Source: a virus. From it: 64,000 bases of DNA. The notes below the pieces were generated by a model, which did not search any database, had not been told where the DNA came from, and saw nothing but the letters and a program-made list of their open reading frames with translations. A program made the translations under genes and the position numbers. The stretch is from the IMG/VR virus record IMGVR_UViG_3300045412_000261, positions 78,582-142,581 of that record. One strand, 5' to 3'. Positions 1-64,000 of the stretch are shown in pieces (positions within the stretch are counted from its first letter, which is position 1; every line of letters starts with the position of its first letter).

Positions 1-2328
1 TGTTGGTGTAATGTTTATTTTATTACCTTCATCTAAAGATCCCGAACCGCCACTATGTCCATAAGCTATACTAAATTGAATAGAAGCTGTTAAGGACGTT
101 TTTGGATTTTCATCATATACATGTGTATAATATCTGCTGTAATTTTCAGAAGTACTTCCTGTAAAGAATGTAACTAAATTTCTTACATTGTTTGAGAATA
201 GCCCTTCTGTTATATCAAACACATATTTTCTATTATCTATTTGATTTATTTGCTTCAACCATGAAGCTCTAGGTATAAATCTAGTAGTTGTTGGAGGTGG
301 GGGCGGCGGAGGTGGGGGCGGGGGCGGGGATACTGGTCCTGGTCCGCTAGGTACTGGAGGTGGGGGCAGTGTTCCAGGGTCAATTGGTCCTGTAGGTCCA
401 GTAGGTCCTGTAGGTTCGGTAGGTCCTGTAGGTCCAGTAGGGGGAGTTCCTGTAAATCTAGTATAAGTAACTCTTAAATAATTTCCGAACTCTCTCCGCC
501 CAGGAGGTACATTATCTTCAACTCTGTTTAAAACAAAAGTAGCCTGGGGAGGTGTTTCCCACCCTGTAACAGGGCTAAAAGTTATTGTATTTACCGAAGT
601 TGATTTACTAAAATATTGTTTATTACCTATTTCGTAAGTATAGGAAGATGCAGAAGGTCCGAGTTGAGATAAAGTAATGTCTGTAAATGAAGGGACAGAT
701 AGACGCGTTGTTTTATCATTAGATATTGTTACAATAGGCTTCGGAAAACTAGATGCGTTTAATATACGACCATTTTCTACAAATTGAACTTGAATTCTTA
801 AAGTACCATCTTCTGAATAAATAGAACTTCCTCCTGTTTCTGTTCCTCCCCCTGGAGTTCCACAACTAGGATCAGGTGGATTAGAATCAAATCTATAATT
901 AAACCCAGGTAAGTTTTGATAGTCTTTTAAAAAATCATCTAATGTTTTTTGAGTTAAAGCGGGTTGATTTCCATCATAATATAAAGCTCTTGAAACTCTT
1001 TTAACCATACCTCCTTCGCAGTATACAACGTATATTGTTTTAGTATCCGGGATACATATAGGATTTTCTGGTTCTTTATCTATGGCAAAAGTGTAATTGC
1101 CTCTAATTAAAAAATCTTTGCTGTTTAATTCTCTAGATTTAAACTCTTGTAATTTAGCATTAAAATTAGATTCGCTTCCGTCAAAAGGAATATATGATGA
1201 TGCTACATCATAATTTTTTATAATTCCGTCTTCACAATACTTAACATTTACTTTTCTAAAAACAGGAGGGGGTGGAGTCCCTGTTCCAGTTGCACAAACA
1301 GCTTTAACCGGTTTTACGTCATAACTAGTAGCGAGTCCTCTACCAAAGCCTAAATTTTTAGCTGTATTTTCATAATCTATTTTCTTTTTTTCTAATTCAG
1401 ATTCATTGTTATATTGTATTGTTACAGAACTTTCTACCGCCCCTGATTCAGTACAATATGTAACATATAAAATTTTAGATTTTGATAAACAAGAAGGTAT
1501 GGAAACAGGCTGAGTATCTACTATGGCGTTTGGATCTATTAATCTATACTCTCTTTGAATAGAAGCTATTTTATTATTTCTATCATCATTTGAACTGACA
1601 GATATTGTTCTTATTCCAAATCTTGGTTGACCGCCTTCACAATATGCGTAATATAAATTTACATTTGAACTAGATGGAGGCGAGCTAGGAGGAGTAGATG
1701 AAGTTCCAGGTCCAGTAGGTCCTTGTGGCGGTGAAACTATAGGTACGCAAGAAGATGGAGATGCAGGAGATAAAGTTACGGATACTTCTGTGAAACCTAA
1801 ATTTTCTAAAGATCTCTGTATGCCCCGTATTTTAACGGATCTATCATTTAAATCTGTATATGTTATTGTATCTCGAGTAAATACTGGTGTTGTATTATTA
1901 CAATAGGTTATGTATATTGTAGATGATGTTGAACGTGATATATCTTCTATACCACCAAGATTTCCAAAATCAGGAGTAAAACATGTTATAGGGGGAGCGG
2001 GTGAATTTATTCCTATAGTGTAAGGAATGTTCGCAGCTCTATAATTACTAGTAGCTTGATCAATAGCATTTTGTATAGCATTAGGATCATTTGTATTTAT
2101 ATTATAGGTAAAACTAATATTATTTGAATTATTATTTATGCAATAACTTATATTAACGGTTAAACTAGTTGTGCTTGGAGTTTTGGTTATAGGATTATTT
2201 GGATCATAAAACCATTGGTCATAGTTATTTTGATAATTCTGCCTATCAAAAAAAGATAAACTATTTAAAAAAGTTTGTTGATCTTGTTCAGATAGGTAAT
2301 AAAATACTGCGTAATCTATAAAATCCAT
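1..2328 (-). CDS. Virion structural protein (3' end runs off the window); six Cys-bracketed repeats, Pro-rich linker, C-terminal domain paralogous to 2363..3460
   Basis: Not in the ORF track. Manual translation from ATG 2328 (MDFIDYAVFYY...) is open to base 1 and ends ...QFSIAYGHSGGSGSLDEGNKINITPT, matching QFSIAYGQYNGSGSADEGGQINDTPT of the neighbouring gene. Confidence 0.85.
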   Translation of the reverse strand, partial: MDFIDYAVFYYLSEQDQQTFLNSLSFFDRQNYQNNYDQWFYDPNNPITKTPSTTSLTVNISYCINNNSNNISFTYNINTNDPNAIQNAIDQATSNYRAANIPYTIGINSPAPPITCFTPDFGNLGGIEDISRSTSSTIYITYCNNTTPVFTRDTITYTDLNDRSVKIRGIQRSLENLGFTEVSVTLSPASPSSCVPIVSPPQGPTGPGTSSTPPSSPPSSSNVNLYYAYCEGGQPRFGIRTISVSSNDDRNNKIASIQREYRLIDPNAIVDTQPVSIPSCLSKSKILYVTYCTESGAVESSVTIQYNNESELEKKKIDYENTAKNLGFGRGLATSYDVKPVKAVCATGTGTPPPPVFRKVNVKYCEDGIIKNYDVASSYIPFDGSESNFNAKLQEFKSRELNSKDFLIRGNYTFAIDKEPENPICIPDTKTIYVVYCEGGMVKRVSRALYYDGNQPALTQKTLDDFLKDYQNLPGFNYRFDSNPPDPSCGTPGGGTETGGSSIYSEDGTLRIQVQFVENGRILNASSFPKPIVTISNDKTTRLSVPSFTDITLSQLGPSASSYTYEIGNKQYFSKSTSVNTITFSPVTGWETPPQATFVLNRVEDNVPPGRREFGNYLRVTYTRFTGTPPTGPTGPTEPTGPTGPTGPIDPGTLPPPPVPSGPGPVSPPPPPPPPPPPPTTTRFIPRASWLKQINQIDNRKYVFDITEGLFSNNVRNLVTFFTGSTSENYSRYYTHVYDENPKTSLTASIQFSIAYGHSGGSGSLDEGNKINITPT

Positions 2329-2362
2329 TTCACACTATGTTTTCGCTATTAAATATTGATTC

Positions 2363-3460
2363 TTAGAAATCTAATTTCACCTTCAAAAGAGCTTCTCTAG
2401 TGAAACTTTTTTGTAGAGGCTTTGACAGTTTAGCTACTGCAAGTAATTCATAAGAATCGGAATACATACCTACTGTTGTAATATACACTTTAGGATCATT
2501 TATAAAAGTAGGTTGAGCAAAATCTCCCTCCGACCCAGTTATGAAAGTTGGATTGTTACTAAAATTATATCTATCATTTCTGACTCTAACAAAATAATGG
2601 GTAGATTTTACTTTTTCAGAACTTCTAGCTTGGAATCCTAAATAATCCCCTGATAAATCTTGAAATTTAGCAGATCCAGACATAGACCTATATAATTTAA
2701 AAGCATTATCTCCGGCAATTTCAGAACCAGAAACGGTACCAAACGAAGCTGATTTATCTAATGCTGCTCCATCCATTACAATAATGCCTAAATTTGGATA
2801 CACTAAACCAAATTTTTTAGGACTGTTAGGGTTATGTATGCCAGATTCCAAAGATCCTGATACTAAATTATAAACTTTACCAGCGGTAGTTACAGAAGCG
2901 GGGTTAGATTTTGAATCGTCTATTAATCTTAAATATTTACTATTTCCAGCTAGTTTTACGTTTGAGCCAGTATGAGTAGCATTACTTCCAGGACCAGCAA
3001 TAAATTGTGAGCCTGATAGATGTGCTAAATTAATTTCTAGAGTTCCTACATCTAAGGATTCCCTTAATCTAGCTCTATTTACGTTAATTACATAAATACT
3101 ATCAGAAGTTTTTCCGTTGATTGTAAATTTCCTTTCTCCGGGATCTAAACATAATTGTTTATATTGTCCATAAATAGCTCTAGTTGGCGTATCATTTATT
3201 TGACCACCTTCATCAGCCGATCCGGAACCATTGTATTGACCATAAGCAATACTAAATTGGGCTTCTGAACCTAATGCGTTTGAAGAGCTATTGAATATTT
3301 CATAATAATATCTCTTTTGTGTAGCCGTTTGTCCAGAAGATGTAAAAAAGGTAGTTAGGTTACCGTCATTATTAGAAAACAAGGCTCTAGTAATTACTTC
3401 CTCTTGGTTAGGTACAATATCGGCTGTATTGAATGTAGTAAATATATCTGTGTTTGCCAT
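2363..3460 (-). CDS. Virion structural protein (baseplate/tail region)
   Basis: 365 aa; C-terminal YITTVGMY...LLAVAKLSKP..K...LKVKLDF resembles tail/baseplate attachment domains; structural operon context. Confidence 0.65.
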   Translation of the reverse strand: MANTDIFTTFNTADIVPNQEEVITRALFSNNDGNLTTFFTSSGQTATQKRYYYEIFNSSSNALGSEAQFSIAYGQYNGSGSADEGGQINDTPTRAIYGQYKQLCLDPGERKFTINGKTSDSIYVINVNRARLRESLDVGTLEINLAHLSGSQFIAGPGSNATHTGSNVKLAGNSKYLRLIDDSKSNPASVTTAGKVYNLVSGSLESGIHNPNSPKKFGLVYPNLGIIVMDGAALDKSASFGTVSGSEIAGDNAFKLYRSMSGSAKFQDLSGDYLGFQARSSEKVKSTHYFVRVRNDRYNFSNNPTFITGSEGDFAQPTFINDPKVYITTVGMYSDSYELLAVAKLSKPLQKSFTREALLKVKLDF

Positions 3461-3475
3461 TTTTTAATTTATTAT

Positions 3476-4159
3476 TTATTCAGTTATACCAGCTCCAGGA
3501 GTTGTTCCTGTAGTAATTCTATTCACTGTTATGCTAATTGACACTCTACCTCCTGTTTCATTTCCTACAATCGATAATGTAGCCTTCCTTTGATTTAAAG
3601 TAGAACCTTTTGCTTTTAATGTGAAAGCAAGTCCTGTAACACTTATTGCTTGTGCTGCCTCTGTGTCTGTAATAATTCTTGGAGTAGACGGAGCTACATC
3701 CTGACCGTTATTTTGAGCAGGAGTTCTAGTAACACCAACAAAAGAAGCTACATCGCTATCAGATAAAGTTGCAGTATATCCAAAAGTAGTATTTCCGCCT
3801 TCAAAATTTATAGTTCTTGGGGAAATCGTAATTTCTTCTCCGTTAGTTAAAGTCACTGCTGTTTGACCTACGGATATAATAGGTATTCTAACTGTTCTTT
3901 TTGGTAGTGTGACTAACTTATACTTCATCATTTGAGTTTCATCCACTACAGCTTCGGTTAGTGGCATGTTCTCTAAAGTAATGCCATAATATGCAGTACC
4001 TAATGGATGATCTGTGTTCCACAATGAATAGTCAATTTCATCATCAGCTAATGCAAAATGTGTAATTTGAAACTCATTTCTGCCTCTTGCGAGTAATTCC
4101 CGTCCTCTACGGGTTAAAATAGCATCTACTGTTATTTGGTTATTATTTAGATATCCCAT
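3476..4159 (-). CDS. Conserved virion structural protein
   Basis: 227 aa, MGYL..VDAILT..GRELLA..FQITHFALADDEIDY; preceded by TATTTAT motif. Confidence 0.6.
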   Translation of the reverse strand: MGYLNNNQITVDAILTRRGRELLARGRNEFQITHFALADDEIDYSLWNTDHPLGTAYYGITLENMPLTEAVVDETQMMKYKLVTLPKRTVRIPIISVGQTAVTLTNGEEITISPRTINFEGGNTTFGYTATLSDSDVASFVGVTRTPAQNNGQDVAPSTPRIITDTEAAQAISVTGLAFTLKAKGSTLNQRKATLSIVGNETGGRVSISITVNRITTGTTPGAGITE

Positions 4160-4198
4160 TTTGTTTGTTTTATAATAAATACTTTGAAATATAATATT

Positions 4199-7100
4199 TT
4201 AAACTATTATTTGGTTTGCGCTAACTTCTCTGTATTCTACTACAGGTCCACCATCAATTGTATCTGTTGTGTCTACATTAAAATCTAATCCGGTTAATTT
4301 ACAGCCAGTAAATCTAATTCTATTAGATACGGAGTCTTCGACATATTGATAATTAGCAGGTACTAAGGAAGATGAATAGTAATTTTTAGTGTTTATCAAT
4401 GTTGCTAAATTTAAATTTTTTTGATATTGTGAGGAATAATTTACGGCGGTACTAGATGAATAATGATATACTACTTTCTTATATTTTAAATTAGATTTTT
4501 CAGATTGTATAATAGATTGAGTAACATATGAACTATTCCTATAAATGTTTCCAGCATCATTTATCACATATTCATTTTTATATAAATATTCTTTTAGCTG
4601 TAATTTAGTTAATGTAGAATTAAAATTATGGAAACTAGATGAAAGAACATAATTATATGAATTATTATCATTGTAAAAATTATCAATATTAAAATTAGTA
4701 ACTTTACCCACTATGTTTTCTATCTTATAAAATGAGGAATCCAATTTAAAATCATTAGATATTACATTTGTATTTCCATCATAAAAATTAATCTTTCTTC
4801 TATTTAATACTCTATTCTTATATGTTCCATTTCTTTTAAATCTATATGCAATGTTTTCTTCTATAGATCCACTTCCATGTAACACATTGCCTATAAACGA
4901 TAAATGTCTGTTTAAAGTTGCATATGATTCAATTAATTTTCTTTCATTATCAAAATAGTATAAGGATTCCATGTTTGATGTAATATCATTTTCTTCATTT
5001 GTATTAAGTAGATGTATATTACCTTTTATATGTTCTAATGTTCCTAAATCTGAAATAGAGTATATGTTTGACATGTCTCTATTTATTTCTGAGATGTCAA
5101 TTAGATTTTCATATTTATATAAGTACGTGTCCCCGCCAAATTCATATAAATTACCTTTTTGATTTACTTTGTGAGATTCTAAATCTGAGAATACTAAAGA
5201 ATAATCTCCATAGTAATTCAATGTAGATGTTATTTTTTCATGCTTAAAATCTGGAGTTATGGATATAGGTAATTCTGATTTATACTTCCTGTACTCTAAT
5301 TCTAAATCAGGAGGCATTTCTGTATTTGTACTATATTTTATTTGTTCAAAATCAGGTGCTATATCAAATTCTAAAGATGACGTATATTTTTTATGTGATA
5401 TTTCGACAGGAGGGGCATAGCTTATAGAACCTGTATACAAAATATATTCTCCTACCTGACTATCGGTTTTTATAATTGTTTTCTCATATTGTGGATTAGT
5501 TAGAGATGGATTTTTTCTAGCAACTTTAGCTCTCTCCAATACATTCTCTTCTAATAATATCCCTGCTATAAGATTTGCTCTAGCTGGAACTAATTGTTTT
5601 ATCTGTTCAAATATGGAATAATCATACAATGAAAATATCTCTATGTACTTGTTGTAATTATTTCTGTTTTTATATTTTTTCCAATAATTTTCCCTGTTTA
5701 GCCTAAGATTATTATACTCGTCTCTATATAAATCGGAAGGGTCTCCAATTAAATTATCTAAATCTATTCCTCCATATTGATTTGCTATATCTCTATTTAC
5801 TTGGTCTGTAGGGCTAAATACTACAGCTAATTTATTTGAATCTACAGGGTCTGTATCAAAAGTATTTATTTGAACTCTTTTTTCCGAGGATAGTTGGTTT
5901 GTATAAAAAGATTCTTCTATTCGTATTTTATCACTTTTAACTATACTCGCACCAATTGAAGGAGAATAGCTGTAGTAAATTTCTGAATATGGCTTGTATT
6001 GATTTTCTTGAGAACCTGTAAAACCTATAAAACTAGCTGTTGTATATTGTGATTTTACTCTATTTGGATGACTTGATGATACAAACTTATATGCAGAATG
6101 ATTATATCTGAGAGCATCTACGCCCATTGGGTAAAATCTATTTAACGTATCAAAAGAGGAAGTGTAAGAAGAACCATGATATGCAGCAGGGTTAAGTGTG
6201 TGTTCTTCAAATATTTTTTCAGAGTATATATCACTATAATCCTTATAAGCTTGTAAAAATCCTCTATATCTACTAGAATTTACTCCTGCAAATTGACTTC
6301 CCGTAGAACCCCCTAATATTATATTATGAGGTATCAATAAGGAACTAGTTGATCCCCATGTAAATGATATATCAGCTGACGAAGTCACAATCATAGATCC
6401 AGAAAAACTAATCCAATTCTCAAAGTCACCACTAGATTTTTTCCACTCTATGTGTATAGAACCTGTTTTTTTAGTATTCGATATATTTCTATCTGTGTAT
6501 ATTCGAACATTCCAAGCATCTCCGTCAAAAAAAGGATAGTACTTAGATTGTATTGTTTTTATTGTGAAAGAAGATGTTGAATTTGAAGTACTTTGAGCGC
6601 TTTTATATCTTAAATAGCCATAAGCATAACTACCACTCCTTGATGAAGTAGAAAATGCTCTGTAACTTACTAGCTCTAAATTATTATATACTTTGTTACT
6701 ATTTTTAGAATCCTCTATAGACCATAAACTCATACTAAGGCTAGATGAATTTGTTGTCCTAAACCTAAATTCAGATACACGAGGTGCGGAAACCTGATTT
6801 TCATTTGGAGGGATTGATTGTCCCCACGGAATTTTTACAAATTGATTTCCGTCAAATTTTAGTAAATACTGATATCTGTAACTTTTATGCGTCGGGTTGT
6901 ACTTAGGAGGTCTTGCTCCACCGTATTCCTTTATGCTAATTAATGTCTGAGGTATTCCATATATAGACAATAGCGTTTTTAAACTACGTTCTGTGCCCTT
7001 TGTTTTTAAAAGAGTCGGTATGTTATTTACTATTCTTCTCCAAATCTGATGTGTGAGATATTCATGAGCCTGAGAAGCTAAAGTACCGGTTTCTAAAAAA

Positions 7101-8656
7101 CTTCCTGTATTATCAGTACCTAGTTTATATAGCCAAAGATTACTTAATTGATATCCATTATTTACTTCCCATCCTAATGATTTCGCATAAGTTTTTAAAA
7201 GCTCATTAGGAATTCCTCTTTTAGGATGTTCATCTCTTCTATGAATAGAAGTAAGTTCTTTAGTAAAAGCATATAAATTATCAAAGTGCTGTCCTATCAT
7301 ATCAAGAAAAACAAAATATTCGGAGTTGTCCGGATTGTTTACGATATGACCAGGAGTAGCTTCATATAAGGTATTATAATTTCTACTATCGAATCTACTA
7401 GCTTTTGATAAAGAAGATGAATACCAATAATTGTATGCAGAAGATGTTATATGATAGTTATAATACTTATTGTTTGATATATACTTAGGAGCCGGGGTAA
7501 TGCTTCCTGTTATGTCATAAGAAAAAATACTACCAGAAGAATAGTACAAATAATTCTCAAATTCATCAAAACTATTTTTAACCTGATAAGACCTTTTTAT
7601 TATTTTGTTATAATCAGCAATACCAAACAGACTCCCCGAACCATTGCTATTTTTTATCGCATTACTTTGGCTATTATAAAATTCTATTAACTGTAATTTA
7701 TAATTATAATTCTTTAATCTTTCTTGAGCAGATCCATAAAATACAAAATTAGAAAAATCAGAATAGTCTATATTTAAAGGAACAGAAGCGGAGGATGATA
7801 TAACTCTGTTTATTATAGTGTTGGCTGTTTCATACTTTGAATCCAATAAAGTATCCCAATAGTGATAAATATTTTCATCTTTTGAAGGCAATAAACTATT
7901 CCATGTACTATAATTAGTAGATTCTCCGCTAGTTGTATTTATCGAATAATTTGGAGTTAAAGTTCTAGGTTCACTAACTACTTCAGGGGATGTAACAGTA
8001 AATGAATCAAAATAATCTTCTGCTACTTTATAGCATATATGAAGTAGATTTCCTGTTTTTAAATTTTCTACAGGATTAAATAATTTAACATAAATTACAT
8101 ATTCATCTTCACAATCTACTTTTATATTTATAATTGAATAAATTTTATTCTCCCCTAAATTTATTACAATATTATTAATAAATCCTAATGTTCTTAAATA
8201 AGATGCTTTTTCTTTAAATAACTCTAATTTATTTATTATATCGGGATTATTTTTTAGGTAATTAGGCCTTATTGCTAATTTTAATTCTAACTCATCCGGA
8301 CTTATTTCTTGAATATAAAAATATTGATTATCTATATCACCAAAAATATTATACAAAAAATTAAAACATAATTTATAAGTTCCTTCAAATATTTCAGAAT
8401 CAAAAAATAATTTACATACATCAAAATTTATATCATCATAAGTAGAATCAAAATCATTTCTTACATTATAAGCAGATTTAACTAAATCATAGTTTGTATT
8501 ATAAATGTGAGAATCTATTGAAAATGGATTTTTTATATCATCCACTATTCCTTTTGATATATCTAAACTCATAAATGGTTCATAATCAAATGATACTCCT
8601 TCAATTAATGATGATGAATCCTTTATTTTATCTTTATTTATGAATCTATCTATCAT
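4199..8656 (-). CDS. Large baseplate wedge-type protein
   Basis: 1485 aa; LLKTKGTERSLKTLLSIYG and IKQLVPARANL segments typical of P2 gpI/T4 gp7-like wedge proteins; downstream of gp6-like gene. Confidence 0.55.
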   Translation of the reverse strand: MIDRFINKDKIKDSSSLIEGVSFDYEPFMSLDISKGIVDDIKNPFSIDSHIYNTNYDLVKSAYNVRNDFDSTYDDINFDVCKLFFDSEIFEGTYKLCFNFLYNIFGDIDNQYFYIQEISPDELELKLAIRPNYLKNNPDIINKLELFKEKASYLRTLGFINNIVINLGENKIYSIINIKVDCEDEYVIYVKLFNPVENLKTGNLLHICYKVAEDYFDSFTVTSPEVVSEPRTLTPNYSINTTSGESTNYSTWNSLLPSKDENIYHYWDTLLDSKYETANTIINRVISSSASVPLNIDYSDFSNFVFYGSAQERLKNYNYKLQLIEFYNSQSNAIKNSNGSGSLFGIADYNKIIKRSYQVKNSFDEFENYLYYSSGSIFSYDITGSITPAPKYISNNKYYNYHITSSAYNYWYSSSLSKASRFDSRNYNTLYEATPGHIVNNPDNSEYFVFLDMIGQHFDNLYAFTKELTSIHRRDEHPKRGIPNELLKTYAKSLGWEVNNGYQLSNLWLYKLGTDNTGSFLETGTLASQAHEYLTHQIWRRIVNNIPTLLKTKGTERSLKTLLSIYGIPQTLISIKEYGGARPPKYNPTHKSYRYQYLLKFDGNQFVKIPWGQSIPPNENQVSAPRVSEFRFRTTNSSSLSMSLWSIEDSKNSNKVYNNLELVSYRAFSTSSRSGSYAYGYLRYKSAQSTSNSTSSFTIKTIQSKYYPFFDGDAWNVRIYTDRNISNTKKTGSIHIEWKKSSGDFENWISFSGSMIVTSSADISFTWGSTSSLLIPHNIILGGSTGSQFAGVNSSRYRGFLQAYKDYSDIYSEKIFEEHTLNPAAYHGSSYTSSFDTLNRFYPMGVDALRYNHSAYKFVSSSHPNRVKSQYTTASFIGFTGSQENQYKPYSEIYYSYSPSIGASIVKSDKIRIEESFYTNQLSSEKRVQINTFDTDPVDSNKLAVVFSPTDQVNRDIANQYGGIDLDNLIGDPSDLYRDEYNNLRLNRENYWKKYKNRNNYNKYIEIFSLYDYSIFEQIKQLVPARANLIAGILLEENVLERAKVARKNPSLTNPQYEKTIIKTDSQVGEYILYTGSISYAPPVEISHKKYTSSLEFDIAPDFEQIKYSTNTEMPPDLELEYRKYKSELPISITPDFKHEKITSTLNYYGDYSLVFSDLESHKVNQKGNLYEFGGDTYLYKYENLIDISEINRDMSNIYSISDLGTLEHIKGNIHLLNTNEENDITSNMESLYYFDNERKLIESYATLNRHLSFIGNVLHGSGSIEENIAYRFKRNGTYKNRVLNRRKINFYDGNTNVISNDFKLDSSFYKIENIVGKVTNFNIDNFYNDNNSYNYVLSSSFHNFNSTLTKLQLKEYLYKNEYVINDAGNIYRNSSYVTQSIIQSEKSNLKYKKVVYHYSSSTAVNYSSQYQKNLNLATLINTKNYYSSSLVPANYQYVEDSVSNRIRFTGCKLTGLDFNVDTTDTIDGGPVVEYREVSANQIIV

Positions 8657-10797
8657 ATTTGATTATTGAATTGATTTTGATTATTTACAATATTTGAATA
8701 ATCTGCAAACTCTATAGTATTACCGGGAATCCCAGAACCGTAAACTCTATCTCCTGTTCTGTCAGACCCGCCGGTTCCTCCTGTATCTCCTCCTCCTGTA
8801 CTTCCACCTGTTCCCCCACCGGTATTACCTCCTGTTCCATTACCACCACCAGTATTACCTCCTGTTGTAGAACATTCTAAATTGCCTATTTCTATATTAA
8901 CACTAGTTACTTTTCTACTTCCTAATTCTGTTTCATTGATAGTCATTGAGCCACCTCTATATTGATAAGTTTTATAGGAAGTCAGACCTGTAGTTAGTGT
9001 TGCTATTTGACCTACTATATCTATTTTTTGATATGTGTAAATAACTTCTCCTTGTCCGTCACATGGATGTAACGCATATATAGTTACATCTTTTCCACCA
9101 GAAGGTCCGGAACCACCACCGACTTGAAGACAACTAGTTATCCCTTCCGCTTTTCTAAGTGATGTAAATAAAGTAATTCCATTAACTGTCTTTAAAAATT
9201 CAGGATTTGATCCGTCCCAATAATAAAAACCCTGATTAATAATATTGAAATATATTTGATTTCTTAATGGCTCAACAGAAGTATAGCCAGGACCTTTACT
9301 AGGATCACAAGAATAAACTTTCCAATATCTATTACCTGCTCCGGTACCAGTACCTGTTCCTGTGCCTACATTTATTGTAGTAGTGGTACTTGTGGTAGAA
9401 GTAGTACTTGTAGTAGAAGTAGTACTTGTAGTAGAAGTAGTACTTGTAGTATTTCCGGTACCTACATTTATTGTAGTTGTGCTTGTAGTAGATGTAGTAC
9501 TTGTATTATCTTTTGGACATTCAGGACAAATAGAATTAGTTCCGGATGCTCCAGTTGGTCCAGCAGGTCCTTGAGGGCCTAGCCCGCCAGGTTGACCATT
9601 CTGTCCGGGTTGTCCATTTTGCCCACTTGGTCCTGTTGGTCCTGTGTTACCAGGCTGTCCGATTGGTCCAATAGGTCCTGTTGGTCCAATAGGTCCAGCA
9701 GGTCCAGCAGGTCCGGGTTGCCCGTCCCTTCCATCTCTTCCATCTCTTCCAGCAGGTCCAGGTAATCCACTACCTCCACCAATTACATTCAATCCATCTT
9801 TACCATCTTTGCCAGGTCTTCCTTCAGAACCGCTAACAATTATAACAATAGGTTCCTTGTCTTCGCAGCAGTTGGACGGTATGTTGTTTATAATTGGAAC
9901 AACAGGGTCAATAATGTTTCTTACTTTTTTCCTAACCGCAGGTGTCCATGATGAAGATAAATCAACACAATTTCCATTATTGTTAGTGTTTATAAAATAG
10001 TATGTATATCCTTCTAATGGTCTTGCTCCAACTTCTGCAATCTTAACAAAAGTTCCTAATGGGTAAGTAGATAATTCAGAGAAATCTACTCGTTCAATAG
10101 ATATTACATCGTTATATGTTTTATTTCTCTCAAACATCATAACTTCCAATGTCTCGTTATTTGGAATAAGACATACAGAAATATCAGTCAATGCTTGTTC
10201 ATTTGCTCCAATAAAATAGTTGAAATTTGCGTCGATTAATTTAGATATAACAAAGTCAGAAACAATTACTTTTTCAGGCCTAACAAAATAATACCCGGGG
10301 TCTACCGATAGACTTGTTCCTTGTAATTTATAGCTTATAGGAACGTATTTTATTCCTTTGAGATTTACTTTTAATTTTGGTTTGTTTGCTTTACTTATAT
10401 CTTCGGAGGAGTATCTATTTTTATTCTGTCCTTCGATTTCAGGAATTCTTTCATTTATTGTTCCAAATATTACTTTTTCTACATTTCCCTCATATCTTCT
10501 AATAATCTTATAATTTATGTAATCATCATTTGAGTCAGATGTCAATATAACATTTTTAGGGATTGGAAGAGTTATTTCTAATTTATTATTTACATTTAAT
10601 GCATCTCCAATTTTTATTAATTCTTTAGATTCTGCCGTGGTAAATCTTCCAGACATATATTTCACAAACTCATCTACATGATATTGACCTTTATAGATGT
10701 CTCCATTTAAATAAGTAAATTCACCATTAGATAAATTAGGACCTGTTCTTCTATTATTAGGGTCAGATACTCTATGTATGTCTTTCTTTTCCTCCAC
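8653..10797 (-). CDS. Virion protein with collagen-like (G-X-Y), Thr/Ser-rich and Gly-rich segments
   Basis: GPAGPAGPIGPTGP run, TTSTTSTTS repeats, GGNTGG repeats. Confidence 0.7.
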   Translation of the reverse strand: MEEKKDIHRVSDPNNRRTGPNLSNGEFTYLNGDIYKGQYHVDEFVKYMSGRFTTAESKELIKIGDALNVNNKLEITLPIPKNVILTSDSNDDYINYKIIRRYEGNVEKVIFGTINERIPEIEGQNKNRYSSEDISKANKPKLKVNLKGIKYVPISYKLQGTSLSVDPGYYFVRPEKVIVSDFVISKLIDANFNYFIGANEQALTDISVCLIPNNETLEVMMFERNKTYNDVISIERVDFSELSTYPLGTFVKIAEVGARPLEGYTYYFINTNNNGNCVDLSSSWTPAVRKKVRNIIDPVVPIINNIPSNCCEDKEPIVIIVSGSEGRPGKDGKDGLNVIGGGSGLPGPAGRDGRDGRDGQPGPAGPAGPIGPTGPIGPIGQPGNTGPTGPSGQNGQPGQNGQPGGLGPQGPAGPTGASGTNSICPECPKDNTSTTSTTSTTTINVGTGNTTSTTSTTSTTSTTSTTSTTSTTTTINVGTGTGTGTGAGNRYWKVYSCDPSKGPGYTSVEPLRNQIYFNIINQGFYYWDGSNPEFLKTVNGITLFTSLRKAEGITSCLQVGGGSGPSGGKDVTIYALHPCDGQGEVIYTYQKIDIVGQIATLTTGLTSYKTYQYRGGSMTINETELGSRKVTSVNIEIGNLECSTTGGNTGGGNGTGGNTGGGTGGSTGGGDTGGTGGSDRTGDRVYGSGIPGNTIEFADYSNIVNNQNQFNNQI
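9379..9500. repeat. Coding tandem repeat (about 18-bp unit GTAGTACTTGTAGTAGAA) encoding TTS repeats
   Basis: Visible tandem copies. Confidence 0.8.
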
Positions 10798-11921
10798 TAT
10801 TTACTGACTTTAAAATATATAGAATCATCAATTGTTTTTTCAATGTCTCCTCCATCCATTTTCACTTTAATTAAAACTTTATAATATCGATTTGGAAGAA
10901 ATGTATTAAAATTTACTTTAAAATAATTTCCTTTACTATCACAGCTTATTACATTATTATCATCAAATGGGACAACATACATAGATGTTTGTTCATCTTG
11001 TATAGCATAGTAAGAAGATGTTGGTAATCTTTTACTTGATATATAATTAGATGATGTAGAATATGTTTTAACTGGGATTCTATCTCTTACTAAGAATCTA
11101 AATTTTGTTTTATCTGTTGGGTAGTAAGATGCTTTTTTATTTTTTAAATGTATGATGAAGTCTTCATTAGGTACTTGAGTGAATGAAGATGTTCCGGAGA
11201 AGTCTGCATCATTCCATACGATATCTATTCTTGGTATGAATATAGTGTGAGTTTCCCTGCCGAAAAATTTGATTGAGCCCATTTCTTCTGAACTCTTTTC
11301 ATCAACATCACTTCTTTTTATTATAAGTCCATTATTTTGAATAGAACCTGAAATCCATTTGTGAACAATGTTAGTTATGTCCATTCTAATATCAGGAATT
11401 TCTTGATCAAATGACTGTGATGCAACATAACCACTTTGGTAGTACCAATTACCACCTCCTTTTTGAGTAACATAAGAACCTGTAGTTCCAGCAACAAAAG
11501 AACCAGTAGTCCATTTTTTACCTGTATTGTTAAAATAACCATCTCTATATGTCCACGAGACTCCTTCTTTTATATAAGGTGCAGCAATAAAATATCCTTT
11601 TCCTTGATTCCACGATTGACTCACTGGATAAGCATATAAAGAATATGATAAAGATAAATTTTCTGCTTGAGCGGAGAATAAATTAAGGTAATATTTACTA
11701 GATTTTTTTATAGTTCCATTTTGAATTAATTTATTTATCTCAGCAGTATCTAGTTGCAATAATATTCTAGAATTGTAGTTATAATCCCAATAGATATTAT
11801 CAGAATCTATTGTTTTTGCTGTTATTTTTTCCAACTCAATTATTTGATCTAAACCTGTATTCATATCAGGTTTTCTCTCATAAATAGTTGCGTCTCTTGT
11901 TGGATATACTGAATATTGCAT
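10797..11921 (-). CDS. Virion structural protein (DNRLRE-like N-terminal domain)
   Basis: DATIYE..P..NTG.D..E..K and SRILLQ motifs; structural operon. Confidence 0.5.
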   Translation of the reverse strand: MQYSVYPTRDATIYERKPDMNTGLDQIIELEKITAKTIDSDNIYWDYNYNSRILLQLDTAEINKLIQNGTIKKSSKYYLNLFSAQAENLSLSYSLYAYPVSQSWNQGKGYFIAAPYIKEGVSWTYRDGYFNNTGKKWTTGSFVAGTTGSYVTQKGGGNWYYQSGYVASQSFDQEIPDIRMDITNIVHKWISGSIQNNGLIIKRSDVDEKSSEEMGSIKFFGRETHTIFIPRIDIVWNDADFSGTSSFTQVPNEDFIIHLKNKKASYYPTDKTKFRFLVRDRIPVKTYSTSSNYISSKRLPTSSYYAIQDEQTSMYVVPFDDNNVISCDSKGNYFKVNFNTFLPNRYYKVLIKVKMDGGDIEKTIDDSIYFKVSK

Positions 11922-11922
11922 T

Positions 11923-13809
11923 TTATGATAGATTTACTACTCTTCCTAATATGTCTTTATTTTTAAATTTAACTTCAAAAATAGATGGGTCTAAAGCAGG
12001 ATATAAAATATTATTTCTAGTCGCTGTAGCTATATCGTAATAATTTCCTGAATATCCCTCATCTTCTTTGTATTTATTATGTATATCAAAATTCAATATA
12101 TTTTTTACACCGGGTACATCCTTAATTAAACACATAACTTCACTTATATAAATAGGTTGACCTATCTGCATTTTATCATTAGAAAAATAATCTCTAAGAT
12201 TTGATAAACATTGTAAAAGAACTTCATTTGAATTATAAGTAGGGGATGTCAATATTTCAAAACTTATTGCTATATTAATAATGAAAGCATCTCTAATATT
12301 TATAGCGTCTGTCAACATCCTATATTGAAGTAAATAATTTTTAAGATTCATTTTTACTGCCATGTTTAAAGGAGTAAAATTCTTATTATTATCATATCCT
12401 AATAAATATAAATTTAAAGATAATGGATTTGGAACAAAATCAAATGTTCCATAGGCTCTAGTTTGTGCATCTCTTTCAATATGAGATTTAGCAATAGCTC
12501 CAAATTTAGGTGGCATAGTGTAACATCTTACCATATAGTCGTCTTTTGTCACCGCCCTATTTTGTGATGCAAAGTGATTTATAGCCTCCTCTCTTAAAAC
12601 TTCTATGGGCTTGTCAGAAATACCTCCTCTTGCTGGTTCTGGGTTATTTATAGCAAGAGATCCTATAGCTGCATTATATAGAGTAGAATCTAAAGCACCT
12701 AAAGGAGTAAGTACATTTATTGATGATATAGTAGTTATAGAATTAGCCGGAACATTATCAGGAATTCCTCCTCCTATTGTATATCGAACAGTTAAAGTAG
12801 TATTTGATGGAGCACTACCATAAGTCTTCGTGTACAAAAAGTTTTCAGGAGATATGCTTAAATCTACAATTCTTTCAAAATAGTTTAAACCAGATCCTAC
12901 ATTGAAAGGATTTGGTACAATTTCTTCGTCTACTTCACTACTAACACCTCCTCCAAATTGTATTTCAGTTCTGTCATCTAATCTAAGTCTAGTAACAAAT
13001 CTTTTTTCAGTTTGTAAATATGTCAATAAGTATGGAGCCGAGTCTCTATATTGAGATAAATTTTGATCATTATGCGGTAAATTCTGGACTGGAATAGGTA
13101 TTGTGTCTTGAGCTAAATAAGGAACTTCGTACCATTTATTTCCGTCCGAATCTGTTATGCTTAGTATTTCTAATACATTAGTTTCTGGTAAAGTTATCTT
13201 ATTGTAAGGTTTAGGTGTAGCAAACGTATATTCTCTAGATATAATAGTCCCAGAAACAGCTTTTACTTTTTTTCTAAACAAGTAGTTTTCAACTTCTCCT
13301 GTATTATCAATAGAATATACAGATATTTCAGTAGGGTCTAATGAAGAACTATATCTAAAATCAATAGAATCTATAGCCCTAAAAGTTACAGCTTCGTCAC
13401 TAGAAGCTATCATATTAGCATCTATAGCTAATGCATATTTAAAATCAGGTTTATTATTAGGTCCAGTTCCAGTAGCAGGAACTATTTGATATATATCCAA
13501 ATCTACAGATGCTCCTGTTATAAGGGCAGGTTTAAAACCTAAAGAATTAGCTATATTATATAAATTAATTTTTTCTTGTACAGTAGATAAAAGAGATTCT
13601 CTTAATTGTATATCAGTGTAAAAAGATAGAACATCTCCAACATAAGATGCTAACTCTATAAACATCATACCCGGGGAGGCTTCATTGAAATCATTATAAG
13701 TATCTGGAAAATAGTTTTTAGAAAAATCTATAAGAGATTGCCTAAATTCTCCAAAATCTTTATTTACATATTTTACATCCTTGCTAATTAAATTACTTCT
13801 TTTACTCAT
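11923..13809 (-). CDS. Baseplate wedge subunit, T4 gp6-like
   Basis: KDF...LIDF...YFPDTYNDFNEASPGMMFIELASYVGDVLSFY and QNRAVTKDDY motifs. Confidence 0.8.
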   Translation of the reverse strand: MSKRSNLISKDVKYVNKDFGEFRQSLIDFSKNYFPDTYNDFNEASPGMMFIELASYVGDVLSFYTDIQLRESLLSTVQEKINLYNIANSLGFKPALITGASVDLDIYQIVPATGTGPNNKPDFKYALAIDANMIASSDEAVTFRAIDSIDFRYSSSLDPTEISVYSIDNTGEVENYLFRKKVKAVSGTIISREYTFATPKPYNKITLPETNVLEILSITDSDGNKWYEVPYLAQDTIPIPVQNLPHNDQNLSQYRDSAPYLLTYLQTEKRFVTRLRLDDRTEIQFGGGVSSEVDEEIVPNPFNVGSGLNYFERIVDLSISPENFLYTKTYGSAPSNTTLTVRYTIGGGIPDNVPANSITTISSINVLTPLGALDSTLYNAAIGSLAINNPEPARGGISDKPIEVLREEAINHFASQNRAVTKDDYMVRCYTMPPKFGAIAKSHIERDAQTRAYGTFDFVPNPLSLNLYLLGYDNNKNFTPLNMAVKMNLKNYLLQYRMLTDAINIRDAFIINIAISFEILTSPTYNSNEVLLQCLSNLRDYFSNDKMQIGQPIYISEVMCLIKDVPGVKNILNFDIHNKYKEDEGYSGNYYDIATATRNNILYPALDPSIFEVKFKNKDILGRVVNLS

Positions 13810-13811
13810 TA

Positions 13812-14324
13812 TTATAGTATTTGAGCTGCCAAATCATTATTGGAATTATATATTATTATGGTTCGATTAGCACCTCTTTCTGTTACGGAAAAATTTATTC
13901 TAACATTAACGGAATTTTCTGCTTCAGAATATCCGTAATTTTGATTCCCTCCAATAACAACATCTAGACTTATAAGTACTATATAAGGTAGCCAAAAACC
14001 GATATCCTCTTCTAAAGATGTTTCTAAAAAACCTCTATTAAAAGAACTATTTTGCTCAAATACAAAATCTCTTAAGATAGTTCCAAAAGTAGGATGCATA
14101 TATCTCTCTCCTTTTCTAGTCATTAGTAAATTTATTAAATTACTAATAGCTTGATCTTCTGTTGTATAAGATAATTGAAAAGCTCCAACATCTCTAGCGG
14201 GTTTTTTATTATAAGCTTCTAATGGACTTTTAACATAAGTATTTCGATTAAAAGGAAGTAGTATGCCTACTGCTTTATCTAATTTTACATCAGGTGGATA
14301 TGCCTTATATATTATTCTAGCCAT
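13812..14324 (-). CDS. Baseplate wedge/sheath initiator, GPW/gp25 family
   Basis: NLINLLMTRKGERYMHPTFGT motif; directly upstream of gp6-like gene. Confidence 0.85.
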   Translation of the reverse strand: MARIIYKAYPPDVKLDKAVGILLPFNRNTYVKSPLEAYNKKPARDVGAFQLSYTTEDQAISNLINLLMTRKGERYMHPTFGTILRDFVFEQNSSFNRGFLETSLEEDIGFWLPYIVLISLDVVIGGNQNYGYSEAENSVNVRINFSVTERGANRTIIIYNSNNDLAAQIL

Positions 14325-14743
14325 TATTTTATTTTTTCCGCTTTCTTAAGCACAGGAGTATAATTTCTAGAAAGTAGCTTATTCATTAAATTACCTCCTT
14401 CCGATGAAGGTAATACTACTTTTCCATCCATATCAATAACAGGTTCATTTAGATAAGAATTTGATACGTTCGTATTTTCTGTGGTAACAGAAGGGCCGTA
14501 ATCCATTTCAGAACTATTAAAAGGAGAAGTACCTGAAAGTAAGGAATCTAAAGACTTATAAGTTTTTGACTTATCGTTTTCATTTTTATATATAGGGGTT
14601 GTAATCTTATTTGAATTTATAGAAGTGCTAAAATTACTATATGATAATTTATTAAATTCATCCCTAATAATAGATCTTACTTCTTTTTTTAGTTCTTGGG
14701 ATATCTCTTTTATTAAAAATTTTATAAGTGAGTTCTTATCCAT
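14324..14743 (-). CDS. Hypothetical protein
   Basis: 139 aa ORF in operon, preceded by TATTTAT motif. Confidence 0.7.
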   Translation of the reverse strand: MDKNSLIKFLIKEISQELKKEVRSIIRDEFNKLSYSNFSTSINSNKITTPIYKNENDKSKTYKSLDSLLSGTSPFNSSEMDYGPSVTTENTNVSNSYLNEPVIDMDGKVVLPSSEGGNLMNKLLSRNYTPVLKKAEKIK

Positions 14744-14769
14744 GTTTATAATAAATATTTATTTTGTTA

Positions 14770-16722
14770 TCAATTTAAAAAATTAACTTGAACTATTTTA
14801 CTAAGGTCAACTAATTCATGAGATATATGAGCATAATTATCTTTATATAAATAAATTTCTAATTCTTTTCTTATGCAATCAGAATTAACTAATAATTTTT
14901 TCTCTACGAGCATAGAATCTTCTAATATAAATAAATTAGTATTAAGTAATTTGTTTATATCAGTATTGTATTTAAACTTATTCCCTACAATATACCAACC
15001 CGGCTTACAGTTTTCTCTTATTATTAATATCAAATAAACTACATCTGAAATAATAGCTTGAGTTCTTTTACTTTTTATTATCGAGACTATTTTATAAAAA
15101 TGACCATAACATCTTCCATCAGGATATATGTAATTAATTGGTATGCTTATTAAATCTAATTCAGGATTATAGGGGATTCCAGGGTTTCCAGGTCCACCTG
15201 GTCCATTAGGCCCTCCAGGCCCTCCAGGTTGTCCTGGCGGATTACCTGCACTTGGTCCTTCCGAAGGTGAAGAATTACCTTCACCTTGTGGTGTTCCGGG
15301 TAAATTTGCAGGAGTACCATCTGGTTCTGTAGCATTTCCACCAACTTCGGGAGTAGGATTTGTATTAGTATTACTAGCACCTCCTAGAGTTCCTGGTAGT
15401 TTTACATTAATTGAATTTATATAAGAGTCGATAGATAAATCAGGTAAATTACTAGATGGATTACCTATTGAATTAGTTTCAGATTCAGAACCTCCGGGCA
15501 TATCAGGAGAAGATGTTATAGAGCCTCCCACTTTACCGTCCATTCCGGGTATGCTATTTGTGAAGCCCGTAGGAGCAACTCTTGATAATCCATCAGTACC
15601 TAATTTGTAATTTGCAGGTAGTGCAGGAGGTTGTGGAAATCCTTGTGGACATCCTCCTTGCCAAAAAGGACTTATCGTATATCTTTGAAGAGCTAATATG
15701 CTAGGAAGCCATTGAGAAACTAAAGAGGGTCCAGCAGCTGTCGCTATTCCAGATATTCCGGCTACATTTTTTAATTGTTCCCATAACCCTTGAACAAAGT
15801 CAATAAGATCATCAAAATCAACATCATGTATATCTGTAGTTAATCTTATTTTAGATGCAGATAAATATAATGTTTTTTTAGCAATTAGCATCATATCATC
15901 TTTTTTTGCCTGCATAACAATCCTATCCGCATTTGTAGCAGATTGAGCTTTACTAAAACTTGGAATACTAGATAAAGGAGCGGGACAAGCTCTTACAGAA
16001 ACAAACCTAGATAATGCTTGATCAGAGGTCCAGTAAGTTGTGGAAAAATCATTTGCAGCATCCTCTATCGCATAAGATAATGAATCTTTTATTTGTCTAT
16101 TTGGTATATCTTTAACTTCGTTTGGTAATGGTTTATTAGGACCTAAAGGTTTATTTGCCACTATCGTTATTGGATTCCCTGCCTTACCGGATTTCCATGT
16201 AGGTTGAACAGCATGTTGTGGATGATTTCCAGTTCCAATACCTAATCTAATTGAAGATCCTCCTCTCCCCGTAAAAGTTGTATCTCCTTCAAACGGTTGC
16301 ATAAAATTAAAAGTGTAAGGCCTAGTAGGAAATGTATTACCGGGTTTTACAAATTCGGGTGCAGGTTTATTATCTTTAATTTTAGACCTATTAGTTACAT
16401 GAGGGATTTGATTTATTACCGGATCATTCGTGGTATTTATCGGGAGAGGAATATAATACATTACTTTATCCAAATTGGGAGCATCTGTACCATCATATCC
16501 AGTTAACTCAAATACAACTACATGCTCTCCTTTTAATGGAATATTTCTAAAATTTGTAAATAAAGGTCTAGCATAATGAGCTCTAACATTACCTATTAAT
16601 GATTCCGGATGCAATTTTACTTTTACGGATCCTAGTGGAAGAATTCTACCTTTATCGTCTTTTTGATTTTTACCATACGCCTTAAAGGTCTCTATCACTT
16701 CCGCCGATACTAAATAGCCCAT
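14770..16722 (-). CDS. Baseplate hub/spike, gp5-like N-terminal region with Pro/Gly-rich extension
   Basis: PLKGEHVVV, QPFEGD...GRGGSSIRLG, ADRIVMQAKKD motifs; position upstream of gp25. Confidence 0.55.
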   Translation of the reverse strand: MGYLVSAEVIETFKAYGKNQKDDKGRILPLGSVKVKLHPESLIGNVRAHYARPLFTNFRNIPLKGEHVVVFELTGYDGTDAPNLDKVMYYIPLPINTTNDPVINQIPHVTNRSKIKDNKPAPEFVKPGNTFPTRPYTFNFMQPFEGDTTFTGRGGSSIRLGIGTGNHPQHAVQPTWKSGKAGNPITIVANKPLGPNKPLPNEVKDIPNRQIKDSLSYAIEDAANDFSTTYWTSDQALSRFVSVRACPAPLSSIPSFSKAQSATNADRIVMQAKKDDMMLIAKKTLYLSASKIRLTTDIHDVDFDDLIDFVQGLWEQLKNVAGISGIATAAGPSLVSQWLPSILALQRYTISPFWQGGCPQGFPQPPALPANYKLGTDGLSRVAPTGFTNSIPGMDGKVGGSITSSPDMPGGSESETNSIGNPSSNLPDLSIDSYINSINVKLPGTLGGASNTNTNPTPEVGGNATEPDGTPANLPGTPQGEGNSSPSEGPSAGNPPGQPGGPGGPNGPGGPGNPGIPYNPELDLISIPINYIYPDGRCYGHFYKIVSIIKSKRTQAIISDVVYLILIIRENCKPGWYIVGNKFKYNTDINKLLNTNLFILEDSMLVEKKLLVNSDCIRKELEIYLYKDNYAHISHELVDLSKIVQVNFLN

Positions 16723-17134
16723 CTTGTAATTCTTTATCTATGCCTGTAAATTCTTTTAATAAGTCATCATCCCCTTTTTGTAACATCTTTAATTCCGTCA
16801 ATTCTTTTTGTGTTTCTAGAGATAATTCTTGAAGTAAATGCTCTTTTTCCTCCTCAGTTAAATTAAAATCACCATTAGATATAGACGATGCTCTACTATG
16901 CATTCTTTGTACAATAGCTGCCATTTTTATAAGTTGGTCATCATTTTTAACCATAACATCAAAAAATTCTTTAACAACAGGTAAAACAACAACAGCATCA
17001 TTTATACTTTGTACAACTCCATCTAATCCTTTTAGCGTCTTATCTAATTCTTTCCCTCTTTTCTTTGAGTTACTGTAAATCTCTTTTAATAGATTTGACA
17101 TGCTAAAATCATCAAATAATTTTATATCATCCAT
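16682..17134 (-). CDS. Hypothetical helical protein
   Basis: 150 aa ORF abutting the sigma factor gene. Confidence 0.7.
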   Translation of the reverse strand: MDDIKLFDDFSMSNLLKEIYSNSKKRGKELDKTLKGLDGVVQSINDAVVVLPVVKEFFDVMVKNDDQLIKMAAIVQRMHSRASSISNGDFNLTEEEKEHLLQELSLETQKELTELKMLQKGDDDLLKEFTGIDKELQDGLFSIGGSDRDL

Positions 17135-17135
17135 A

Positions 17136-17795
17136 TTATTTTTTCATGTATTTATTAAATTGTAAATCAAAATCATCTTTAAATATTTTTACTATTTTAG
17201 TGATTCTATTAGTATTAGTCATAGGGATGTTAGATCGTTCTCTTATTAATACATATAATGCTTTCTTATTAAATGCATATAAAGATTTTCGATGTTTAAA
17301 GATGTCTATAATAGAATCTGCAATAGATTTATCTAAATTGTTTTTAAATGTATGTCTAAATTTTTCATATAAATCATCTGTCCATAAATTCATAAAGTCA
17401 TCTAAAGATTCTTTATAATGTTTAATCACCACCTCATTTATTATATCTCTTTCTTCATCTATCTCCCATAACTCTGCTTCTCCTACTCTATTTTTATAAC
17501 CTTTTTTATTCTCCATAATAAGATAATTTATGGCAATACGGGTAAAAAAAGAATAGGCTTTAGCTCTTTCTTCATTATATCGATGCATTTTTATAGTCAA
17601 CATGGAAACTAATTGACAATGTAAATCTTCGTAAGGTAAATCAATGTACATGTATTTACCCATGTTTATTAAATTCTCCGCTAGTTTACAAAATGCAGGA
17701 TAAATGTTAGTTTCATATATTATATTTTTTTCTTTTTGTGAGTTTGAATTATTATAGTTTACTATAGAATTTTGTACGGTTTCATCAAAATACAT
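17136..17795 (-). CDS. Phage late-transcription sigma factor (T4 gp55-like)
   Basis: YF...I..YN...IYPAFCKLAENLIN...KAYSFFTRIAINYLI resembles sigma region 2 of gp55-like proteins. Confidence 0.65.
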   Translation of the reverse strand: MYFDETVQNSIVNYNNSNSQKEKNIIYETNIYPAFCKLAENLINMGKYMYIDLPYEDLHCQLVSMLTIKMHRYNEERAKAYSFFTRIAINYLIMENKKGYKNRVGEAELWEIDEERDIINEVVIKHYKESLDDFMNLWTDDLYEKFRHTFKNNLDKSIADSIIDIFKHRKSLYAFNKKALYVLIRERSNIPMTNTNRITKIVKIFKDDFDLQFNKYMKK

Positions 17796-17827
17796 TTTTT
17801 CTTTAATTTTATAATTTTATATTAAAT

Positions 17828-17855
17828 AAAAAAGTCACCCTAAAAGGTGACTTTT
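17828..17855 (-). terminator. Intrinsic terminator
   Basis: AAAAGTCACC-loop-GGTGACTTTT inverted repeat with T-tract on the minus strand, after 17864..18166. Confidence 0.75.
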
Positions 17856-17863
17856 CATGTTGA

Positions 17864-18166
17864 TTATTTTTTTTCCGAAGTGAAAAGTAAATCTAAATCT
17901 TCTATTGTCTTACTTAACTCTTTAAAAACTACCCCTACTTCGTCATCTGATTCAAAAGCTCCAATCCTATCTAAGGTTCTCATTGTTGCTAGTGAATCTC
18001 TTACTCTTGCTCTTATTGATAATATTACATTAAAATAATTATCATTTTCTTTCTCTAAATCATTTAAGTACTTTTCTGTTTCTTTTAGTAATTTTTCATT
18101 TTTAGAGAAATTTATTATGGCTATATATAAAAGTATTACGTTTAATATTATTGATGCTATTAACAT
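17864..18166 (-). CDS. Small membrane-anchored coiled-coil protein
   Basis: N-terminal hydrophobic helix followed by coiled coil. Confidence 0.7.
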   Translation of the reverse strand: MLIASIILNVILLYIAIINFSKNEKLLKETEKYLNDLEKENDNYFNVILSIRARVRDSLATMRTLDRIGAFESDDEVGVVFKELSKTIEDLDLLFTSEKK

Positions 18167-18177
18167 GTATTTATTTT

Positions 18178-18777
18178 TTATGGAGAAATCATTTGTCTTG
18201 CTGCGTCTGTGGAAGCCATAATGATTGATCCCAATGTTACTTTTTTAGTTTCTGGGATTTGTAAATATTTGGATGCAGTGTCATCGTATAGCCCCGCCTG
18301 AATTTTTATTGATACGTATTCATTGTAAGATAAAGTCACATATTTCTGTAAAAGATATAAAGATTTATCGGAGGCTACTAGAAATTTAGCTCCGTCATTA
18401 AATTTATATCCTCTGTTTAGATTTTTTCTATGCCAATCCGAAGTTTCTTCTACAAAGAATGGATCCTCGTCAACTCCACATAAACCAATAGAATTAAATA
18501 AAGCAGCAACTGTAAACTCCTCTAAATTAAAATCTAAAGCAATTTCTGTAGACTTATACAATTTGCATAGACCTAACCCAAAATTATAAGTGTTAATTGC
18601 AAAATGTAGTAAACCTCCTTCGTAGCAGTAATTGTTGTCCAAAAACATAGAAGCAGGCGAACTTTTTAATGTAGTTTCATAGTCGGTTAATAACTTCAAG
18701 AACTTTTCTTTTCTTTCGCCTACTACTCGCAATTCTAATAAATCCGTAAATTCTTTAAACAACTCTTGTGATTTCAT
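18178..18777 (-). CDS. HD-domain-fold protein with degenerate active site
   Basis: PAS...YEGGLLH, AALFNSIG (HD replaced by NS), DKSLYLLQ, IQAGLY (HDG replaced by QAG). Confidence 0.55.
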   Translation of the reverse strand: MKSQELFKEFTDLLELRVVGERKEKFLKLLTDYETTLKSSPASMFLDNNYCYEGGLLHFAINTYNFGLGLCKLYKSTEIALDFNLEEFTVAALFNSIGLCGVDEDPFFVEETSDWHRKNLNRGYKFNDGAKFLVASDKSLYLLQKYVTLSYNEYVSIKIQAGLYDDTASKYLQIPETKKVTLGSIIMASTDAARQMISP

Positions 18778-18859
18778 AAAAACTTTTTTGGTGTAACAAT
18801 TTATTTATTATTTTTGTTTATTTTGTGCCATTCTTTTATTTGAGCCGGGGACATATTTC

Positions 18860-20371
18860 TTAACTCCGATTCAGAGAGTTTTTTTTTACATTTGATTTTG
18901 GTTCTCTATAATTTCTACTTTTTGCTTGATTTGTAGGAGGAGGGAGTATAATTTCTTCTTCTTGCTCACCTGAAGAAATATCATAATCCTCATCTATAGG
19001 TTCAAAAGTAATATCTTCAACCATTTCTAATTCCTCTTCATTTATACTTGAGCTATTAAAACTACTAATTACTTCCGTTTTTATTTTAGGTTCGTAAATA
19101 TCAAATGAGTTAGTATCTTCATAAACTTCATTATCTATTTGTAGAGATCCTGCCATAACAGGAATATCAATAAGTTCATTTGTAGATTCTATACTATTAT
19201 TTTTTACCTTATTCTTACTTCCTGTAGGTCTACCTCTTCTTTTTGGTTTTGGTAAGTCTACAAATTTAGACCATGAAAAAGGACCTTGTAAATTATGTGG
19301 ATTTGTAGGTACTATTGAACCAATTATAGGCTCTCCAAAATAACTATTATTTTCTACAAAAGAACTAGTAAATTTTACTTTTTCATCAAAGTGTTTAATA
19401 TACTCTGCATCTTCTGGTGTCAAATCATCTGAATAAAATTCCGCTAAAGGGCTTCTCTTTTTTTGTTTTTCTGGGGTAGGATTTTCTTCAATAGTATTAT
19501 TATCTTTCTCATTATCTTCTAATATTACTTTTTGAGTATAGTGATAAGCAGTCAAAAGAGCGATAGCTAATGGGTCTGCTAAAAATACGATAACTAATAA
19601 AAACCAAAATAGTACTTTATCTAAACTTGTATTAGTTACTTCAGAAAGGTAAATGAGAGGACCTAATTCTACAGCTACATCATTACTTGACTTTATTTCA
19701 ATAATCTTTGTCTCATAATAAAAGATAGAATCGGAGATATTTGTAATGTCCACATATACTCCATCTCTCCTATTTTCCATTTTTCCAATGTCAGAATTAA
19801 GACCCTCAACTTGCTTTAAATAATCTTTTCTGGTAGATGCATTTGATCTTGTTGATGTTCTTCCTCTACTATCTGTATAAACATCTTTAGAATCATTCAT
19901 CATCCCGGAAGATGTCGTATTTCTTTGTAATCTTGTTTGAGCAATGTCTGAAATTATTTGCTTGTATTCATTTTGTAAGTCATTTTTCTTATCCTCGAAG
20001 AATTTCTTTTTCTCTTCAACCAATGCGACTTCTGATTTAGAAGCCATTAATTTATTCTTATTTTCAGTATATGCTTGAGATAGGATACCATAAACTCCAG
20101 AAGATGTTACAAAGATGACAAGAATCAAAAAAATTAATCCTCCTACTTTATATCCGAATGTCAATTTATCCCAATATCTATGAAGGAATGATGCGATTAC
20201 AAGTTTTGATACTTCTATACCGGCTCCTAAAAGAACAATAGCTATTCCTGCTCCGGCGAAAACTTGCGCTAGTCCTTTAACTGAAAAAAAACCTACGACA
20301 GATGCAAGAAAAATAGCGCAGGTTAAAAGAAGATATGATATTCTCTTTTGTGTTTTAATGTCTTTGGTCAT
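18860..20371 (-). CDS. Membrane protein: several TM helices, long coiled coil, acidic tail with AT-hook-like motif
   Basis: Hydrophobic N-terminal helices, coiled coil, further TM, KPKRRGRPTGSK. Confidence 0.7.
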   Translation of the reverse strand: MTKDIKTQKRISYLLLTCAIFLASVVGFFSVKGLAQVFAGAGIAIVLLGAGIEVSKLVIASFLHRYWDKLTFGYKVGGLIFLILVIFVTSSGVYGILSQAYTENKNKLMASKSEVALVEEKKKFFEDKKNDLQNEYKQIISDIAQTRLQRNTTSSGMMNDSKDVYTDSRGRTSTRSNASTRKDYLKQVEGLNSDIGKMENRRDGVYVDITNISDSIFYYETKIIEIKSSNDVAVELGPLIYLSEVTNTSLDKVLFWFLLVIVFLADPLAIALLTAYHYTQKVILEDNEKDNNTIEENPTPEKQKKRSPLAEFYSDDLTPEDAEYIKHFDEKVKFTSSFVENNSYFGEPIIGSIVPTNPHNLQGPFSWSKFVDLPKPKRRGRPTGSKNKVKNNSIESTNELIDIPVMAGSLQIDNEVYEDTNSFDIYEPKIKTEVISSFNSSSINEEELEMVEDITFEPIDEDYDISSGEQEEEIILPPPTNQAKSRNYREPKSNVKKNSLNRS

Positions 20372-20384
20372 GTTATTTTTTTTA

Positions 20385-20415
20385 CAAAGGTAGTCAATTT
20401 TTTTATATAATCAAC
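20385..20415 (-). promoter_or_regulatory. Bacteroidota-type housekeeping promoter
   Basis: TACCTTTG (-7) with TTG about 19-20 nt upstream. Confidence 0.55.
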
Positions 20416-20433
20416 TTTTTGCATATTTTTTTT

Positions 20434-20754
20434 ACATGTTTTTTACATGAATGCTATGTAATATAAAGAAAACAATTATGTATATAATTATGTTAAAATT
20501 ACATGTTTATTGTTTTAACATTTTGTTTTAAAGATATTAATGAGCATTAACATGAATATACATTTATACATGAATGTATGTCAACATATTTTTTTTGACA
20601 AAGGTTGAATATTTGAATGAAAGCATATAATTTTAACATTTTATTAACATGTATAGATTTTTGGCAGGGAAAACTTGATAAGACATCCCAGCAAAAAATA
20701 AAAAATTTAAAAAAACATGAAAAATACATGTAAAATCTATTTATAATAAACATG
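20434..20754. repeat. Cluster of nine ACATG motifs in the divergent intergenic region
   Basis: ACATG at 20434, 20445, 20501, 20550, 20568, 20647, 20715, 20726, 20750. Confidence 0.75.
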
Positions 20755-20804
20755 TAACAAACATTTATTGATAATTGATTATAAATTAAAACACATTATA
20801 CATT

Positions 20805-21164
20805 ATGACAACAATGATAAAAGCAATATCAGATTTTGAACATACCGGACATATGGTTTACTTAAAAAAAATATTTCCGGAAGCATTCTTTAAAATCAAA
20901 GCATTAACTGTACATTTTAAAGAAAAAGAAACATTAATTCCCATTGGAGGAGATGATGGGGAGATGAAAGCAGAAATTACATTATGCCCCACAATAAAAT
21001 GTCAATTCTACATCTATGCAAATAAAGATGTTTTCGATAATAAAGGAAATGCTTTAGTTCCTTACATTATAGATTTAGATGTTGATGAAACCAATGATGT
21101 AGAAGATTTGTTAGATAAATTAAAACAAATGCTACAGGATGAATTTAAAGAAAAGATTGAATGA
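20805..21164 (+). CDS. Hypothetical protein
   Basis: 119 aa ORF after TATTTAT motif. Confidence 0.7.
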   Translation: MTTMIKAISDFEHTGHMVYLKKIFPEAFFKIKALTVHFKEKETLIPIGGDDGEMKAEITLCPTIKCQFYIYANKDVFDNKGNALVPYIIDLDVDETNDVEDLLDKLKQMLQDEFKEKIE

Positions 21165-21720
21165 CACATTGTCTTTTATGTCAGAACATGATAGGGTGAT
21201 GTTTTTGTATAATAACATCTTGCTAAAGAATCCCGATGACAATTTTGATTTAAATAAGGAAACATTTAACATGCTATTTTCTAATGATTCTACCAATTCT
21301 GACATTTTTGGTAATATGTTGCATGATTCAAGAGAAATGAATGACTTTTTTTCATTTTTAGACAATAATGAAAATTTTATAAGTCCCGAGGATGAAAACT
21401 TCGATGCTTTTTCTTATTCCGATGAAGAAATGGATAGCATGTTAGATGAATTAGGAGATGAAGAACATTTATTTAATTCGGATGATAGCTTAGAAGTAGA
21501 AGTTATTATAAATGATGATATCTTATTGGTGTTTTCTAATACTGAGGAGGATATACATACTTATATCTACAATTATTGTTTTTTAGATGGTTACATATAT
21601 ACTAAAATACCTGATCAAGAAATAGATAAGATAAAAACATTAGACATAGTAACTGGTTATAAGTTTAAGAAAGTATATAAGATTCTTGGGAAATTAGAAA
21701 ATGATATTTGTTACAATTAA
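21139..21720 (+). CDS. Hypothetical acidic protein
   Basis: 193 aa, Asp/Glu-rich. Confidence 0.7.
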   Translation: MNLKKRLNDTLSFMSEHDRVMFLYNNILLKNPDDNFDLNKETFNMLFSNDSTNSDIFGNMLHDSREMNDFFSFLDNNENFISPEDENFDAFSYSDEEMDSMLDELGDEEHLFNSDDSLEVEVIINDDILLVFSNTEEDIHTYIYNYCFLDGYIYTKIPDQEIDKIKTLDIVTGYKFKKVYKILGKLENDICYN

Positions 21721-21793
21721 TTTAACATAAAATGGCACATATTTTGAAGATTTGATGATATATATTATTAGTTAACTCTTTAAAATAAATAAA

Positions 21794-22174
21794 ATGGCAA
21801 ATTTTGATGATTTAGGTTACGACGAAGTGGTAGATACTATCTGCGACGTAATTGAACTAGGTAAAAATGTAAAAAACGTATTTGCTGACGGATTCCAATT
21901 AATTCCTGATCTTATTGCGTTGACACCTGAATTCTTTAAAGTTCAAGAGATTATTTCTGATGCTCCTATGGCAATCAACCAACTTAAAAACTTGAGTGTT
22001 GAAGAAGCTAAAAAAGCACACGCAGAAATCGCAAAGCGCACCGGCGTAGCTCAAGACAAGGTAGTTGACACGGTAACTAAGGGCTTCGGAATTATCGTAG
22101 AATTGTATGAAGTATTTGCTTGGAATCAGGCAAAATTCTTCGCAATCAAGCAAAAAGTTCAAGACCTAGTGTAA
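21794..22174 (+). CDS. Hypothetical protein, probably highly expressed
   Basis: 126 aa; C-ending codon bias unlike neighbours; followed by terminator. Confidence 0.75.
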   Translation: MANFDDLGYDEVVDTICDVIELGKNVKNVFADGFQLIPDLIALTPEFFKVQEIISDAPMAINQLKNLSVEEAKKAHAEIAKRTGVAQDKVVDTVTKGFGIIVELYEVFAWNQAKFFAIKQKVQDLV

Positions 22175-22195
22175 TTGTAAACTATTCGATTTTTC

Positions 22196-22225
22196 GCCCC
22201 GCTAAAAAAATTGGCGGGGCTTTTT
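22196..22225 (+). terminator. Intrinsic terminator
   Basis: GCCCCGC...GCGGGGC followed by TTTTT. Confidence 0.8.
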
Positions 22226-22243
22226 AATTAATACAAAATGCAA

Positions 22244-22256
22244 TATTTATAATAAA
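22244..22256 (+). promoter_or_regulatory. Candidate late promoter TATTTATWATAAA (other copies at 4175-, 14751-, 20738+, 33946+, 42036+, 53053-)
   Basis: Same motif shortly upstream of several gene starts, mostly structural. Confidence 0.55.
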
Positions 22257-22264
22257 GGTTAATC

Positions 22265-25200
22265 ATGCTAATTTACAGGCCTACGATTATTTCTGGATCA
22301 GGATATTACTCCGGGTCTTTCGATGGAGACGGGTCTAGGTTATATAACATAAGATCCTCCTCTTATGCTCTAACTGCATCTTACGCTCTAAATGGAGGAG
22401 GTGGTGGTGGCACAGGAGCTGGCTTTCCTTTTTCCGGAGCAGCAGTAATAACAGGATCTTTGACCGTTTCTGGTTCTTATGTTGACTTTTCCGATGTAGT
22501 TTATATAACAGGTTCTAGATTAAGAGTTTCTAAATTAAATGTATTATCTGAATTAACTGCGAGTGGACTTAAATATCCGAAGATAGATGGTATTGCTGGT
22601 CAAATTATAGAGACAGATGGAGCTGGTAATTTGTCATTTGGTAATATTGATACTATTGTAGAGAATGTAAAAAACGTATCTGGATATACCTTGTATAAAG
22701 GAACGCCTGTACATGCAACGGGTTCCGGAACATCTGGTAATGTTGTTGGAGTTATTGCTGCTAGTGCTTCCGTAGCTTCTACAATGCCTGCAACTTTTAT
22801 ATTAGCTCAAACATTAGCAGCAGGAGCTGAAGGTCTAGGTATAATATCTGGATTAATAACAGGAGTAAATACATCTGCCTTTAAAAATGGAGAAGTTATA
22901 TATGTTGGAGCTAGAGGGGGATACACTAATGTTGCACCTACTGGTTCAAATCTAGTACAAAATTTAGGTATTGTAACTAAAGTACACCCTACAAATGGCG
23001 GAGGTGTTGTTCTTGGTGCGGGTAGAGCAAATGCAACTCCTAATTTATTAAACGGTCAAATTTTTTACGGAGTAGGAAATAAATCTGTAGCTAGACCTTT
23101 GAGAGATGTTATATCAGGAAGTGCTTTTGTTTTCTCCGGATCTTTTAAGGGAGATGGTAGTGGATTGACAAATGTTTCAGGAGAAAAAGGGCAGAAAGGA
23201 GAGGCGGTAGCGTATATTTATACATCTTCTTTACAGGGAGTTGTAGTTAGTGTAAATCATAATTTAGACCTTGCTTACCCCGTTTACAATATATATGACA
23301 ATTTAGGTAATGAAACAATACCAAAGTCTTTTTCTATAATAAATAATAACACTGTAGAAATAGATTTCGGAGTTCCTTTTACCGGCTCTCTAACCATATC
23401 TTCCGGGGATAAAGGATTAAAAGGAGACAAAGGAAATTTCAAAGGGCAAAAAGGAGAGAAAGGAGATAATAAAGGAAGTAAAGGAAATATAGGACCCAAA
23501 GGAAATATTGGACAAAAAGGAGCTACAGGAAATAAAGGACAAAAAGGAGATATAGGACAGAAAGGTTCTGTAGGTTCAACTGGATTAAAAGGTTCTATCG
23601 GTGAAAAAGGATATAAGGGAGATTTAGGATATAAAGGGGAGATAGGACTAAAAGGTCAAAAAGGAGAAATAGGAGCTTCTGGAAGTAAGGGAAATGCTAG
23701 TACAGTACAAGGACCTAAAGGTATAAAGGGAGATATAGGCCCTTCTGGTAGTAAAGGTAATGCTAGCTCTATCCCAGGACCTTTGGGACCAAAAGGACAA
23801 AAAGGTGAACTTGGTTATAAAGGAAGTAAAGGTAATGCTAGCTCAGTCCAAGGACCTTCGGGAAGTAAAGGCAATAAAGGAGATAATGGTTCTCTATTTA
23901 CGAGTCCGTTATCTGGTTCTTTAGTTACTCTTAATCATGGATTAAACAATAAGTACCCAGTATTTGTAGTTTATGATATTACAGGTTCCGCAATATTCCC
24001 CAACTCTTTTGTTTCTGTAAATTCTAATACATCCCAAGTTTCTTTTGTTGATACTTTTTCCGGCTCTATCAGTATAATGTCAGGAGGACAAAAAGGAGTA
24101 AAAGGAGAAAAAGGAGAATTTAAAGGAGAAAAAGGAACAAAAGGACAAAAAGGATTAAAAGGTGAAGGTACTTTATATACAACTTCTATTAGTGGGTCTA
24201 TAGTAACTATAAATCACAATACAGGACATTTATATCCTATATTTTCTGCTTATAATAAAAATAAAATAGCTGTTCAACCAAAAACCGTACTTGTTATTGA
24301 TTCAAATACGTTACAAGTTGATTTTGGAACTTCTTTTAGCGGGTCTATTTCCGTCGGAAGCGGAGGATTAAATGGATTAAATGGATTAAAAGGAGAGAAA
24401 GGAAATTTCAAAGGAGAGAAGGGAACAAAAGGACAAAAAGGAAACAACGGTCTTTTTCCTTTTTCTGGAGCAGCTTCTATAACCGGGTCTTTAAGCGTAA
24501 CTAATTCTAGTTCATTTTCTCATGTACTTCCTAAACAAAATAATTTATATGATTTAGGAAGCTCAAGTAATAGATGGAGAGATTTGTACTTAACAAGTGC
24601 CTCGATATATTTAGGCAGAACAAAAATAACATCTGGCCCAAATGGTAAGATATCTTTTGTAGATTCTCAGAATCCAAATCAAAAAATAACAGGAAATTAT
24701 ACAGGATCTTTCTCCGGTAGTTTTAACATATCAGGAATAAGACAAGGATCAAATGAAAATAAAGTTTTACTTTTAGATAGCAATAATAACATTATATATA
24801 GAAATAATTTAGCTCTCACGGGATCTAAAGGAAATAAAGGAGATATGGGCCCATCGGGTTCAAATGCAGGAATTCAAACTTATACAAATCCATCTAATAA
24901 TAGAGTTATAACATCAGTTTCATCAACAGAAATAAATGCTGAATCAAATTTAACTTTTGATGGCTCTATTTTGTCTGTAAATTCTAATTCAGCAATAAAA
25001 TTACCTTCTGGAACAACTAATCAAAGACCTGTAAGCTCATCAGCTGGTATGATTAGACTAAATTCCACAAACAGTAGTGTGGAATCCTATATCAGTGGAT
25101 CTTGGCACTCGGTACCATCTTTTCCGGGGCTTAATTCTCAAGTTACTATTATAGGTGGTGGAAGTAGGGGTGGTGTCGGAATTGGTTACTTCTCTATAGG

Positions 25201-25828
25201 TTCTGGAGGAGGAGGAGGAGGAGGAGGAGAGGTAATAAATTTAGATTATTTGTTGTATCCGGGTAGTTATACAGTTATAGTTGCAGCAGGAGGTGGAAAT
25301 TCTTCTTTCGGAAATATAATAGCCACCTCAGGAAGTGTTGGAGGAAATGCATCAGTGTATATTGGCGGATCTGGTGGAGCGGGTAGCTTAACAAAATCAA
25401 CAGGTGGACCCGGAGGTAGCACAAGTGGAGATTTTTATCCATACGATATTTCATTTCCCGGAGTTGGATGCACTGGGCTCTTCTCTGTTTGCACTGGGGA
25501 TACGAGAGCTGGAGGAGGAGGAGGAGGAGGAGCTAGCACTGCTAATCAACTCAATGGAAACACGATATACTCTGGACCGGGAGCAATAGGTTCTTCTGGC
25601 GGTGGTGCGGGAGGAGATGCTTATGTAAATGGAGGCAATGGAGTTGGTAATACAGGAGGAGGAGGAGGAGGAGGAGGTAGTCAAGGAGCTATAGGAGGTA
25701 ACGGAGGTAGTGGTATAGTTGTTATAAAATACGTGGGAAATCCTAAAGCAACCGGAGGTACTATAAGTACTTCAAACGGTTATACAAAACACACATTTAC
25801 TATGACGGGAACATTAGTAGTTTATTAA
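22265..25828 (+). CDS. Tail fibre with Lys-rich collagen repeats and Gly-rich C-terminal domain
   Basis: G-X-K repeats; three HN..YP...YD domains; GTTNQRP..GMIR.N; GGGGG..GGSGIVVIKY. Confidence 0.8.
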   Translation: MLIYRPTIISGSGYYSGSFDGDGSRLYNIRSSSYALTASYALNGGGGGGTGAGFPFSGAAVITGSLTVSGSYVDFSDVVYITGSRLRVSKLNVLSELTASGLKYPKIDGIAGQIIETDGAGNLSFGNIDTIVENVKNVSGYTLYKGTPVHATGSGTSGNVVGVIAASASVASTMPATFILAQTLAAGAEGLGIISGLITGVNTSAFKNGEVIYVGARGGYTNVAPTGSNLVQNLGIVTKVHPTNGGGVVLGAGRANATPNLLNGQIFYGVGNKSVARPLRDVISGSAFVFSGSFKGDGSGLTNVSGEKGQKGEAVAYIYTSSLQGVVVSVNHNLDLAYPVYNIYDNLGNETIPKSFSIINNNTVEIDFGVPFTGSLTISSGDKGLKGDKGNFKGQKGEKGDNKGSKGNIGPKGNIGQKGATGNKGQKGDIGQKGSVGSTGLKGSIGEKGYKGDLGYKGEIGLKGQKGEIGASGSKGNASTVQGPKGIKGDIGPSGSKGNASSIPGPLGPKGQKGELGYKGSKGNASSVQGPSGSKGNKGDNGSLFTSPLSGSLVTLNHGLNNKYPVFVVYDITGSAIFPNSFVSVNSNTSQVSFVDTFSGSISIMSGGQKGVKGEKGEFKGEKGTKGQKGLKGEGTLYTTSISGSIVTINHNTGHLYPIFSAYNKNKIAVQPKTVLVIDSNTLQVDFGTSFSGSISVGSGGLNGLNGLKGEKGNFKGEKGTKGQKGNNGLFPFSGAASITGSLSVTNSSSFSHVLPKQNNLYDLGSSSNRWRDLYLTSASIYLGRTKITSGPNGKISFVDSQNPNQKITGNYTGSFSGSFNISGIRQGSNENKVLLLDSNNNIIYRNNLALTGSKGNKGDMGPSGSNAGIQTYTNPSNNRVITSVSSTEINAESNLTFDGSILSVNSNSAIKLPSGTTNQRPVSSSAGMIRLNSTNSSVESYISGSWHSVPSFPGLNSQVTIIGGGSRGGVGIGYFSIGSGGGGGGGGEVINLDYLLYPGSYTVIVAAGGGNSSFGNIIATSGSVGGNASVYIGGSGGAGSLTKSTGGPGGSTSGDFYPYDISFPGVGCTGLFSVCTGDTRAGGGGGGGASTANQLNGNTIYSGPGAIGSSGGGAGGDAYVNGGNGVGNTGGGGGGGGSQGAIGGNGGSGIVVIKYVGNPKATGGTISTSNGYTKHTFTMTGTLVVY

Positions 25829-25839
25829 AAAATTATTTT

Positions 25840-26265
25840 ATGGCACATTTCGCACAAATAAATGAAAATAATAAAGTTATAAATATTGTTGTCGTTTCTG
25901 ATATTGACTTACAAAGTGGTCTTCATTTAGATATAGAAGAATTAGGAGTTCAATACCTTAAGTCTCTTGTAGGAAACGATACAAATTGGGTAAAAACATC
26001 CTATAACACTAAAGGCGGCATACATTATAACCCGATAACAAATAAACCAAACGAAAATCAATCAAAAGCGTTTAGAAAAAATTATGCTCAGTACGGATAT
26101 ACTTACGACAATCAAAGAGATGCTTTTATTCCTCCAAAACCATACCCATCTTGGATACTAAATGAATTCTCTTGTTTATGGGAACCTCCTATACCCTATC
26201 CTAATGATGGTAATCTGTATGAATGGAATGAAGACACTAAATCATGGGATTTATACACGCCTTAA
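25840..26265 (+). CDS. Fibre-associated protein (MAHFA family), paralog of 34012..34374
   Basis: MAHFA...WVKTSYN...FRKNYA..GYTYD..RDAFIPPKPYPSW. Confidence 0.7.
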   Translation: MAHFAQINENNKVINIVVVSDIDLQSGLHLDIEELGVQYLKSLVGNDTNWVKTSYNTKGGIHYNPITNKPNENQSKAFRKNYAQYGYTYDNQRDAFIPPKPYPSWILNEFSCLWEPPIPYPNDGNLYEWNEDTKSWDLYTP

Positions 26266-26277
26266 ACATAAAGTAAA

Positions 26278-26733
26278 ATGGATTTATATTTTCCTAACAT
26301 AATTACAGGTTCCGGGTATTTCTCTGGTTCTTTTATTGGGGATGGCTCTCAATTATCCGGGGTTACGTCATACACGAATACAGATACATTAAACTATATA
26401 AATTCTATAGGTGTATTATCCGGTTCTTTACCAGCAAATATAATATCAGGCAGTGGGACTAATTCTTACATTCCAAAATACATAGGATCTAAATACATAG
26501 GAAATAGTACAATTCAACAAGTAGGAAATAATGTAAGAGTTACAGGAAGTCTACAGATAACAGGTTCTGTTTTAGCAGAAACCTATTTAGCAAGTAAAAT
26601 ATTCTACAGGAATGCAGTAACAATTAGTTTTAATTACACTATACCATCATCAGAAAATGCTATGAGTGCAGGTGATATTTATATAAAGAGTGGATCTACT
26701 GTGACGGAAAATGGTAATTGGTCAATCGTATAA
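26278..26733 (+). CDS. Short fibre/adaptor sharing the common fibre N-terminus
   Basis: FPNIITGSGYFSGSFIGDGSQL; C-terminal NAMSAG.I.I.SG.TVT..G.WSIV. Confidence 0.65.
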   Translation: MDLYFPNIITGSGYFSGSFIGDGSQLSGVTSYTNTDTLNYINSIGVLSGSLPANIISGSGTNSYIPKYIGSKYIGNSTIQQVGNNVRVTGSLQITGSVLAETYLASKIFYRNAVTISFNYTIPSSENAMSAGDIYIKSGSTVTENGNWSIV

Positions 26734-26742
26734 TACAAATAG

Positions 26743-27342
26743 ATGAGTTCAAAATTAAAAGTAGATACAATAACAAACCAAAGTGAGAGTCAAACATTGA
26801 TGTCTAATGGTGTAATAACAGTAGGAAATAATGTATTAGAGGATTTTACATTACTTTGCGATGGAGGTTCTTACGTTGGAAAAAATGGAACATTCACATC
26901 TCAAAATGTTACTTCTCAATATTCTATTACATCAACTTATACTGATTTAAATGGTTCTTCCATATCATATTTACCTCCCATCGGCACTACATGTGTCGTG
27001 TATTCTTTTCACTATACTCTATATTGGCAAGGTACTAATGCTCATTCTATATCTCACGCTAAATTTTTTATAGATGGAGTTGAAGTAGTGTTCTCAAGAT
27101 TTTCCCACTCTGCACAATACTTAGAATCTTTGCTTACTTTCACCTGGCCTATTTTTATTGGGGGGATAACAAACAATAATACAGGAAGACAATCTACATG
27201 GACAACCCAGAAAACATTAAAATTGCAAATGAGAGAATATGGAGCATCTAATAACATGGATGCACACGGAACTGTCTATTGGGATGGAGGAGGAGGAAAT
27301 CAATTTCACATGCCATCTATAAGCATAAAAGCAATAAAATGA
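26743..27342 (+). CDS. Small fibre-tip/receptor-binding-like protein
   Basis: MSSKLKVDTI start; beta-rich C-terminal domain. Confidence 0.55.
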   Translation: MSSKLKVDTITNQSESQTLMSNGVITVGNNVLEDFTLLCDGGSYVGKNGTFTSQNVTSQYSITSTYTDLNGSSISYLPPIGTTCVVYSFHYTLYWQGTNAHSISHAKFFIDGVEVVFSRFSHSAQYLESLLTFTWPIFIGGITNNNTGRQSTWTTQKTLKLQMREYGASNNMDAHGTVYWDGGGGNQFHMPSISIKAIK

Positions 27343-27896
27343 GTACATTAATTGTAGATAAAATAACATCATTAAATAATAACATAACAATAGATGGAAA
27401 TCTAAATGTTAGTGGATCAATTAATGTAAATGGAACAAACATCATTACTCCATTAGCTAACGAGATAGTTCAACAAGTATATGTTCAAACTTATAATCCA
27501 AATCACATAACTGTTACATCTACATCTGAAGTAGCATTATCCACAACTATTTCAATTACTCCAAAATATTCAAATAGCATTATAAGAGTTGAATTTTATT
27601 CTACCATGATGTACGGAGCAGCTAACGCAATAGTAGCAGCATTATACAGGAAAATAGGAGCAGGATCATTTACATCTATAATTGCCATAACTCAAACAAA
27701 TCCTTTAACTTATTATGGCTGGTTTTATCATACTAGTAGTTGGGGCCCTTATAAAGCTATATATTTTGATTCACCTGCAACAACGCAACAAGTTACTTAC
27801 GAATTAAGATACCGAAACATATCAACTACAGCAACAAATTATTTAGTTCATGCTACACAATATTATGGTTGGATATTAACAGAAATAAAAGTATAA
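27339..27896 (+). CDS. Small fibre-tip-like protein (paralog of 27898..28461)
   Basis: ATG at 27339 overlaps upstream stop; MSTLIVDKI...SITPKYSNS.I.VEF...D.P.TT.QVTY. Confidence 0.6.
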   Translation: MSTLIVDKITSLNNNITIDGNLNVSGSINVNGTNIITPLANEIVQQVYVQTYNPNHITVTSTSEVALSTTISITPKYSNSIIRVEFYSTMMYGAANAIVAALYRKIGAGSFTSIIAITQTNPLTYYGWFYHTSSWGPYKAIYFDSPATTQQVTYELRYRNISTTATNYLVHATQYYGWILTEIKV

Positions 27897-27897
27897 T

Positions 27898-28461
27898 ATG
27901 GGAAATACAAGTTTAAATAAAATAGACCCATTATATAATAACACCTTAAATATAAAATCAAATATTAATTTATCTGGTTCGGTATCTTTAAATTCATATA
28001 GCTTAAATAAATCATCTCCCGGAGAAATAGTACAAGTAAGATATGTTCAATCTACAAGTCCCACTCATATAGAGACAACAACTACTAATGAAGCCATTCT
28101 TGATTTAACCGTTTCTATAACACCAAAATATAAAGACAGTACTATAAAAGTAGAGTTTAATTCCTCGATGATGCACGGAGGAAATTCCGAAGCCATAGTT
28201 GTAGCCTTATATAGAAAAATAGGAAAAGATGTCTTTTTTCCTATATTACCTATAAATGGTTCTGGCCCCTTAACTATTTATGGCTGGTTTTATGATTCTA
28301 ACACATGGAGAAATATGGAAATACCTTATTTTGATATGCCTAATACTACAGAGCAAGTTACTTATCAAATAAGATATAGAAAATGGGGTGGAACAATCGT
28401 AAATTATCTAGTACATCAAACAATGTATTATGGGTGGATATTAACTGAAATAAAATCATAG
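27898..28461 (+). CDS. Small fibre-tip-like protein
   Basis: Colinear with the preceding gene (NYLVH...YYGWILTEIK). Confidence 0.6.
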   Translation: MGNTSLNKIDPLYNNTLNIKSNINLSGSVSLNSYSLNKSSPGEIVQVRYVQSTSPTHIETTTTNEAILDLTVSITPKYKDSTIKVEFNSSMMHGGNSEAIVVALYRKIGKDVFFPILPINGSGPLTIYGWFYDSNTWRNMEIPYFDMPNTTEQVTYQIRYRKWGGTIVNYLVHQTMYYGWILTEIKS

Positions 28462-28463
28462 AA

Positions 28464-29024
28464 ATGGGAACACTTAGCGTAAACAAATTACAAGCTCAAG
28501 TAGGTAGCAATATAGAATTAACAGGTAACATGGTAGCATCCGGGGCGATAACTGACAGCCATGCTAAAGTTGTTCAATATCTATATGCTATTAGCGGTCC
28601 CGCACGTCAAACAATAAGTAGCCTAACCCCTGTTACTATAAGCGGATTATCATTAACGATTACTCCAAAATATTCAAACAGTTTAATTGTTATAGAAGGC
28701 GTAATTCTTAGCTCTAATACTCACGTATCTTCGTATGGGGTTTTCAAGGATGGTGTCGCTACTGTGTCTACTACTGGACAGACAAATTCTAACGAGCCCA
28801 ATATGCAAGTAACTAATTATATAGGAAGTGCTACTACTGATGAACTATGGACAATTCCTATTAGACATCATGAAATATCTTCTACTTTACTTGCTAGAAC
28901 CTATGATATTAGAGCTACGGCAGGATGGTCCGGAACTGCTTATGCTCTATACATAAATAACAGGTCATCTAATGATATGGCAGGATTTAGTTATATGATT
29001 GTAAAAGAGATAAAAATAAGCTAA
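28464..29024 (+). CDS. Small fibre-tip-like protein
   Basis: MGTLSVNKL; LSLTITPKYSNSLIVI. Confidence 0.55.
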   Translation: MGTLSVNKLQAQVGSNIELTGNMVASGAITDSHAKVVQYLYAISGPARQTISSLTPVTISGLSLTITPKYSNSLIVIEGVILSSNTHVSSYGVFKDGVATVSTTGQTNSNEPNMQVTNYIGSATTDELWTIPIRHHEISSTLLARTYDIRATAGWSGTAYALYINNRSSNDMAGFSYMIVKEIKIS

Positions 29025-29025
29025 C

Positions 29026-29397
29026 ATGAAATATCAAATAGAACATGCTTTAAAAATATTATCTCCGAATGCTCAATATAGTATAATAGGAGACGATTAT
29101 GAAAATATATATTGGATTGATGAAAATGAATATAAGCCCTCTATAAATGAAATACAAAATAAAATAGAGGAATTACATGTAGAAGAACCTATGAGATTAC
29201 TTCGCATTGAAAGGAATAAATTATTGGCAGATGTAGATTGGGAAGTTATAAAATCAATTTCGAGAGGTGAGCAAATAAGCATAGAATTATCCACTTACAT
29301 GCAGGAGTTAAGAGATTTACCCAATAACTCAAATCCAACATTAGACAATACTTATAATTTAGACATGTCATCTGTAAATTGGCCAATAAAACCTTAA
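29026..29397 (+). CDS. Tail fibre assembly chaperone-like protein
   Basis: LRIERNKLLADVDW...YMQELRDLP...WPIKP motif. Confidence 0.75.
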   Translation: MKYQIEHALKILSPNAQYSIIGDDYENIYWIDENEYKPSINEIQNKIEELHVEEPMRLLRIERNKLLADVDWEVIKSISRGEQISIELSTYMQELRDLPNNSNPTLDNTYNLDMSSVNWPIKP

Positions 29398-29400
29398 TAA

Positions 29401-30120
29401 ATGAAATTTTTATATCCTACTATAATATCGGGTTCTGGTAATTTTAAAGGACATTTTACAGGTTCTTTTTCTGGTGACGGATCTAATTTATTGAATGTCA
29501 TATCATATACTAATTCCGATACTTTAAGTTATATAAATTCTAGAAATGTTGTATCTGGATCATCTCAAATATCATATCCATCAATATCTAATAGACCTCC
29601 ATTCATAATATCTGGAAGTGGCATGTATTTTAATGGAAACAATATTGGGATAGGTGTAAAAAATCCATCATCTAAATTTCAAATATCTGGATCTTCGTCA
29701 TCTTTAGTCAATGTAACAAGAGGTGGTAATTCATATTTTTACATTAGCGGTAGCGGAAATATTGGAGTATCTACAACATCTCCTACTCATAAATTTACTA
29801 TAAGCGGTTCTTTAAAAACTACAACTATAGCGGATTCATCTAACTCTATAGGTTCTTTAAATCAAGTTCTAACATCTACCGGAAATTCATTATCCTGGAT
29901 TAATCCACTAATAAAACAAATTCAAATAGGTTCCACCTTAATAGGAACTACTTCTAGCGATATTAATTTTTCTACACCTTTTACTAATACTCCGGTAGTT
30001 GTATTGTCATCTGCCGTAGGAGCAGCTATTTCTATAACATCAATAACAACTACTTTTTTTAGGGTAACTAATCCGACATCGGCTCATACAATATACTGGA
30101 TAGCTGTTACATTAAACTAA
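29401..30120 (+). CDS. Short tail fibre
   Basis: Shared fibre N-terminus; GNIGIG...P repeats; F..PF.NTP.VV C-terminal domain. Confidence 0.7.
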   Translation: MKFLYPTIISGSGNFKGHFTGSFSGDGSNLLNVISYTNSDTLSYINSRNVVSGSSQISYPSISNRPPFIISGSGMYFNGNNIGIGVKNPSSKFQISGSSSSLVNVTRGGNSYFYISGSGNIGVSTTSPTHKFTISGSLKTTTIADSSNSIGSLNQVLTSTGNSLSWINPLIKQIQIGSTLIGTTSSDINFSTPFTNTPVVVLSSAVGAAISITSITTTFFRVTNPTSAHTIYWIAVTLN

Positions 30121-30140
30121 GTAAATATAAAATTTAAAAA

Positions 30141-33100
30141 ATGAGAATACTTTTTCCTACTATTTTTTCTGGTTCAGGCTACTTCTCTGGTTCTTTAGAG
30201 GGAGACGGGTCTAGGTTATATAATATTGTATCCTCATCTTATGCACTAACCGCATCATACGCTTTAAATAATAACGGAGTTGGATTTCCTTTCATAGGTA
30301 ATGCTAAAATAACAGGTTCTTTGAGTATTTCCGGTTCTAATGTAGATTTTACCAATGTGAGAGCTATATCCGGTTCTATATTTTCCGGGTCATTTGTAGG
30401 AGATGGTAGTGGATTAACAGGTATTACAGTATCTCAAGTCGCAACAGCTAAGTCTAATTTTCATGCAGTATATAGCGCATCTGTATACCATAATTTTAAT
30501 TCTAGGAATGTAAATGTATCAGTTTACGATAATAACAATAGATTATTTTTCCCTGATTCTATAGTTTTATCTACGCCAAATAGAGTTGACATAACTTTTT
30601 CTGGTCCTTCTACTGGATATGCAGTAGTATCTAAAGGCGGACATATAATAGAGCCTGCATCTGGTAGTGGTATAGGCTTCCCCTTTTCTGGGAGTGCTGT
30701 TATAACGGGTTCTTTTCTTGTATCCGGCTCTAAAGTAGATTTTACAAAAGTACAAGTAATATCCGGTTCCATATTCTCCGGTTCTTTCGTAGGAGATGGA
30801 AGTGGTTTGACAGGACTAACAGTATCTCAAGTAGCCACAGTTCAACATAGTTTTGTATCTACTTATAGTGCTTCTATAAATCACAACTTTAATTCTAGGA
30901 ATGTAAATGTAGCAGTTTACGATAATAATAATAAACTATTCTTTCCTGATTCGATAACTCTAGCCACTCCGGACAGAGTAGATTTAAGATTTTCGGGTAT
31001 ATCTTCTGGATATGCTGTTGTATCTAAAGGAGGACATTTAGTGACAGGAGTATATCCTATTTCAGGTAGCGGAATCGGTTTCCCCTTCTCTGGTAGTGCA
31101 GTTATAACAGGATCTTTATTAGTATCAGGTTCACACGTAGATTTCACTAATGTAAAAGCTATATCAGGTTCTATATTCTCCGGTTCTTTTGTAGGAGATG
31201 GAAGTAACCTAACTGGACTAACAATATCTCAAATAGCTACAGTACAACATACTTTTACTTCTGTTTTAAGTGCTTCTATAAATCATAACTTTAATTCTAG
31301 GAATGTAAATGTAGCAGTTTACGATACTAATAATAAACTATTCTTTCCCGATTCAATAAGATTAACCACACCAAATATAGTTGATGTAACTTTTTCCGGT
31401 TTATCTTCCGGATATGTTGTTATTTCAAAAGGTGGTCATTTAGTAACAGGAGTAGCTATACCTTCCGGTAGTGGGGTAGGATTTCCATTTTCCGGTAGTG
31501 CGGTTATAACAGGTTCATTATTTGTATCAGGTTCACACGTAGATTTAACTAATGTAAAAGCTATATCAGGTTCTATCTTCTCGGGATCTTTTGTAGGAGA
31601 TGGAAGTGGTTTAACGGGTTTAACAATATCTCAAGTAGCTACAGTACAAAGTAATTTTACTTCTGTATTTAGCGCTTCGGTAAATCACAACTTTAATTCT
31701 AGGAATGTAAACGTATCAGTTTATGATACTAACAATAAATTGTTTTTCCCGGACTCAATAACTTTAACTACGCCTAATAGAGTAGATATAATATTCTCCG
31801 GATTATCTTCTGGGTATGTAGTGGTATCTAAAGGAGGTCACCTCATAGCTCCATCCTCAGGTAGCGGAATCGGTTTCCCCTTCTCTGGTAGTGCGGTTAT
31901 AACAGGATCTTTACTAGTATCAGGTTCACACGTAGATTTCACTAATGTAAAAGCTATATCAGGTTCTATATTCTCCGGTTCTTTCGTAGGAGACGGAAGT
32001 AACCTAACTGGAATTACTGTATCCCAAGCTACTACAGTACAAAGTAATTTTACTTCTGTATATAGTGCCTCTGTAAATCATAACTTTAATTCTAGGAATG
32101 TAAACGTAGCAGTTTATGATACGAATAACAAGTTATTTTTCCCTGACTCAATAACCCTATCTACACTTAATAGAGCTGATATTATATTTTCAGGTCTGTC
32201 TTCCGGATATGTGGTGGTTTCTAAGGGAGGACATATACTAAGCGGGTCTTTACAAAACGCAGTAACTTTAGATAACCAACTACCTTCTTATTATTTAGAC
32301 TATAATAATCTTACTAATGTTCCCCCAACAAGTAGTGGTGATGGTTTTCCTTTTGCCGGAGACGCGGTTATAACAGGTTCATTATTAGTATCAGGATCTA
32401 AGGTAGATTTTTCAAAAGCTAAAGTAATATCAGGTTCTTTATTTTCCGGCTCATTTGTTGGAGACGGAAGCGGGTTAACAGGAATAACGGTATCTGAAAT
32501 AGCAACCATACAATCTACTTTTAATTCTGTATATAGCGCTTCTATAAATCATAACTTTAATTCCAAAAATATAAACGTAGCTGTATATGATAATAATGAT
32601 AAGTTATTTTTTCCTGATTCGATAACTTTAGCTACTCCCAATAGAGTTGACATAATATTCTCAGGATTATCCTCCGGATATGTCGTAGTCTCTAAAGGAG
32701 GCCATATTGTTACAGGAACATATCCAATTTCAGGGAGTGGTATTGGATTTCCATTCTCAGGTAAAGCAGTTATAACTGGATCTTTGTTTGTATCTGGGTC
32801 AAAAGTAGATTTCACTAATGTAAAAGCTATATCAGGTTCTATATTCTCCGGTTCTTTCGTAGGAGACGGAAGTAACCTAACTGGAATTACTGTATCCCAA
32901 GCTACTACAGTACAAAGTAATTTTACTTCTGTATATAGTGCCTCTGTAAATCATAACTTTAATTCTAGGAATGTAAACGTAGCAGTTTATGATACGAATA
33001 ACAAGTTATTTTTCCCTGACTCAATAACCCTATCTACACTTAATAGAGCTGATATTATATTTTCAGGTCTGTCTTCCGGATATGTGGTGGTTTCTAAGGG

Positions 33101-33899
33101 AGGACATATACTAAGCGGGTCTTTACAAAACGCAGTAACTTTAGATAACCAACTACCTTCTTATTATTTAGACTATAATAATCTTACTAATGTTCCCCCA
33201 ACAAGTAGTGGTGATGGTTTTCCTTTTGCCGGAGACGCGGTTATAACAGGTTCATTATTAGTATCAGGATCTAAGGTAGATTTTTCAAAAGCTAAAGTAA
33301 TATCAGGTTCTTTATTTTCCGGTTCATTTGTTGGAGACGGAAGCGGGTTAACAGGAATAACGGTATCGGAAGTTGCTACAATTCAAGCAACTTTTGTATC
33401 TATATATAGCGCTTCTATAAATCATAACTTTAATTCTAGAAATGTAAACGTAGCAGTTTATGATAGTAGCAATAGACTATTTTTCCCTGATTCAATAACT
33501 CTTCCAACATTAAATAGAGTTGATATAACTTTTTCTGGTCCTACTTCCGGATATGCAGTAATATCTAAAGGAGGACATATTGTTTCTGCTATATCATCCA
33601 TATCAGGTAGTGGAACCGACGGTAGATTAGCAAAGTTCAAAGGTTCTAACTATGTAACAGGTAGTTTAATACAAGAAAGTACAGCTGGTATAAAATTAGT
33701 TGGTAATATGCAATTAACAGGATCTTTTGCTGTTTCCGGTAGTAGAACTTCGGGCGGGGCTAGATTTTTAGCATCAATGACTATCCCAGTGGGAACAACA
33801 GCACAAAGACCCATAAGTCCACTAGCAGGATCCATTAGATTTAACACAAGTACAAATTTATTGGAGATATATACAGGTACTACATGGAGAACTATTTAA
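30141..33899 (+). CDS. Long tail fibre made of eight ~130-155 aa tandem repeats
   Basis: GFPF.G.A.ITGS...HNFNSRNVNV.VYD...SKGGH repeated eight times. Confidence 0.85.
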   Translation: MRILFPTIFSGSGYFSGSLEGDGSRLYNIVSSSYALTASYALNNNGVGFPFIGNAKITGSLSISGSNVDFTNVRAISGSIFSGSFVGDGSGLTGITVSQVATAKSNFHAVYSASVYHNFNSRNVNVSVYDNNNRLFFPDSIVLSTPNRVDITFSGPSTGYAVVSKGGHIIEPASGSGIGFPFSGSAVITGSFLVSGSKVDFTKVQVISGSIFSGSFVGDGSGLTGLTVSQVATVQHSFVSTYSASINHNFNSRNVNVAVYDNNNKLFFPDSITLATPDRVDLRFSGISSGYAVVSKGGHLVTGVYPISGSGIGFPFSGSAVITGSLLVSGSHVDFTNVKAISGSIFSGSFVGDGSNLTGLTISQIATVQHTFTSVLSASINHNFNSRNVNVAVYDTNNKLFFPDSIRLTTPNIVDVTFSGLSSGYVVISKGGHLVTGVAIPSGSGVGFPFSGSAVITGSLFVSGSHVDLTNVKAISGSIFSGSFVGDGSGLTGLTISQVATVQSNFTSVFSASVNHNFNSRNVNVSVYDTNNKLFFPDSITLTTPNRVDIIFSGLSSGYVVVSKGGHLIAPSSGSGIGFPFSGSAVITGSLLVSGSHVDFTNVKAISGSIFSGSFVGDGSNLTGITVSQATTVQSNFTSVYSASVNHNFNSRNVNVAVYDTNNKLFFPDSITLSTLNRADIIFSGLSSGYVVVSKGGHILSGSLQNAVTLDNQLPSYYLDYNNLTNVPPTSSGDGFPFAGDAVITGSLLVSGSKVDFSKAKVISGSLFSGSFVGDGSGLTGITVSEIATIQSTFNSVYSASINHNFNSKNINVAVYDNNDKLFFPDSITLATPNRVDIIFSGLSSGYVVVSKGGHIVTGTYPISGSGIGFPFSGKAVITGSLFVSGSKVDFTNVKAISGSIFSGSFVGDGSNLTGITVSQATTVQSNFTSVYSASVNHNFNSRNVNVAVYDTNNKLFFPDSITLSTLNRADIIFSGLSSGYVVVSKGGHILSGSLQNAVTLDNQLPSYYLDYNNLTNVPPTSSGDGFPFAGDAVITGSLLVSGSKVDFSKAKVISGSLFSGSFVGDGSGLTGITVSEVATIQATFVSIYSASINHNFNSRNVNVAVYDSSNRLFFPDSITLPTLNRVDITFSGPTSGYAVISKGGHIVSAISSISGSGTDGRLAKFKGSNYVTGSLIQESTAGIKLVGNMQLTGSFAVSGSRTSGGARFLASMTIPVGTTAQRPISPLAGSIRFNTSTNLLEIYTGTTWRTI
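31932..33367 (+). repeat. Near-perfect 563-bp direct repeat (31932-32494 and 32805-33367)
   Basis: Offset 873 bp (291 codons); one mismatch noticed by eye (32450 C versus 33323 T). Confidence 0.85.
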
Positions 33900-34011
33900 T
33901 TTGTTTAAAACATGGAAATAAATATCATAAACAACAAAAAAAAACTATTTATGATAAATAACATTATTTGATTTTTAACATCAATAATTATATATAGTAA
34001 AAAGAATAAAC

Positions 34012-34374
34012 ATGGCACATTTTGCAAGATTAGGATTAGATAATATAGTTGAAGAAGTTGTAGTAGTTAATAATGTGGATATAATGACACCTCAAGGTGT
34101 TGAAACCGAGTCAATAGGAATAGAATACTTAAAAAAATTATTTGGACAGGGTACTATATGGGTTCAAACATCATATAATGGATCCTTTAGAAAAAATTTT
34201 GCGGGGAAAGGATATGTATATAATTCAACATTAGACGCTTTCATTCCTCCAAAAAATAATAGTACATGGATATTAGATGAAAGTACATGTCAATGGATTC
34301 CTCCAATTCCTTATCCTAATGATGGAAATACATATAATTGGAGTGAAGAAAATCAAGAATGGTATTTAGTTTAA
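34012..34374 (+). CDS. Fibre-associated protein (MAHFA family)
   Basis: Paralog of 25840..26265. Confidence 0.7.
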   Translation: MAHFARLGLDNIVEEVVVVNNVDIMTPQGVETESIGIEYLKKLFGQGTIWVQTSYNGSFRKNFAGKGYVYNSTLDAFIPPKNNSTWILDESTCQWIPPIPYPNDGNTYNWSEENQEWYLV

Positions 34375-34416
34375 ATATTAGTTTCAAAATGATAACTAAT
34401 GAAATAATACATAAAA

Positions 34417-37400
34417 ATGAGAATAGACAAATTAACAGTATCTAGTTCAATACAAATAATAGATAGTAATAAGAATCCATTACAAATAAATGATAATGTT
34501 CTATTTGTTTCTAGTAGTGGAAATGTAGGTATAGGAACATTAAATCCAAAACATAAATTACAAGTACATGGAGTGGTATCTGCTTCTGTATTTTTAGGAG
34601 ATGGAAGTGGACTAACTGGAATATCAAATATAACTTTTGCTAGTTTAACGGGAAAACCAACAGGACTTGTTAGTAGTTCAGCCCAATTAGCTAACACTAC
34701 AATTCCGGGTAATTTAACTATATCTGGTAAATTAACTGCTGAGGAATATTTTACTGAATTTGTTAGCGCATCTATTATATACAAATCAGGTTCTTCTAAG
34801 TTTGGTAATAGTCTTAATGATAAGCATCAATTTACTGGATCTATGTATGTTACAGGTTCAGTTAGAGCCACTAGTTTTATAGGTGACGGAAGCGGATTAA
34901 CAGGAGTTTTACTAGAGGGAGATTTTACACATACTGCATCTTTTACTAATACTACTAACGCAACAGTAGTACATAACCTAAATACTAAAAATGTTGTAGT
35001 ATCTGTTTATGATACTACTAACAAATTAATTATTCCTGATGAGATTATATTAACAAACGATAATACGGTTAATGTATTATTTGTTAATCCTCGTTCTGGA
35101 TTTGCAGTAGTTAATACCGGAGGTCATATTGTATCCGGAACTTCATATAATATAACTGAGTATAATAATATTTTAAATAAGCCAGTAGGTATAGTATCAG
35201 GTTCGTCTCAAATACTATATTCCGGCATATCTAATAAACCTACAAATTTAATATCAGGATCTTCTCAAGTATCTTATTCCGGAATAATAAACAAACCAAC
35301 AGGGATTATTAGTAGCTCCGCTCAATTAGCAAATGCTACCATTCCTGGAAATTTGACAGTTTCAGGAAAAATAACAGCAGAAGAGTTTCACACAGAATTT
35401 GTAAGCGCGTCAATAGTTTATAAATCGGGGTCATCTAAATTTGGAAACAGTTTAGATGATAGGCACCAGTTTACCGGTTCTGTAAGTATCACAGGTTCTT
35501 TAAGAGCTTCTTCCTTTATAGGTGATGGTAGTGGTTTAATAAATGTCCCTAATGCAAATATAGGTTCTAACTTTGGAAGATTGAACAGTTATGCAATATA
35601 TAATACCACATCCTCATTAACTAGAGCTAGATTATACGATGCTCCGATAACTTGGGAAATGAGAGATGATTTTGGAATTGTAGTATCAGAAAATGTTAGA
35701 AAGGCAGGACCTTCTACATACTTAAAAATTGCTCCTACTACATCATCTTATAATGCCACATTACATTCTATACAAGCGTATGGTACATCATCTTATGTTT
35801 CAGCTAAAGCAACTAGTGTATCATCAATAGCTGCTTTTGGATTGAATAATGACCCAAGAGCTAATACTCTTTTTACTAGTATAGATTACGCATGGTTATT
35901 AGCTACAGGATCTTCTAGAATCTACGAAGGAACTACTTTTGTCGGTACCTTTGGAACTCACACAACAGATACAGAACACAGTATTGAGTTTGCGGGCTCT
36001 AATGTAATTTATAAAAAAGCAGGAGTAGTTCAAAGATCTGTATTTAGAAATACTAGACATGCCCTAGCCTTAGACACAGCTTTTACTAATAACAATGAAC
36101 AAGGATTAAAGAATCTTATATTTTCGGCATCTGGTAGTATAGAAGATAATAATTGGACATCTGTAACATGGTCTCCACAATTAGAAAGATATGTTGCAGT
36201 AGCAGAGTCCGGATTATACCCTATAGCATATTCTACAGATGCTACCAACTGGATTCCGGCAAGTTTAGACGAGCCTATAACTTGGACTAGAAATTTTTTA
36301 GGCACAGGAGTAGTTGAGTCTGGAAGTAATCATTTTAGAAAAACTTCGGGTACAACTGCCTTTAATGCCTCTGTTTATTCTTCGGAGAGATACCCTAGAT
36401 TGGTATACACTCAAGCAAGATATAGTGCACAATCAACCGTAGGATCTCTGATGTTTGGATTAAATACTGATCCGGCGGTATCTGCAAATTATGAGTCTAT
36501 AGATTACGCTTTTTATGTTATTGATGGGACACTCCAAATATATGAGAGTAGTGTGGTGAGTAATCTTTCTGCTTCATTTAATACTTATACATCAACTACA
36601 GTACTTAGAATAGAATATGATGGAACATACGTGAGTTATTTAAGAGATGGAGTTACAGTAAGAAGAGTACAAAGAAATCTATCCGGATCTTTAGGATTTG
36701 ACACGTCTTTTAATTCCGTTACTCCTACTGGCGGGATAAGAGATGTGGAATTTGGACTCAGATATACTCCAAACCATCAATGGTCTTCAGTTACTTGGTC
36801 TCCGCAACTAGGTCTATTTGTTGCAGTATCAAAAACAGGTACTAGAAGAATTAGAACTTCATCAAACGGTATAAATTGGAATAGAATACAAGAACCTGAA
36901 TCAAACGCATGGGAATCTGTTATATGGTCGCCTGAATTAGCTTTGTTTGTAGCCGTTTCGAGTACAGGAACAAGTAGAGTAATGACCTCTTCTGATGGAG
37001 TAACATGGACATCTAGAACCGCCGCCGAGCAAAACAGCTGGGTTTCTGTAGCATGGTCTCCTTCTTTGTCTTTATTTGTTGCAGTGTCTAGTGACGGTAC
37101 AAATAGAGTAATGACTTCTTCTAATGGAATAACATGGGCTACTAGATCAGCAGCTCAACAAAATAGTTGGGATTCAATCGCATGGTCTCCTGAATTAGGT
37201 TTATTTGCAGCGGTTTCCACAGATGGTGTAAATAGAGTTATGACCTCAACTAATGGTATAAATTGGATTGCTAGATTAGCAGCAGAGCAAAATAGCTGGA
37301 AATCTATTACATGGTCTCCGGACATACTAATGTTTATGGCTGTAGCTAGTAGTGGGACTAATAGGAGCATGTATTCCCGAGATGGGATTACCTGGGTATC

Positions 37401-37869
37401 TTTAGCAACTCCTAGACAAAACGAATGGACATCCGTCGTATGGTCTCCTAGAAATAGTTCTTTTGTAGCCGTTGCTAGAACAGGTATTCAAAGAGTTATG
37501 GAGTCTGTTCAAAAAACGTCTTTAAATTCATTAAATCCGACAACAGGCTTTGTTGTATCAGCGACTGACGCAATACAATTACCTGCTGGTACGGAAGGAC
37601 AAAGACCGGAGCTTGCAGGTAGGGGCATGATTAGATATAATACGAGTAGAGATAGAATGGAGTACTATGGTAGTAGATGGACAGGTTTATCTGACGATAA
37701 TAACTCTGGAATCCTCCCAATAGGATCTACCGCTCAAAGAGTTGCTTTACCACAAACAGGATCTATAAGATTTAATACTCAAACTAGAAGAGTAGAAGTA
37801 TTTACAGGATTTGGAGGATTTGATGGTAGAGGATGGAATACTTTAGTTTTCTCAGGTAGTGCTGTATAA
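34417..37869 (+). CDS. Tail fibre/spike with beta-propeller repeats
   Basis: Seven W.SV.WSP.L..FVAV...G..R.MTS..G..W repeats; internal duplication of SASI.YKSGSSKFGNSL.D.HQFTGS. Confidence 0.8.
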   Translation: MRIDKLTVSSSIQIIDSNKNPLQINDNVLFVSSSGNVGIGTLNPKHKLQVHGVVSASVFLGDGSGLTGISNITFASLTGKPTGLVSSSAQLANTTIPGNLTISGKLTAEEYFTEFVSASIIYKSGSSKFGNSLNDKHQFTGSMYVTGSVRATSFIGDGSGLTGVLLEGDFTHTASFTNTTNATVVHNLNTKNVVVSVYDTTNKLIIPDEIILTNDNTVNVLFVNPRSGFAVVNTGGHIVSGTSYNITEYNNILNKPVGIVSGSSQILYSGISNKPTNLISGSSQVSYSGIINKPTGIISSSAQLANATIPGNLTVSGKITAEEFHTEFVSASIVYKSGSSKFGNSLDDRHQFTGSVSITGSLRASSFIGDGSGLINVPNANIGSNFGRLNSYAIYNTTSSLTRARLYDAPITWEMRDDFGIVVSENVRKAGPSTYLKIAPTTSSYNATLHSIQAYGTSSYVSAKATSVSSIAAFGLNNDPRANTLFTSIDYAWLLATGSSRIYEGTTFVGTFGTHTTDTEHSIEFAGSNVIYKKAGVVQRSVFRNTRHALALDTAFTNNNEQGLKNLIFSASGSIEDNNWTSVTWSPQLERYVAVAESGLYPIAYSTDATNWIPASLDEPITWTRNFLGTGVVESGSNHFRKTSGTTAFNASVYSSERYPRLVYTQARYSAQSTVGSLMFGLNTDPAVSANYESIDYAFYVIDGTLQIYESSVVSNLSASFNTYTSTTVLRIEYDGTYVSYLRDGVTVRRVQRNLSGSLGFDTSFNSVTPTGGIRDVEFGLRYTPNHQWSSVTWSPQLGLFVAVSKTGTRRIRTSSNGINWNRIQEPESNAWESVIWSPELALFVAVSSTGTSRVMTSSDGVTWTSRTAAEQNSWVSVAWSPSLSLFVAVSSDGTNRVMTSSNGITWATRSAAQQNSWDSIAWSPELGLFAAVSTDGVNRVMTSTNGINWIARLAAEQNSWKSITWSPDILMFMAVASSGTNRSMYSRDGITWVSLATPRQNEWTSVVWSPRNSSFVAVARTGIQRVMESVQKTSLNSLNPTTGFVVSATDAIQLPAGTEGQRPELAGRGMIRYNTSRDRMEYYGSRWTGLSDDNNSGILPIGSTAQRVALPQTGSIRFNTQTRRVEVFTGFGGFDGRGWNTLVFSGSAV

Positions 37870-37886
37870 AAATAAAAAATTAAAAA

Positions 37887-39140
37887 ATGAAAGTAGAAAA
37901 ATTAACTGGGATATTTACAGGTTCTTTTATTGGAGATGGCTCTCAATTGTCCGGAGTTGTATCCTATACTAATACAGATACTCTAAATTATATAAATTCT
38001 AGAAATGTTATTTCCGGATCTACCCAAGTTTCTTTTACAGGACTTAGAAATAGACCTACTTTAGTTTCCGGTTCATCTCAAATATCTTTCGCAGGTATAA
38101 CAAATAAACCGTCTATTATATCTGGAAGTGGTGTTAATGCATACATACCAGTATATCAAGGTAAGAATTTTATAGCTTCTAGTTCTTTATTTCAGACAGG
38201 AAGTAATATTAGAATCCAATCAACAGGTTATTTACAAATACCTGTAGGAACAACTGGACAAAGAATATTTTCCCCTCCCGGTTCAATAAGATATAATACA
38301 ACATTAGGAGTAGCCGAAATATACAGCGGAACTAGCTGGGTTTCGTTTGCGGAGGGGTCTTATACAATAGAATATATAGTAGTTGCCGGGGGAGGTAGTG
38401 GTGGTCAAGGTGGAGGAGGAGGAGGAGGTGCCGGCGGATTTCTCTCAGGATCCTTGGTTGTGCAAAAAAATAGAACTTATCCAATAACGATAGGTGCAGG
38501 AGCAGCAGCAACACCAAACTCAGCAGGTCCTGGTGATGTAAATGGTTTAAGTGGAAATAACTCTAGTATATCAGATATAATAGTATGTATAGGCGGTGGA
38601 GGAGGTGGAGCTTTCGTTACTAATAACTCAGGTCTTTCAGGAGGTTCCGGTGGCGGTGGAGGAGCTACAGTAGGATCCACAGGAGGAGCCGGTAATAGTC
38701 CACAAGGGAAAAGAGGTGGAGACACTGTTTCAAGCAATCTTGGAGCAGGCGGAGGCGGTGGCGCTATGGTTAACGGAGGCGCAGGGCAGCCAACCGCGGG
38801 TACAGGAGGCGCAGGAGCTACAACTAGATTCACAGGACCTATAACCTCATACGCAGGAGGAGGTGGAGGTGGAGAGTATGGAGGCACGGCTGCCGCAGGT
38901 GGTGTTGGAGGAGGTGGTACAGGGAATAGTAACTCAAATGGAACCGCTGGTACAGTAAATACAGGTGGAGGCGGTGGTGGTGGTTCTTTCAACACTACTT
39001 TCTTTGGAGGGGGTGCCGGAGGTTCGGGTATAGTAATCTTAAAGTATTACGGAGGACCAAAAGGAATAGGAGGCATAGCTACAACATGGTCCGGTTCTAC
39101 TATTCATACTTTTACAGGAGCAGGTTCCTTTACAGCATAA
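37887..39140 (+). CDS. Tail fibre with Gly-rich C-terminal domain
   Basis: GSFIGDGSQL start; IEYIVVAGGG...GGSGIVILKY...HTFT. Confidence 0.75.
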   Translation: MKVEKLTGIFTGSFIGDGSQLSGVVSYTNTDTLNYINSRNVISGSTQVSFTGLRNRPTLVSGSSQISFAGITNKPSIISGSGVNAYIPVYQGKNFIASSSLFQTGSNIRIQSTGYLQIPVGTTGQRIFSPPGSIRYNTTLGVAEIYSGTSWVSFAEGSYTIEYIVVAGGGSGGQGGGGGGGAGGFLSGSLVVQKNRTYPITIGAGAAATPNSAGPGDVNGLSGNNSSISDIIVCIGGGGGGAFVTNNSGLSGGSGGGGGATVGSTGGAGNSPQGKRGGDTVSSNLGAGGGGGAMVNGGAGQPTAGTGGAGATTRFTGPITSYAGGGGGGEYGGTAAAGGVGGGGTGNSNSNGTAGTVNTGGGGGGGSFNTTFFGGGAGGSGIVILKYYGGPKGIGGIATTWSGSTIHTFTGAGSFTA

Positions 39141-39166
39141 TTTATATAACATAATAAAAAAACAAA

Positions 39167-39700
39167 ATGCCAGCAAAATCAGAAAAACAACAAAAATTCT
39201 TTCAGTTAGTAAAAGCATATAAAGATAAAAAAATGTCGGCAGCGGATGTAGGAAAGAATGTAGAAGATGTAGCTAAAAATATGTCAGATAAAGAAATTGA
39301 GAAATTTACGAAATTGACAAAAGAAGATATCCAAGAACTAAAAGAATTATTAAACATAAAAAAAGAAAATGCAATGTCGGATGTAAAACCTAATGATGTG
39401 GAGAATGCGGAAGAAGGTAAGATGGCAAAATATCAAGCTAAAGACATTATGAAATATGCTTTAGAGATTCATAAGATGATAAATGAAAGAGATGATTTAC
39501 CAGAATGGGTAGAATCTAAAATAACAAAAGCTCATGATTACATGTCAACTTTATGTCAGTATATGTCAAATGAATTAGAGAATGATCCTAATGCATTTAA
39601 GAAAACAGATGAAGGGTATTATAGTAGAAAACCTAAGTCAGGAAAAGTAGGAGGCATTGGAAGATTGGTTGGTGCTGCAATGTCAATAGGAAAGAGGTAA
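39167..39700 (+). CDS. Probable head-associated/internal protein
   Basis: MPAKSEKQQKFF N-terminus and EG.MAK.Q...DLPEWVESKITKA.DY domain seen in large-myovirus proteins. Confidence 0.5.
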   Translation: MPAKSEKQQKFFQLVKAYKDKKMSAADVGKNVEDVAKNMSDKEIEKFTKLTKEDIQELKELLNIKKENAMSDVKPNDVENAEEGKMAKYQAKDIMKYALEIHKMINERDDLPEWVESKITKAHDYMSTLCQYMSNELENDPNAFKKTDEGYYSRKPKSGKVGGIGRLVGAAMSIGKR

Positions 39701-39741
39701 ATGTTTTATATATTTTTTCGATTTTAAAATAATGTAATAAA

Positions 39742-40626
39742 ATGCAAGACATGGAATTAATAAAAAAAATTCAAGAGTTTTTTGGATTTACTAAGACTGG
39801 AGAATATGATTCATTAACTGAAGCAGCAGTAAAGAATGTGCAAAGAAGTAATGAAGTTTATCCCGACGGAAAATTAGATGATTATACGGTTAACCTTATT
39901 TTCGAAGGAGAACTCACAACTGATTTTCTAAGTAGAGTAGAAGTGTCCGGCGATTTAGTTATTGATAGAAGACATATGCCCGAAAAGGAATATATAAAAA
40001 CAGAAACAAAAAAAGAGTATATTTTCCTACATCATACAGCCGGATGGGATAATCCATATAATGTTATAAATGGATGGGCTACAGATACTAGGGGTAGAGT
40101 AGGAACTCAATATGTTATAGGTGGACAAAATATTACAAATGTTTCCCATAAATACGATGGTATTATTGTTGAAGCATTTCCAAAAGAGTATTATGCTTAT
40201 CATTTAGGCATTGGAGCTACTTACATGCATTCAAGATCAGTAGGGATTGAATTATGTAATTTCGGATACCTAACAAAAGAGGGTACTAAATTTTACACCT
40301 ATACAAGAAGGGAAGTGCACCCAAGTCAAGTAGTAACATTGAAGAAAGATTTTAGAGGATTTAGATATTTCCATAAATATTCTGACAATCAAATATCTGC
40401 ATTGAAAAAATTACTTATAAAAATATCTAACGATCATTCTATTGATTTAAAAAGCGGGCTACACACATATTTCAATTCACAAGATCCATTTATAGCTTTA
40501 GATTATAAAGATGACGTAAAGAAAGGTCTTGTGAAAGGTGTATTCTCTCATACTAATGTTATCATGTCCGGCAAATGGGATATTTTCCCGCAGGATGAAA
40601 TAGTAGATATGATGAGAAGTATTTAA
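39742..40626 (+). CDS. Endolysin, N-acetylmuramoyl-L-alanine amidase (Amidase_2) with N-terminal PG-binding-like region
   Basis: IFLHHTAG, SVGIELCN, SHTNV...KWDIFP motifs. Confidence 0.8.
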   Translation: MQDMELIKKIQEFFGFTKTGEYDSLTEAAVKNVQRSNEVYPDGKLDDYTVNLIFEGELTTDFLSRVEVSGDLVIDRRHMPEKEYIKTETKKEYIFLHHTAGWDNPYNVINGWATDTRGRVGTQYVIGGQNITNVSHKYDGIIVEAFPKEYYAYHLGIGATYMHSRSVGIELCNFGYLTKEGTKFYTYTRREVHPSQVVTLKKDFRGFRYFHKYSDNQISALKKLLIKISNDHSIDLKSGLHTYFNSQDPFIALDYKDDVKKGLVKGVFSHTNVIMSGKWDIFPQDEIVDMMRSI

Positions 40627-41201
40627 ACAACAGGATCATAAGTCTCTGTTTCTTTAGGATTTCTTATTTTTTTGGAAAGAGGTATAAAGAATTTGTCTTC
40701 CTTACCATCTATATCTTTTGACAGGTCATAAATATTTCCCATGACTTCAAAAGGGCATATTAAATCAGTTAAATCTTCATTAGAGAAATTATGTCCTATT
40801 ATTTTTTGTATCTCCTTTAGTTTATCTTTTGTTATGTTACTAATGATATTTAATCTTTTGAGTTCTTGGTATCTATATAATGGATAGTCCCCGCAGAAAA
40901 ATTGTAAAGTGATTGGATTCCATCTTACCCTTTCTAGCTTTATATATAGCTTGTAATCATCACCAATAAATCTACTAAGTATGTTATCATTTTCGTAGAT
41001 TCTATTCCCTAAAGAGTCCCTAAAGCCAGTCCATGCATCACAGGATTCGAGAGAAAATCCTCTATGTGTTCCTGTATAAACATATCCTAAATCCTTATTG
41101 TCATTATCAAATATGTTCTCAAATACCTCAATGATTTCTCCTTTTTTTAATTCAGCAAAACTTTTTTCCGCTCTAAATCTCAGTCTAAAAATAGTCTCCA
41201 T
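40623..41201 (-). CDS. YopX family protein
   Basis: LRFRA, WTGFRDSLGNRIYENDNI, FEVMGNIYD; start moved to ATG 41201 because the longer ORF overlaps the promoter. Confidence 0.75.
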   Translation of the reverse strand: METIFRLRFRAEKSFAELKKGEIIEVFENIFDNDNKDLGYVYTGTHRGFSLESCDAWTGFRDSLGNRIYENDNILSRFIGDDYKLYIKLERVRWNPITLQFFCGDYPLYRYQELKRLNIISNITKDKLKEIQKIIGHNFSNEDLTDLICPFEVMGNIYDLSKDIDGKEDKFFIPLSKKIRNPKETETYDPVV

Positions 41202-41235
41202 AGTGTGTTCGTGTTTTAAATAGTAATAATAAGCG

Positions 41236-41267
41236 CAAATATAATAAAAACAATCCACTTACGCAAC
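41236..41267 (-). promoter_or_regulatory. Bacteroidota-type promoter
   Basis: TATATTTG (-7) with TTG about 20 nt upstream. Confidence 0.65.
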
Positions 41268-41315
41268 TATTTTTTTAATTTTTACGTTAAATAATTGTTT
41301 ATAACATTGTATATC

Positions 41316-41993
41316 ATGATTATATCTCACAAATATAAATGTATCTTCATAAGAATTCCAAAGACCGGTTCAACTAGTGTAGAGACATATTTAAAAGAAG
41401 TTGACCCGGATTGTATTTCATCAGGGGATAAACCTCCGTATGGGCACGACACATGTTCTCAATTACTAGAACAGCATGGTCATACAATATGGAACTCTTA
41501 TTATAAATTTACTTTCATTCGAGAGCCTTATCAGTGGTACAAATCCTACTACTCGGATCTTTTGAATTATTCATGGGATAAAGATAGTGAACTAGCAAAA
41601 AAAAGTTTAGGTTTAATATTGACAGATGATAATACTTTACCCGAACCTGTTAATTACACATTATATGAAAAGCACATAATTATAATTCAATTACTCAATG
41701 ATTTTTGGTTTTATCCTACTATAAATGAAAATATAATGGATAGTCATGTAACTCAAGTATCTTGGATAGATAAACCCATTAATTTTATTGGAAGAACAGA
41801 ATTTTTAGATGAAGATTTTAGGGATATATGTAATAAATTAAGTATTCCATTTACAGAATTAAAAAGATTGAATACATCAGATTCACATAAATTAAGTCAT
41901 AGTGAAGGATCTAAAAGACTGATAAAATGTTTAGCGGAAAAAGATTTAGAATTATACTACAATCTAAAACCTTTAACAAATAATCGTTATTAA
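41316..41993 (+). CDS. Sulfotransferase family 2 protein
   Basis: FIRIPKTGSTS (5'-PSB loop), FTFIREP, FIGRTEFLDEDF. Confidence 0.8.
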   Translation: MIISHKYKCIFIRIPKTGSTSVETYLKEVDPDCISSGDKPPYGHDTCSQLLEQHGHTIWNSYYKFTFIREPYQWYKSYYSDLLNYSWDKDSELAKKSLGLILTDDNTLPEPVNYTLYEKHIIIIQLLNDFWFYPTINENIMDSHVTQVSWIDKPINFIGRTEFLDEDFRDICNKLSIPFTELKRLNTSDSHKLSHSEGSKRLIKCLAEKDLELYYNLKPLTNNRY

Positions 41994-42058
41994 TGTGTAA
42001 TTATACAAAAGAGTAAGTTTATAGCAAAATAACACTATTTATAATAAAAGCAAATATT

Positions 42059-42337
42059 ATGGGAAGACCTAAAAAAACAGAAGTAGATTCTAAAATAGAG
42101 AATCCGGAAACAAAAAAACCGAGAAAAGCATCTACTAAATCTAAAGAATTTATGGATGCCTCAGGTTTTAGAACTACAATACCTCCAGGGGATGCTTATA
42201 AATTAAAAATGACTACTTCAGAAGGTGAAAAAATTATTATTAGCGAAAATTTGTCACAGATAGTGGATGCGATAAAAAAATTAAAACAAGATTTTAAAAA
42301 GGTTAAAATAGATTTTAGTAAAGTTATTAAGACTTAG
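42059..42337 (+). CDS. Small basic protein
   Basis: MGRPKK start; preceded by TATTTAT motif. Confidence 0.65.
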   Translation: MGRPKKTEVDSKIENPETKKPRKASTKSKEFMDASGFRTTIPPGDAYKLKMTTSEGEKIIISENLSQIVDAIKKLKQDFKKVKIDFSKVIKT

Positions 42338-42432
42338 CCTAGAATGATTAATGAGAATCTCGGTAAATCTATATTATATAAATTAAAAGATGCTACACTA
42401 AATTTTTTAGATGTTTTAAAAAATAGTTTTAC

Positions 42433-42942
42433 ATGAGTGGTATTATTATTACTGATTATTTGAGGAGGTATTTACGAAAAGATTTAGATAATTTTCATAA
42501 GTATTTACAGATTATAGCGGAAGAAGGTGCTGATTATAGTGATAGATTAATTCGCCGCAGGGATAAACTACATTTAGATGCAATTAAAGGATTGTTTGCA
42601 TTTGTTGTAGATTCCAAAACATTTAATGATATTTCTTCCGCAGATAGAATATATTTTTTAATTGATGCCATGTATTATTATTTTCCATTCGGAAGACATG
42701 AAAAAATGAGAAAAGATGAAGCATTCATTTATGATGTGTTTATAAAAGAATGTAGAAAAGAAGATGTATTAAGAAGACAAGAATATGAGAAATGGTTAGT
42801 TAAAAAAAAGGGCGGGGATTATTGGAAATGGATGCACCAGATATTAGGAGCTGATTGGGAAGAATCCAAAAAAGAATCAATGAAAATGAAAAAAGCATAT
42901 AAAGAAAGAGTTAAAAGAAAAGAATTAAGAAATGAATCTTAA
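42433..42942 (+). CDS. Hypothetical protein
   Basis: 169 aa ORF. Confidence 0.65.
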   Translation: MSGIIITDYLRRYLRKDLDNFHKYLQIIAEEGADYSDRLIRRRDKLHLDAIKGLFAFVVDSKTFNDISSADRIYFLIDAMYYYFPFGRHEKMRKDEAFIYDVFIKECRKEDVLRRQEYEKWLVKKKGGDYWKWMHQILGADWEESKKESMKMKKAYKERVKRKELRNES

Positions 42943-42957
42943 AAATAAATAAACAAC

Positions 42958-43275
42958 ATGAATTATAATGATGAAGATTTTTTAAGAAGAATAGTAGGAG
43001 TAGGAACATTAGGATACTCATTAGAAAAAATAATAAATGTATTAGACATTCCTACATCTGAAATAACAACATTTAGCAACGAATTTTATAATAAAAATAG
43101 TGAAGTATATAGAGCATACAAAAAAGGAATAGATAAAGCAGACTACGTCATAGACATGAAACTATTTGAAGAAGCTAAAAGTGGAAACATAAGAGCTTTA
43201 AAAAAATATGAAGAAAGAAAAGATAAAGAAATATATAGACAAAGAAGAGCACAAACATTAAAAGATGAAGAATAA
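42958..43275 (+). CDS. Helical protein resembling terminase small subunit-like proteins
   Basis: VYRAYKKG...LFEEAKSGN..A pattern; adjacent to ParB-N genes. Confidence 0.4.
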   Translation: MNYNDEDFLRRIVGVGTLGYSLEKIINVLDIPTSEITTFSNEFYNKNSEVYRAYKKGIDKADYVIDMKLFEEAKSGNIRALKKYEERKDKEIYRQRRAQTLKDEE

Positions 43276-43879
43276 TATTGAATATATAGATGTAAATAGA
43301 TTATCGGAGAATCCAAGAAATAGTAAAATACATCCGGATGAGCAGATAGGTAAATTAATGAAGAGCATTACAGAGTTTGGGTTTAACATTCCCATTCTCA
43401 TTGATAAAAAAAACATGATTATTGCTGGACATGCTAGATTTACAGCAGCTAAGGCATTACATATAGAATCAATCCCATGTATCCGCATTGAGAATTTAAC
43501 AGATGATCAAATAAGAGCTTATTCCATAGCAGATAATAAATTAACAGAATTAGGGGAATGGGACTACACAAAACTAAGCGATGAATTAGAATATCTCAAT
43601 TCTATTGACATAGATGCAATGGCCATGGGATTTGATTATGAAGATTTTGAAATGCTTAATGAATCTTTTCAAAATGATACTGACATCTTATCCACAAATA
43701 AATCTGAATCTTCTCCTGCATCTAAAAATAAAAAAAGCATTGTCTTCTCATATAACATAGAAGATTATACAAACATGATGAAGAAATTCAAGACAGTAAT
43801 GAATGAGAACGACCTAAAAGCTAATTCTGAAGTTATAAGATTATTGATTGAACATTACAATGAAAGACATCATGAGTAA
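43265..43879 (+). CDS. ParB/Srx N-terminal domain protein
   Basis: NPRNSKIH...SITEFGF..PILID...IIAGHAR...ADNKL. Confidence 0.85.
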   Translation: MKNNIEYIDVNRLSENPRNSKIHPDEQIGKLMKSITEFGFNIPILIDKKNMIIAGHARFTAAKALHIESIPCIRIENLTDDQIRAYSIADNKLTELGEWDYTKLSDELEYLNSIDIDAMAMGFDYEDFEMLNESFQNDTDILSTNKSESSPASKNKKSIVFSYNIEDYTNMMKKFKTVMNENDLKANSEVIRLLIEHYNERHHE

Positions 43880-44450
43880 ATTAAATATAGAAATTGTCAA
43901 AATAGATGAAATAAAAGAATCAAATTATAATTCGAGAATACACAGCGAAGTTCAAATAGAGAAGATTGCCAACAGTATTAATGAATTTGGTTTTGTTAAT
44001 CCCATTATTGTAGATGAAAACAATGAAATAATAGCTGGACATGGTAGATATAGAGCAGCACTATTTAATAAATTAAAAGAAGTTCCTATTATACGTCTAA
44101 TCCATCTCACCGAAGATAATAAGAGAGCATTTATCATAGCGGATAATAAAATAGCGCTTTCCGGAGAATGGGATTATGATATGTTGAAAGATGAATTTGA
44201 TATTATACTTAAGAGTGAAATGGATATTGACTTGTTAGGATTCAATAAAAAGTTTATAGATTCAATGTTTAAAGAAAAAAATCCGGATGCTTTAGTTGTA
44301 CATAAGTTAAAGACATTGAAAATAAATTTCGATGCTGACGATTATGATACTACAATTGATTCAATAAATGATATTATGGATAAAGAGGGTTGCGTAGATC
44401 ATGAAGAAGTCTTAGTTAGATTACTTGATTTTTATTTAGCAAAAGCATAG
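43872..44450 (+). CDS. ParB/Srx N-terminal domain protein (paralog)
   Basis: NSRIH...SINEFGF.NPIIVD...IIAGHGR...ADNKI. Confidence 0.85.
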   Translation: MSKLNIEIVKIDEIKESNYNSRIHSEVQIEKIANSINEFGFVNPIIVDENNEIIAGHGRYRAALFNKLKEVPIIRLIHLTEDNKRAFIIADNKIALSGEWDYDMLKDEFDIILKSEMDIDLLGFNKKFIDSMFKEKNPDALVVHKLKTLKINFDADDYDTTIDSINDIMDKEGCVDHEEVLVRLLDFYLAKA

Positions 44451-44456
44451 TACAAT

Positions 44457-44579
44457 ATGAAATTATCCGATATAAAACCAAATCCTAAGAATCCGCACAC
44501 AATATCAGAGGAAAAATTAGAAAAATTAAAAAATAGTATTGTAGAAATGCCCAAGGGTCTTTCTATAAAGCCAAAGTAA
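44457..44579 (+). pseudogene. Truncated third ParB-N gene
   Basis: MKLSDIKPNPKNPHTISEEKLEKLKNSIVEMPKGLSIKPK* stops before the GH.R motif. Confidence 0.7.
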
Positions 44580-44581
44580 TT

Positions 44582-45172
44582 TATATAAAAAATAGAAGAA
44601 AAGTTTTTTTGGACTTTTACGAATTTCACTTAAAAAACAAGGCTCACGCAGGAGCCATATATTATGCATTTCCATATATTTTTGAATCATTAAATATGAG
44701 TATGAATCAAAAACTTTGGTTCTCCTTTATAAATGGATGCACTTAGAATGTAGTAAGTACTTATTTAATATATAAAGAATTCCTAGACTTAGATAATATA
44801 GATGTATTTAAATTATATGATTTTTTTAGAAAAAATTATACTAAATTTGGCTAGGATATAGATAGAAGATATGCAAAAAATAAATTTGAAGATTGTATAA
44901 AAAATTATATAAAAAAACAGAATAAAATAGCAATTTTTGAAGGTGATAGATTTTCTAATTCAAAATTTATAAATAAATCTAACCCGTGTATCCTTAAGAT
45001 ACTAGGAGATGGAGAAAAAGGAAGAATTATAAGAAAAAGTAATCAATCCCTTAGACATATAAAAAGTATATCTACTAGGGTGAACAATATAAAAGCACAT
45101 AAAAACTTTAGTAATTCATCAGATTTTTAATTCTATATACAAAATTTAATTTCAGAAATAGAAAATAAATAA
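44582..45172 (+). pseudogene. Fused remnants of an aGPT-Pplase2-like DNA base-modifying gene and a P-loop (5hmdU-kinase-like) gene
   Basis: One frame reads RRKVFLDFYEFHLK...LWFSFINGCT*N...FG*DIDRRY...IFEGDRFSN...GRIIRKSNQS; in-frame stops at 44744, 44852, 45128; no start codon. Confidence 0.65.
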
Positions 45173-45190
45173 TACTTATATAAAAAAACT

Positions 45191-45556
45191 ATGATAAACG
45201 AATATATTGGATTTTTACTACATTCTAGTACCCAAACAAGAATTTATCATTTACAAACATCATCTTACGCAAAACATAAAGCCTTAAATAAATATTATGA
45301 TACTATTTTAGACCTCGTAGATTCTTTGGCAGAAGCATATCAAGGTAAATATGGTATTATAAAAGATATTAAAGTGCCTGGAAGTATCAAAAATATAGAA
45401 ACAGATGATGATATTGTAAAATATTTTGGAACTCTATCCAATTATGTAGATAATAAAGTTAAAGACTTACCCGAAGACACATATCTTAGAAATATCTGTG
45501 ACGAAATAGCAAGTTTAATATACCAAACGACTTACTTACTTAAGAATCTTGATTAA
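45191..45556 (+). CDS. Ferritin/Dps-like four-helix protein (DUF5856-like)
   Basis: HLQTSSYAKHKAL..YY...D.LAEAYQGKYG...NICDEI..L...T.YLL. Confidence 0.7.
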   Translation: MINEYIGFLLHSSTQTRIYHLQTSSYAKHKALNKYYDTILDLVDSLAEAYQGKYGIIKDIKVPGSIKNIETDDDIVKYFGTLSNYVDNKVKDLPEDTYLRNICDEIASLIYQTTYLLKNLD

Positions 45557-45791
45557 ATAGGGATTCATAGTAGTGGCTACCTCTACCATCCCCTGTTTTA
45601 CCATTTTCATAAGCATTTTCAATCATTTCTTTTTCTTCTGGTAGTTTTTTATAAATCAAAGCTATTAACTCTAATAGTACATCTAATCTACCTAAATAAA
45701 AAGAAGGATTATTAGACACTTCCGATAATGTATTATATTGGTCTTTCTTTTTTTCCGCCCAATATAAAATATGTTCTAAAGGTGTTTCCAT
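45540..45791 (-). CDS. Hypothetical protein
   Basis: 83 aa; EKEMIENAY..G...YY pattern common in small phage ORFs. Confidence 0.65.
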   Translation of the reverse strand: METPLEHILYWAEKKKDQYNTLSEVSNNPSFYLGRLDVLLELIALIYKKLPEEKEMIENAYENGKTGDGRGSHYYESLFNQDS

Positions 45792-45805
45792 AAAAAAATA
45801 AATGT

Positions 45806-45834
45806 AAAAGGCCCGCTAAAAGCAGGCCTTTTTT
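45806..45834. terminator. Bidirectional intrinsic terminator
   Basis: AAAAGGCCCGC-TAAAA-GCAGGCCTTTTTT. Confidence 0.7.
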
Positions 45835-45835
45835 G

Positions 45836-46270
45836 TTATTTAAATTTAAATTTGCTAGCATAACCACCTTGTTCCAGGAAAAATGAGAACCCACTAATTT
45901 CTATTGGAGGAGATGTGATAAAAGCATCACAGAAACCAACTCTCTTTAATTTTTCTAAATCGATAGCAGCTTTGCCATAAGAATTATACATACGAGCATA
46001 GTAGTAATAATTCTGAATCCCTAATTTTATTTTAATTATTTCTGGACCTGACTTTATGGATCTGTCATATAGTCCAACTCTAATCATGTAAATAGGAACT
46101 TCGTATGTGTCCATTTCTATACTGCAAGGAGCTGGAGCTCTTTTTTTGTATTCTATGGTTATACAAATAATACTGTCAATTGATTTTCTAACAGGGTTGT
46201 TGAAATTGTAATACTGGGAAAAACCCTTTAAACTCAACAACAAAAACATAAAAACAAATACTTTTTTCAT
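45836..46270 (-). CDS. Exported protein with SPOR-like domain
   Basis: Signal peptide MKKVFVFMFLLLSLKGFSQ; Y.IRVG.Y...Y.SY.KA...L.KLK..GF.DAFI. Confidence 0.55.
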   Translation of the reverse strand: MKKVFVFMFLLLSLKGFSQYYNFNNPVRKSIDSIICITIEYKKRAPAPCSIEMDTYEVPIYMIRVGLYDRSIKSGPEIIKIKLGIQNYYYYARMYNSYGKAAIDLEKLKRVGFCDAFITSPPIEISGFSFFLEQGGYASKFKFK

Positions 46271-46271
46271 T

Positions 46272-46565
46272 TTAGTTATTTTTTAACATATATAAATAAG
46301 CGTCATAAAAATTCGGCACTTTTTTTTCTATACAAACGTAAGAACCAGACGAATAAGAATTAATAACATCTTCTTTTGATTCCCAATTTTTATCTCCCCA
46401 TCTTTTTGCTAATCCGGTTAATTCTTCAATCCCTCCCCATCTTGTTGTTTTAGGATGGCCTTTTGCGTTCTCTGCTTCAAATATAAATGTTTCTTCTGCT
46501 AAATAAGACGTAGAGACAATGATAAATTTAGGTAAATCCCTTTTTAAATTTGGTGATTGTAACAT
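46272..46565 (-). CDS. Hypothetical protein
   Basis: 97 aa ORF in operon. Confidence 0.6.
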   Translation of the reverse strand: MLQSPNLKRDLPKFIIVSTSYLAEETFIFEAENAKGHPKTTRWGGIEELTGLAKRWGDKNWESKEDVINSYSSGSYVCIEKKVPNFYDAYLYMLKNN

Positions 46566-47047
46566 AATAAATTTAAGTTTGTGAATTTATAACGGTCTTT
46601 TACTTTTAGAGAACTGTCTATAAATAGACGAAGATACTTTGAATCAAAGAATAGTAAATCGTCTATATCGTTTGGATTCTCTGAATCTAAATACTTGAAA
46701 TCAAAAATGACTTGTTCAACTTCTCCATGCTCATCTAAATGTATTTCGCTATCATACCAGCCTGTAGGAGGATATAGAAAATATACATTCTCTATTTTAT
46801 CCGAAACAAGTCCAATTTTTTTAATTCCTTTCTTGTCAAACTCATTTTGCTGAATTATCTTAGCATCTTTTCCCGGGTAAACTAAAGATTCTATTCTTAT
46901 TTCTCCATCTATTTTATGCATGATTTCATCAAAAATTATAGTCTTATCATAATTTTCCTTACCATACAGATTTTTTCTGAATACAGAAGCATACTCTTTG
47001 CTTCCTATAACTCCTTCAATGTAAAAAATACCTTTAGATCTTTTCAT
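46544..47047 (-). CDS. Hypothetical protein
   Basis: 167 aa ORF in operon. Confidence 0.65.
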   Translation of the reverse strand: MKRSKGIFYIEGVIGSKEYASVFRKNLYGKENYDKTIIFDEIMHKIDGEIRIESLVYPGKDAKIIQQNEFDKKGIKKIGLVSDKIENVYFLYPPTGWYDSEIHLDEHGEVEQVIFDFKYLDSENPNDIDDLLFFDSKYLRLFIDSSLKVKDRYKFTNLNLLCYNHQI

Positions 47048-47897
47048 AACTTCCGTCTAATCCTATTTTTGTGATAAATAATGTTTTAAAATTGTTCTGC
47101 AAAGATAAAGAAGTTTTATCAAAAATCCAACCTTTATTCGAGAAATGTTTTTTTAATTTTCGTAGACTAGTAAATACAGATATAATATCTCCGTTATTAT
47201 TTGTCACAATAAACGCTTCTTCTTTTCTTTCCAAGAGTTCTAAAGATTTCTTAAAAGGATTACCTGGCATGTTTTTTACTTGTTCCAACATATCTGCAAC
47301 TAAATCTCTAGTTTCTTTTTGAACATCTTTCTTAATTCTCAATTTAACTAAGTGTATAAAAGCTAAAAAACTCATAGTCCAAATAAAGGTGGTCTCCAAA
47401 GATAGAGGAAGTATCGACCTAGCCTGTTCTTTACTTACTCCTAATTCAATTAACTCTTGATAAGCTGTTTTAGCATTATCTATTATATCATCTTGAATAA
47501 TATTAGCTATTGTGTTACTTGTTTCATCTAAATCTTCACCACTACCTTGCTTTGAATCTTTTGACTGTAATCTAAATGTTTGAATAGCATAATAAAAATC
47601 AGAGAAATCTACATATCTTCCTGATATAGAATTTACAGACATATTCTCTATTGGTAAATTAACTTCAACGCCAATTTCATGCTTTCTTAGCTGCCTTTCT
47701 ACATATAGTGGACACGATATCCTAAATTGCAATTGCGCATGTCTAAAGGGAGATACATGCCCTTCTTCCCATAAAAACTCTAATAAATTTTCATTTTGGC
47801 TATCTAGATAATTTGAAGCATCTTTGTCATAAGAAACTCTAGCAACATTAGCAATCTTAAGATCACTTCCCATAAAATCAATTAATTCTGCTTTCAT
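47034..47897 (-). CDS. thyX: FAD-dependent thymidylate synthase
   Basis: ARVSY, HVSPF, RQLRKH...NSISGRY, EQARSILP, LR....QKE.R motifs. Confidence 0.9.
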   Translation of the reverse strand: MKAELIDFMGSDLKIANVARVSYDKDASNYLDSQNENLLEFLWEEGHVSPFRHAQLQFRISCPLYVERQLRKHEIGVEVNLPIENMSVNSISGRYVDFSDFYYAIQTFRLQSKDSKQGSGEDLDETSNTIANIIQDDIIDNAKTAYQELIELGVSKEQARSILPLSLETTFIWTMSFLAFIHLVKLRIKKDVQKETRDLVADMLEQVKNMPGNPFKKSLELLERKEEAFIVTNNNGDIISVFTSLRKLKKHFSNKGWIFDKTSLSLQNNFKTLFITKIGLDGSYEKI

Positions 47898-47955
47898 TGG
47901 TTGAAACTTTTTAGTAAACTAAATTTTGTGTAATAAACCAATTAAGTTTATTGTG

Positions 47956-47986
47956 CAAATATAACTATATTATTTTGTATTTCAAC
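47956..47986 (-). promoter_or_regulatory. Bacteroidota-type promoter for thyX operon
   Basis: TATATTTG with TTG about 19 nt upstream. Confidence 0.6.
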
Positions 47987-48690
47987 ATTAATTTGAACAA
48001 TTCTTCACTTCCATCTCCATCCGACGGATAATGAACTCCTGATAACTCTCTAACATCTTTTATTTTATTGTAGAGATTTACAAAATATTTTCTAGATGAT
48101 GGTTTCAATTTCATTAATTGGTAAATCATAACTAGGAAATCCATGGTATGCCCTGAAGGATAGGCAGCTGAATTTGCATCTGTTCTAGTTATAGGATGCA
48201 GCTTAATACCATACTCTCCGGCTAATTCGTTTGGCCTAGGTCTATTGAAGTAATCTTTAAGGTAGTACACTATAGGAAAAGCCTCATCAGACCAAGAGTT
48301 AACTTTTTTCCGGTCTACACCTTTAATACCCAATTTTTCCGCCGTTTTCACGAAGAAATCTAAATGATGATGCTCCATATAAAAACACATACTTCTTTCT
48401 TTATCCGTAACATTATCAGAAATTTTTTTAAGATGTTCAAGTTCATTCCTTGTGGTATCGGAAGAATTCTTTGGAGGATGGAACTTTTTTATAAATTCGT
48501 CTATCATACCAGAATCTTTTGCTTTTTCAAGAGTTCCGTATTCATCTTTCTCAATCTTTCTTACATACTCTTCTGGTTGATTTCCAAATTTAACCGAGTC
48601 TATTTTCTTAGAATCCATAATATCTTTTAAATAAATATGATTTTTTTGTAAAAAGGACTCATACTTGATTATTTTATTTGTCCTTTTCAA
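47965..48690 (-). CDS. PAP2-superfamily phosphatase
   Basis: K.YFNRPRP, YPSGH, RELSGVHYPSD. Confidence 0.85.
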   Translation of the reverse strand: MKRTNKIIKYESFLQKNHIYLKDIMDSKKIDSVKFGNQPEEYVRKIEKDEYGTLEKAKDSGMIDEFIKKFHPPKNSSDTTRNELEHLKKISDNVTDKERSMCFYMEHHHLDFFVKTAEKLGIKGVDRKKVNSWSDEAFPIVYYLKDYFNRPRPNELAGEYGIKLHPITRTDANSAAYPSGHTMDFLVMIYQLMKLKPSSRKYFVNLYNKIKDVRELSGVHYPSDGDGSEELFKLMLKYKII

Positions 48691-48898
48691 ACTGATTTGT
48701 CACCTCTATATTTATAGGATTGTCTAGGATAATTCTTAACATGACATAGAATCCAAAAGATTGAAGGAAAGATAAATCTTTTAATTCAAAATAATCAGCA
48801 ATTGAAAAATTCCAACATACCATAACCATTAAAGACCCAATACAATTTGTTATTAAGAAAAACAATAAAACTAATAAATTAACATAAACTTTTCTCAT
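48674..48898 (-). CDS. Small membrane protein
   Basis: Two hydrophobic helices. Confidence 0.65.
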   Translation of the reverse strand: MRKVYVNLLVLLFFLITNCIGSLMVMVCWNFSIADYFELKDLSFLQSFGFYVMLRIILDNPINIEVTNQFEKDK

Positions 48899-48922
48899 AT
48901 TTTGTGATATAATTGTGATTGA

Positions 48923-50056
48923 TTAGTGTGAATCCCCGACATTATTTTTTTCACTGTATATTAAATAATCTGGGTTTATTACTTTAGCTACTTTCGATCT
49001 ATTTCCATCAACAGCTTTTATAACAATACCTTCGTGAGGAACTTTAGTATTGTTTATAAAATTATTGAATACAAATGAATTTTTTATTTCTTCTGAGTAA
49101 AGTCCTTTATATAGGACTTCAACATAAGGTAATTTTAAATATTTTTCAGTTACATGTTTAGTAGCAGATAAATTTAAATATTTTTTATCTAATTCGATAT
49201 CAAAAATACAAAGTTGTATGTCATCTAATCCGTACTCATAATTTTTTTGGATTCCTTTTCCGTATATTTCACCATATATTATAAAACCGGTCCCTATGCT
49301 CATTTCACCTATTCTAGAATTTTTATTAACAAGGTTCCATAGTTTACTTTTGATATCGTATTTTGTTTCAATATCATACCAAATATTAGTATCATAAAAA
49401 CCTTGGCTATCAGATCCTTTTTCTACATTATGAGAACCTACTACGAATTCGTATTCATCCAAACCTAGTTCAAAACCAAAAAACTTTTTAATTTTATTCC
49501 ACAAGGACAACTTACTCTTTTTTACAATTCCATATCTTGCGTTTGTTCCATGTATTTTTCTAGTGATTTCTACATAATCATTTTCGTCAAAAATATTGGG
49601 AACATTTTTAAAATTGGGGAATTTATAATAAATAGGAAAATTTGGATTTTCACAGTATTTTATTTTTTTTCCATTTGACAAGTTAATCATTTTAGCTGGA
49701 GGCTCATATTTATATATTTTAAGAACATCCATTACATCTTCTCCATCTTTCTTATTGCATTCTGGAATCAAGTCAATAGGCATAATTAAGCAATCACTAT
49801 AAACACCTCTTAGCTTAATTGTCCTAACCCTTTCTTTGTTACGTAGATAATTGGTTATATCTAATTTCTCTGAAATTTCTAAAGGTATCATAGCATCTGT
49901 AATAGCACAAATAACTAAATCTCCAATTGAGTGAGAACCTTTTTTTATAATACAGTTCCAGCCGTTTATAGTAGCCAATTCTATATTATCAGCATCCGGA
50001 ATAGATTGAATATCATTTATCACGGACACGAAACAAACACTATTTTCATTTTTCAT
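48923..50056 (-). CDS. RNA ligase, DRB0094 (Rnl5) family
   Basis: N-terminal IPDADNIELA...RVRTIKLRGVYS; KIHGTN, GEIYG, FDI, EGIVIK, KVINPDY. Confidence 0.85.
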   Translation of the reverse strand: MKNENSVCFVSVINDIQSIPDADNIELATINGWNCIIKKGSHSIGDLVICAITDAMIPLEISEKLDITNYLRNKERVRTIKLRGVYSDCLIMPIDLIPECNKKDGEDVMDVLKIYKYEPPAKMINLSNGKKIKYCENPNFPIYYKFPNFKNVPNIFDENDYVEITRKIHGTNARYGIVKKSKLSLWNKIKKFFGFELGLDEYEFVVGSHNVEKGSDSQGFYDTNIWYDIETKYDIKSKLWNLVNKNSRIGEMSIGTGFIIYGEIYGKGIQKNYEYGLDDIQLCIFDIELDKKYLNLSATKHVTEKYLKLPYVEVLYKGLYSEEIKNSFVFNNFINNTKVPHEGIVIKAVDGNRSKVAKVINPDYLIYSEKNNVGDSH

Positions 50057-50075
50057 AAACTATGATTTAATGGCA

Positions 50076-50107
50076 CAAAGATAAGCAATTATTTCGTAAT
50101 TTCCAAA
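50076..50107 (-). promoter_or_regulatory. Bacteroidota-type promoter
   Basis: TTTG-N20-TATCTTTG. Confidence 0.75.
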
Positions 50108-50388
50108 TTAATTAGAGATTTTTTTAATTCTTTTTCTCTCTTTCTTTTATTTCTGGCGTACTCTACATATATTTCTCTATTTTTAGCATAGTACTCTTTT
50201 TGTTTTTCAATTAATTTTTCTTTGTTTTTTATGTAATATTTTTGCCTTCGTTTTCTTTCCTTTTGTCTAGCATATTCAGACATTGAATGATAATCAGCCA
50301 GTCTTTTTTTTCTGTGCTCTTCTTTTTTTTCTTCAGATAGATTAGCAAATCTATTTTTAAGATATTCTTTTTTGTCTTTTATAACCAT
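50089..50388 (-). CDS. Basic coiled-coil protein
   Basis: KEYY.KN.E repeats. Confidence 0.6.
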   Translation of the reverse strand: MVIKDKKEYLKNRFANLSEEKKEEHRKKRLADYHSMSEYARQKERKRRQKYYIKNKEKLIEKQKEYYAKNREIYVEYARNKRKREKELKKSLINLEITK

Positions 50389-50389
50389 G

Positions 50390-50947
50390 TTAATAAGCTT
50401 CTAGATGTGGGTTAATTAAGTTTTCTACTTTTTTTAATTCATCGTCTACTTCTTTAGAAAAATAACCATATACTCTGAGTGTACCGTATTTTATTTTTAT
50501 ATCAGTTATAAATAATCCTTTAGTAATATATTTAAAAGCAGAATGCAAGTGTTGGTCTCTGCATCTTACTATTGAGTTATCATTAGCAAACAAATGAAGA
50601 AGATTCAACACGAAGGCAGGACACCACCATGGTTTAGCTTTTTTTGCAACAAATATAATAAAATTTTCTAAGTATTCATATAAATCGGTCTCTTCTTTAA
50701 ATATGTTCCAGGAAACACCTATGTAGTTATATCTATATTCTCTGTCATTAGAGAAACATCTTAGGATATCTTTGAAGGCTACGGGAGGAAATTTATATCT
50801 TGCACCTCTGCTTGACATCGACCCAAACTTTTTTCTTAATTTATAAAATCCTATTTTATAAGTCACATAGGATTTAATATAGTAATACAGAATTATCGCG
50901 GGGATATAACCAATTACAACAATGAATAAAATAATTAAAATGTACAT
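50390..50947 (-). CDS. Hypothetical protein
   Basis: 185 aa; N-terminal hydrophobic segment; DIKIKYGTLRVY. Confidence 0.6.
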   Translation of the reverse strand: MYILIILFIVVIGYIPAIILYYYIKSYVTYKIGFYKLRKKFGSMSSRGARYKFPPVAFKDILRCFSNDREYRYNYIGVSWNIFKEETDLYEYLENFIIFVAKKAKPWWCPAFVLNLLHLFANDNSIVRCRDQHLHSAFKYITKGLFITDIKIKYGTLRVYGYFSKEVDDELKKVENLINPHLEAY

Positions 50948-51040
50948 AATAATAAATTTAAGTTAAACAATATCATTACACCGGATAGGAGTTTGTACTC
51001 CTGTCATAATTTTAAGAATAACGGCACATAAAGATGGCTT

Positions 51041-51352
51041 TTAGAGAGTTAATTTATTTAACAATTCCAATAAAACATCTCCATGGCATGCTTGTGGCTT
51101 ACACCAACATCCAAGAATTTTTCCACCTTTTAATTCATGTAAATCATCCAATAAATGTTTTCCTTCTCCATTTGTAATCCATTCCTTATAAGCATTGACA
51201 GCAGCATCCCTATCTTCCACTACATACTTAGCAAGCGTTTTTCCATCTTGTTTATGCGTGAAAGGATTCCCCCATTTACTAGGTCTTCCAATATATACAT
51301 CATATTTTTCTTTTTTACAATGAACAACTTTTGATTTAATTATCATATTCAT
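51041..51352 (-). CDS. DUF4326 family protein
   Basis: DVYIGRPSKWGNPF...LGCWCKPQACHGDVL. Confidence 0.85.
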   Translation of the reverse strand: MNMIIKSKVVHCKKEKYDVYIGRPSKWGNPFTHKQDGKTLAKYVVEDRDAAVNAYKEWITNGEGKHLLDDLHELKGGKILGCWCKPQACHGDVLLELLNKLTL

Positions 51353-51705
51353 TATTTATTTACAAGTTTACAATGCTCATTTATATAATCATATAATGAA
51401 TCAATATTATAACATATTGGAGTACCATCGACATCCCAAGCACCTGGTTCTTTATCTGGATACATCCATTTTTCAAAATTTAACTCATCAGGTGGAGAAT
51501 ACTCATATATATACCATGATATCCATTCTAATCCTTCTTCATTGTATTGAGATTTCATAGTTTCGATAAACATATCATAAACTAAATTATTTATTGGAAA
51601 TTTTTTATTATCTGTAATATCAAAACCGATAAAATATAAGTCGTATATATAATAGGTGATTTCGTAGTATTTTTTTACTATAAATTTAAAACTATCTTTA
51701 TTCAT
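51352..51705 (-). CDS. Hypothetical protein
   Basis: 117 aa ORF. Confidence 0.65.
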   Translation of the reverse strand: MNKDSFKFIVKKYYEITYYIYDLYFIGFDITDNKKFPINNLVYDMFIETMKSQYNEEGLEWISWYIYEYSPPDELNFEKWMYPDKEPGAWDVDGTPICYNIDSLYDYINEHCKLVNK

Positions 51706-51750
51706 GTTTTTATATAAATTTATAAAGTATAAAAATCACTTTTTAAAAAC

Positions 51751-52515
51751 CTATAATAGTTTACAAGAATCTTCATTGCGATTGTAATTACCTATTAATT
51801 TACCCGAACCGACTTTTCCATCTTCGATAATTAAATATTCTTGACTGGTACCTAGAGTATCAATATAGTAATATCTACCTCCTGTAGTTACTCCCTTAAT
51901 ATCTATGTTTTTTTGTTGAGTATGTCCTACAACCTGGATGTATTTTTTCCTAAAGGTGTCATAATTAGATTCTTGTAATGACTTAGGCCGAATCCATATA
52001 GGAGAAGATTCAACACTGTCTCCGTAAGGATCCCACCCTGCAAATTTAAAAGCTCGGGGGGAATTAATAAATAAATCATTAACAATAACATCAATATCAT
52101 TATTCATATCCACCTTCATCTTCTTACCCCAATACTCCAACCATTTATAACTAATTCCGGCATGACTAAATAAAAAATTATCCATCTTATAACACATAGA
52201 TAACTCTTTTATATTTTCCATTAATAACATTTGAATAGTATAATGATGTCCTCTTTGATGTCCTGAATATGTCTCATTAGCAAAAGGCATATAATGAAAG
52301 TCATGATTACCAATTAACATAATAACATCTGCCTTTGATTTATTCTTAAATTCAATTAAACGTTTAAAATTATCTAATTGAATTATAACTCTTATAGATT
52401 CATGTGTATCAAAGTAATCTCCTGCAAATATAAATTTATCTGCATCATTTTCTTTTTCAACAATTTTTTCCCATGATGTTCTACCATGAATGTCTCCAAT
52501 AATTACACTTTTCAT
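51751..52515 (-). CDS. Calcineurin-like metallophosphoesterase
   Basis: GDIHG, GDYFD, GNHD, HAG, VGHT. Confidence 0.9.
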   Translation of the reverse strand: MKSVIIGDIHGRTSWEKIVEKENDADKFIFAGDYFDTHESIRVIIQLDNFKRLIEFKNKSKADVIMLIGNHDFHYMPFANETYSGHQRGHHYTIQMLLMENIKELSMCYKMDNFLFSHAGISYKWLEYWGKKMKVDMNNDIDVIVNDLFINSPRAFKFAGWDPYGDSVESSPIWIRPKSLQESNYDTFRKKYIQVVGHTQQKNIDIKGVTTGGRYYYIDTLGTSQEYLIIEDGKVGSGKLIGNYNRNEDSCKLL

Positions 52516-52516
52516 A

Positions 52517-52702
52517 TCATCTTTTTAAAACAAACCAATCATCAGTAAAAAACTTAACGATAGGCTTTGCTAGATTACTAAAACATTTTTCATACATTTC
52601 GTGTCTTGACTTCTTAATTTCCATTTTAATCTCAAATAGTCGATTAGGATTATCTGTATCGACTAATTCATTATTTATAGCTTTGCAATCTCTTTCATCC
52701 AT
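52517..52702 (-). CDS. Hypothetical protein
   Basis: 61 aa, abuts next gene. Confidence 0.5.
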   Translation of the reverse strand: MDERDCKAINNELVDTDNPNRLFEIKMEIKKSRHEMYEKCFSNLAKPIVKFFTDDWFVLKR

Positions 52703-52772
52703 AATATTTTAATTTAATTTTAGTAATATAAATACGCTACTGAAAGTAAGTCGTAAACCAATAGATAGAACC

Positions 52773-53039
52773 TTAACTACCATCGTCAAGAAATTCATTA
52801 GCTACTCTTATGGCAACTTGTTCAGAATTTATTTCTATTTTTTGCTTGTAGTTTGTATTAACCACCCAATCCCCAAACATACCTTTTGTAAGCACTTGCA
52901 AAAAGTATTCATACCCTTTTTGTATTAGGCTTTTTTGTCTAAATATCTGAACTTTACGGTTGTTATTTTTTATTTCTCTGTACAACATTTTTATATTTGT
53001 TTGTGAACAGGTTGAGATTCTAACCCTTTTAGTATTCAT
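52773..53039 (-). CDS. Hypothetical protein
   Basis: 88 aa ORF. Confidence 0.55.
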   Translation of the reverse strand: MNTKRVRISTCSQTNIKMLYREIKNNNRKVQIFRQKSLIQKGYEYFLQVLTKGMFGDWVVNTNYKQKIEINSEQVAIRVANEFLDDGS

Positions 53040-53169
53040 TTTGTGTATAATTATAAATATACCTCAATCATCTCTTATTACTATTAACTTTTTGAAACCG
53101 AAAAATAAAGATGCAAATCACGATTCTTTTTTTGGTTAGAGTTTATGGCTTGCATTTTAAATTTATGTC

Positions 53170-53796
53170 TTATTCGTCGAAATGTCTTATTAGTCGAATA
53201 ACATCCCATGCATCCAATAAAGAATTATGACTAACATCATCATCCATATCAGCTCTCATCTTACATATATCTAAAGAAGGCAACATATCAGAATCTTTCA
53301 TTACATCAAAATATAAAATTGCGGGGTCAATCACTCTTTTATTAACATAAATAGATTCCTTCCATCCAGGAACATTATTCAAAAATAACATGTCAAACAT
53401 AGCAAAGTTTTTTCCAGCTACATTTATAACATATTTTTTAGATTTACAATCAGCTTTAATTCCATTAGCATGTAAAAATGAAGTAAAAGATGAAGCCAAT
53501 GAAAAATATTCTACGAAAATGTAATTCCAATTAAGGTGAACATTATGTAAATCCTTTAACTTATAATAATCCTCATTTTCTAAATAATTCGAAATGTTTT
53601 TAATTAAATCTACATTCATCAATAATGCTTTCGGAGATCCTTTAATACGTCTATGAATAACAGTAGCATAAAACTTAGGACAATCATCAAATGATAACAT
53701 TTTACTTGTATCTTCAATGATTGCTCCAAATGATAGGATTTGATCTTTCTTAGGATTCAACCCACTTGTTTCAATATCAATACTAACATACAACAT
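53170..53796 (-). CDS. DEDDh 3'-5' exonuclease
   Basis: SIDIETSG, GKNFAMFD, HNSLLDA. Confidence 0.85.
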   Translation of the reverse strand: MLYVSIDIETSGLNPKKDQILSFGAIIEDTSKMLSFDDCPKFYATVIHRRIKGSPKALLMNVDLIKNISNYLENEDYYKLKDLHNVHLNWNYIFVEYFSLASSFTSFLHANGIKADCKSKKYVINVAGKNFAMFDMLFLNNVPGWKESIYVNKRVIDPAILYFDVMKDSDMLPSLDICKMRADMDDDVSHNSLLDAWDVIRLIRHFDE

Positions 53797-53810
53797 GATA
53801 TAAGATTTAA

Positions 53811-54083
53811 TTAGTTATATTCTGGAAGCCTACAAATGTGAGGAGGTAAAACCGTGGGGGCTAACAATACATTATGATACTTACATGCTTGTCCCAATCC
53901 ATTACCTCTAAAATCAATAAAAATATATCTATCATTAAATGAAGTAATGGTACCATGCTCATATTGAACATTAACATTTTTCCAATCTTCTTTATACCAA
54001 ACCTTTCTCCCAATAAGACTTTCATTTATAGAATCTGGAAAAACTCTTTTAGGCGTTAAACCATGATAATCAAAATCGTCCAT
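53811..54083 (-). CDS. Hypothetical protein (SH3-like)
   Basis: IGRKVWY...GTITSFND.YIF. Confidence 0.55.
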   Translation of the reverse strand: MDDFDYHGLTPKRVFPDSINESLIGRKVWYKEDWKNVNVQYEHGTITSFNDRYIFIDFRGNGLGQACKYHNVLLAPTVLPPHICRLPEYN

Positions 54084-54089
54084 AATTAT

Positions 54090-54287
54090 TTATTTTTTTG
54101 TACTTTTAACATACATAATAACAGATATTAGTCCCGCAAATATTAATAGAACAACTAGCGGAAGCCACAGAGGAGACATAACCCACCACCAAGACCAATC
54201 TATATAATTAGTAAGTTTTAAGGCAATGAATAAAATAGTTAACATACCTAGGAAACTAATGCCTGAACTAGAGGAGTTTTTAGACAT
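54090..54287 (-). CDS. Small two-TM phage membrane protein
   Basis: LTILFIALKLT..IDWSWWWV.SPLW. Confidence 0.75.
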   Translation of the reverse strand: MSKNSSSSGISFLGMLTILFIALKLTNYIDWSWWWVMSPLWLPLVVLLIFAGLISVIMYVKSTKK

Positions 54288-54319
54288 GATAAAAAATTTA
54301 AAGGTGAAATAATAATATG

Positions 54320-54350
54320 CAAATATATGAATAAAAATGACAAAAACAAA
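54320..54350 (-). promoter_or_regulatory. Bacteroidota-type promoter
   Basis: TTTG-N19-TATATTTG. Confidence 0.75.
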
Positions 54351-54365
54351 TTATTTTACAATTTT

Positions 54366-54857
54366 TTAATTAATTCCTCCTTTGTCGATTGTAGAGAAGA
54401 ATATTAAATCATTGAATGACCTATGATTTTCAATAGCCTCTCGCTTGAATGGTCTCGTAGATTCAATGTATTTTATTAACATGTGATTCTTTACTATAAA
54501 ATGTATAGCTTCAATGTCTGTACCCCCGAAAGACAGAATCCAATCTTTATACTGTAAGACATACTCTGCTGATTTATGTTCATGGCCATAAGCAGTTGGC
54601 TGTCCTGTTTTTTCGTTTATACCATAGGTTTCCATTTTTCCTAAATCGTGAAACAGAGCTGCCATTATTATATTAGGATTATCCGGATACTTTTCATAAG
54701 CTCTTCGCAATACTACAATAATATGCTTTAATGTATTTCCCTCTGGGTGCCATATTACGTTTTGTTTAGCACCCCATTGATTGAACAATAGCTCTTTCAA
54801 TGTCCTAGGTGATTCTGAAATTAAATGCTTATAAGATGCTGGAAGTTCTTTTTTCAT
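54366..54857 (-). CDS. HD-domain phosphohydrolase
   Basis: WHPEG...H, ALFHDLGK, GHE..SA, NHM motifs; start likely ATG 54857. Confidence 0.8.
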   Translation of the reverse strand: MKKELPASYKHLISESPRTLKELLFNQWGAKQNVIWHPEGNTLKHIIVVLRRAYEKYPDNPNIIMAALFHDLGKMETYGINEKTGQPTAYGHEHKSAEYVLQYKDWILSFGGTDIEAIHFIVKNHMLIKYIESTRPFKREAIENHRSFNDLIFFSTIDKGGIN

Positions 54858-54899
54858 AATTTTACCATTAATTTTTTTACTTTTGCGCGGGGAACTCAC

Positions 54900-55895
54900 A
54901 TAATATCATCACCCCAGCAATATGATTAATAATAATAACAATCATTACATCAATAACATGAACACAAATATACAACATAAAAAAATAATATCCAAATAAA
55001 ACATAATAAAAAAAATAAAAAACATTAAAATAATAACATGATAATCTAAATCAATACATTAATAAAACATGATAATCTAAATTAAATAAAAAAAATATTA
55101 TTATAAAATAACATCCCTATCCCAATCAAGACAACATTTTAATAAGATATATAATGATAAATGAAATCTTGATGAACATGATAGTCACATGAATGGATAT
55201 ATGATAAATGAAATAAAATGATAAAAATAAAATCAATAAATCAATCACATGTAAGAGCATTACTGGAAATGAAATGCAGACATGAGGAAATGAGCAACAA
55301 AAAATGCGTTCTATAATGTAAGTTAAATTGTAGTGCATTGTGTTTTTGTATGGGGGCAATCTCGAGGTTTTGAGCCAAATTTTTTCATCGACCTCCTCTA
55401 TTTCGCACATATTTGGCTTCTAACAGACTTTGTACTGTACCCTTACTTAAGTTCCACTCACTATGAGAAGATGCAGCAGAATGAACGATAGATGCCTTAG
55501 AAATGATTTTTAGATGTCTCATTAAAAAGCATTGTAAACATATATTTAATTTCATAATATCACTTGTTTAGATGATAAAAAGCATGAATAATGATGGATT
55601 TTTGCTACATTGCGTACATTTTTTCATCGTTTTGTTCATTTTTTCCATCATTTTGTTTAATTTTTAATCATTTTGTGCATTTTTTAGGCATTTTGCTGTG
55701 CATTTTTAAGAATATTGATAAAAAACATCATTGATTATCAACATTTTACATTTTTTTATATTTTTTTGTGGCCAGTGAGATAGAATAAAATGCATCTTTT
55801 TGGTTTAATTGGCATGTTTGAAATTAAGATGCCATTGAAAATCAATCATTTACATTTTTTTTATATTTTTTTGTGGCCAGTGAGATAGAACTTAT
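54900..55895. other. Long non-coding region with A-to-T skew switch, ACATG cluster, phased T-tracts and direct repeats (candidate origin or packaging site)
   Basis: No credible ORF; see findings. Confidence 0.5.
55745..55890. repeat. Direct repeat of about 41 bp (55745-55785 and 55849-55890)
   Basis: TTTACAT7-8ATAT7GTGGCCAGTGAGATAGAA twice. Confidence 0.85.
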
Positions 55896-55928
55896 AAAAA
55901 AAGGAGACCAACTTGCGTCGGTCTCCTT
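55896..55928 (-). terminator. Intrinsic terminator with GCAA tetraloop
   Basis: Minus strand AAGGAGACCGAC-GCAA-GTTGGTCTCCTTTTTTT. Confidence 0.85.
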
Positions 55929-55942
55929 CCCACACGCAACCA

Positions 55943-56128
55943 TTAACCAATTATGTCTATGATACATGCGATGGATAGAGCCACTCCGGAGAACAATAGC
56001 AATGTTCCGGGTACTTTCTTTTCCCATGGAGAACTTACTTTAGCTTTGTCGGCCAAGATAACTAATCCCATAATCATAAAGATAACAGAAAAGATAGCTA
56101 AAACAATTAAAACAGTTGTCGGTAACAT
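55943..56128 (-). CDS. Small two-TM membrane protein
   Basis: Two hydrophobic helices; followed by terminator. Confidence 0.6.
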   Translation of the reverse strand: MLPTTVLIVLAIFSVIFMIMGLVILADKAKVSSPWEKKVPGTLLLFSGVALSIACIIDIIG

Positions 56129-56172
56129 TTGAAAAAGATTTAATGGTTATGTTAAAATTAATTCATGTGATA

Positions 56173-56580
56173 TTAGAATGGAAGATCGTCATCACTTAGA
56201 GTAGATGAAGATTCTACCGGTGCTGTTAGAAATACATCATCGAACTTATTTTCTTTTGGGGCTGTCTTTTGTTTTGGAGCCGGAGCTGATTTTGCTATAG
56301 TTGATGTTTGGCCTTTAGCTTCGTCTTTCTTATAGGTGTCGATACTAATGGCATGGGTCCTGTACTTATCATCTTCTCTTACTTCTTTTAGAGGCCATGC
56401 GATAAGCGGGAGATATTTCTTGCCGGTCTTCTCTGACACATAAATGAATTGAGTTACATCCGGATCATTCATACACATTTCGAACAGGTCTGTGATACAT
56501 ATACTCATACCAAAGCCGGTCGAATCTTTTGTTGTGATTAGTCTGCCATTACCTACAAACTTTTTGCTTTTCTGTTCCAT
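56173..56580 (-). CDS. Probable ssDNA-binding protein
   Basis: GKKYL core, flexible tail ending DDDLPF. Confidence 0.55.
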   Translation of the reverse strand: MEQKSKKFVGNGRLITTKDSTGFGMSICITDLFEMCMNDPDVTQFIYVSEKTGKKYLPLIAWPLKEVREDDKYRTHAISIDTYKKDEAKGQTSTIAKSAPAPKQKTAPKENKFDDVFLTAPVESSSTLSDDDLPF

Positions 56581-56589
56581 GATAGTTTA

Positions 56590-56898
56590 TTAATGGGTTG
56601 CACCCTGTTTATTAATGTTTTTAAATTTCTCAATCTCTTTAATCATTCTTTGAGTAATCCATGGGTATAATTTACCATTCTCTTCCATGCTTACTATGTT
56701 TATGTTACCGGTTGGGGTATGAATCATTCCCATGTACTCCATGTATTGTTTAAGAACCGGATTAAAGTCACCGGTTAAAACATACAATTCAATTCCGTCG
56801 GTTTGAAGTCGTTTACCGCAGTATCTAACGCCGTTCATCCTAATTGAAAGTGCGTCGTTGAATCTTTCTTTAAATGTCTCCGAAGTCATCGTATTCAT
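56590..56898 (-). CDS. Hypothetical protein
   Basis: 102 aa ORF in operon. Confidence 0.6.
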   Translation of the reverse strand: MNTMTSETFKERFNDALSIRMNGVRYCGKRLQTDGIELYVLTGDFNPVLKQYMEYMGMIHTPTGNINIVSMEENGKLYPWITQRMIKEIEKFKNINKQGATH

Positions 56899-57223
56899 CT
56901 TTTACGAATTCTTTATTGAGTGAGTACATGTAGTAAGACTTAGTCGTTTCTTTAGCTACACCGTATATTTCCTCCTGGCTTTTCTTTAGCTTTAGTTCCT
57001 TCTCCATGTTCTGTACTTCCGGAGAATAGGAATAAGTATTTCTGTTCACTTTAGATACCGTTACTAATGAAGTAGTAAAGGAGTCGACGTTGTCTTTACT
57101 AAGTGCCTCTTGTATCTGTTTCTTATAGACCTCTTCCTTAGCTTCTAGATCCTTCCTCTGTCGGATTATTAGAGCCGTTCTATTTACTAGGTCTTTTAAT
57201 TCTTGTTCTCCCATGTTTATCAT
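56870..57223 (-). CDS. Hypothetical coiled-coil protein (weak Gp157-like resemblance)
   Basis: Start moved to ATG 57223, downstream of promoter. Confidence 0.55.
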   Translation of the reverse strand: MINMGEQELKDLVNRTALIIRQRKDLEAKEEVYKKQIQEALSKDNVDSFTTSLVTVSKVNRNTYSYSPEVQNMEKELKLKKSQEEIYGVAKETTKSYYMYSLNKEFVKDEYDDFGDI

Positions 57224-57235
57224 TTTAATATGCTG

Positions 57236-57267
57236 CAAAGATAATACATTCTTTTGACATATGCAAG
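57236..57267 (-). promoter_or_regulatory. Bacteroidota-type promoter
   Basis: TTG-N20-TATCTTTG. Confidence 0.7.
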
Positions 57268-57364
57268 CCCCGGCGAATATTTTTTTCCATATATTTTTTC
57301 GAGTCTGTTCTAAATGCGTTCCTTAATTTTCCGCGGGGACATATTTTCCATCCCAGCTATTAAT

Positions 57365-57775
57365 TTATTCCGGTAGGGTTAATATTCCTTTACATGATTT
57401 ATAATATTTTCCTTTTTCAGAATCAATATTAATCTCATGATTTATTTCATCTATGAATTCTTTTAATTTTGGAACTTTTACATTTTCAGATACTTTCTTC
57501 ATGTAATCTAAAAATGCTTTTGTTTCATCTTTCGTTTTAACTAAGAATGCCTGCATGTTTTTATCATCATCTTCGAACAATGGAAAGAAGAATACATTTG
57601 TTTCATCATTTGGATCTTCTAATAGTAAGTAAGCCGTACATAGATAATTGGAATCTGGAAATGTTTTAATAGATGTAATGACATGATTGAATATCTGCAT
57701 ATCACTATCTATAGCATCTCCTAATGATAATGAATCTAATGATAGAAGATTTTCTACTCTTAAATTTTTTGACAT
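57365..57775 (-). CDS. Hypothetical protein
   Basis: 136 aa ORF. Confidence 0.65.
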   Translation of the reverse strand: MSKNLRVENLLSLDSLSLGDAIDSDMQIFNHVITSIKTFPDSNYLCTAYLLLEDPNDETNVFFFPLFEDDDKNMQAFLVKTKDETKAFLDYMKKVSENVKVPKLKEFIDEINHEINIDSEKGKYYKSCKGILTLPE

Positions 57776-57787
57776 GTAAGGAATGTT

Positions 57788-58126
57788 TTAATTGGTTAAT
57801 AAAAAGAATTTCACCGCCGAAAGTAGATCTCGGAAAGACTTGTAGGTTCCTCCATCGAAGTCATACCGTTTCTTCTTTGGATCATACATAACTTCTCTCT
57901 CCTTACCGTTGAAAGACATTATGATATTATTTCTTTTTGGTACCACATAGGCTAACATGTAATTTATACTGGTTACAAATTCTTGGTGCCTACTTACTAT
58001 AACGTACTCGCGTCTATCTTCATCGGGCACAAACAGAACCGTATTGTTTACTACACAATTGATCGGTTCCTGTCCGTATGATATAAACGATAGTAGGACT
58101 AAAAAGGTTGAAAGAATTGATTTCAT
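57788..58126 (-). CDS. Exported hypothetical protein
   Basis: Signal peptide MKSILSTFLVLLSFISYGQ ending in Gln. Confidence 0.65.
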   Translation of the reverse strand: MKSILSTFLVLLSFISYGQEPINCVVNNTVLFVPDEDRREYVIVSRHQEFVTSINYMLAYVVPKRNNIIMSFNGKEREVMYDPKKKRYDFDGGTYKSFRDLLSAVKFFLLTN

Positions 58127-58216
58127 ATAATTGTTTGGTTGTTTTTAAAAAGGAAGACAGGAGTAACCGGGGAGGTCAGAGCCCGTCTTCTAAAATGCAC
58201 CACTTAAACTTTGTTC

Positions 58217-59209
58217 TTACTCACCGGTCTGTTCCATTATAATCCGGTGATCTGTATCGTCTATTGAATCATACCATTTTAAAAACCGTTTGATTCCTTC
58301 TTTGTATTCTACTTTAGGTTCGTAGCCAAGTCTTCTTAGAGGTGTTATGTCGGATGCGGTGAAGTAAACGTCTCCGTCTTGCATAGGTTGAAAATTCCGG
58401 CGGGCCTCCTTTCCAATCTCTTTCTCCAGAACATCAATAACATCTAAAATTTTAACACTCTCATTACTCCCTACATTATATAACATGTACTTAACATCTG
58501 TTTCATTTTTAATCACAATATTAATCCCATCAATAATATCATCAATGTAAGTAAATCCTCTATACATCTCTCCATTATTATAAATGTCAATAGGAATGTT
58601 ATTATGAATCCTATATGCAAATTTATACATCATCATATCAGGCCTACCCCATGGACCATACACTGTAAAGAATCTAAGACCTGTAGTACGCATGTTGAAC
58701 AAATGACTATATACATGTGCCGTCAATTCATTCATCTTCTTAGTTGCTGCATAAAATGATACCGGCACATCTGTTCTATCATCTGTACTAAATGCTATAT
58801 CCATGTTATTTCCCATTCCATATACACTTGAACTAGATGCATACACTAAATGATTTACTTCATATTTCTTACATGCTTCTATAATGTTCAAGAATCCCTG
58901 GACATTTGATCGGGCAAATAAATCCGGATTCTTGACGCTGGCTCTAACTCCGGCCTGGCCTGCTAAGTTCACTACTATATCAAACTTGTGCAGAGAGAAA
59001 ATAATTTCTACTTTCTTCTTATCTGCTATGTCCAAGTTATAATAGCTTATGTCTCTTAGCTCTGGGCGATTGAATCTCATAGAGTTTAATAACTGGGTAT
59101 CGCTACCATCAAAGAAGTCCACACCTATCACTTTGTGGCATTGGGTTAACATAGAATGCGCTATATGACTTCCAATGAATCCTGCGACACCCGTTATTAG
59201 TACTTTCAT
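58217..59209 (-). CDS. NAD-dependent nucleotide-sugar epimerase (UDP-glucuronate 4-epimerase-like)
   Basis: LITGVAGFIG, NLAGQAGVR, ASSSSVYG, YAATK, LRFFTVYGPWGRPDM. Confidence 0.9.
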   Translation of the reverse strand: MKVLITGVAGFIGSHIAHSMLTQCHKVIGVDFFDGSDTQLLNSMRFNRPELRDISYYNLDIADKKKVEIIFSLHKFDIVVNLAGQAGVRASVKNPDLFARSNVQGFLNIIEACKKYEVNHLVYASSSSVYGMGNNMDIAFSTDDRTDVPVSFYAATKKMNELTAHVYSHLFNMRTTGLRFFTVYGPWGRPDMMMYKFAYRIHNNIPIDIYNNGEMYRGFTYIDDIIDGINIVIKNETDVKYMLYNVGSNESVKILDVIDVLEKEIGKEARRNFQPMQDGDVYFTASDITPLRRLGYEPKVEYKEGIKRFLKWYDSIDDTDHRIIMEQTGE

Positions 59210-59219
59210 GCTACTGCTA

Positions 59220-59927
59220 CTATTGAACATTTGTGATAGAAAATTTAAAAAGTTTTTCCACCGCTTTCTTACTACCTGTATCTTGGGTCAAAGAACTTAC
59301 TATTTCCTTTTGCCAAACGCACTCAAAATCATTAGGTGCATTATATTCAGATACAAATACAATGTGTCCTTTACTTGCCATATCCCTGCACCATTGCCAA
59401 AAAACAACATGATTAAAGTCGTCTTTGTATTTTGTTGTTCCCTCGTATGGTGGGTCGCAATAAATCAAGCTGTTGTCAGGTATCTGTAAATCTAAATAGC
59501 TTTCGTTTACAAATTTTACACCTTGCAATAAAGGGCTTTGATTTATTGCGTTTTTGTAACTTTCATGTACATAATCACGTTTACCAAGTCCATCTCTACA
59601 CCATCCGCCAAGCCATTTACCGCTATAAGAAAAAGCAAAACCTGCATATCCTTTGTATTTATAATTATCGCTTTTTCTTAATTGCTTGTAATCTTCTTCA
59701 GTAAATTCTTTGTTGTTTTTTGGCAAATCTACAACACAATCTCTAATGGCAATTAAGGCATTAATCAAATAAGGGTTTATATCTGCACCTATTCTTTTGC
59801 CTTGTACCTTATCAATCATATTTGCTCCGCCAACAAAAGGTTCAACCCAAGTTCTTTGCCCTCGTTCTTTTAACATTATCGGTAGTATTTCTTTTGCTAT
59901 CCGATTTTTACTTCCCATATATTTCAT
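59220..59927 (-). CDS. DNA adenine methyltransferase (D12 class)
   Basis: YMGSK, EPFVGG, YCDPPY, VSEY. Confidence 0.85.
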   Translation of the reverse strand: MKYMGSKNRIAKEILPIMLKERGQRTWVEPFVGGANMIDKVQGKRIGADINPYLINALIAIRDCVVDLPKNNKEFTEEDYKQLRKSDNYKYKGYAGFAFSYSGKWLGGWCRDGLGKRDYVHESYKNAINQSPLLQGVKFVNESYLDLQIPDNSLIYCDPPYEGTTKYKDDFNHVVFWQWCRDMASKGHIVFVSEYNAPNDFECVWQKEIVSSLTQDTGSKKAVEKLFKFSITNVQ

Positions 59928-59964
59928 ACTCTAAAACTTTTTAATTTTTCTTTTCGTTTTCAAA

Positions 59965-60051
59965 TTAAAATCCTGCTAAATAAACCGCACCATCAAGTAA
60001 CACGGGTTTGGCAAAATTGCCGTTTTCGTTTTCAAATGAACTTTCTGTCAT
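59965..60051 (-). CDS. 28-aa mini-ORF starting inside attC-like element A
   Basis: MTESSFENENGNFAKPVLLDGAVYLAGF*; same frame across the arm as the ORFs in elements B, C and D. Confidence 0.3.
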   Translation of the reverse strand: MTESSFENENGNFAKPVLLDGAVYLAGF

Positions 60052-60120
60052 AATACCATCTTTTGTTTTTCAATTAAACTTTTCGTTTCGGCAACTTCGC
60101 CAAGCCTGAAAACGTTAGCG
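59995..60120 (+). repeat. attC-like element A (complete imperfect inverted repeat)
   Basis: TAAC-ACGGGTTTGGCAAAATTGCCG...CGGCAACTTCGCCAAGCCTG-AAAAC-GTTA. Confidence 0.7.
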
Positions 60121-60129
60121 GTAATGCCG

Positions 60130-60312
60130 TCAGAACTCTGACTTAAAATACCACCTTCCGCATTTATCACATTGTTTTTGTTCTTTACCTTGTTTATATT
60201 TTTTCTCTGCCCATTCGTGCCAAGCAACGTATCCAAGTTTTTTTGGTTTATGACGTTTACAAGGCATTGCCGATAACACGGGTTTGGCAAAATGGCTGTT
60301 GTAGTGCTTCAT
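60130..60312 (-). CDS. Small Cys/His zinc-ribbon-like protein (cassette gene)
   Basis: C..H.P...Y.AWHEWA......QKQC.KCG.W. Confidence 0.65.
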   Translation of the reverse strand: MKHYNSHFAKPVLSAMPCKRHKPKKLGYVAWHEWAEKKYKQGKEQKQCDKCGRWYFKSEF

Positions 60313-60439
60313 TTATTTTTTGTTTTTCCATTTTACTTTAGTTTAAAATGTGAGCGTTTGTGCATCTATTTATTATTCGTGGTAGGCTGAAAGGGATTGC
60401 ATCTTAACCCCTGCCTTCGTATAGCGTCAGCCGTTATCG
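60271..60439 (+). repeat. attC-like element B (chimeric arms)
   Basis: TTGCCGATAAC...GTTATCGGCAA ends; left arm identical to element C over 32 bp. Confidence 0.65.
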
Positions 60440-61123
60440 GCAAGCGTAAGACGACCACTGCACAGCCATAGCCTTTGCAATTCCATCAAACGTTTTGCTT
60501 CTTAACTTTGCTCTTTCTTCTTTTGGTAATTTCCAAGCATCGACATACCAAGTAGGCATACTTTTACCACTTGCAAACTTTGTTCTTTTTGGTGGATTAA
60601 CAATATTTGTCGGTTCTAATTTTGGTAATCCTTTAAGCCATAAGCAGGTTTTCTTTTCAAATGGATCGCCAAATTGGTATGGGTTAATTATTTGGTCCGG
60701 TTTTCTCCATTCGCTGCTCATTATGCCTACCGGGTTTTCAATAGCTATATAATCGCAATCAGCATCAGCAAACATTTTAAAGAATTTAATTGCAAACTCT
60801 CTGTCTTTATGCCTTTGTATTGCTTGTTCGCCATAGCGTTGAATATTAAACCATCTATTACCAGTTACAGTCAAGTATGTACAAGGAGGAAACGCAATTA
60901 TCATATCCCATTTTAGCTTTAATAATTCGGTTACATCGTGCTGTAAATGCCATTCAGGGTGTCCGCCACTTTCAGGTAGTAAATCACAACTAAATGCTTC
61001 GTGTCCTAATTTGCGTAATTCCTTTGTAACCGCTTGACTTTCCTCACAAGCAACAAGCACTCGGAGAACGTTAGCCGATAACACGGGTTTGGCAAAATGG
61101 CTGTTCAGTTCTTCTATTCTCAT
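60434..61123 (-). CDS. DNA cytosine methyltransferase-like protein (cassette gene)
   Basis: VLVACEES, IAFPPCT (PC motif), IENPV. Confidence 0.7.
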   Translation of the reverse strand: MRIEELNSHFAKPVLSANVLRVLVACEESQAVTKELRKLGHEAFSCDLLPESGGHPEWHLQHDVTELLKLKWDMIIAFPPCTYLTVTGNRWFNIQRYGEQAIQRHKDREFAIKFFKMFADADCDYIAIENPVGIMSSEWRKPDQIINPYQFGDPFEKKTCLWLKGLPKLEPTNIVNPPKRTKFASGKSMPTWYVDAWKLPKEERAKLRSKTFDGIAKAMAVQWSSYACR

Positions 61124-61188
61124 TCGTTCTTAGTTTTAAGATTAGTAATTCTATTACGGCACTGACGCAAATGTGCAAAACGTTAGCG
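61076..61188 (+). repeat. attC-like element C (chimeric arms)
   Basis: GCCGATAACACGGGTTTGGCAAAATGGCTG...CGGCACTGACGCAAATGTGCAAAAC-GTTAGCGGC. Confidence 0.65.
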
Positions 61189-61542
61189 GCTATTTCGAAC
61201 CGCCTCCAAAAGATACGCATCTAATAATTGACATAAAGAAGCGAAGGCGTTTCTATCCATCAATTCGGTAAGCGTGATACCTGTTGGTTCTAAGTACTCT
61301 TTTATCAAATCTACTTTTTGAGAAGCAACGGACGCTAACAATCGGTTAGTGTCATTGCCGTTTTCGTAGGTTGTTGAAGTTTTGTTTTCCATATAAAATT
61401 CATTTTCAAGCGATGGTTCATGTTCAATCGCTTCAATGATTTTTCTTTGGGTTAAATCTATTGAATAATCAAATAGTTCACCACCTACGCCAGATGACCT
61501 ATGTAAGCCATCGTTAAAGCCGTTTAATAAATTATTATCCAT
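61183..61542 (-). CDS. Hypothetical protein, possibly a fusion (internal start at 61392)
   Basis: Internal MENKTSTTYENGNDTNRLLASV crosses half-element D. Confidence 0.55.
   Translation of the reverse strand: MDNNLLNGFNDGLHRSSGVGGELFDYSIDLTQRKIIEAIEHEPSLENEFYMENKTSTTYENGNDTNRLLASVASQKVDLIKEYLEPTGITLTELMDRNAFASLCQLLDAYLLEAVRNSR
61333..61360 (+). repeat. attC-like half element D (left arm only)
   Basis: CGCTAAC-AATCGGTTAGTGTCATTGCCG-TTTTCGT; ends like arm A; no partner arm found. Confidence 0.5.
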
Positions 61543-61559
61543 TTTGTTAAATTATAAGT

Positions 61560-61820
61560 TTATTTTTCTTCATAACATAATAATGCTTCACAATCTCTTT
61601 CATCTAACCACTCTGCAATGTTTTGGCTTTCTTCCAATTTTTTTTGAACTTCAAAACTGACATCTTTTTTTGCCTGTTCAAGTTCATCAATTTGTTTTTG
61701 CAGTCGTTTATATTCTTGTTGTTTAGCTTTTATTTCAGCCCAGACAACCTTTTTTCTGATTATCTTATTTATTGTTTCGTTATCTATCATTTTTTTTAAA
61801 TTTTTCGCGGTGAACAACAA
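61560..61820 (-). CDS. Hypothetical coiled-coil protein
   Basis: 86 aa; true start may be the internal MIDNE. Confidence 0.55.
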   Translation of the reverse strand: MLFTAKNLKKMIDNETINKIIRKKVVWAEIKAKQQEYKRLQKQIDELEQAKKDVSFEVQKKLEESQNIAEWLDERDCEALLCYEEK

Positions 61821-62051
61821 TTACTCATCATTATCATCAATACAATCTAAATGAAATGATATAACATCTTCATCATCTTTTGTTAATTCATTCCTCTTAG
61901 CTCTACCCAGTAACTTTACTAACTCATGATAATCATTCAACATCAACTCCTCATCATCTTCATCTATATCAAATGAATATAACATACTCTCAGGATTGTA
62001 AGTCTCAATCCAAGATTCTAACTTACTTAACATTTCTTTATCTAACTGCAT
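61821..62051 (-). CDS. Small acidic early protein
   Basis: 76 aa behind its own promoter. Confidence 0.7.
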   Translation of the reverse strand: MQLDKEMLSKLESWIETYNPESMLYSFDIDEDDEELMLNDYHELVKLLGRAKRNELTKDDEDVISFHLDCIDDNDE

Positions 62052-62135
62052 GATTTAAAATTTAAAGTGATGATTAATATGATACAAATATAGGGAGAAT
62101 AATTGAGAAATCCAAATCCTCCCATGTTAAAATTT
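62052..62135 (-). promoter_or_regulatory. Early promoter/UTR module
   Basis: TTAACAT...TTTG-N20-TATATTTG...CACTTTAAATTTT..ATG. Confidence 0.8.
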
Positions 62136-62137
62136 TA

Positions 62138-62338
62138 TTAATTACAGTAAACATTTGTATTCCTTCTAACTTCCTTACTAATCTTATATGTACCGAAGTA
62201 GTATAATTTAGCCTTAGAAAGTAATCTTATTGCAGCCTTCTTATTGTATGCAGTTACACAAGCATGACCCGAATAAAATCCATTAGAATCAATCCTTTTG
62301 CCATTTAATATAGCTATCCATTCTTTTTCTTTTTTCAT
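62138..62338 (-). CDS. Small basic early protein
   Basis: 66 aa ORF. Confidence 0.55.
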   Translation of the reverse strand: MKKEKEWIAILNGKRIDSNGFYSGHACVTAYNKKAAIRLLSKAKLYYFGTYKISKEVRRNTNVYCN

Positions 62339-62343
62339 TTCTA

Positions 62344-62640
62344 TTATTTTGAAAAGTGATTTAAGAAACTAATGAAAACATAATCATATAACATTTCATC
62401 ATGTCCTTCTAAGATGTCGGTAGAAACATTCTCTACTATCTTACATGTCAATGAATCTAAGCTTTCCATGATTGACTCAAATGAACCCATCATGTGAGTG
62501 TATTCTAAAATGTCTTTAGCTTTCTTTGTTCCATACCTTTCTGATTTTTCATCATCATCATCATTAAGAATTTTATTACAGATGTTTGACACATGATAGG
62601 AAACAATCTTGAATAAATAAGAACTTCTGTCAACGTTCAT
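62344..62640 (-). CDS. Early hypothetical protein
   Basis: Start moved to ATG 62640, downstream of promoter. Confidence 0.65.
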   Translation of the reverse strand: MNVDRSSYLFKIVSYHVSNICNKILNDDDDEKSERYGTKKAKDILEYTHMMGSFESIMESLDSLTCKIVENVSTDILEGHDEMLYDYVFISFLNHFSK

Positions 62641-62725
62641 TTTTGTAGTTTTAAAGTGGTGAATAATATGATACAAATATAGGGGGGATAAACAAGAAAT
62701 CCAAGTCCCCCCTATGTTAAACTTT
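62641..62725 (-). promoter_or_regulatory. Early promoter/UTR module with 10-bp inverted repeat
   Basis: TTG-N20-TATATTTG; ATAGGGGGGA/TCCCCCCTAT. Confidence 0.8.
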
Positions 62726-62727
62726 TC

Positions 62728-63297
62728 TTAATTTTCCGCGGGGCTCTTCTCACGATATATTGAAATCAAAGTCTCCATATCATCATCACTAACATATGAA
62801 TACTCCCTTCTTATTTGTTCTTCACTATCAATCCAATCATTCTCAACATTCATACGAAAATCATAGTAGAAACTATCAAGATCTTCAACATACTGATATT
62901 CCATATAAGACATCTCTTTCTCATCTATCCTGTATCCTTTTTCATCAATATCTACAAATCCTCCAAAATCATTACCTGATTCAGCGTAAGTAATCCTTGC
63001 ACCTATTCCGTACTTCTTACATACCTTCTCTACAAACCCTATACAAGGACTCCAAGCCGTTTCACAATTAAAATAGTCATTGGTAGATATCGAGCATCTA
63101 ATATCTTCATCCATCTCTACACCCCATTTAGTCCCAAACTCTTTTACCCAATCGTTACAATCCCATTCTCCCTTGTAATCAGTCAATGCAGTAAATATAC
63201 ATTGCCCATTCTCAATACTTTCAACATCTTTTCTAAATGATTTCATAGCTTTCTCGCTACCATCAAACTCAATACAATTTGAACACCAATTTGGCAT
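62728..63297 (-). CDS. YubB/DUF1281 ferredoxin-like domain protein
   Basis: MPNWCSN, GTKW, TAWSP, Y.E.G.DF.G motifs. Confidence 0.75.
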   Translation of the reverse strand: MPNWCSNCIEFDGSEKAMKSFRKDVESIENGQCIFTALTDYKGEWDCNDWVKEFGTKWGVEMDEDIRCSISTNDYFNCETAWSPCIGFVEKVCKKYGIGARITYAESGNDFGGFVDIDEKGYRIDEKEMSYMEYQYVEDLDSFYYDFRMNVENDWIDSEEQIRREYSYVSDDDMETLISIYREKSPAEN

Positions 63298-63390
63298 GAT
63301 TCTAAAAATTTAAAGTGGTTAATAATATGATGCAAAATTAATAACATTCTATCTAATATCCAAATAATAAAATGTTAAAGTAATGTTAAA
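63298..63390 (-). promoter_or_regulatory. Early promoter/UTR module
   Basis: TTTG-N20-TAATTTTG, upstream TTAACAT repeats. Confidence 0.75.
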
Positions 63391-63582
63391 ACTCAATGTA
63401 GTAAAATGTAATCAATTCCTAAATCCATCTATACCACATCAACTAATCAACGCCACAAAGATACAACCCATCTATCACATTTCATAATTTAAAATGTTAA
63501 AAGAATCTAAAAAAATGTTAAAAAATGTTAACGCCTAGATTTTCCCCATAGATTCCTGATTATCCCGGAAAGGAGGATGGCA

Positions 63583-63625
63583 AAATTTTACTCAGGCAAG
63601 GCGGAGCCTTGCCTGAGTAAAATTT
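63583..63625. repeat. Perfect 20-bp inverted repeat with 3-nt loop
   Basis: AAATTTTACTCAGGCAAGGC-GGA-GCCTTGCCTGAGTAAAATTT. Confidence 0.9.
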
Positions 63626-63634
63626 ACTAGCAAC

Positions 63635-63662
63635 AAAAAACTCCTGACATAATTGCCAGGAG
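63635..63662 (-). terminator. Intrinsic terminator after the tRNA-like element
   Basis: Minus strand CTCCTGGC-AATTAT-GTCAGGAG-TTTTTT. Confidence 0.75.
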
Positions 63663-63693
63663 CCAAACCACTTAAACATCTATTAATCTTTTG

Positions 63694-63778
63694 ACGTCAG
63701 GACAGGAATCGAACCTGCAAGTTTTTAACAACTATCATTACTACTATCATTGTGCGTCTACCATTTCGCCACCTGACT
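63694..63778 (-). tRNA. tRNA-like element (Leu-type D and T arms, no canonical anticodon arm)
   Basis: GTCAGG/CCTGAC acceptor, TGGCGAAATGGTAGACGC D arm, GCAGGTTCGATTCCTGT T arm. Confidence 0.7.
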
Positions 63779-63784
63779 TACTTT

Positions 63785-63955
63785 TTAGTTATCGTTAACG
63801 TTTTCCTTGTAGAAAATAGCTGCATTAATTATAGACCTAATGAGTTCTTCTTCGGTAAGGTAGACAAGTTCTGATGAATCAAATTCGTCTGAAAGTAATA
63901 ACTCTAAAGCATCTACTAAATCTCTTCTTGAAATTTGCTTCAATTCTACTAACAT
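63785..63955 (-). CDS. Small acidic early protein
   Basis: Start moved to ATG 63955, downstream of promoter. Confidence 0.6.
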   Translation of the reverse strand: MLVELKQISRRDLVDALELLLSDEFDSSELVYLTEEELIRSIINAAIFYKENVNDN

Positions 63956-64000
63956 TTTTTTAATTTTTAAGTGGTCAATAATATGTTGCAAAGATAAGGG
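63956..64000 (-). promoter_or_regulatory. Early promoter/UTR module (truncated by window end)
   Basis: TATCTTTG...ATATTATTGACCACTTAAAA. Confidence 0.7.

Follow-up and report, generated by a model that had tools for sequence, protein, structure and literature searches.

Integrons are regarded as mainly proteobacterial, and their integrases are thought to need an extra domain to recombine folded single-stranded sites. In sedentary chromosomal integrons the attC sites are uniform and about 120 nt long, as in the Vibrio repeats, and for attC sites it is established that strand choice operates through wobble or mismatch positions in the folded DNA. A second precedent for hairpin modules between genes is provided by the promoter stem-loops of T4-type phages, mobile regulatory cassettes thought to spread by homologous or microhomology recombination. 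The closest described arrays are the CALINs reported in virulent phages by Qi et al. 2023 (PMC9892861), including that of Polaribacter phage P12002L, which has a marine flavobacterium as host; in the sections of that paper used here, one P12002L site recombined with attI1 under IntI1, attC2 being the only one of the two sites to do so, and the sites are treated as ordinary attC sites. Those sections contain no description of the hairpin family, in-loop start codon, extended cassette ends or Xer-like recombinase presented below. In the literature searched, neither this family nor its recombinase as a cassette system was described; only Qi et al. 2023 touches on it, and only fragments of this system are in print.

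The window examined here is a 64,000-nt stretch of a lake-water phage genome, contained in a 142.6-kb record that is about 82% complete. Window positions 59213-61401 probably constitute a fragment of a cassette array, part of an integron-like system through which Bacteroidota and their phages capture genes. Four single-gene units are present, two of them DNA methyltransferases, with hairpin elements A to D between them and an epimerase gene adjoining the 3′ end of the array (Table 1). The earlier note's strand reading had to be reversed, as genes and elements all lie on the minus strand. The separating element is a ~130-nt hairpin running from TAAC to GTTA, of which one copy is intact (A), two are half-decayed (B, C) and one is truncated (D).

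Table 1. Features of the cassette array and its upstream border, in window coordinates.
Feature	Position	Strand	Content or evidence
Cassette 4, 3′-truncated	59213..59994	-	Leader and D12-class Dam DNA methyltransferase gene, 59220-59927, 235 aa
Element A, sole intact hairpin site	59987..60128	-	Covariance model, 123.8 bits, E 2.5e-31, full length
Cassette 3 cargo, 60-aa ORF with CxxC pair	60130..60312	-	ORF list
Element B	60263..60447	-	Covariance model, 31.9 bits, many non-pairing positions
Cassette 2 cargo, 229-aa DNA methyltransferase	60434..61123	-	phrog_757, 2.4e-69
Element C	61068..61196	-	Covariance model, 53.1 bits, 5′-arm positions marked as non-pairs
Cassette 1 cargo, 69-aa ORF	61183..61392	-	ORF list; starts in loop of remnant D
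Remnant D	61328..61401	-	nhmmer, profile positions 69-142 (3′ half only), E 0.0018
Intervening stretch	61402..61788	-	Between remnant D and resumed synteny (about 61783-61788)

Both methyltransferase units recur as cassettes elsewhere. The Dam gene (Pfam PF02086, E 1.7e-16; phrog_56 DNA methyltransferase, 9.1e-46) belongs to a unit without its own terminal repeat or TAAC, which is 90.7% identical in nucleotides, over window 60021 to 59212, to a complete cassette at locus L011; the L011 copy continues for 20 nt more and reaches its own end-repeat and TAAC. The 229-aa methyltransferase, for which no Pfam family was found, shares 93-96% amino acid identity over its full length with cassette ORFs of five loci (L048, L071, L012, L172, L051). 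Its unit has ~92% nucleotide identity in five other full loci, the similarity running from window 61155 to 60432/60433 and ending exactly at the TAAC of element B. The two small ORFs are less widely represented: the 60-aa ORF matched no Pfam or PHROG family and has one weak relative (in L192, 39% amino acid identity), and the 69-aa ORF, which is the in-frame C-terminal part of a 119-aa ORF (61183-61542), has weak relatives in L352 and L138. As read from the sequence, the 69-aa ORF starts at an internal Met followed by a typical in-loop leader. In the same way, element C holds, in its loop and 3′ arm, the start codon and first ~14 codons of the 229-aa methyltransferase, and the first ~14 codons of the 60-aa ORF sit within element B.

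The elements are demonstrably related, as the earlier note had claimed from their common sequence. A 19-mer occurs once each in A, B and C (59999, 60275 and 61080) where 0.02 copies are expected, reached three copies in 0 of 100 shuffles, and has no further copy in the 142.6-kb record. B and C have 32 identical nucleotides in common, a stretch that falls inside ORF 5′ ends and that A matches at 81%, and A and D share an exact 14-nt repeat (60016-60029 and 61354-61367). The covariance-model scan proposed by the note, run with a model built from 80 family members, recovered three full-length matches, which lie within 1.4 kb together with the half site detected by nhmmer (Table 1). The note had called A, B and C complete and D a half-element; of the three, B and C lack a pairing 5′ arm. 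Element B (sense-strand TAAC at 60433-60436, GTTA at 60271-60274) has an intact 3′ arm and GTTA but a degenerate 5′ arm; element C (TAAC at 61182-61185, GTTA at 61076-61079) likewise keeps its 3′ arm, while its 5′ arm has degenerated or been replaced, likeness to canonical copies beginning only at 61155, past that arm. Remnant D retains the loop, a diverged 3′ arm and GTTA at 61336-61339, and because its 5′ half is missing it marks a truncated upstream border of the array. The ability to fold is therefore kept in one of three full sites, element A, whose TAAC...GTTA core spans 59995-60117 and whose match to the model has one non-standard pair marked in the stem; by reading of the sequence, a 28-aa mini-ORF (59965-60051) begins at an ATG in its loop. 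When element A was folded as single-stranded DNA, the long stem was used in the predicted fold of both strands, but the energy was no better than that of shuffles (z -0.15 sense, +0.05 antisense); folding energies do not single this element out, and we do not use them as evidence.

Structural evidence comes instead from the family as a whole. The 3′-arm motif was found in at least 128 stretches from viruses and at least 120 from bacterial genomes, with up to eight co-oriented elements per 5-kb locus, and homologues of the elements border unrelated genes at hundreds of loci, which is what the scan for homologues suggested by the earlier note was meant to look for. Pairing across 80 representatives amounts to 91.7% for the 20-bp stem, where 13 of 20 pairs have changed on both sides, and to 97.5% for TAAC/GTTA. 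None of five structure measures was reached by any of 500 shuffles, and controls in which the alignment was slid gave 35-46% paired cells versus 79.5% for the true alignment; the 20-bp stem is thus backed by compensatory changes. Two G-U pairs on the gene-sense strand are kept in 79 and 80 of the 80 sequences. The stem of the family has one conserved C.A mismatch, two conserved G.U/G.T positions, and a spacer of ~5 nt on one side versus 1 nt on the other, and no bulged bases of the type described for attC were seen in it; classical attC sites, in the folded bottom strand, have extrahelical bases and an unpaired central spacer that is roughly symmetric. A conserved N-terminal peptide was considered as the source of this conservation and rejected: Flavobacterium phage mumin6-1 reads this DNA in a different frame, and the family as a whole uses all three frames (71, 53 and 12 in-hairpin ORFs). 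Conservation of the hairpin is at the nucleotide level.

The ends of the gene units provide a second line of comparison. The earlier note had reported that the two ends of each gene segment are complementary at 13/15, 13/15 and about 11/15 positions, and re-measurement returned the same values: 10 of 12 nt beyond GTT/AAC, or 13/15, for the 60-aa unit; 87% of 15 nt, again 13/15, for arms 60433-60447 and 61068-61082; and about 11/15, by reading the sequence, for remnant D against 61182. We extended the comparison to 152 non-redundant cassettes, each bounded by two adjacent elements, using the full iterated profile, as short-profile nhmmer was less sensitive for cassette ends. A cassette's own ends (the 12 nt after GTT against the 12 nt before the next AAC) matched at a mean of 8.6 of 12 positions, with at least 9 of 12 in 97 cassettes and fewer than 9 in 55. 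The two flanks of a single element averaged 4.77, only 5 of 325 reaching 9, versus 4.76 for random pairs. Pairing of the ends falls off sharply past position 12, and the end repeat has a further conserved G.T at position 8. Within one isolate genome, own ends reached at least 9 in 16 of 21 cassettes, with same-element flanks averaging 4.42. Own ends that pair, together with element flanks at chance level, follow by analogy the logic of integron attC sites. The attC-type reading of the array in the earlier note, drawn from its AAC/GTT cores, imperfect hairpin and complementary ends, gained support from both the 80-sequence stem and the 152-cassette tests.

Where units break and rejoin was resolved by comparing elements with shared neighbors. 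In 248 pairs that share the downstream but not the upstream gene, mismatch across the hairpin is 0.04-0.29, reaching about 0.5 solely across the 9 nt that precede TAAC; 42 pairs in which the upstream gene is shared and the downstream gene is not show the reverse pattern. The exchange point therefore lies at or next to the TAAC end on the gene-sense strand, and each hairpin moves together with its downstream gene. A point against this scheme is that the spacer separating TAAC from the 5′ arm shows linkage to neither of the adjacent genes. Units had been drawn in the earlier note between elements; exchange at the AAC/GTT triplet survives from that scheme, but the hairpin belongs to the downstream gene and the break to the AAC end of the gene-sense strand. 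Comparison of an oligonucleotide given by Qi et al. 2023 with locus L253 equates the G|TT end of the Polaribacter-phage site that recombined under IntI1 with the gene-sense TAAC end.

These results bear on three other explanations. The one that survives best, although unlikely, is that the elements are portable regulatory or translation-start hairpins that shuffle genes by ordinary homologous recombination without a dedicated recombinase, as proposed for T4-type stem-loops. The family resembles those stem-loops in being a conserved intergenic hairpin module that carries expression signals and sits among small accessory genes, in the variable parts of lytic phage genomes: its loop provides the start codon and A-rich leader of the downstream gene, and its core contains 19-32 identical nucleotides, enough for homology. 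About one in ten elements has mismatched distal arms, which points to some exchange within the loop, probably by homologous recombination; some elements combine arms of different subtypes, again suggesting crossovers there, and the present array reached its phage without using its sites. Yet homologous exchange predicts junctions anywhere in the core, whereas the whole core travels with the gene downstream of it and breaks are located at TAAC. Such exchange leaves unexplained the 12-nt complementary ends that differ between units and the constant placement and orientation of arrays next to a single recombinase family. Furthermore, array genes in Bacteroidota chromosomes are antisense to the elements, so that the hairpin gives no start codon there. 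A localized junction, cassette-specific inverted ends and an array-associated recombinase family thus set these elements apart from T4-type modules, which would be expected to exchange by homology at any point of the module and to lack terminal repeats specific to each cassette.

Less probable still is a role in mRNA, in which the hairpin would act in translation control, processing or stability, the matched ends would form an RNA panhandle, and modularity would be a by-product. The conserved G-U pairs and the G.T of the end repeat do fit a fold on the strand that phages transcribe, but strand choice in folded DNA sites would lead one to expect conserved wobbles and mismatches just as much. 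Bacteroidota ORFs lie on the opposite strand and would yield transcripts with C-A mismatches, yet they belong to the same family and obey the same end rule. No Rfam family matched over 59000-62000 at E up to 1, and an RNA role leaves the association with a recombinase unexplained. Finally, MITE-like miniature inverted-repeat transposons, or sequences targeted by one, that a transposase had placed between genes would account for terminal inverted repeats (TAAC...GTTA plus arms) and for 75-150-nt elements in many copies per genome, but are very improbable given that element flanks match at chance with no target-site duplication, elements are strictly co-oriented in arrays, the recurring unit is hairpin plus gene rather than hairpin alone, and no association with a transposase was seen in a search that was not systematic.

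The earlier note saw no integrase in the window, and none is present in the rest of the record either: PF00589 gave 0 matches in the 142.6 kb, and tblastn with the array-linked recombinase described here gave a best E of 2.2. The note's suggestion of a recombinase acting in trans gained a candidate family, but one that is not IntI. Arrays of Bacteroidota chromosomes and of other phages, including one in a Flavobacterium genome, adjoin an Xer-like tyrosine recombinase without the IntI insertion. On TIGR02249, whose cut-off is 265 bits, this protein scores 203.6 in two stretches that leave out the insertion, and a search of 5 element-bearing Bacteroidota genomes for IntI-like integrases put 0 of them above the integron-integrase cut-off. 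In the best 80 bacterial loci encoding relatives of the recombinase, 35 of 35 element matches lie downstream of, and antisense to, its gene; in 80 viral loci, all 147 element matches lie on the strand of the recombinase and 144 of them upstream of its gene. No element was found in 56 of the 80 bacterial and 28 of the 80 viral loci, and many of the bacterial loci break off shortly past the gene. Relative to the elements, the recombinase thus sits at the 3′ end of the array, absent in the window and present elsewhere on the expected side; the link between the two is one of adjacency alone.

Compared point by point, the system shares much with classical integrons: single-gene units in co-oriented arrays, AAC/GTT triplets bounding an imperfect hairpin of ~120-130 nt, cassette ends that pair with each other rather than with the neighboring site, exchange at one AAC/GTT triplet, a tyrosine recombinase at one array end and, in Bacteroidota chromosomes, an ORF that precedes its site. 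It differs in its recombinase, which lacks the IntI insertion, falls below the integron-integrase cut-off and is encoded co-oriented with the cargo; in an R-box-like stem of 15 bp, not 7; in an asymmetric spacer (about 5 nt versus 1 nt); and in having conserved mismatches and wobbles instead of the extrahelical bases described for attC. Phage ORFs also run the opposite way and begin inside the hairpin loop, so that each cassette brings its own translation start. A classical integron is not what was found: no intI with the IntI-specific extra domain lies beside the array. The definition of a CALIN, a group of two or more attC-type sites spanning a few kb with no integrase nearby, applies only if these sites count as attC-type. 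The P12002L-type CALINs, as described in the sections of PMC9892861 used here, are likewise phage arrays without an integrase that carry DNA methyltransferase cargo, and the P12002L Dam gene is 76% identical in nucleotides to that of the window. The P12002L sites, however, form a different and shorter sequence family; membership of its hairpins in the present family was rejected, as the arm motifs had no match in an 8.6-kb region with up to 3 and 4 mismatches.

We propose a mechanism that would accommodate these observations. On the gene-sense strand, a unit begins with the C of (TAA)C, a ~5-nt spacer and the 20-nt 5′ arm, followed by an A-rich loop of ~65 nt carrying the gene's ATG and first codons, the 20-nt 3′ arm, GTTA and 12 cassette-specific nucleotides; next comes the ORF, and the unit closes with a 12-nt complement of those nucleotides and TAA. 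On excision as a circle, the two 12-nt ends would come to flank the hairpin and lengthen its stem into an R-box-like helix of ~15 bp. A circle that brings its own ends round its own hairpin would explain why the ends of a unit pair with each other. Exchange would be catalyzed in trans on folded single-stranded DNA by the Xer-like tyrosine recombinase whose family is found beside arrays and is absent here, the gene-sense strand presumably being the one that recombines. The methyltransferase cargo may serve to shield phage DNA from host restriction.

Synteny with related phages resumes at 59213 on the downstream side of the array, and on the other side alignments to two relatives stop at window 61788 (L427) and 61783 (L428). 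The intervening stretch contains the N-terminal part of the 119-aa ORF and an 86-aa ORF (61560-61820), and related phages have other small ORFs in this slot. Both array borders fall away from recombination sites and cut inside cassettes, and six related phage contigs contain no element at all; the array was therefore probably acquired as a block, most likely by illegitimate recombination. The earlier note had the phage carrying or harvesting a cassette system; with both borders outside the recombination sites, this copy looks like one taken up whole and gives no indication of actively harvesting cassettes. As only element A still folds, the array has probably lost full mobility. All or part of the stretch is present, always as assembled contigs, in 24 lake or freshwater sequencing runs. 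Contigs from four lake-water metagenome runs, checked for the excision joints that the note had asked after, contained no such joints, insertions or deletions, a result uninformative on activity because contigs are blind to rare excision products. Contig starts and stops at the 32-nt repeats are expected for short-word assembly, and two loose contig ends in one run (59253 and 61683; X13) may derive from a relative with other DNA in the slot.

Taken together, we lean towards a second, previously undescribed kind of integron in Bacteroidota and their phages, with a compact Xer-like recombinase lacking the IntI insertion, ~130-nt sites, cassette-specific R boxes of 15 bp, and phage cassettes that are self-starting through a start codon supplied by the loop. 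Its cassette pool would be common to both sides of the arms race, phages carrying mainly anti-restriction DNA methyltransferases and hosts other accessory genes. The window is one partly decayed example of this system, and also shows such arrays moving between phages as blocks with their own sites unused. A structured-site cassette system run without the extra integrase domain would test which protein features the chemistry needs, and would explain the ready swapping of anti-restriction methyltransferases among lytic phages of a major aquatic phylum. The hairpin model itself provides a sequence handle for mobile accessory genes in Bacteroidota genomes and viromes.

The attC-type array proposed in the earlier note from sequence alone was confirmed on wider comparison: this region of the window is a fragment of an integron-like cassette array with four units, each a hairpin element plus its downstream gene. 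Two units carry DNA methyltransferases, and the fragment lacks a recombinase. The repeats reported there are also real, with a 19-mer present three times (0.02 copies expected) and 32 nt identical between two of the copies; the 142.6-kb virus record holds no further occurrence of the 19-mer. The repeat stretch falls within the 5′ ends of ORFs on the minus strand, which carries all genes within 58217-62051. The 119-aa ORF is a fusion: its last 69 residues form a typical cassette ORF whose first residue is an internal Met encoded in the remnant-D loop, and the 50 residues ahead of them stem from unrelated DNA upstream that is in frame by chance.

Features of the array region (window coordinates; order, order of transcription)
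Feature	Coordinates	Strand	Order	Match
NAD-dependent epimerase	58217-59230	minus	fifth
235-aa D12-class Dam methyltransferase	59220-59927	minus	fourth	PHROGs phrog_56 (DNA methyltransferase), 9.1e-46
Element A	59987-60128
60-aa ORF	60130-60312	minus	third
Element B	60263-60447
229-aa protein, DNA methyltransferase	60434-61123	minus	second	PHROGs phrog_757, 2.4e-69
Element C	61068-61196
119-aa ORF	61183-61542	minus	first
Half-element D (remnant)	61328-61401
Second repeat, copy 1	62049-62142
Second repeat, copy 2	62636-62685
Second repeat, copy 3	63294-63336
Second repeat, copy 4	63953-64000

In Flavobacterium phage mumin6-1 the 19-mer also opens a methyltransferase gene, read there in a different frame; across the family, ORFs beginning within the element use every one of the three frames for the motif (71, 53 and 12). 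This rules out a conserved peptide: the conservation resides in the DNA. Among contigs, a degenerate form of the motif matched at least 128 viral and at least 120 bacterial-genome stretches. Bacterial matches with full context are Bacteroidota, and those in other phyla are mostly variant spellings without context, in the number that chance predicts for the size of the collection. On the gene-sense strand, the stop codon of the previous gene and about 12 variable nt lead into the canonical element. This opens with TAAC and a ~5-nt spacer; its 5′ and 3′ arms, each of 20 nt and the 3′ arm being the window repeat, enclose an A-rich loop of ~65 nt, and a single nucleotide separates the 3′ arm from the closing GTTA. 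Another 12 variable nt and the gene body come next. The ATG of that gene and its first nine or so codons usually lie within the loop; shorter classes, whose cores measure 75-90 nt, lack the ATG. Covariation backs the stem: across 80 representatives of 142 distinct cores (near-duplicates removed), it was 91.7% paired, with both sides changing in 13 of 20 pairs, a C.A mismatch kept in 78/80 sequences, two G.U pairs in 79/80 and 80/80, and TAAC/GTTA paired in 97.5% of cells. None of 500 shuffles reached these values, slid controls were 35-46% paired, and no Rfam family matched the element.

An iterated nhmmer profile recovered 415 elements in the fetched loci, 354 of them with AAC and GTT both at the aligned places. 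With the remainder set aside and duplicates collapsed, 152 non-redundant segments between adjacent elements were left. In these, the 12 nt following GTT were the reverse complement of the 12 nt ahead of the next AAC at a mean of 8.6/12 positions, and at 9/12 or more in 97 of the 152, against 4.77 for the flanks of a single element (9 or more in 5/325) and 4.76 for random pairs. Pairing spans positions 1-12 and drops to background from position 13; position 8 is Watson-Crick in only 3%, with G opposite T on the sense strand in the cases read. Long segments are over-represented among the 55 cassettes matching at fewer than 9/12, and may conceal undetected elements. Within the window, the ends of the 60-aa unit match at 10/12 and the flanks of element A at 2/11 (the latter counted by eye). 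Ends that pair within a unit and differ between units are the signature of integron cassettes; in integrons, the halves of one folded site come to lie at opposite ends of the inserted cassette.

The exchange point was localised by comparing 344 element instances from different loci with 80-nt flanks. In 248 pairs sharing the downstream gene and not the upstream one, mismatch stayed at 0.04-0.29 through the hairpin back to the 5′ arm and rose to that of unrelated sequence (about 0.5) only within the 9 nt ahead of TAAC; 42 pairs sharing only the upstream gene showed the opposite pattern. TAACG is invariant, and the ~6-nt spacer behind it follows neither neighbouring gene. On the gene-sense strand, these alignments place the junction at TAAC or immediately behind it, so that the moving unit comprises hairpin, GTTA, gene and end-repeat. 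The classical integron layout of G|TT, cassette and site is this layout seen from the opposite strand, except that the ORF is inverted. The gene-sense strand, with G.T wobbles and no A.C mismatches, would then be the counterpart of the integron bottom strand.

By sequence comparison, the window cassettes have the same boundaries as those of the family. Five full and two partial loci on other contigs carry the 229-aa methyltransferase unit at about 92% nt identity (93-96% aa); the similarity begins at 61155, directly behind the lost 5′ arm of C, and ends at the TAAC of B (60432/60433). The Dam unit shares 90.7% nt identity with a copy on another contig (L011) that extends 20 nt further, as far as an end-repeat and TAAC of its own; in the window the unit breaks off at 59212, where phage backbone follows. 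The window sites themselves comprise one intact, two decayed and one cut off. Against a covariance model built from the 80-sequence alignment, A scored 123.8 bits, C 53.1 and B 31.9; the 5′ arms of B and C no longer pair, and D matches only the 3′ half of the sequence profile (E 0.0018). On either strand, the single-stranded fold predicted for A contains the long stem; shuffled sequences match it in energy (z -0.15 and +0.05), and energy was therefore not counted as evidence.

Among 247 elements in viral loci (first scan), an in-hairpin ORF reads through GTT in 136 and not in 111. A Pfam scan of 78 distinct ORFs, each complete and at least 60 aa long, identified N6_N4_Mtase in 18, a C5 methylase domain in 10, D12 in 1 and Mom in 1; five carried DUF4326, DUF551, YopX, HTH_39 or a class I tRNA-synthetase domain, and 43 had no family. 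An unusual companion to the methyltransferases is a 442-aa in-hairpin phage cassette ORF (L081, 1216-2544) with class I tRNA-synthetase domains (PF09334, 3.9e-42). The bacterial arrays examined carry other cargo, including SUKH/SMI1, DUF6882, CpXC, lipocalin-like and thioesterase proteins.

The lack of an integrase in the window, as the earlier note had it, extends to the whole virus record (estimated about 82% complete), in which we found no tyrosine recombinase; tblastn with the array-linked recombinase of a Flavobacterium isolate returned nothing from this genome (best E 2.2). That isolate has 36 model matches. Its arrays take up one 20.9-kb contig entirely and portions of four more (L262-L266); several of these contigs start or stop within arrays, so that the lengths seen are minima. 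Its ORFs are antisense to the elements, the classical order of ORF then site, and its ends match at 9/12 or more in 16/21 cassettes (same-element mean 4.42). About 800 nt separate the end of one array from a 353-aa tyrosine recombinase (PF00589 plus a SAM_4 domain), which scored 203.6 bits, in two stretches, against the integron-integrase model TIGR02249 (cut-off 265) and 219 against the Xer/integron-integrase model (cut-off 220). In five other element-bearing genomes, no integron-integrase match reaches the cut-off, and the best ones leave out model positions ~181-237, which make up the IntI-specific insertion; in the part of Smyshlyaev et al. 2021 available (PMC8138268), this insertion is described as not fully conserved within the integron-like subgroup. 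The system works like an integron, but on the integrase it does not qualify as one: the record contains no IntI, and the linked recombinase falls below the cut-off.

Relatives of this recombinase were confirmed in genome contigs (590) and viral contigs (233). Elements occur in 24 of the best 80 bacterial loci, with 35/35 matches downstream of the recombinase gene on the opposite strand and none in the 8 kb upstream, and in 52 of the best 80 viral loci, with 147/147 matches on the recombinase's strand and 144 upstream of the gene. In element-sense orientation, the recombinase therefore lies at the same array end in both, co-oriented with the cargo. The bacterial share is probably an underestimate, because many contigs (L267-L346) end 0.1-2 kb downstream of the recombinase gene, as repeat arrays would cause in short-read assemblies. 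This linkage, an association and no proof of catalysis, suggests that the recombinase would be the enzyme acting on the arrays.

The consulted part of Qi et al. 2023 (PMC9892861) reports attC clusters without integrase in virulent phages, including Polaribacter phage P12002L with methyltransferase cassettes, and IntI1-dependent recombination of P12002L_attC2 with attI1, with G|TT junctions sequenced, and none for P12002L_attC1. The Dam gene is 76% identical in nucleotides between the window and P12002L. By our reading, the hairpins in the fetched P12002L region belong to a different, shorter family that keeps the TAAC...GTTA layout and whose matched ends are longer still; neither arm motif of the window family matched there. 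These ~65-nt hairpins precede Dam and Mom-like genes (L253, 2950-5100), tying the same Dam cargo to two site families, and the Dam unit has matched ends of about 26 nt. The published attC2 oligo is, by eye, the reverse complement of one such hairpin region, so that its G|TT end corresponds to the gene-sense TAAC. In the portions available, a review lists Bacteroidota among phyla having integrons (PMC8618304) and a preprint implies that they were earlier found without them (10.1101/2024.07.02.601686). Our literature search found no description of the hairpin family, the in-loop start codon or the recombinase as a cassette system.

Twenty-four lake or freshwater sequencing runs contain the array stretch, in whole or in part, all as assembled contigs. 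Those of four runs break at the 32-nt repeats, as expected from short-word assembly, and contain no excision joints; such contigs bear neither for nor against excision, and any present-day activity in the window phage is something we infer.

Six viral contigs share the neighbouring epimerase (80-85% aa identity) with synteny on both sides, and have other small ORFs between the flanks and no hairpin elements at E up to 0.1. They also contain many matches, at 80-96% identity, to a second repeat of ~45-90 nt, unrelated to the hairpin repeat. In the window this second repeat precedes several small minus-strand ORFs that begin alike (MxHIIHHxK...); in this phage group it may serve as a recurrent promoter or leader module. 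In three of the relatives (L428 2593-3312, L429 2303-2998, L430 2591-3286), a methyltransferase of phrog_757 type lies elsewhere in the genome, 53-56% identical in aa to that of the window, and no hairpin element was detected close to it. Synteny is lost at window 59213 and, for the two closest relatives, at about 61783-61788. Neither border is a recombination site: one lies 20 nt short of TAAC, and the first recognisable feature at the other is half-element D. Missing from relatives and bordered off its sites, the array was gained by this lineage in a variable slot, and most likely came in as one block from another array by illegitimate recombination.
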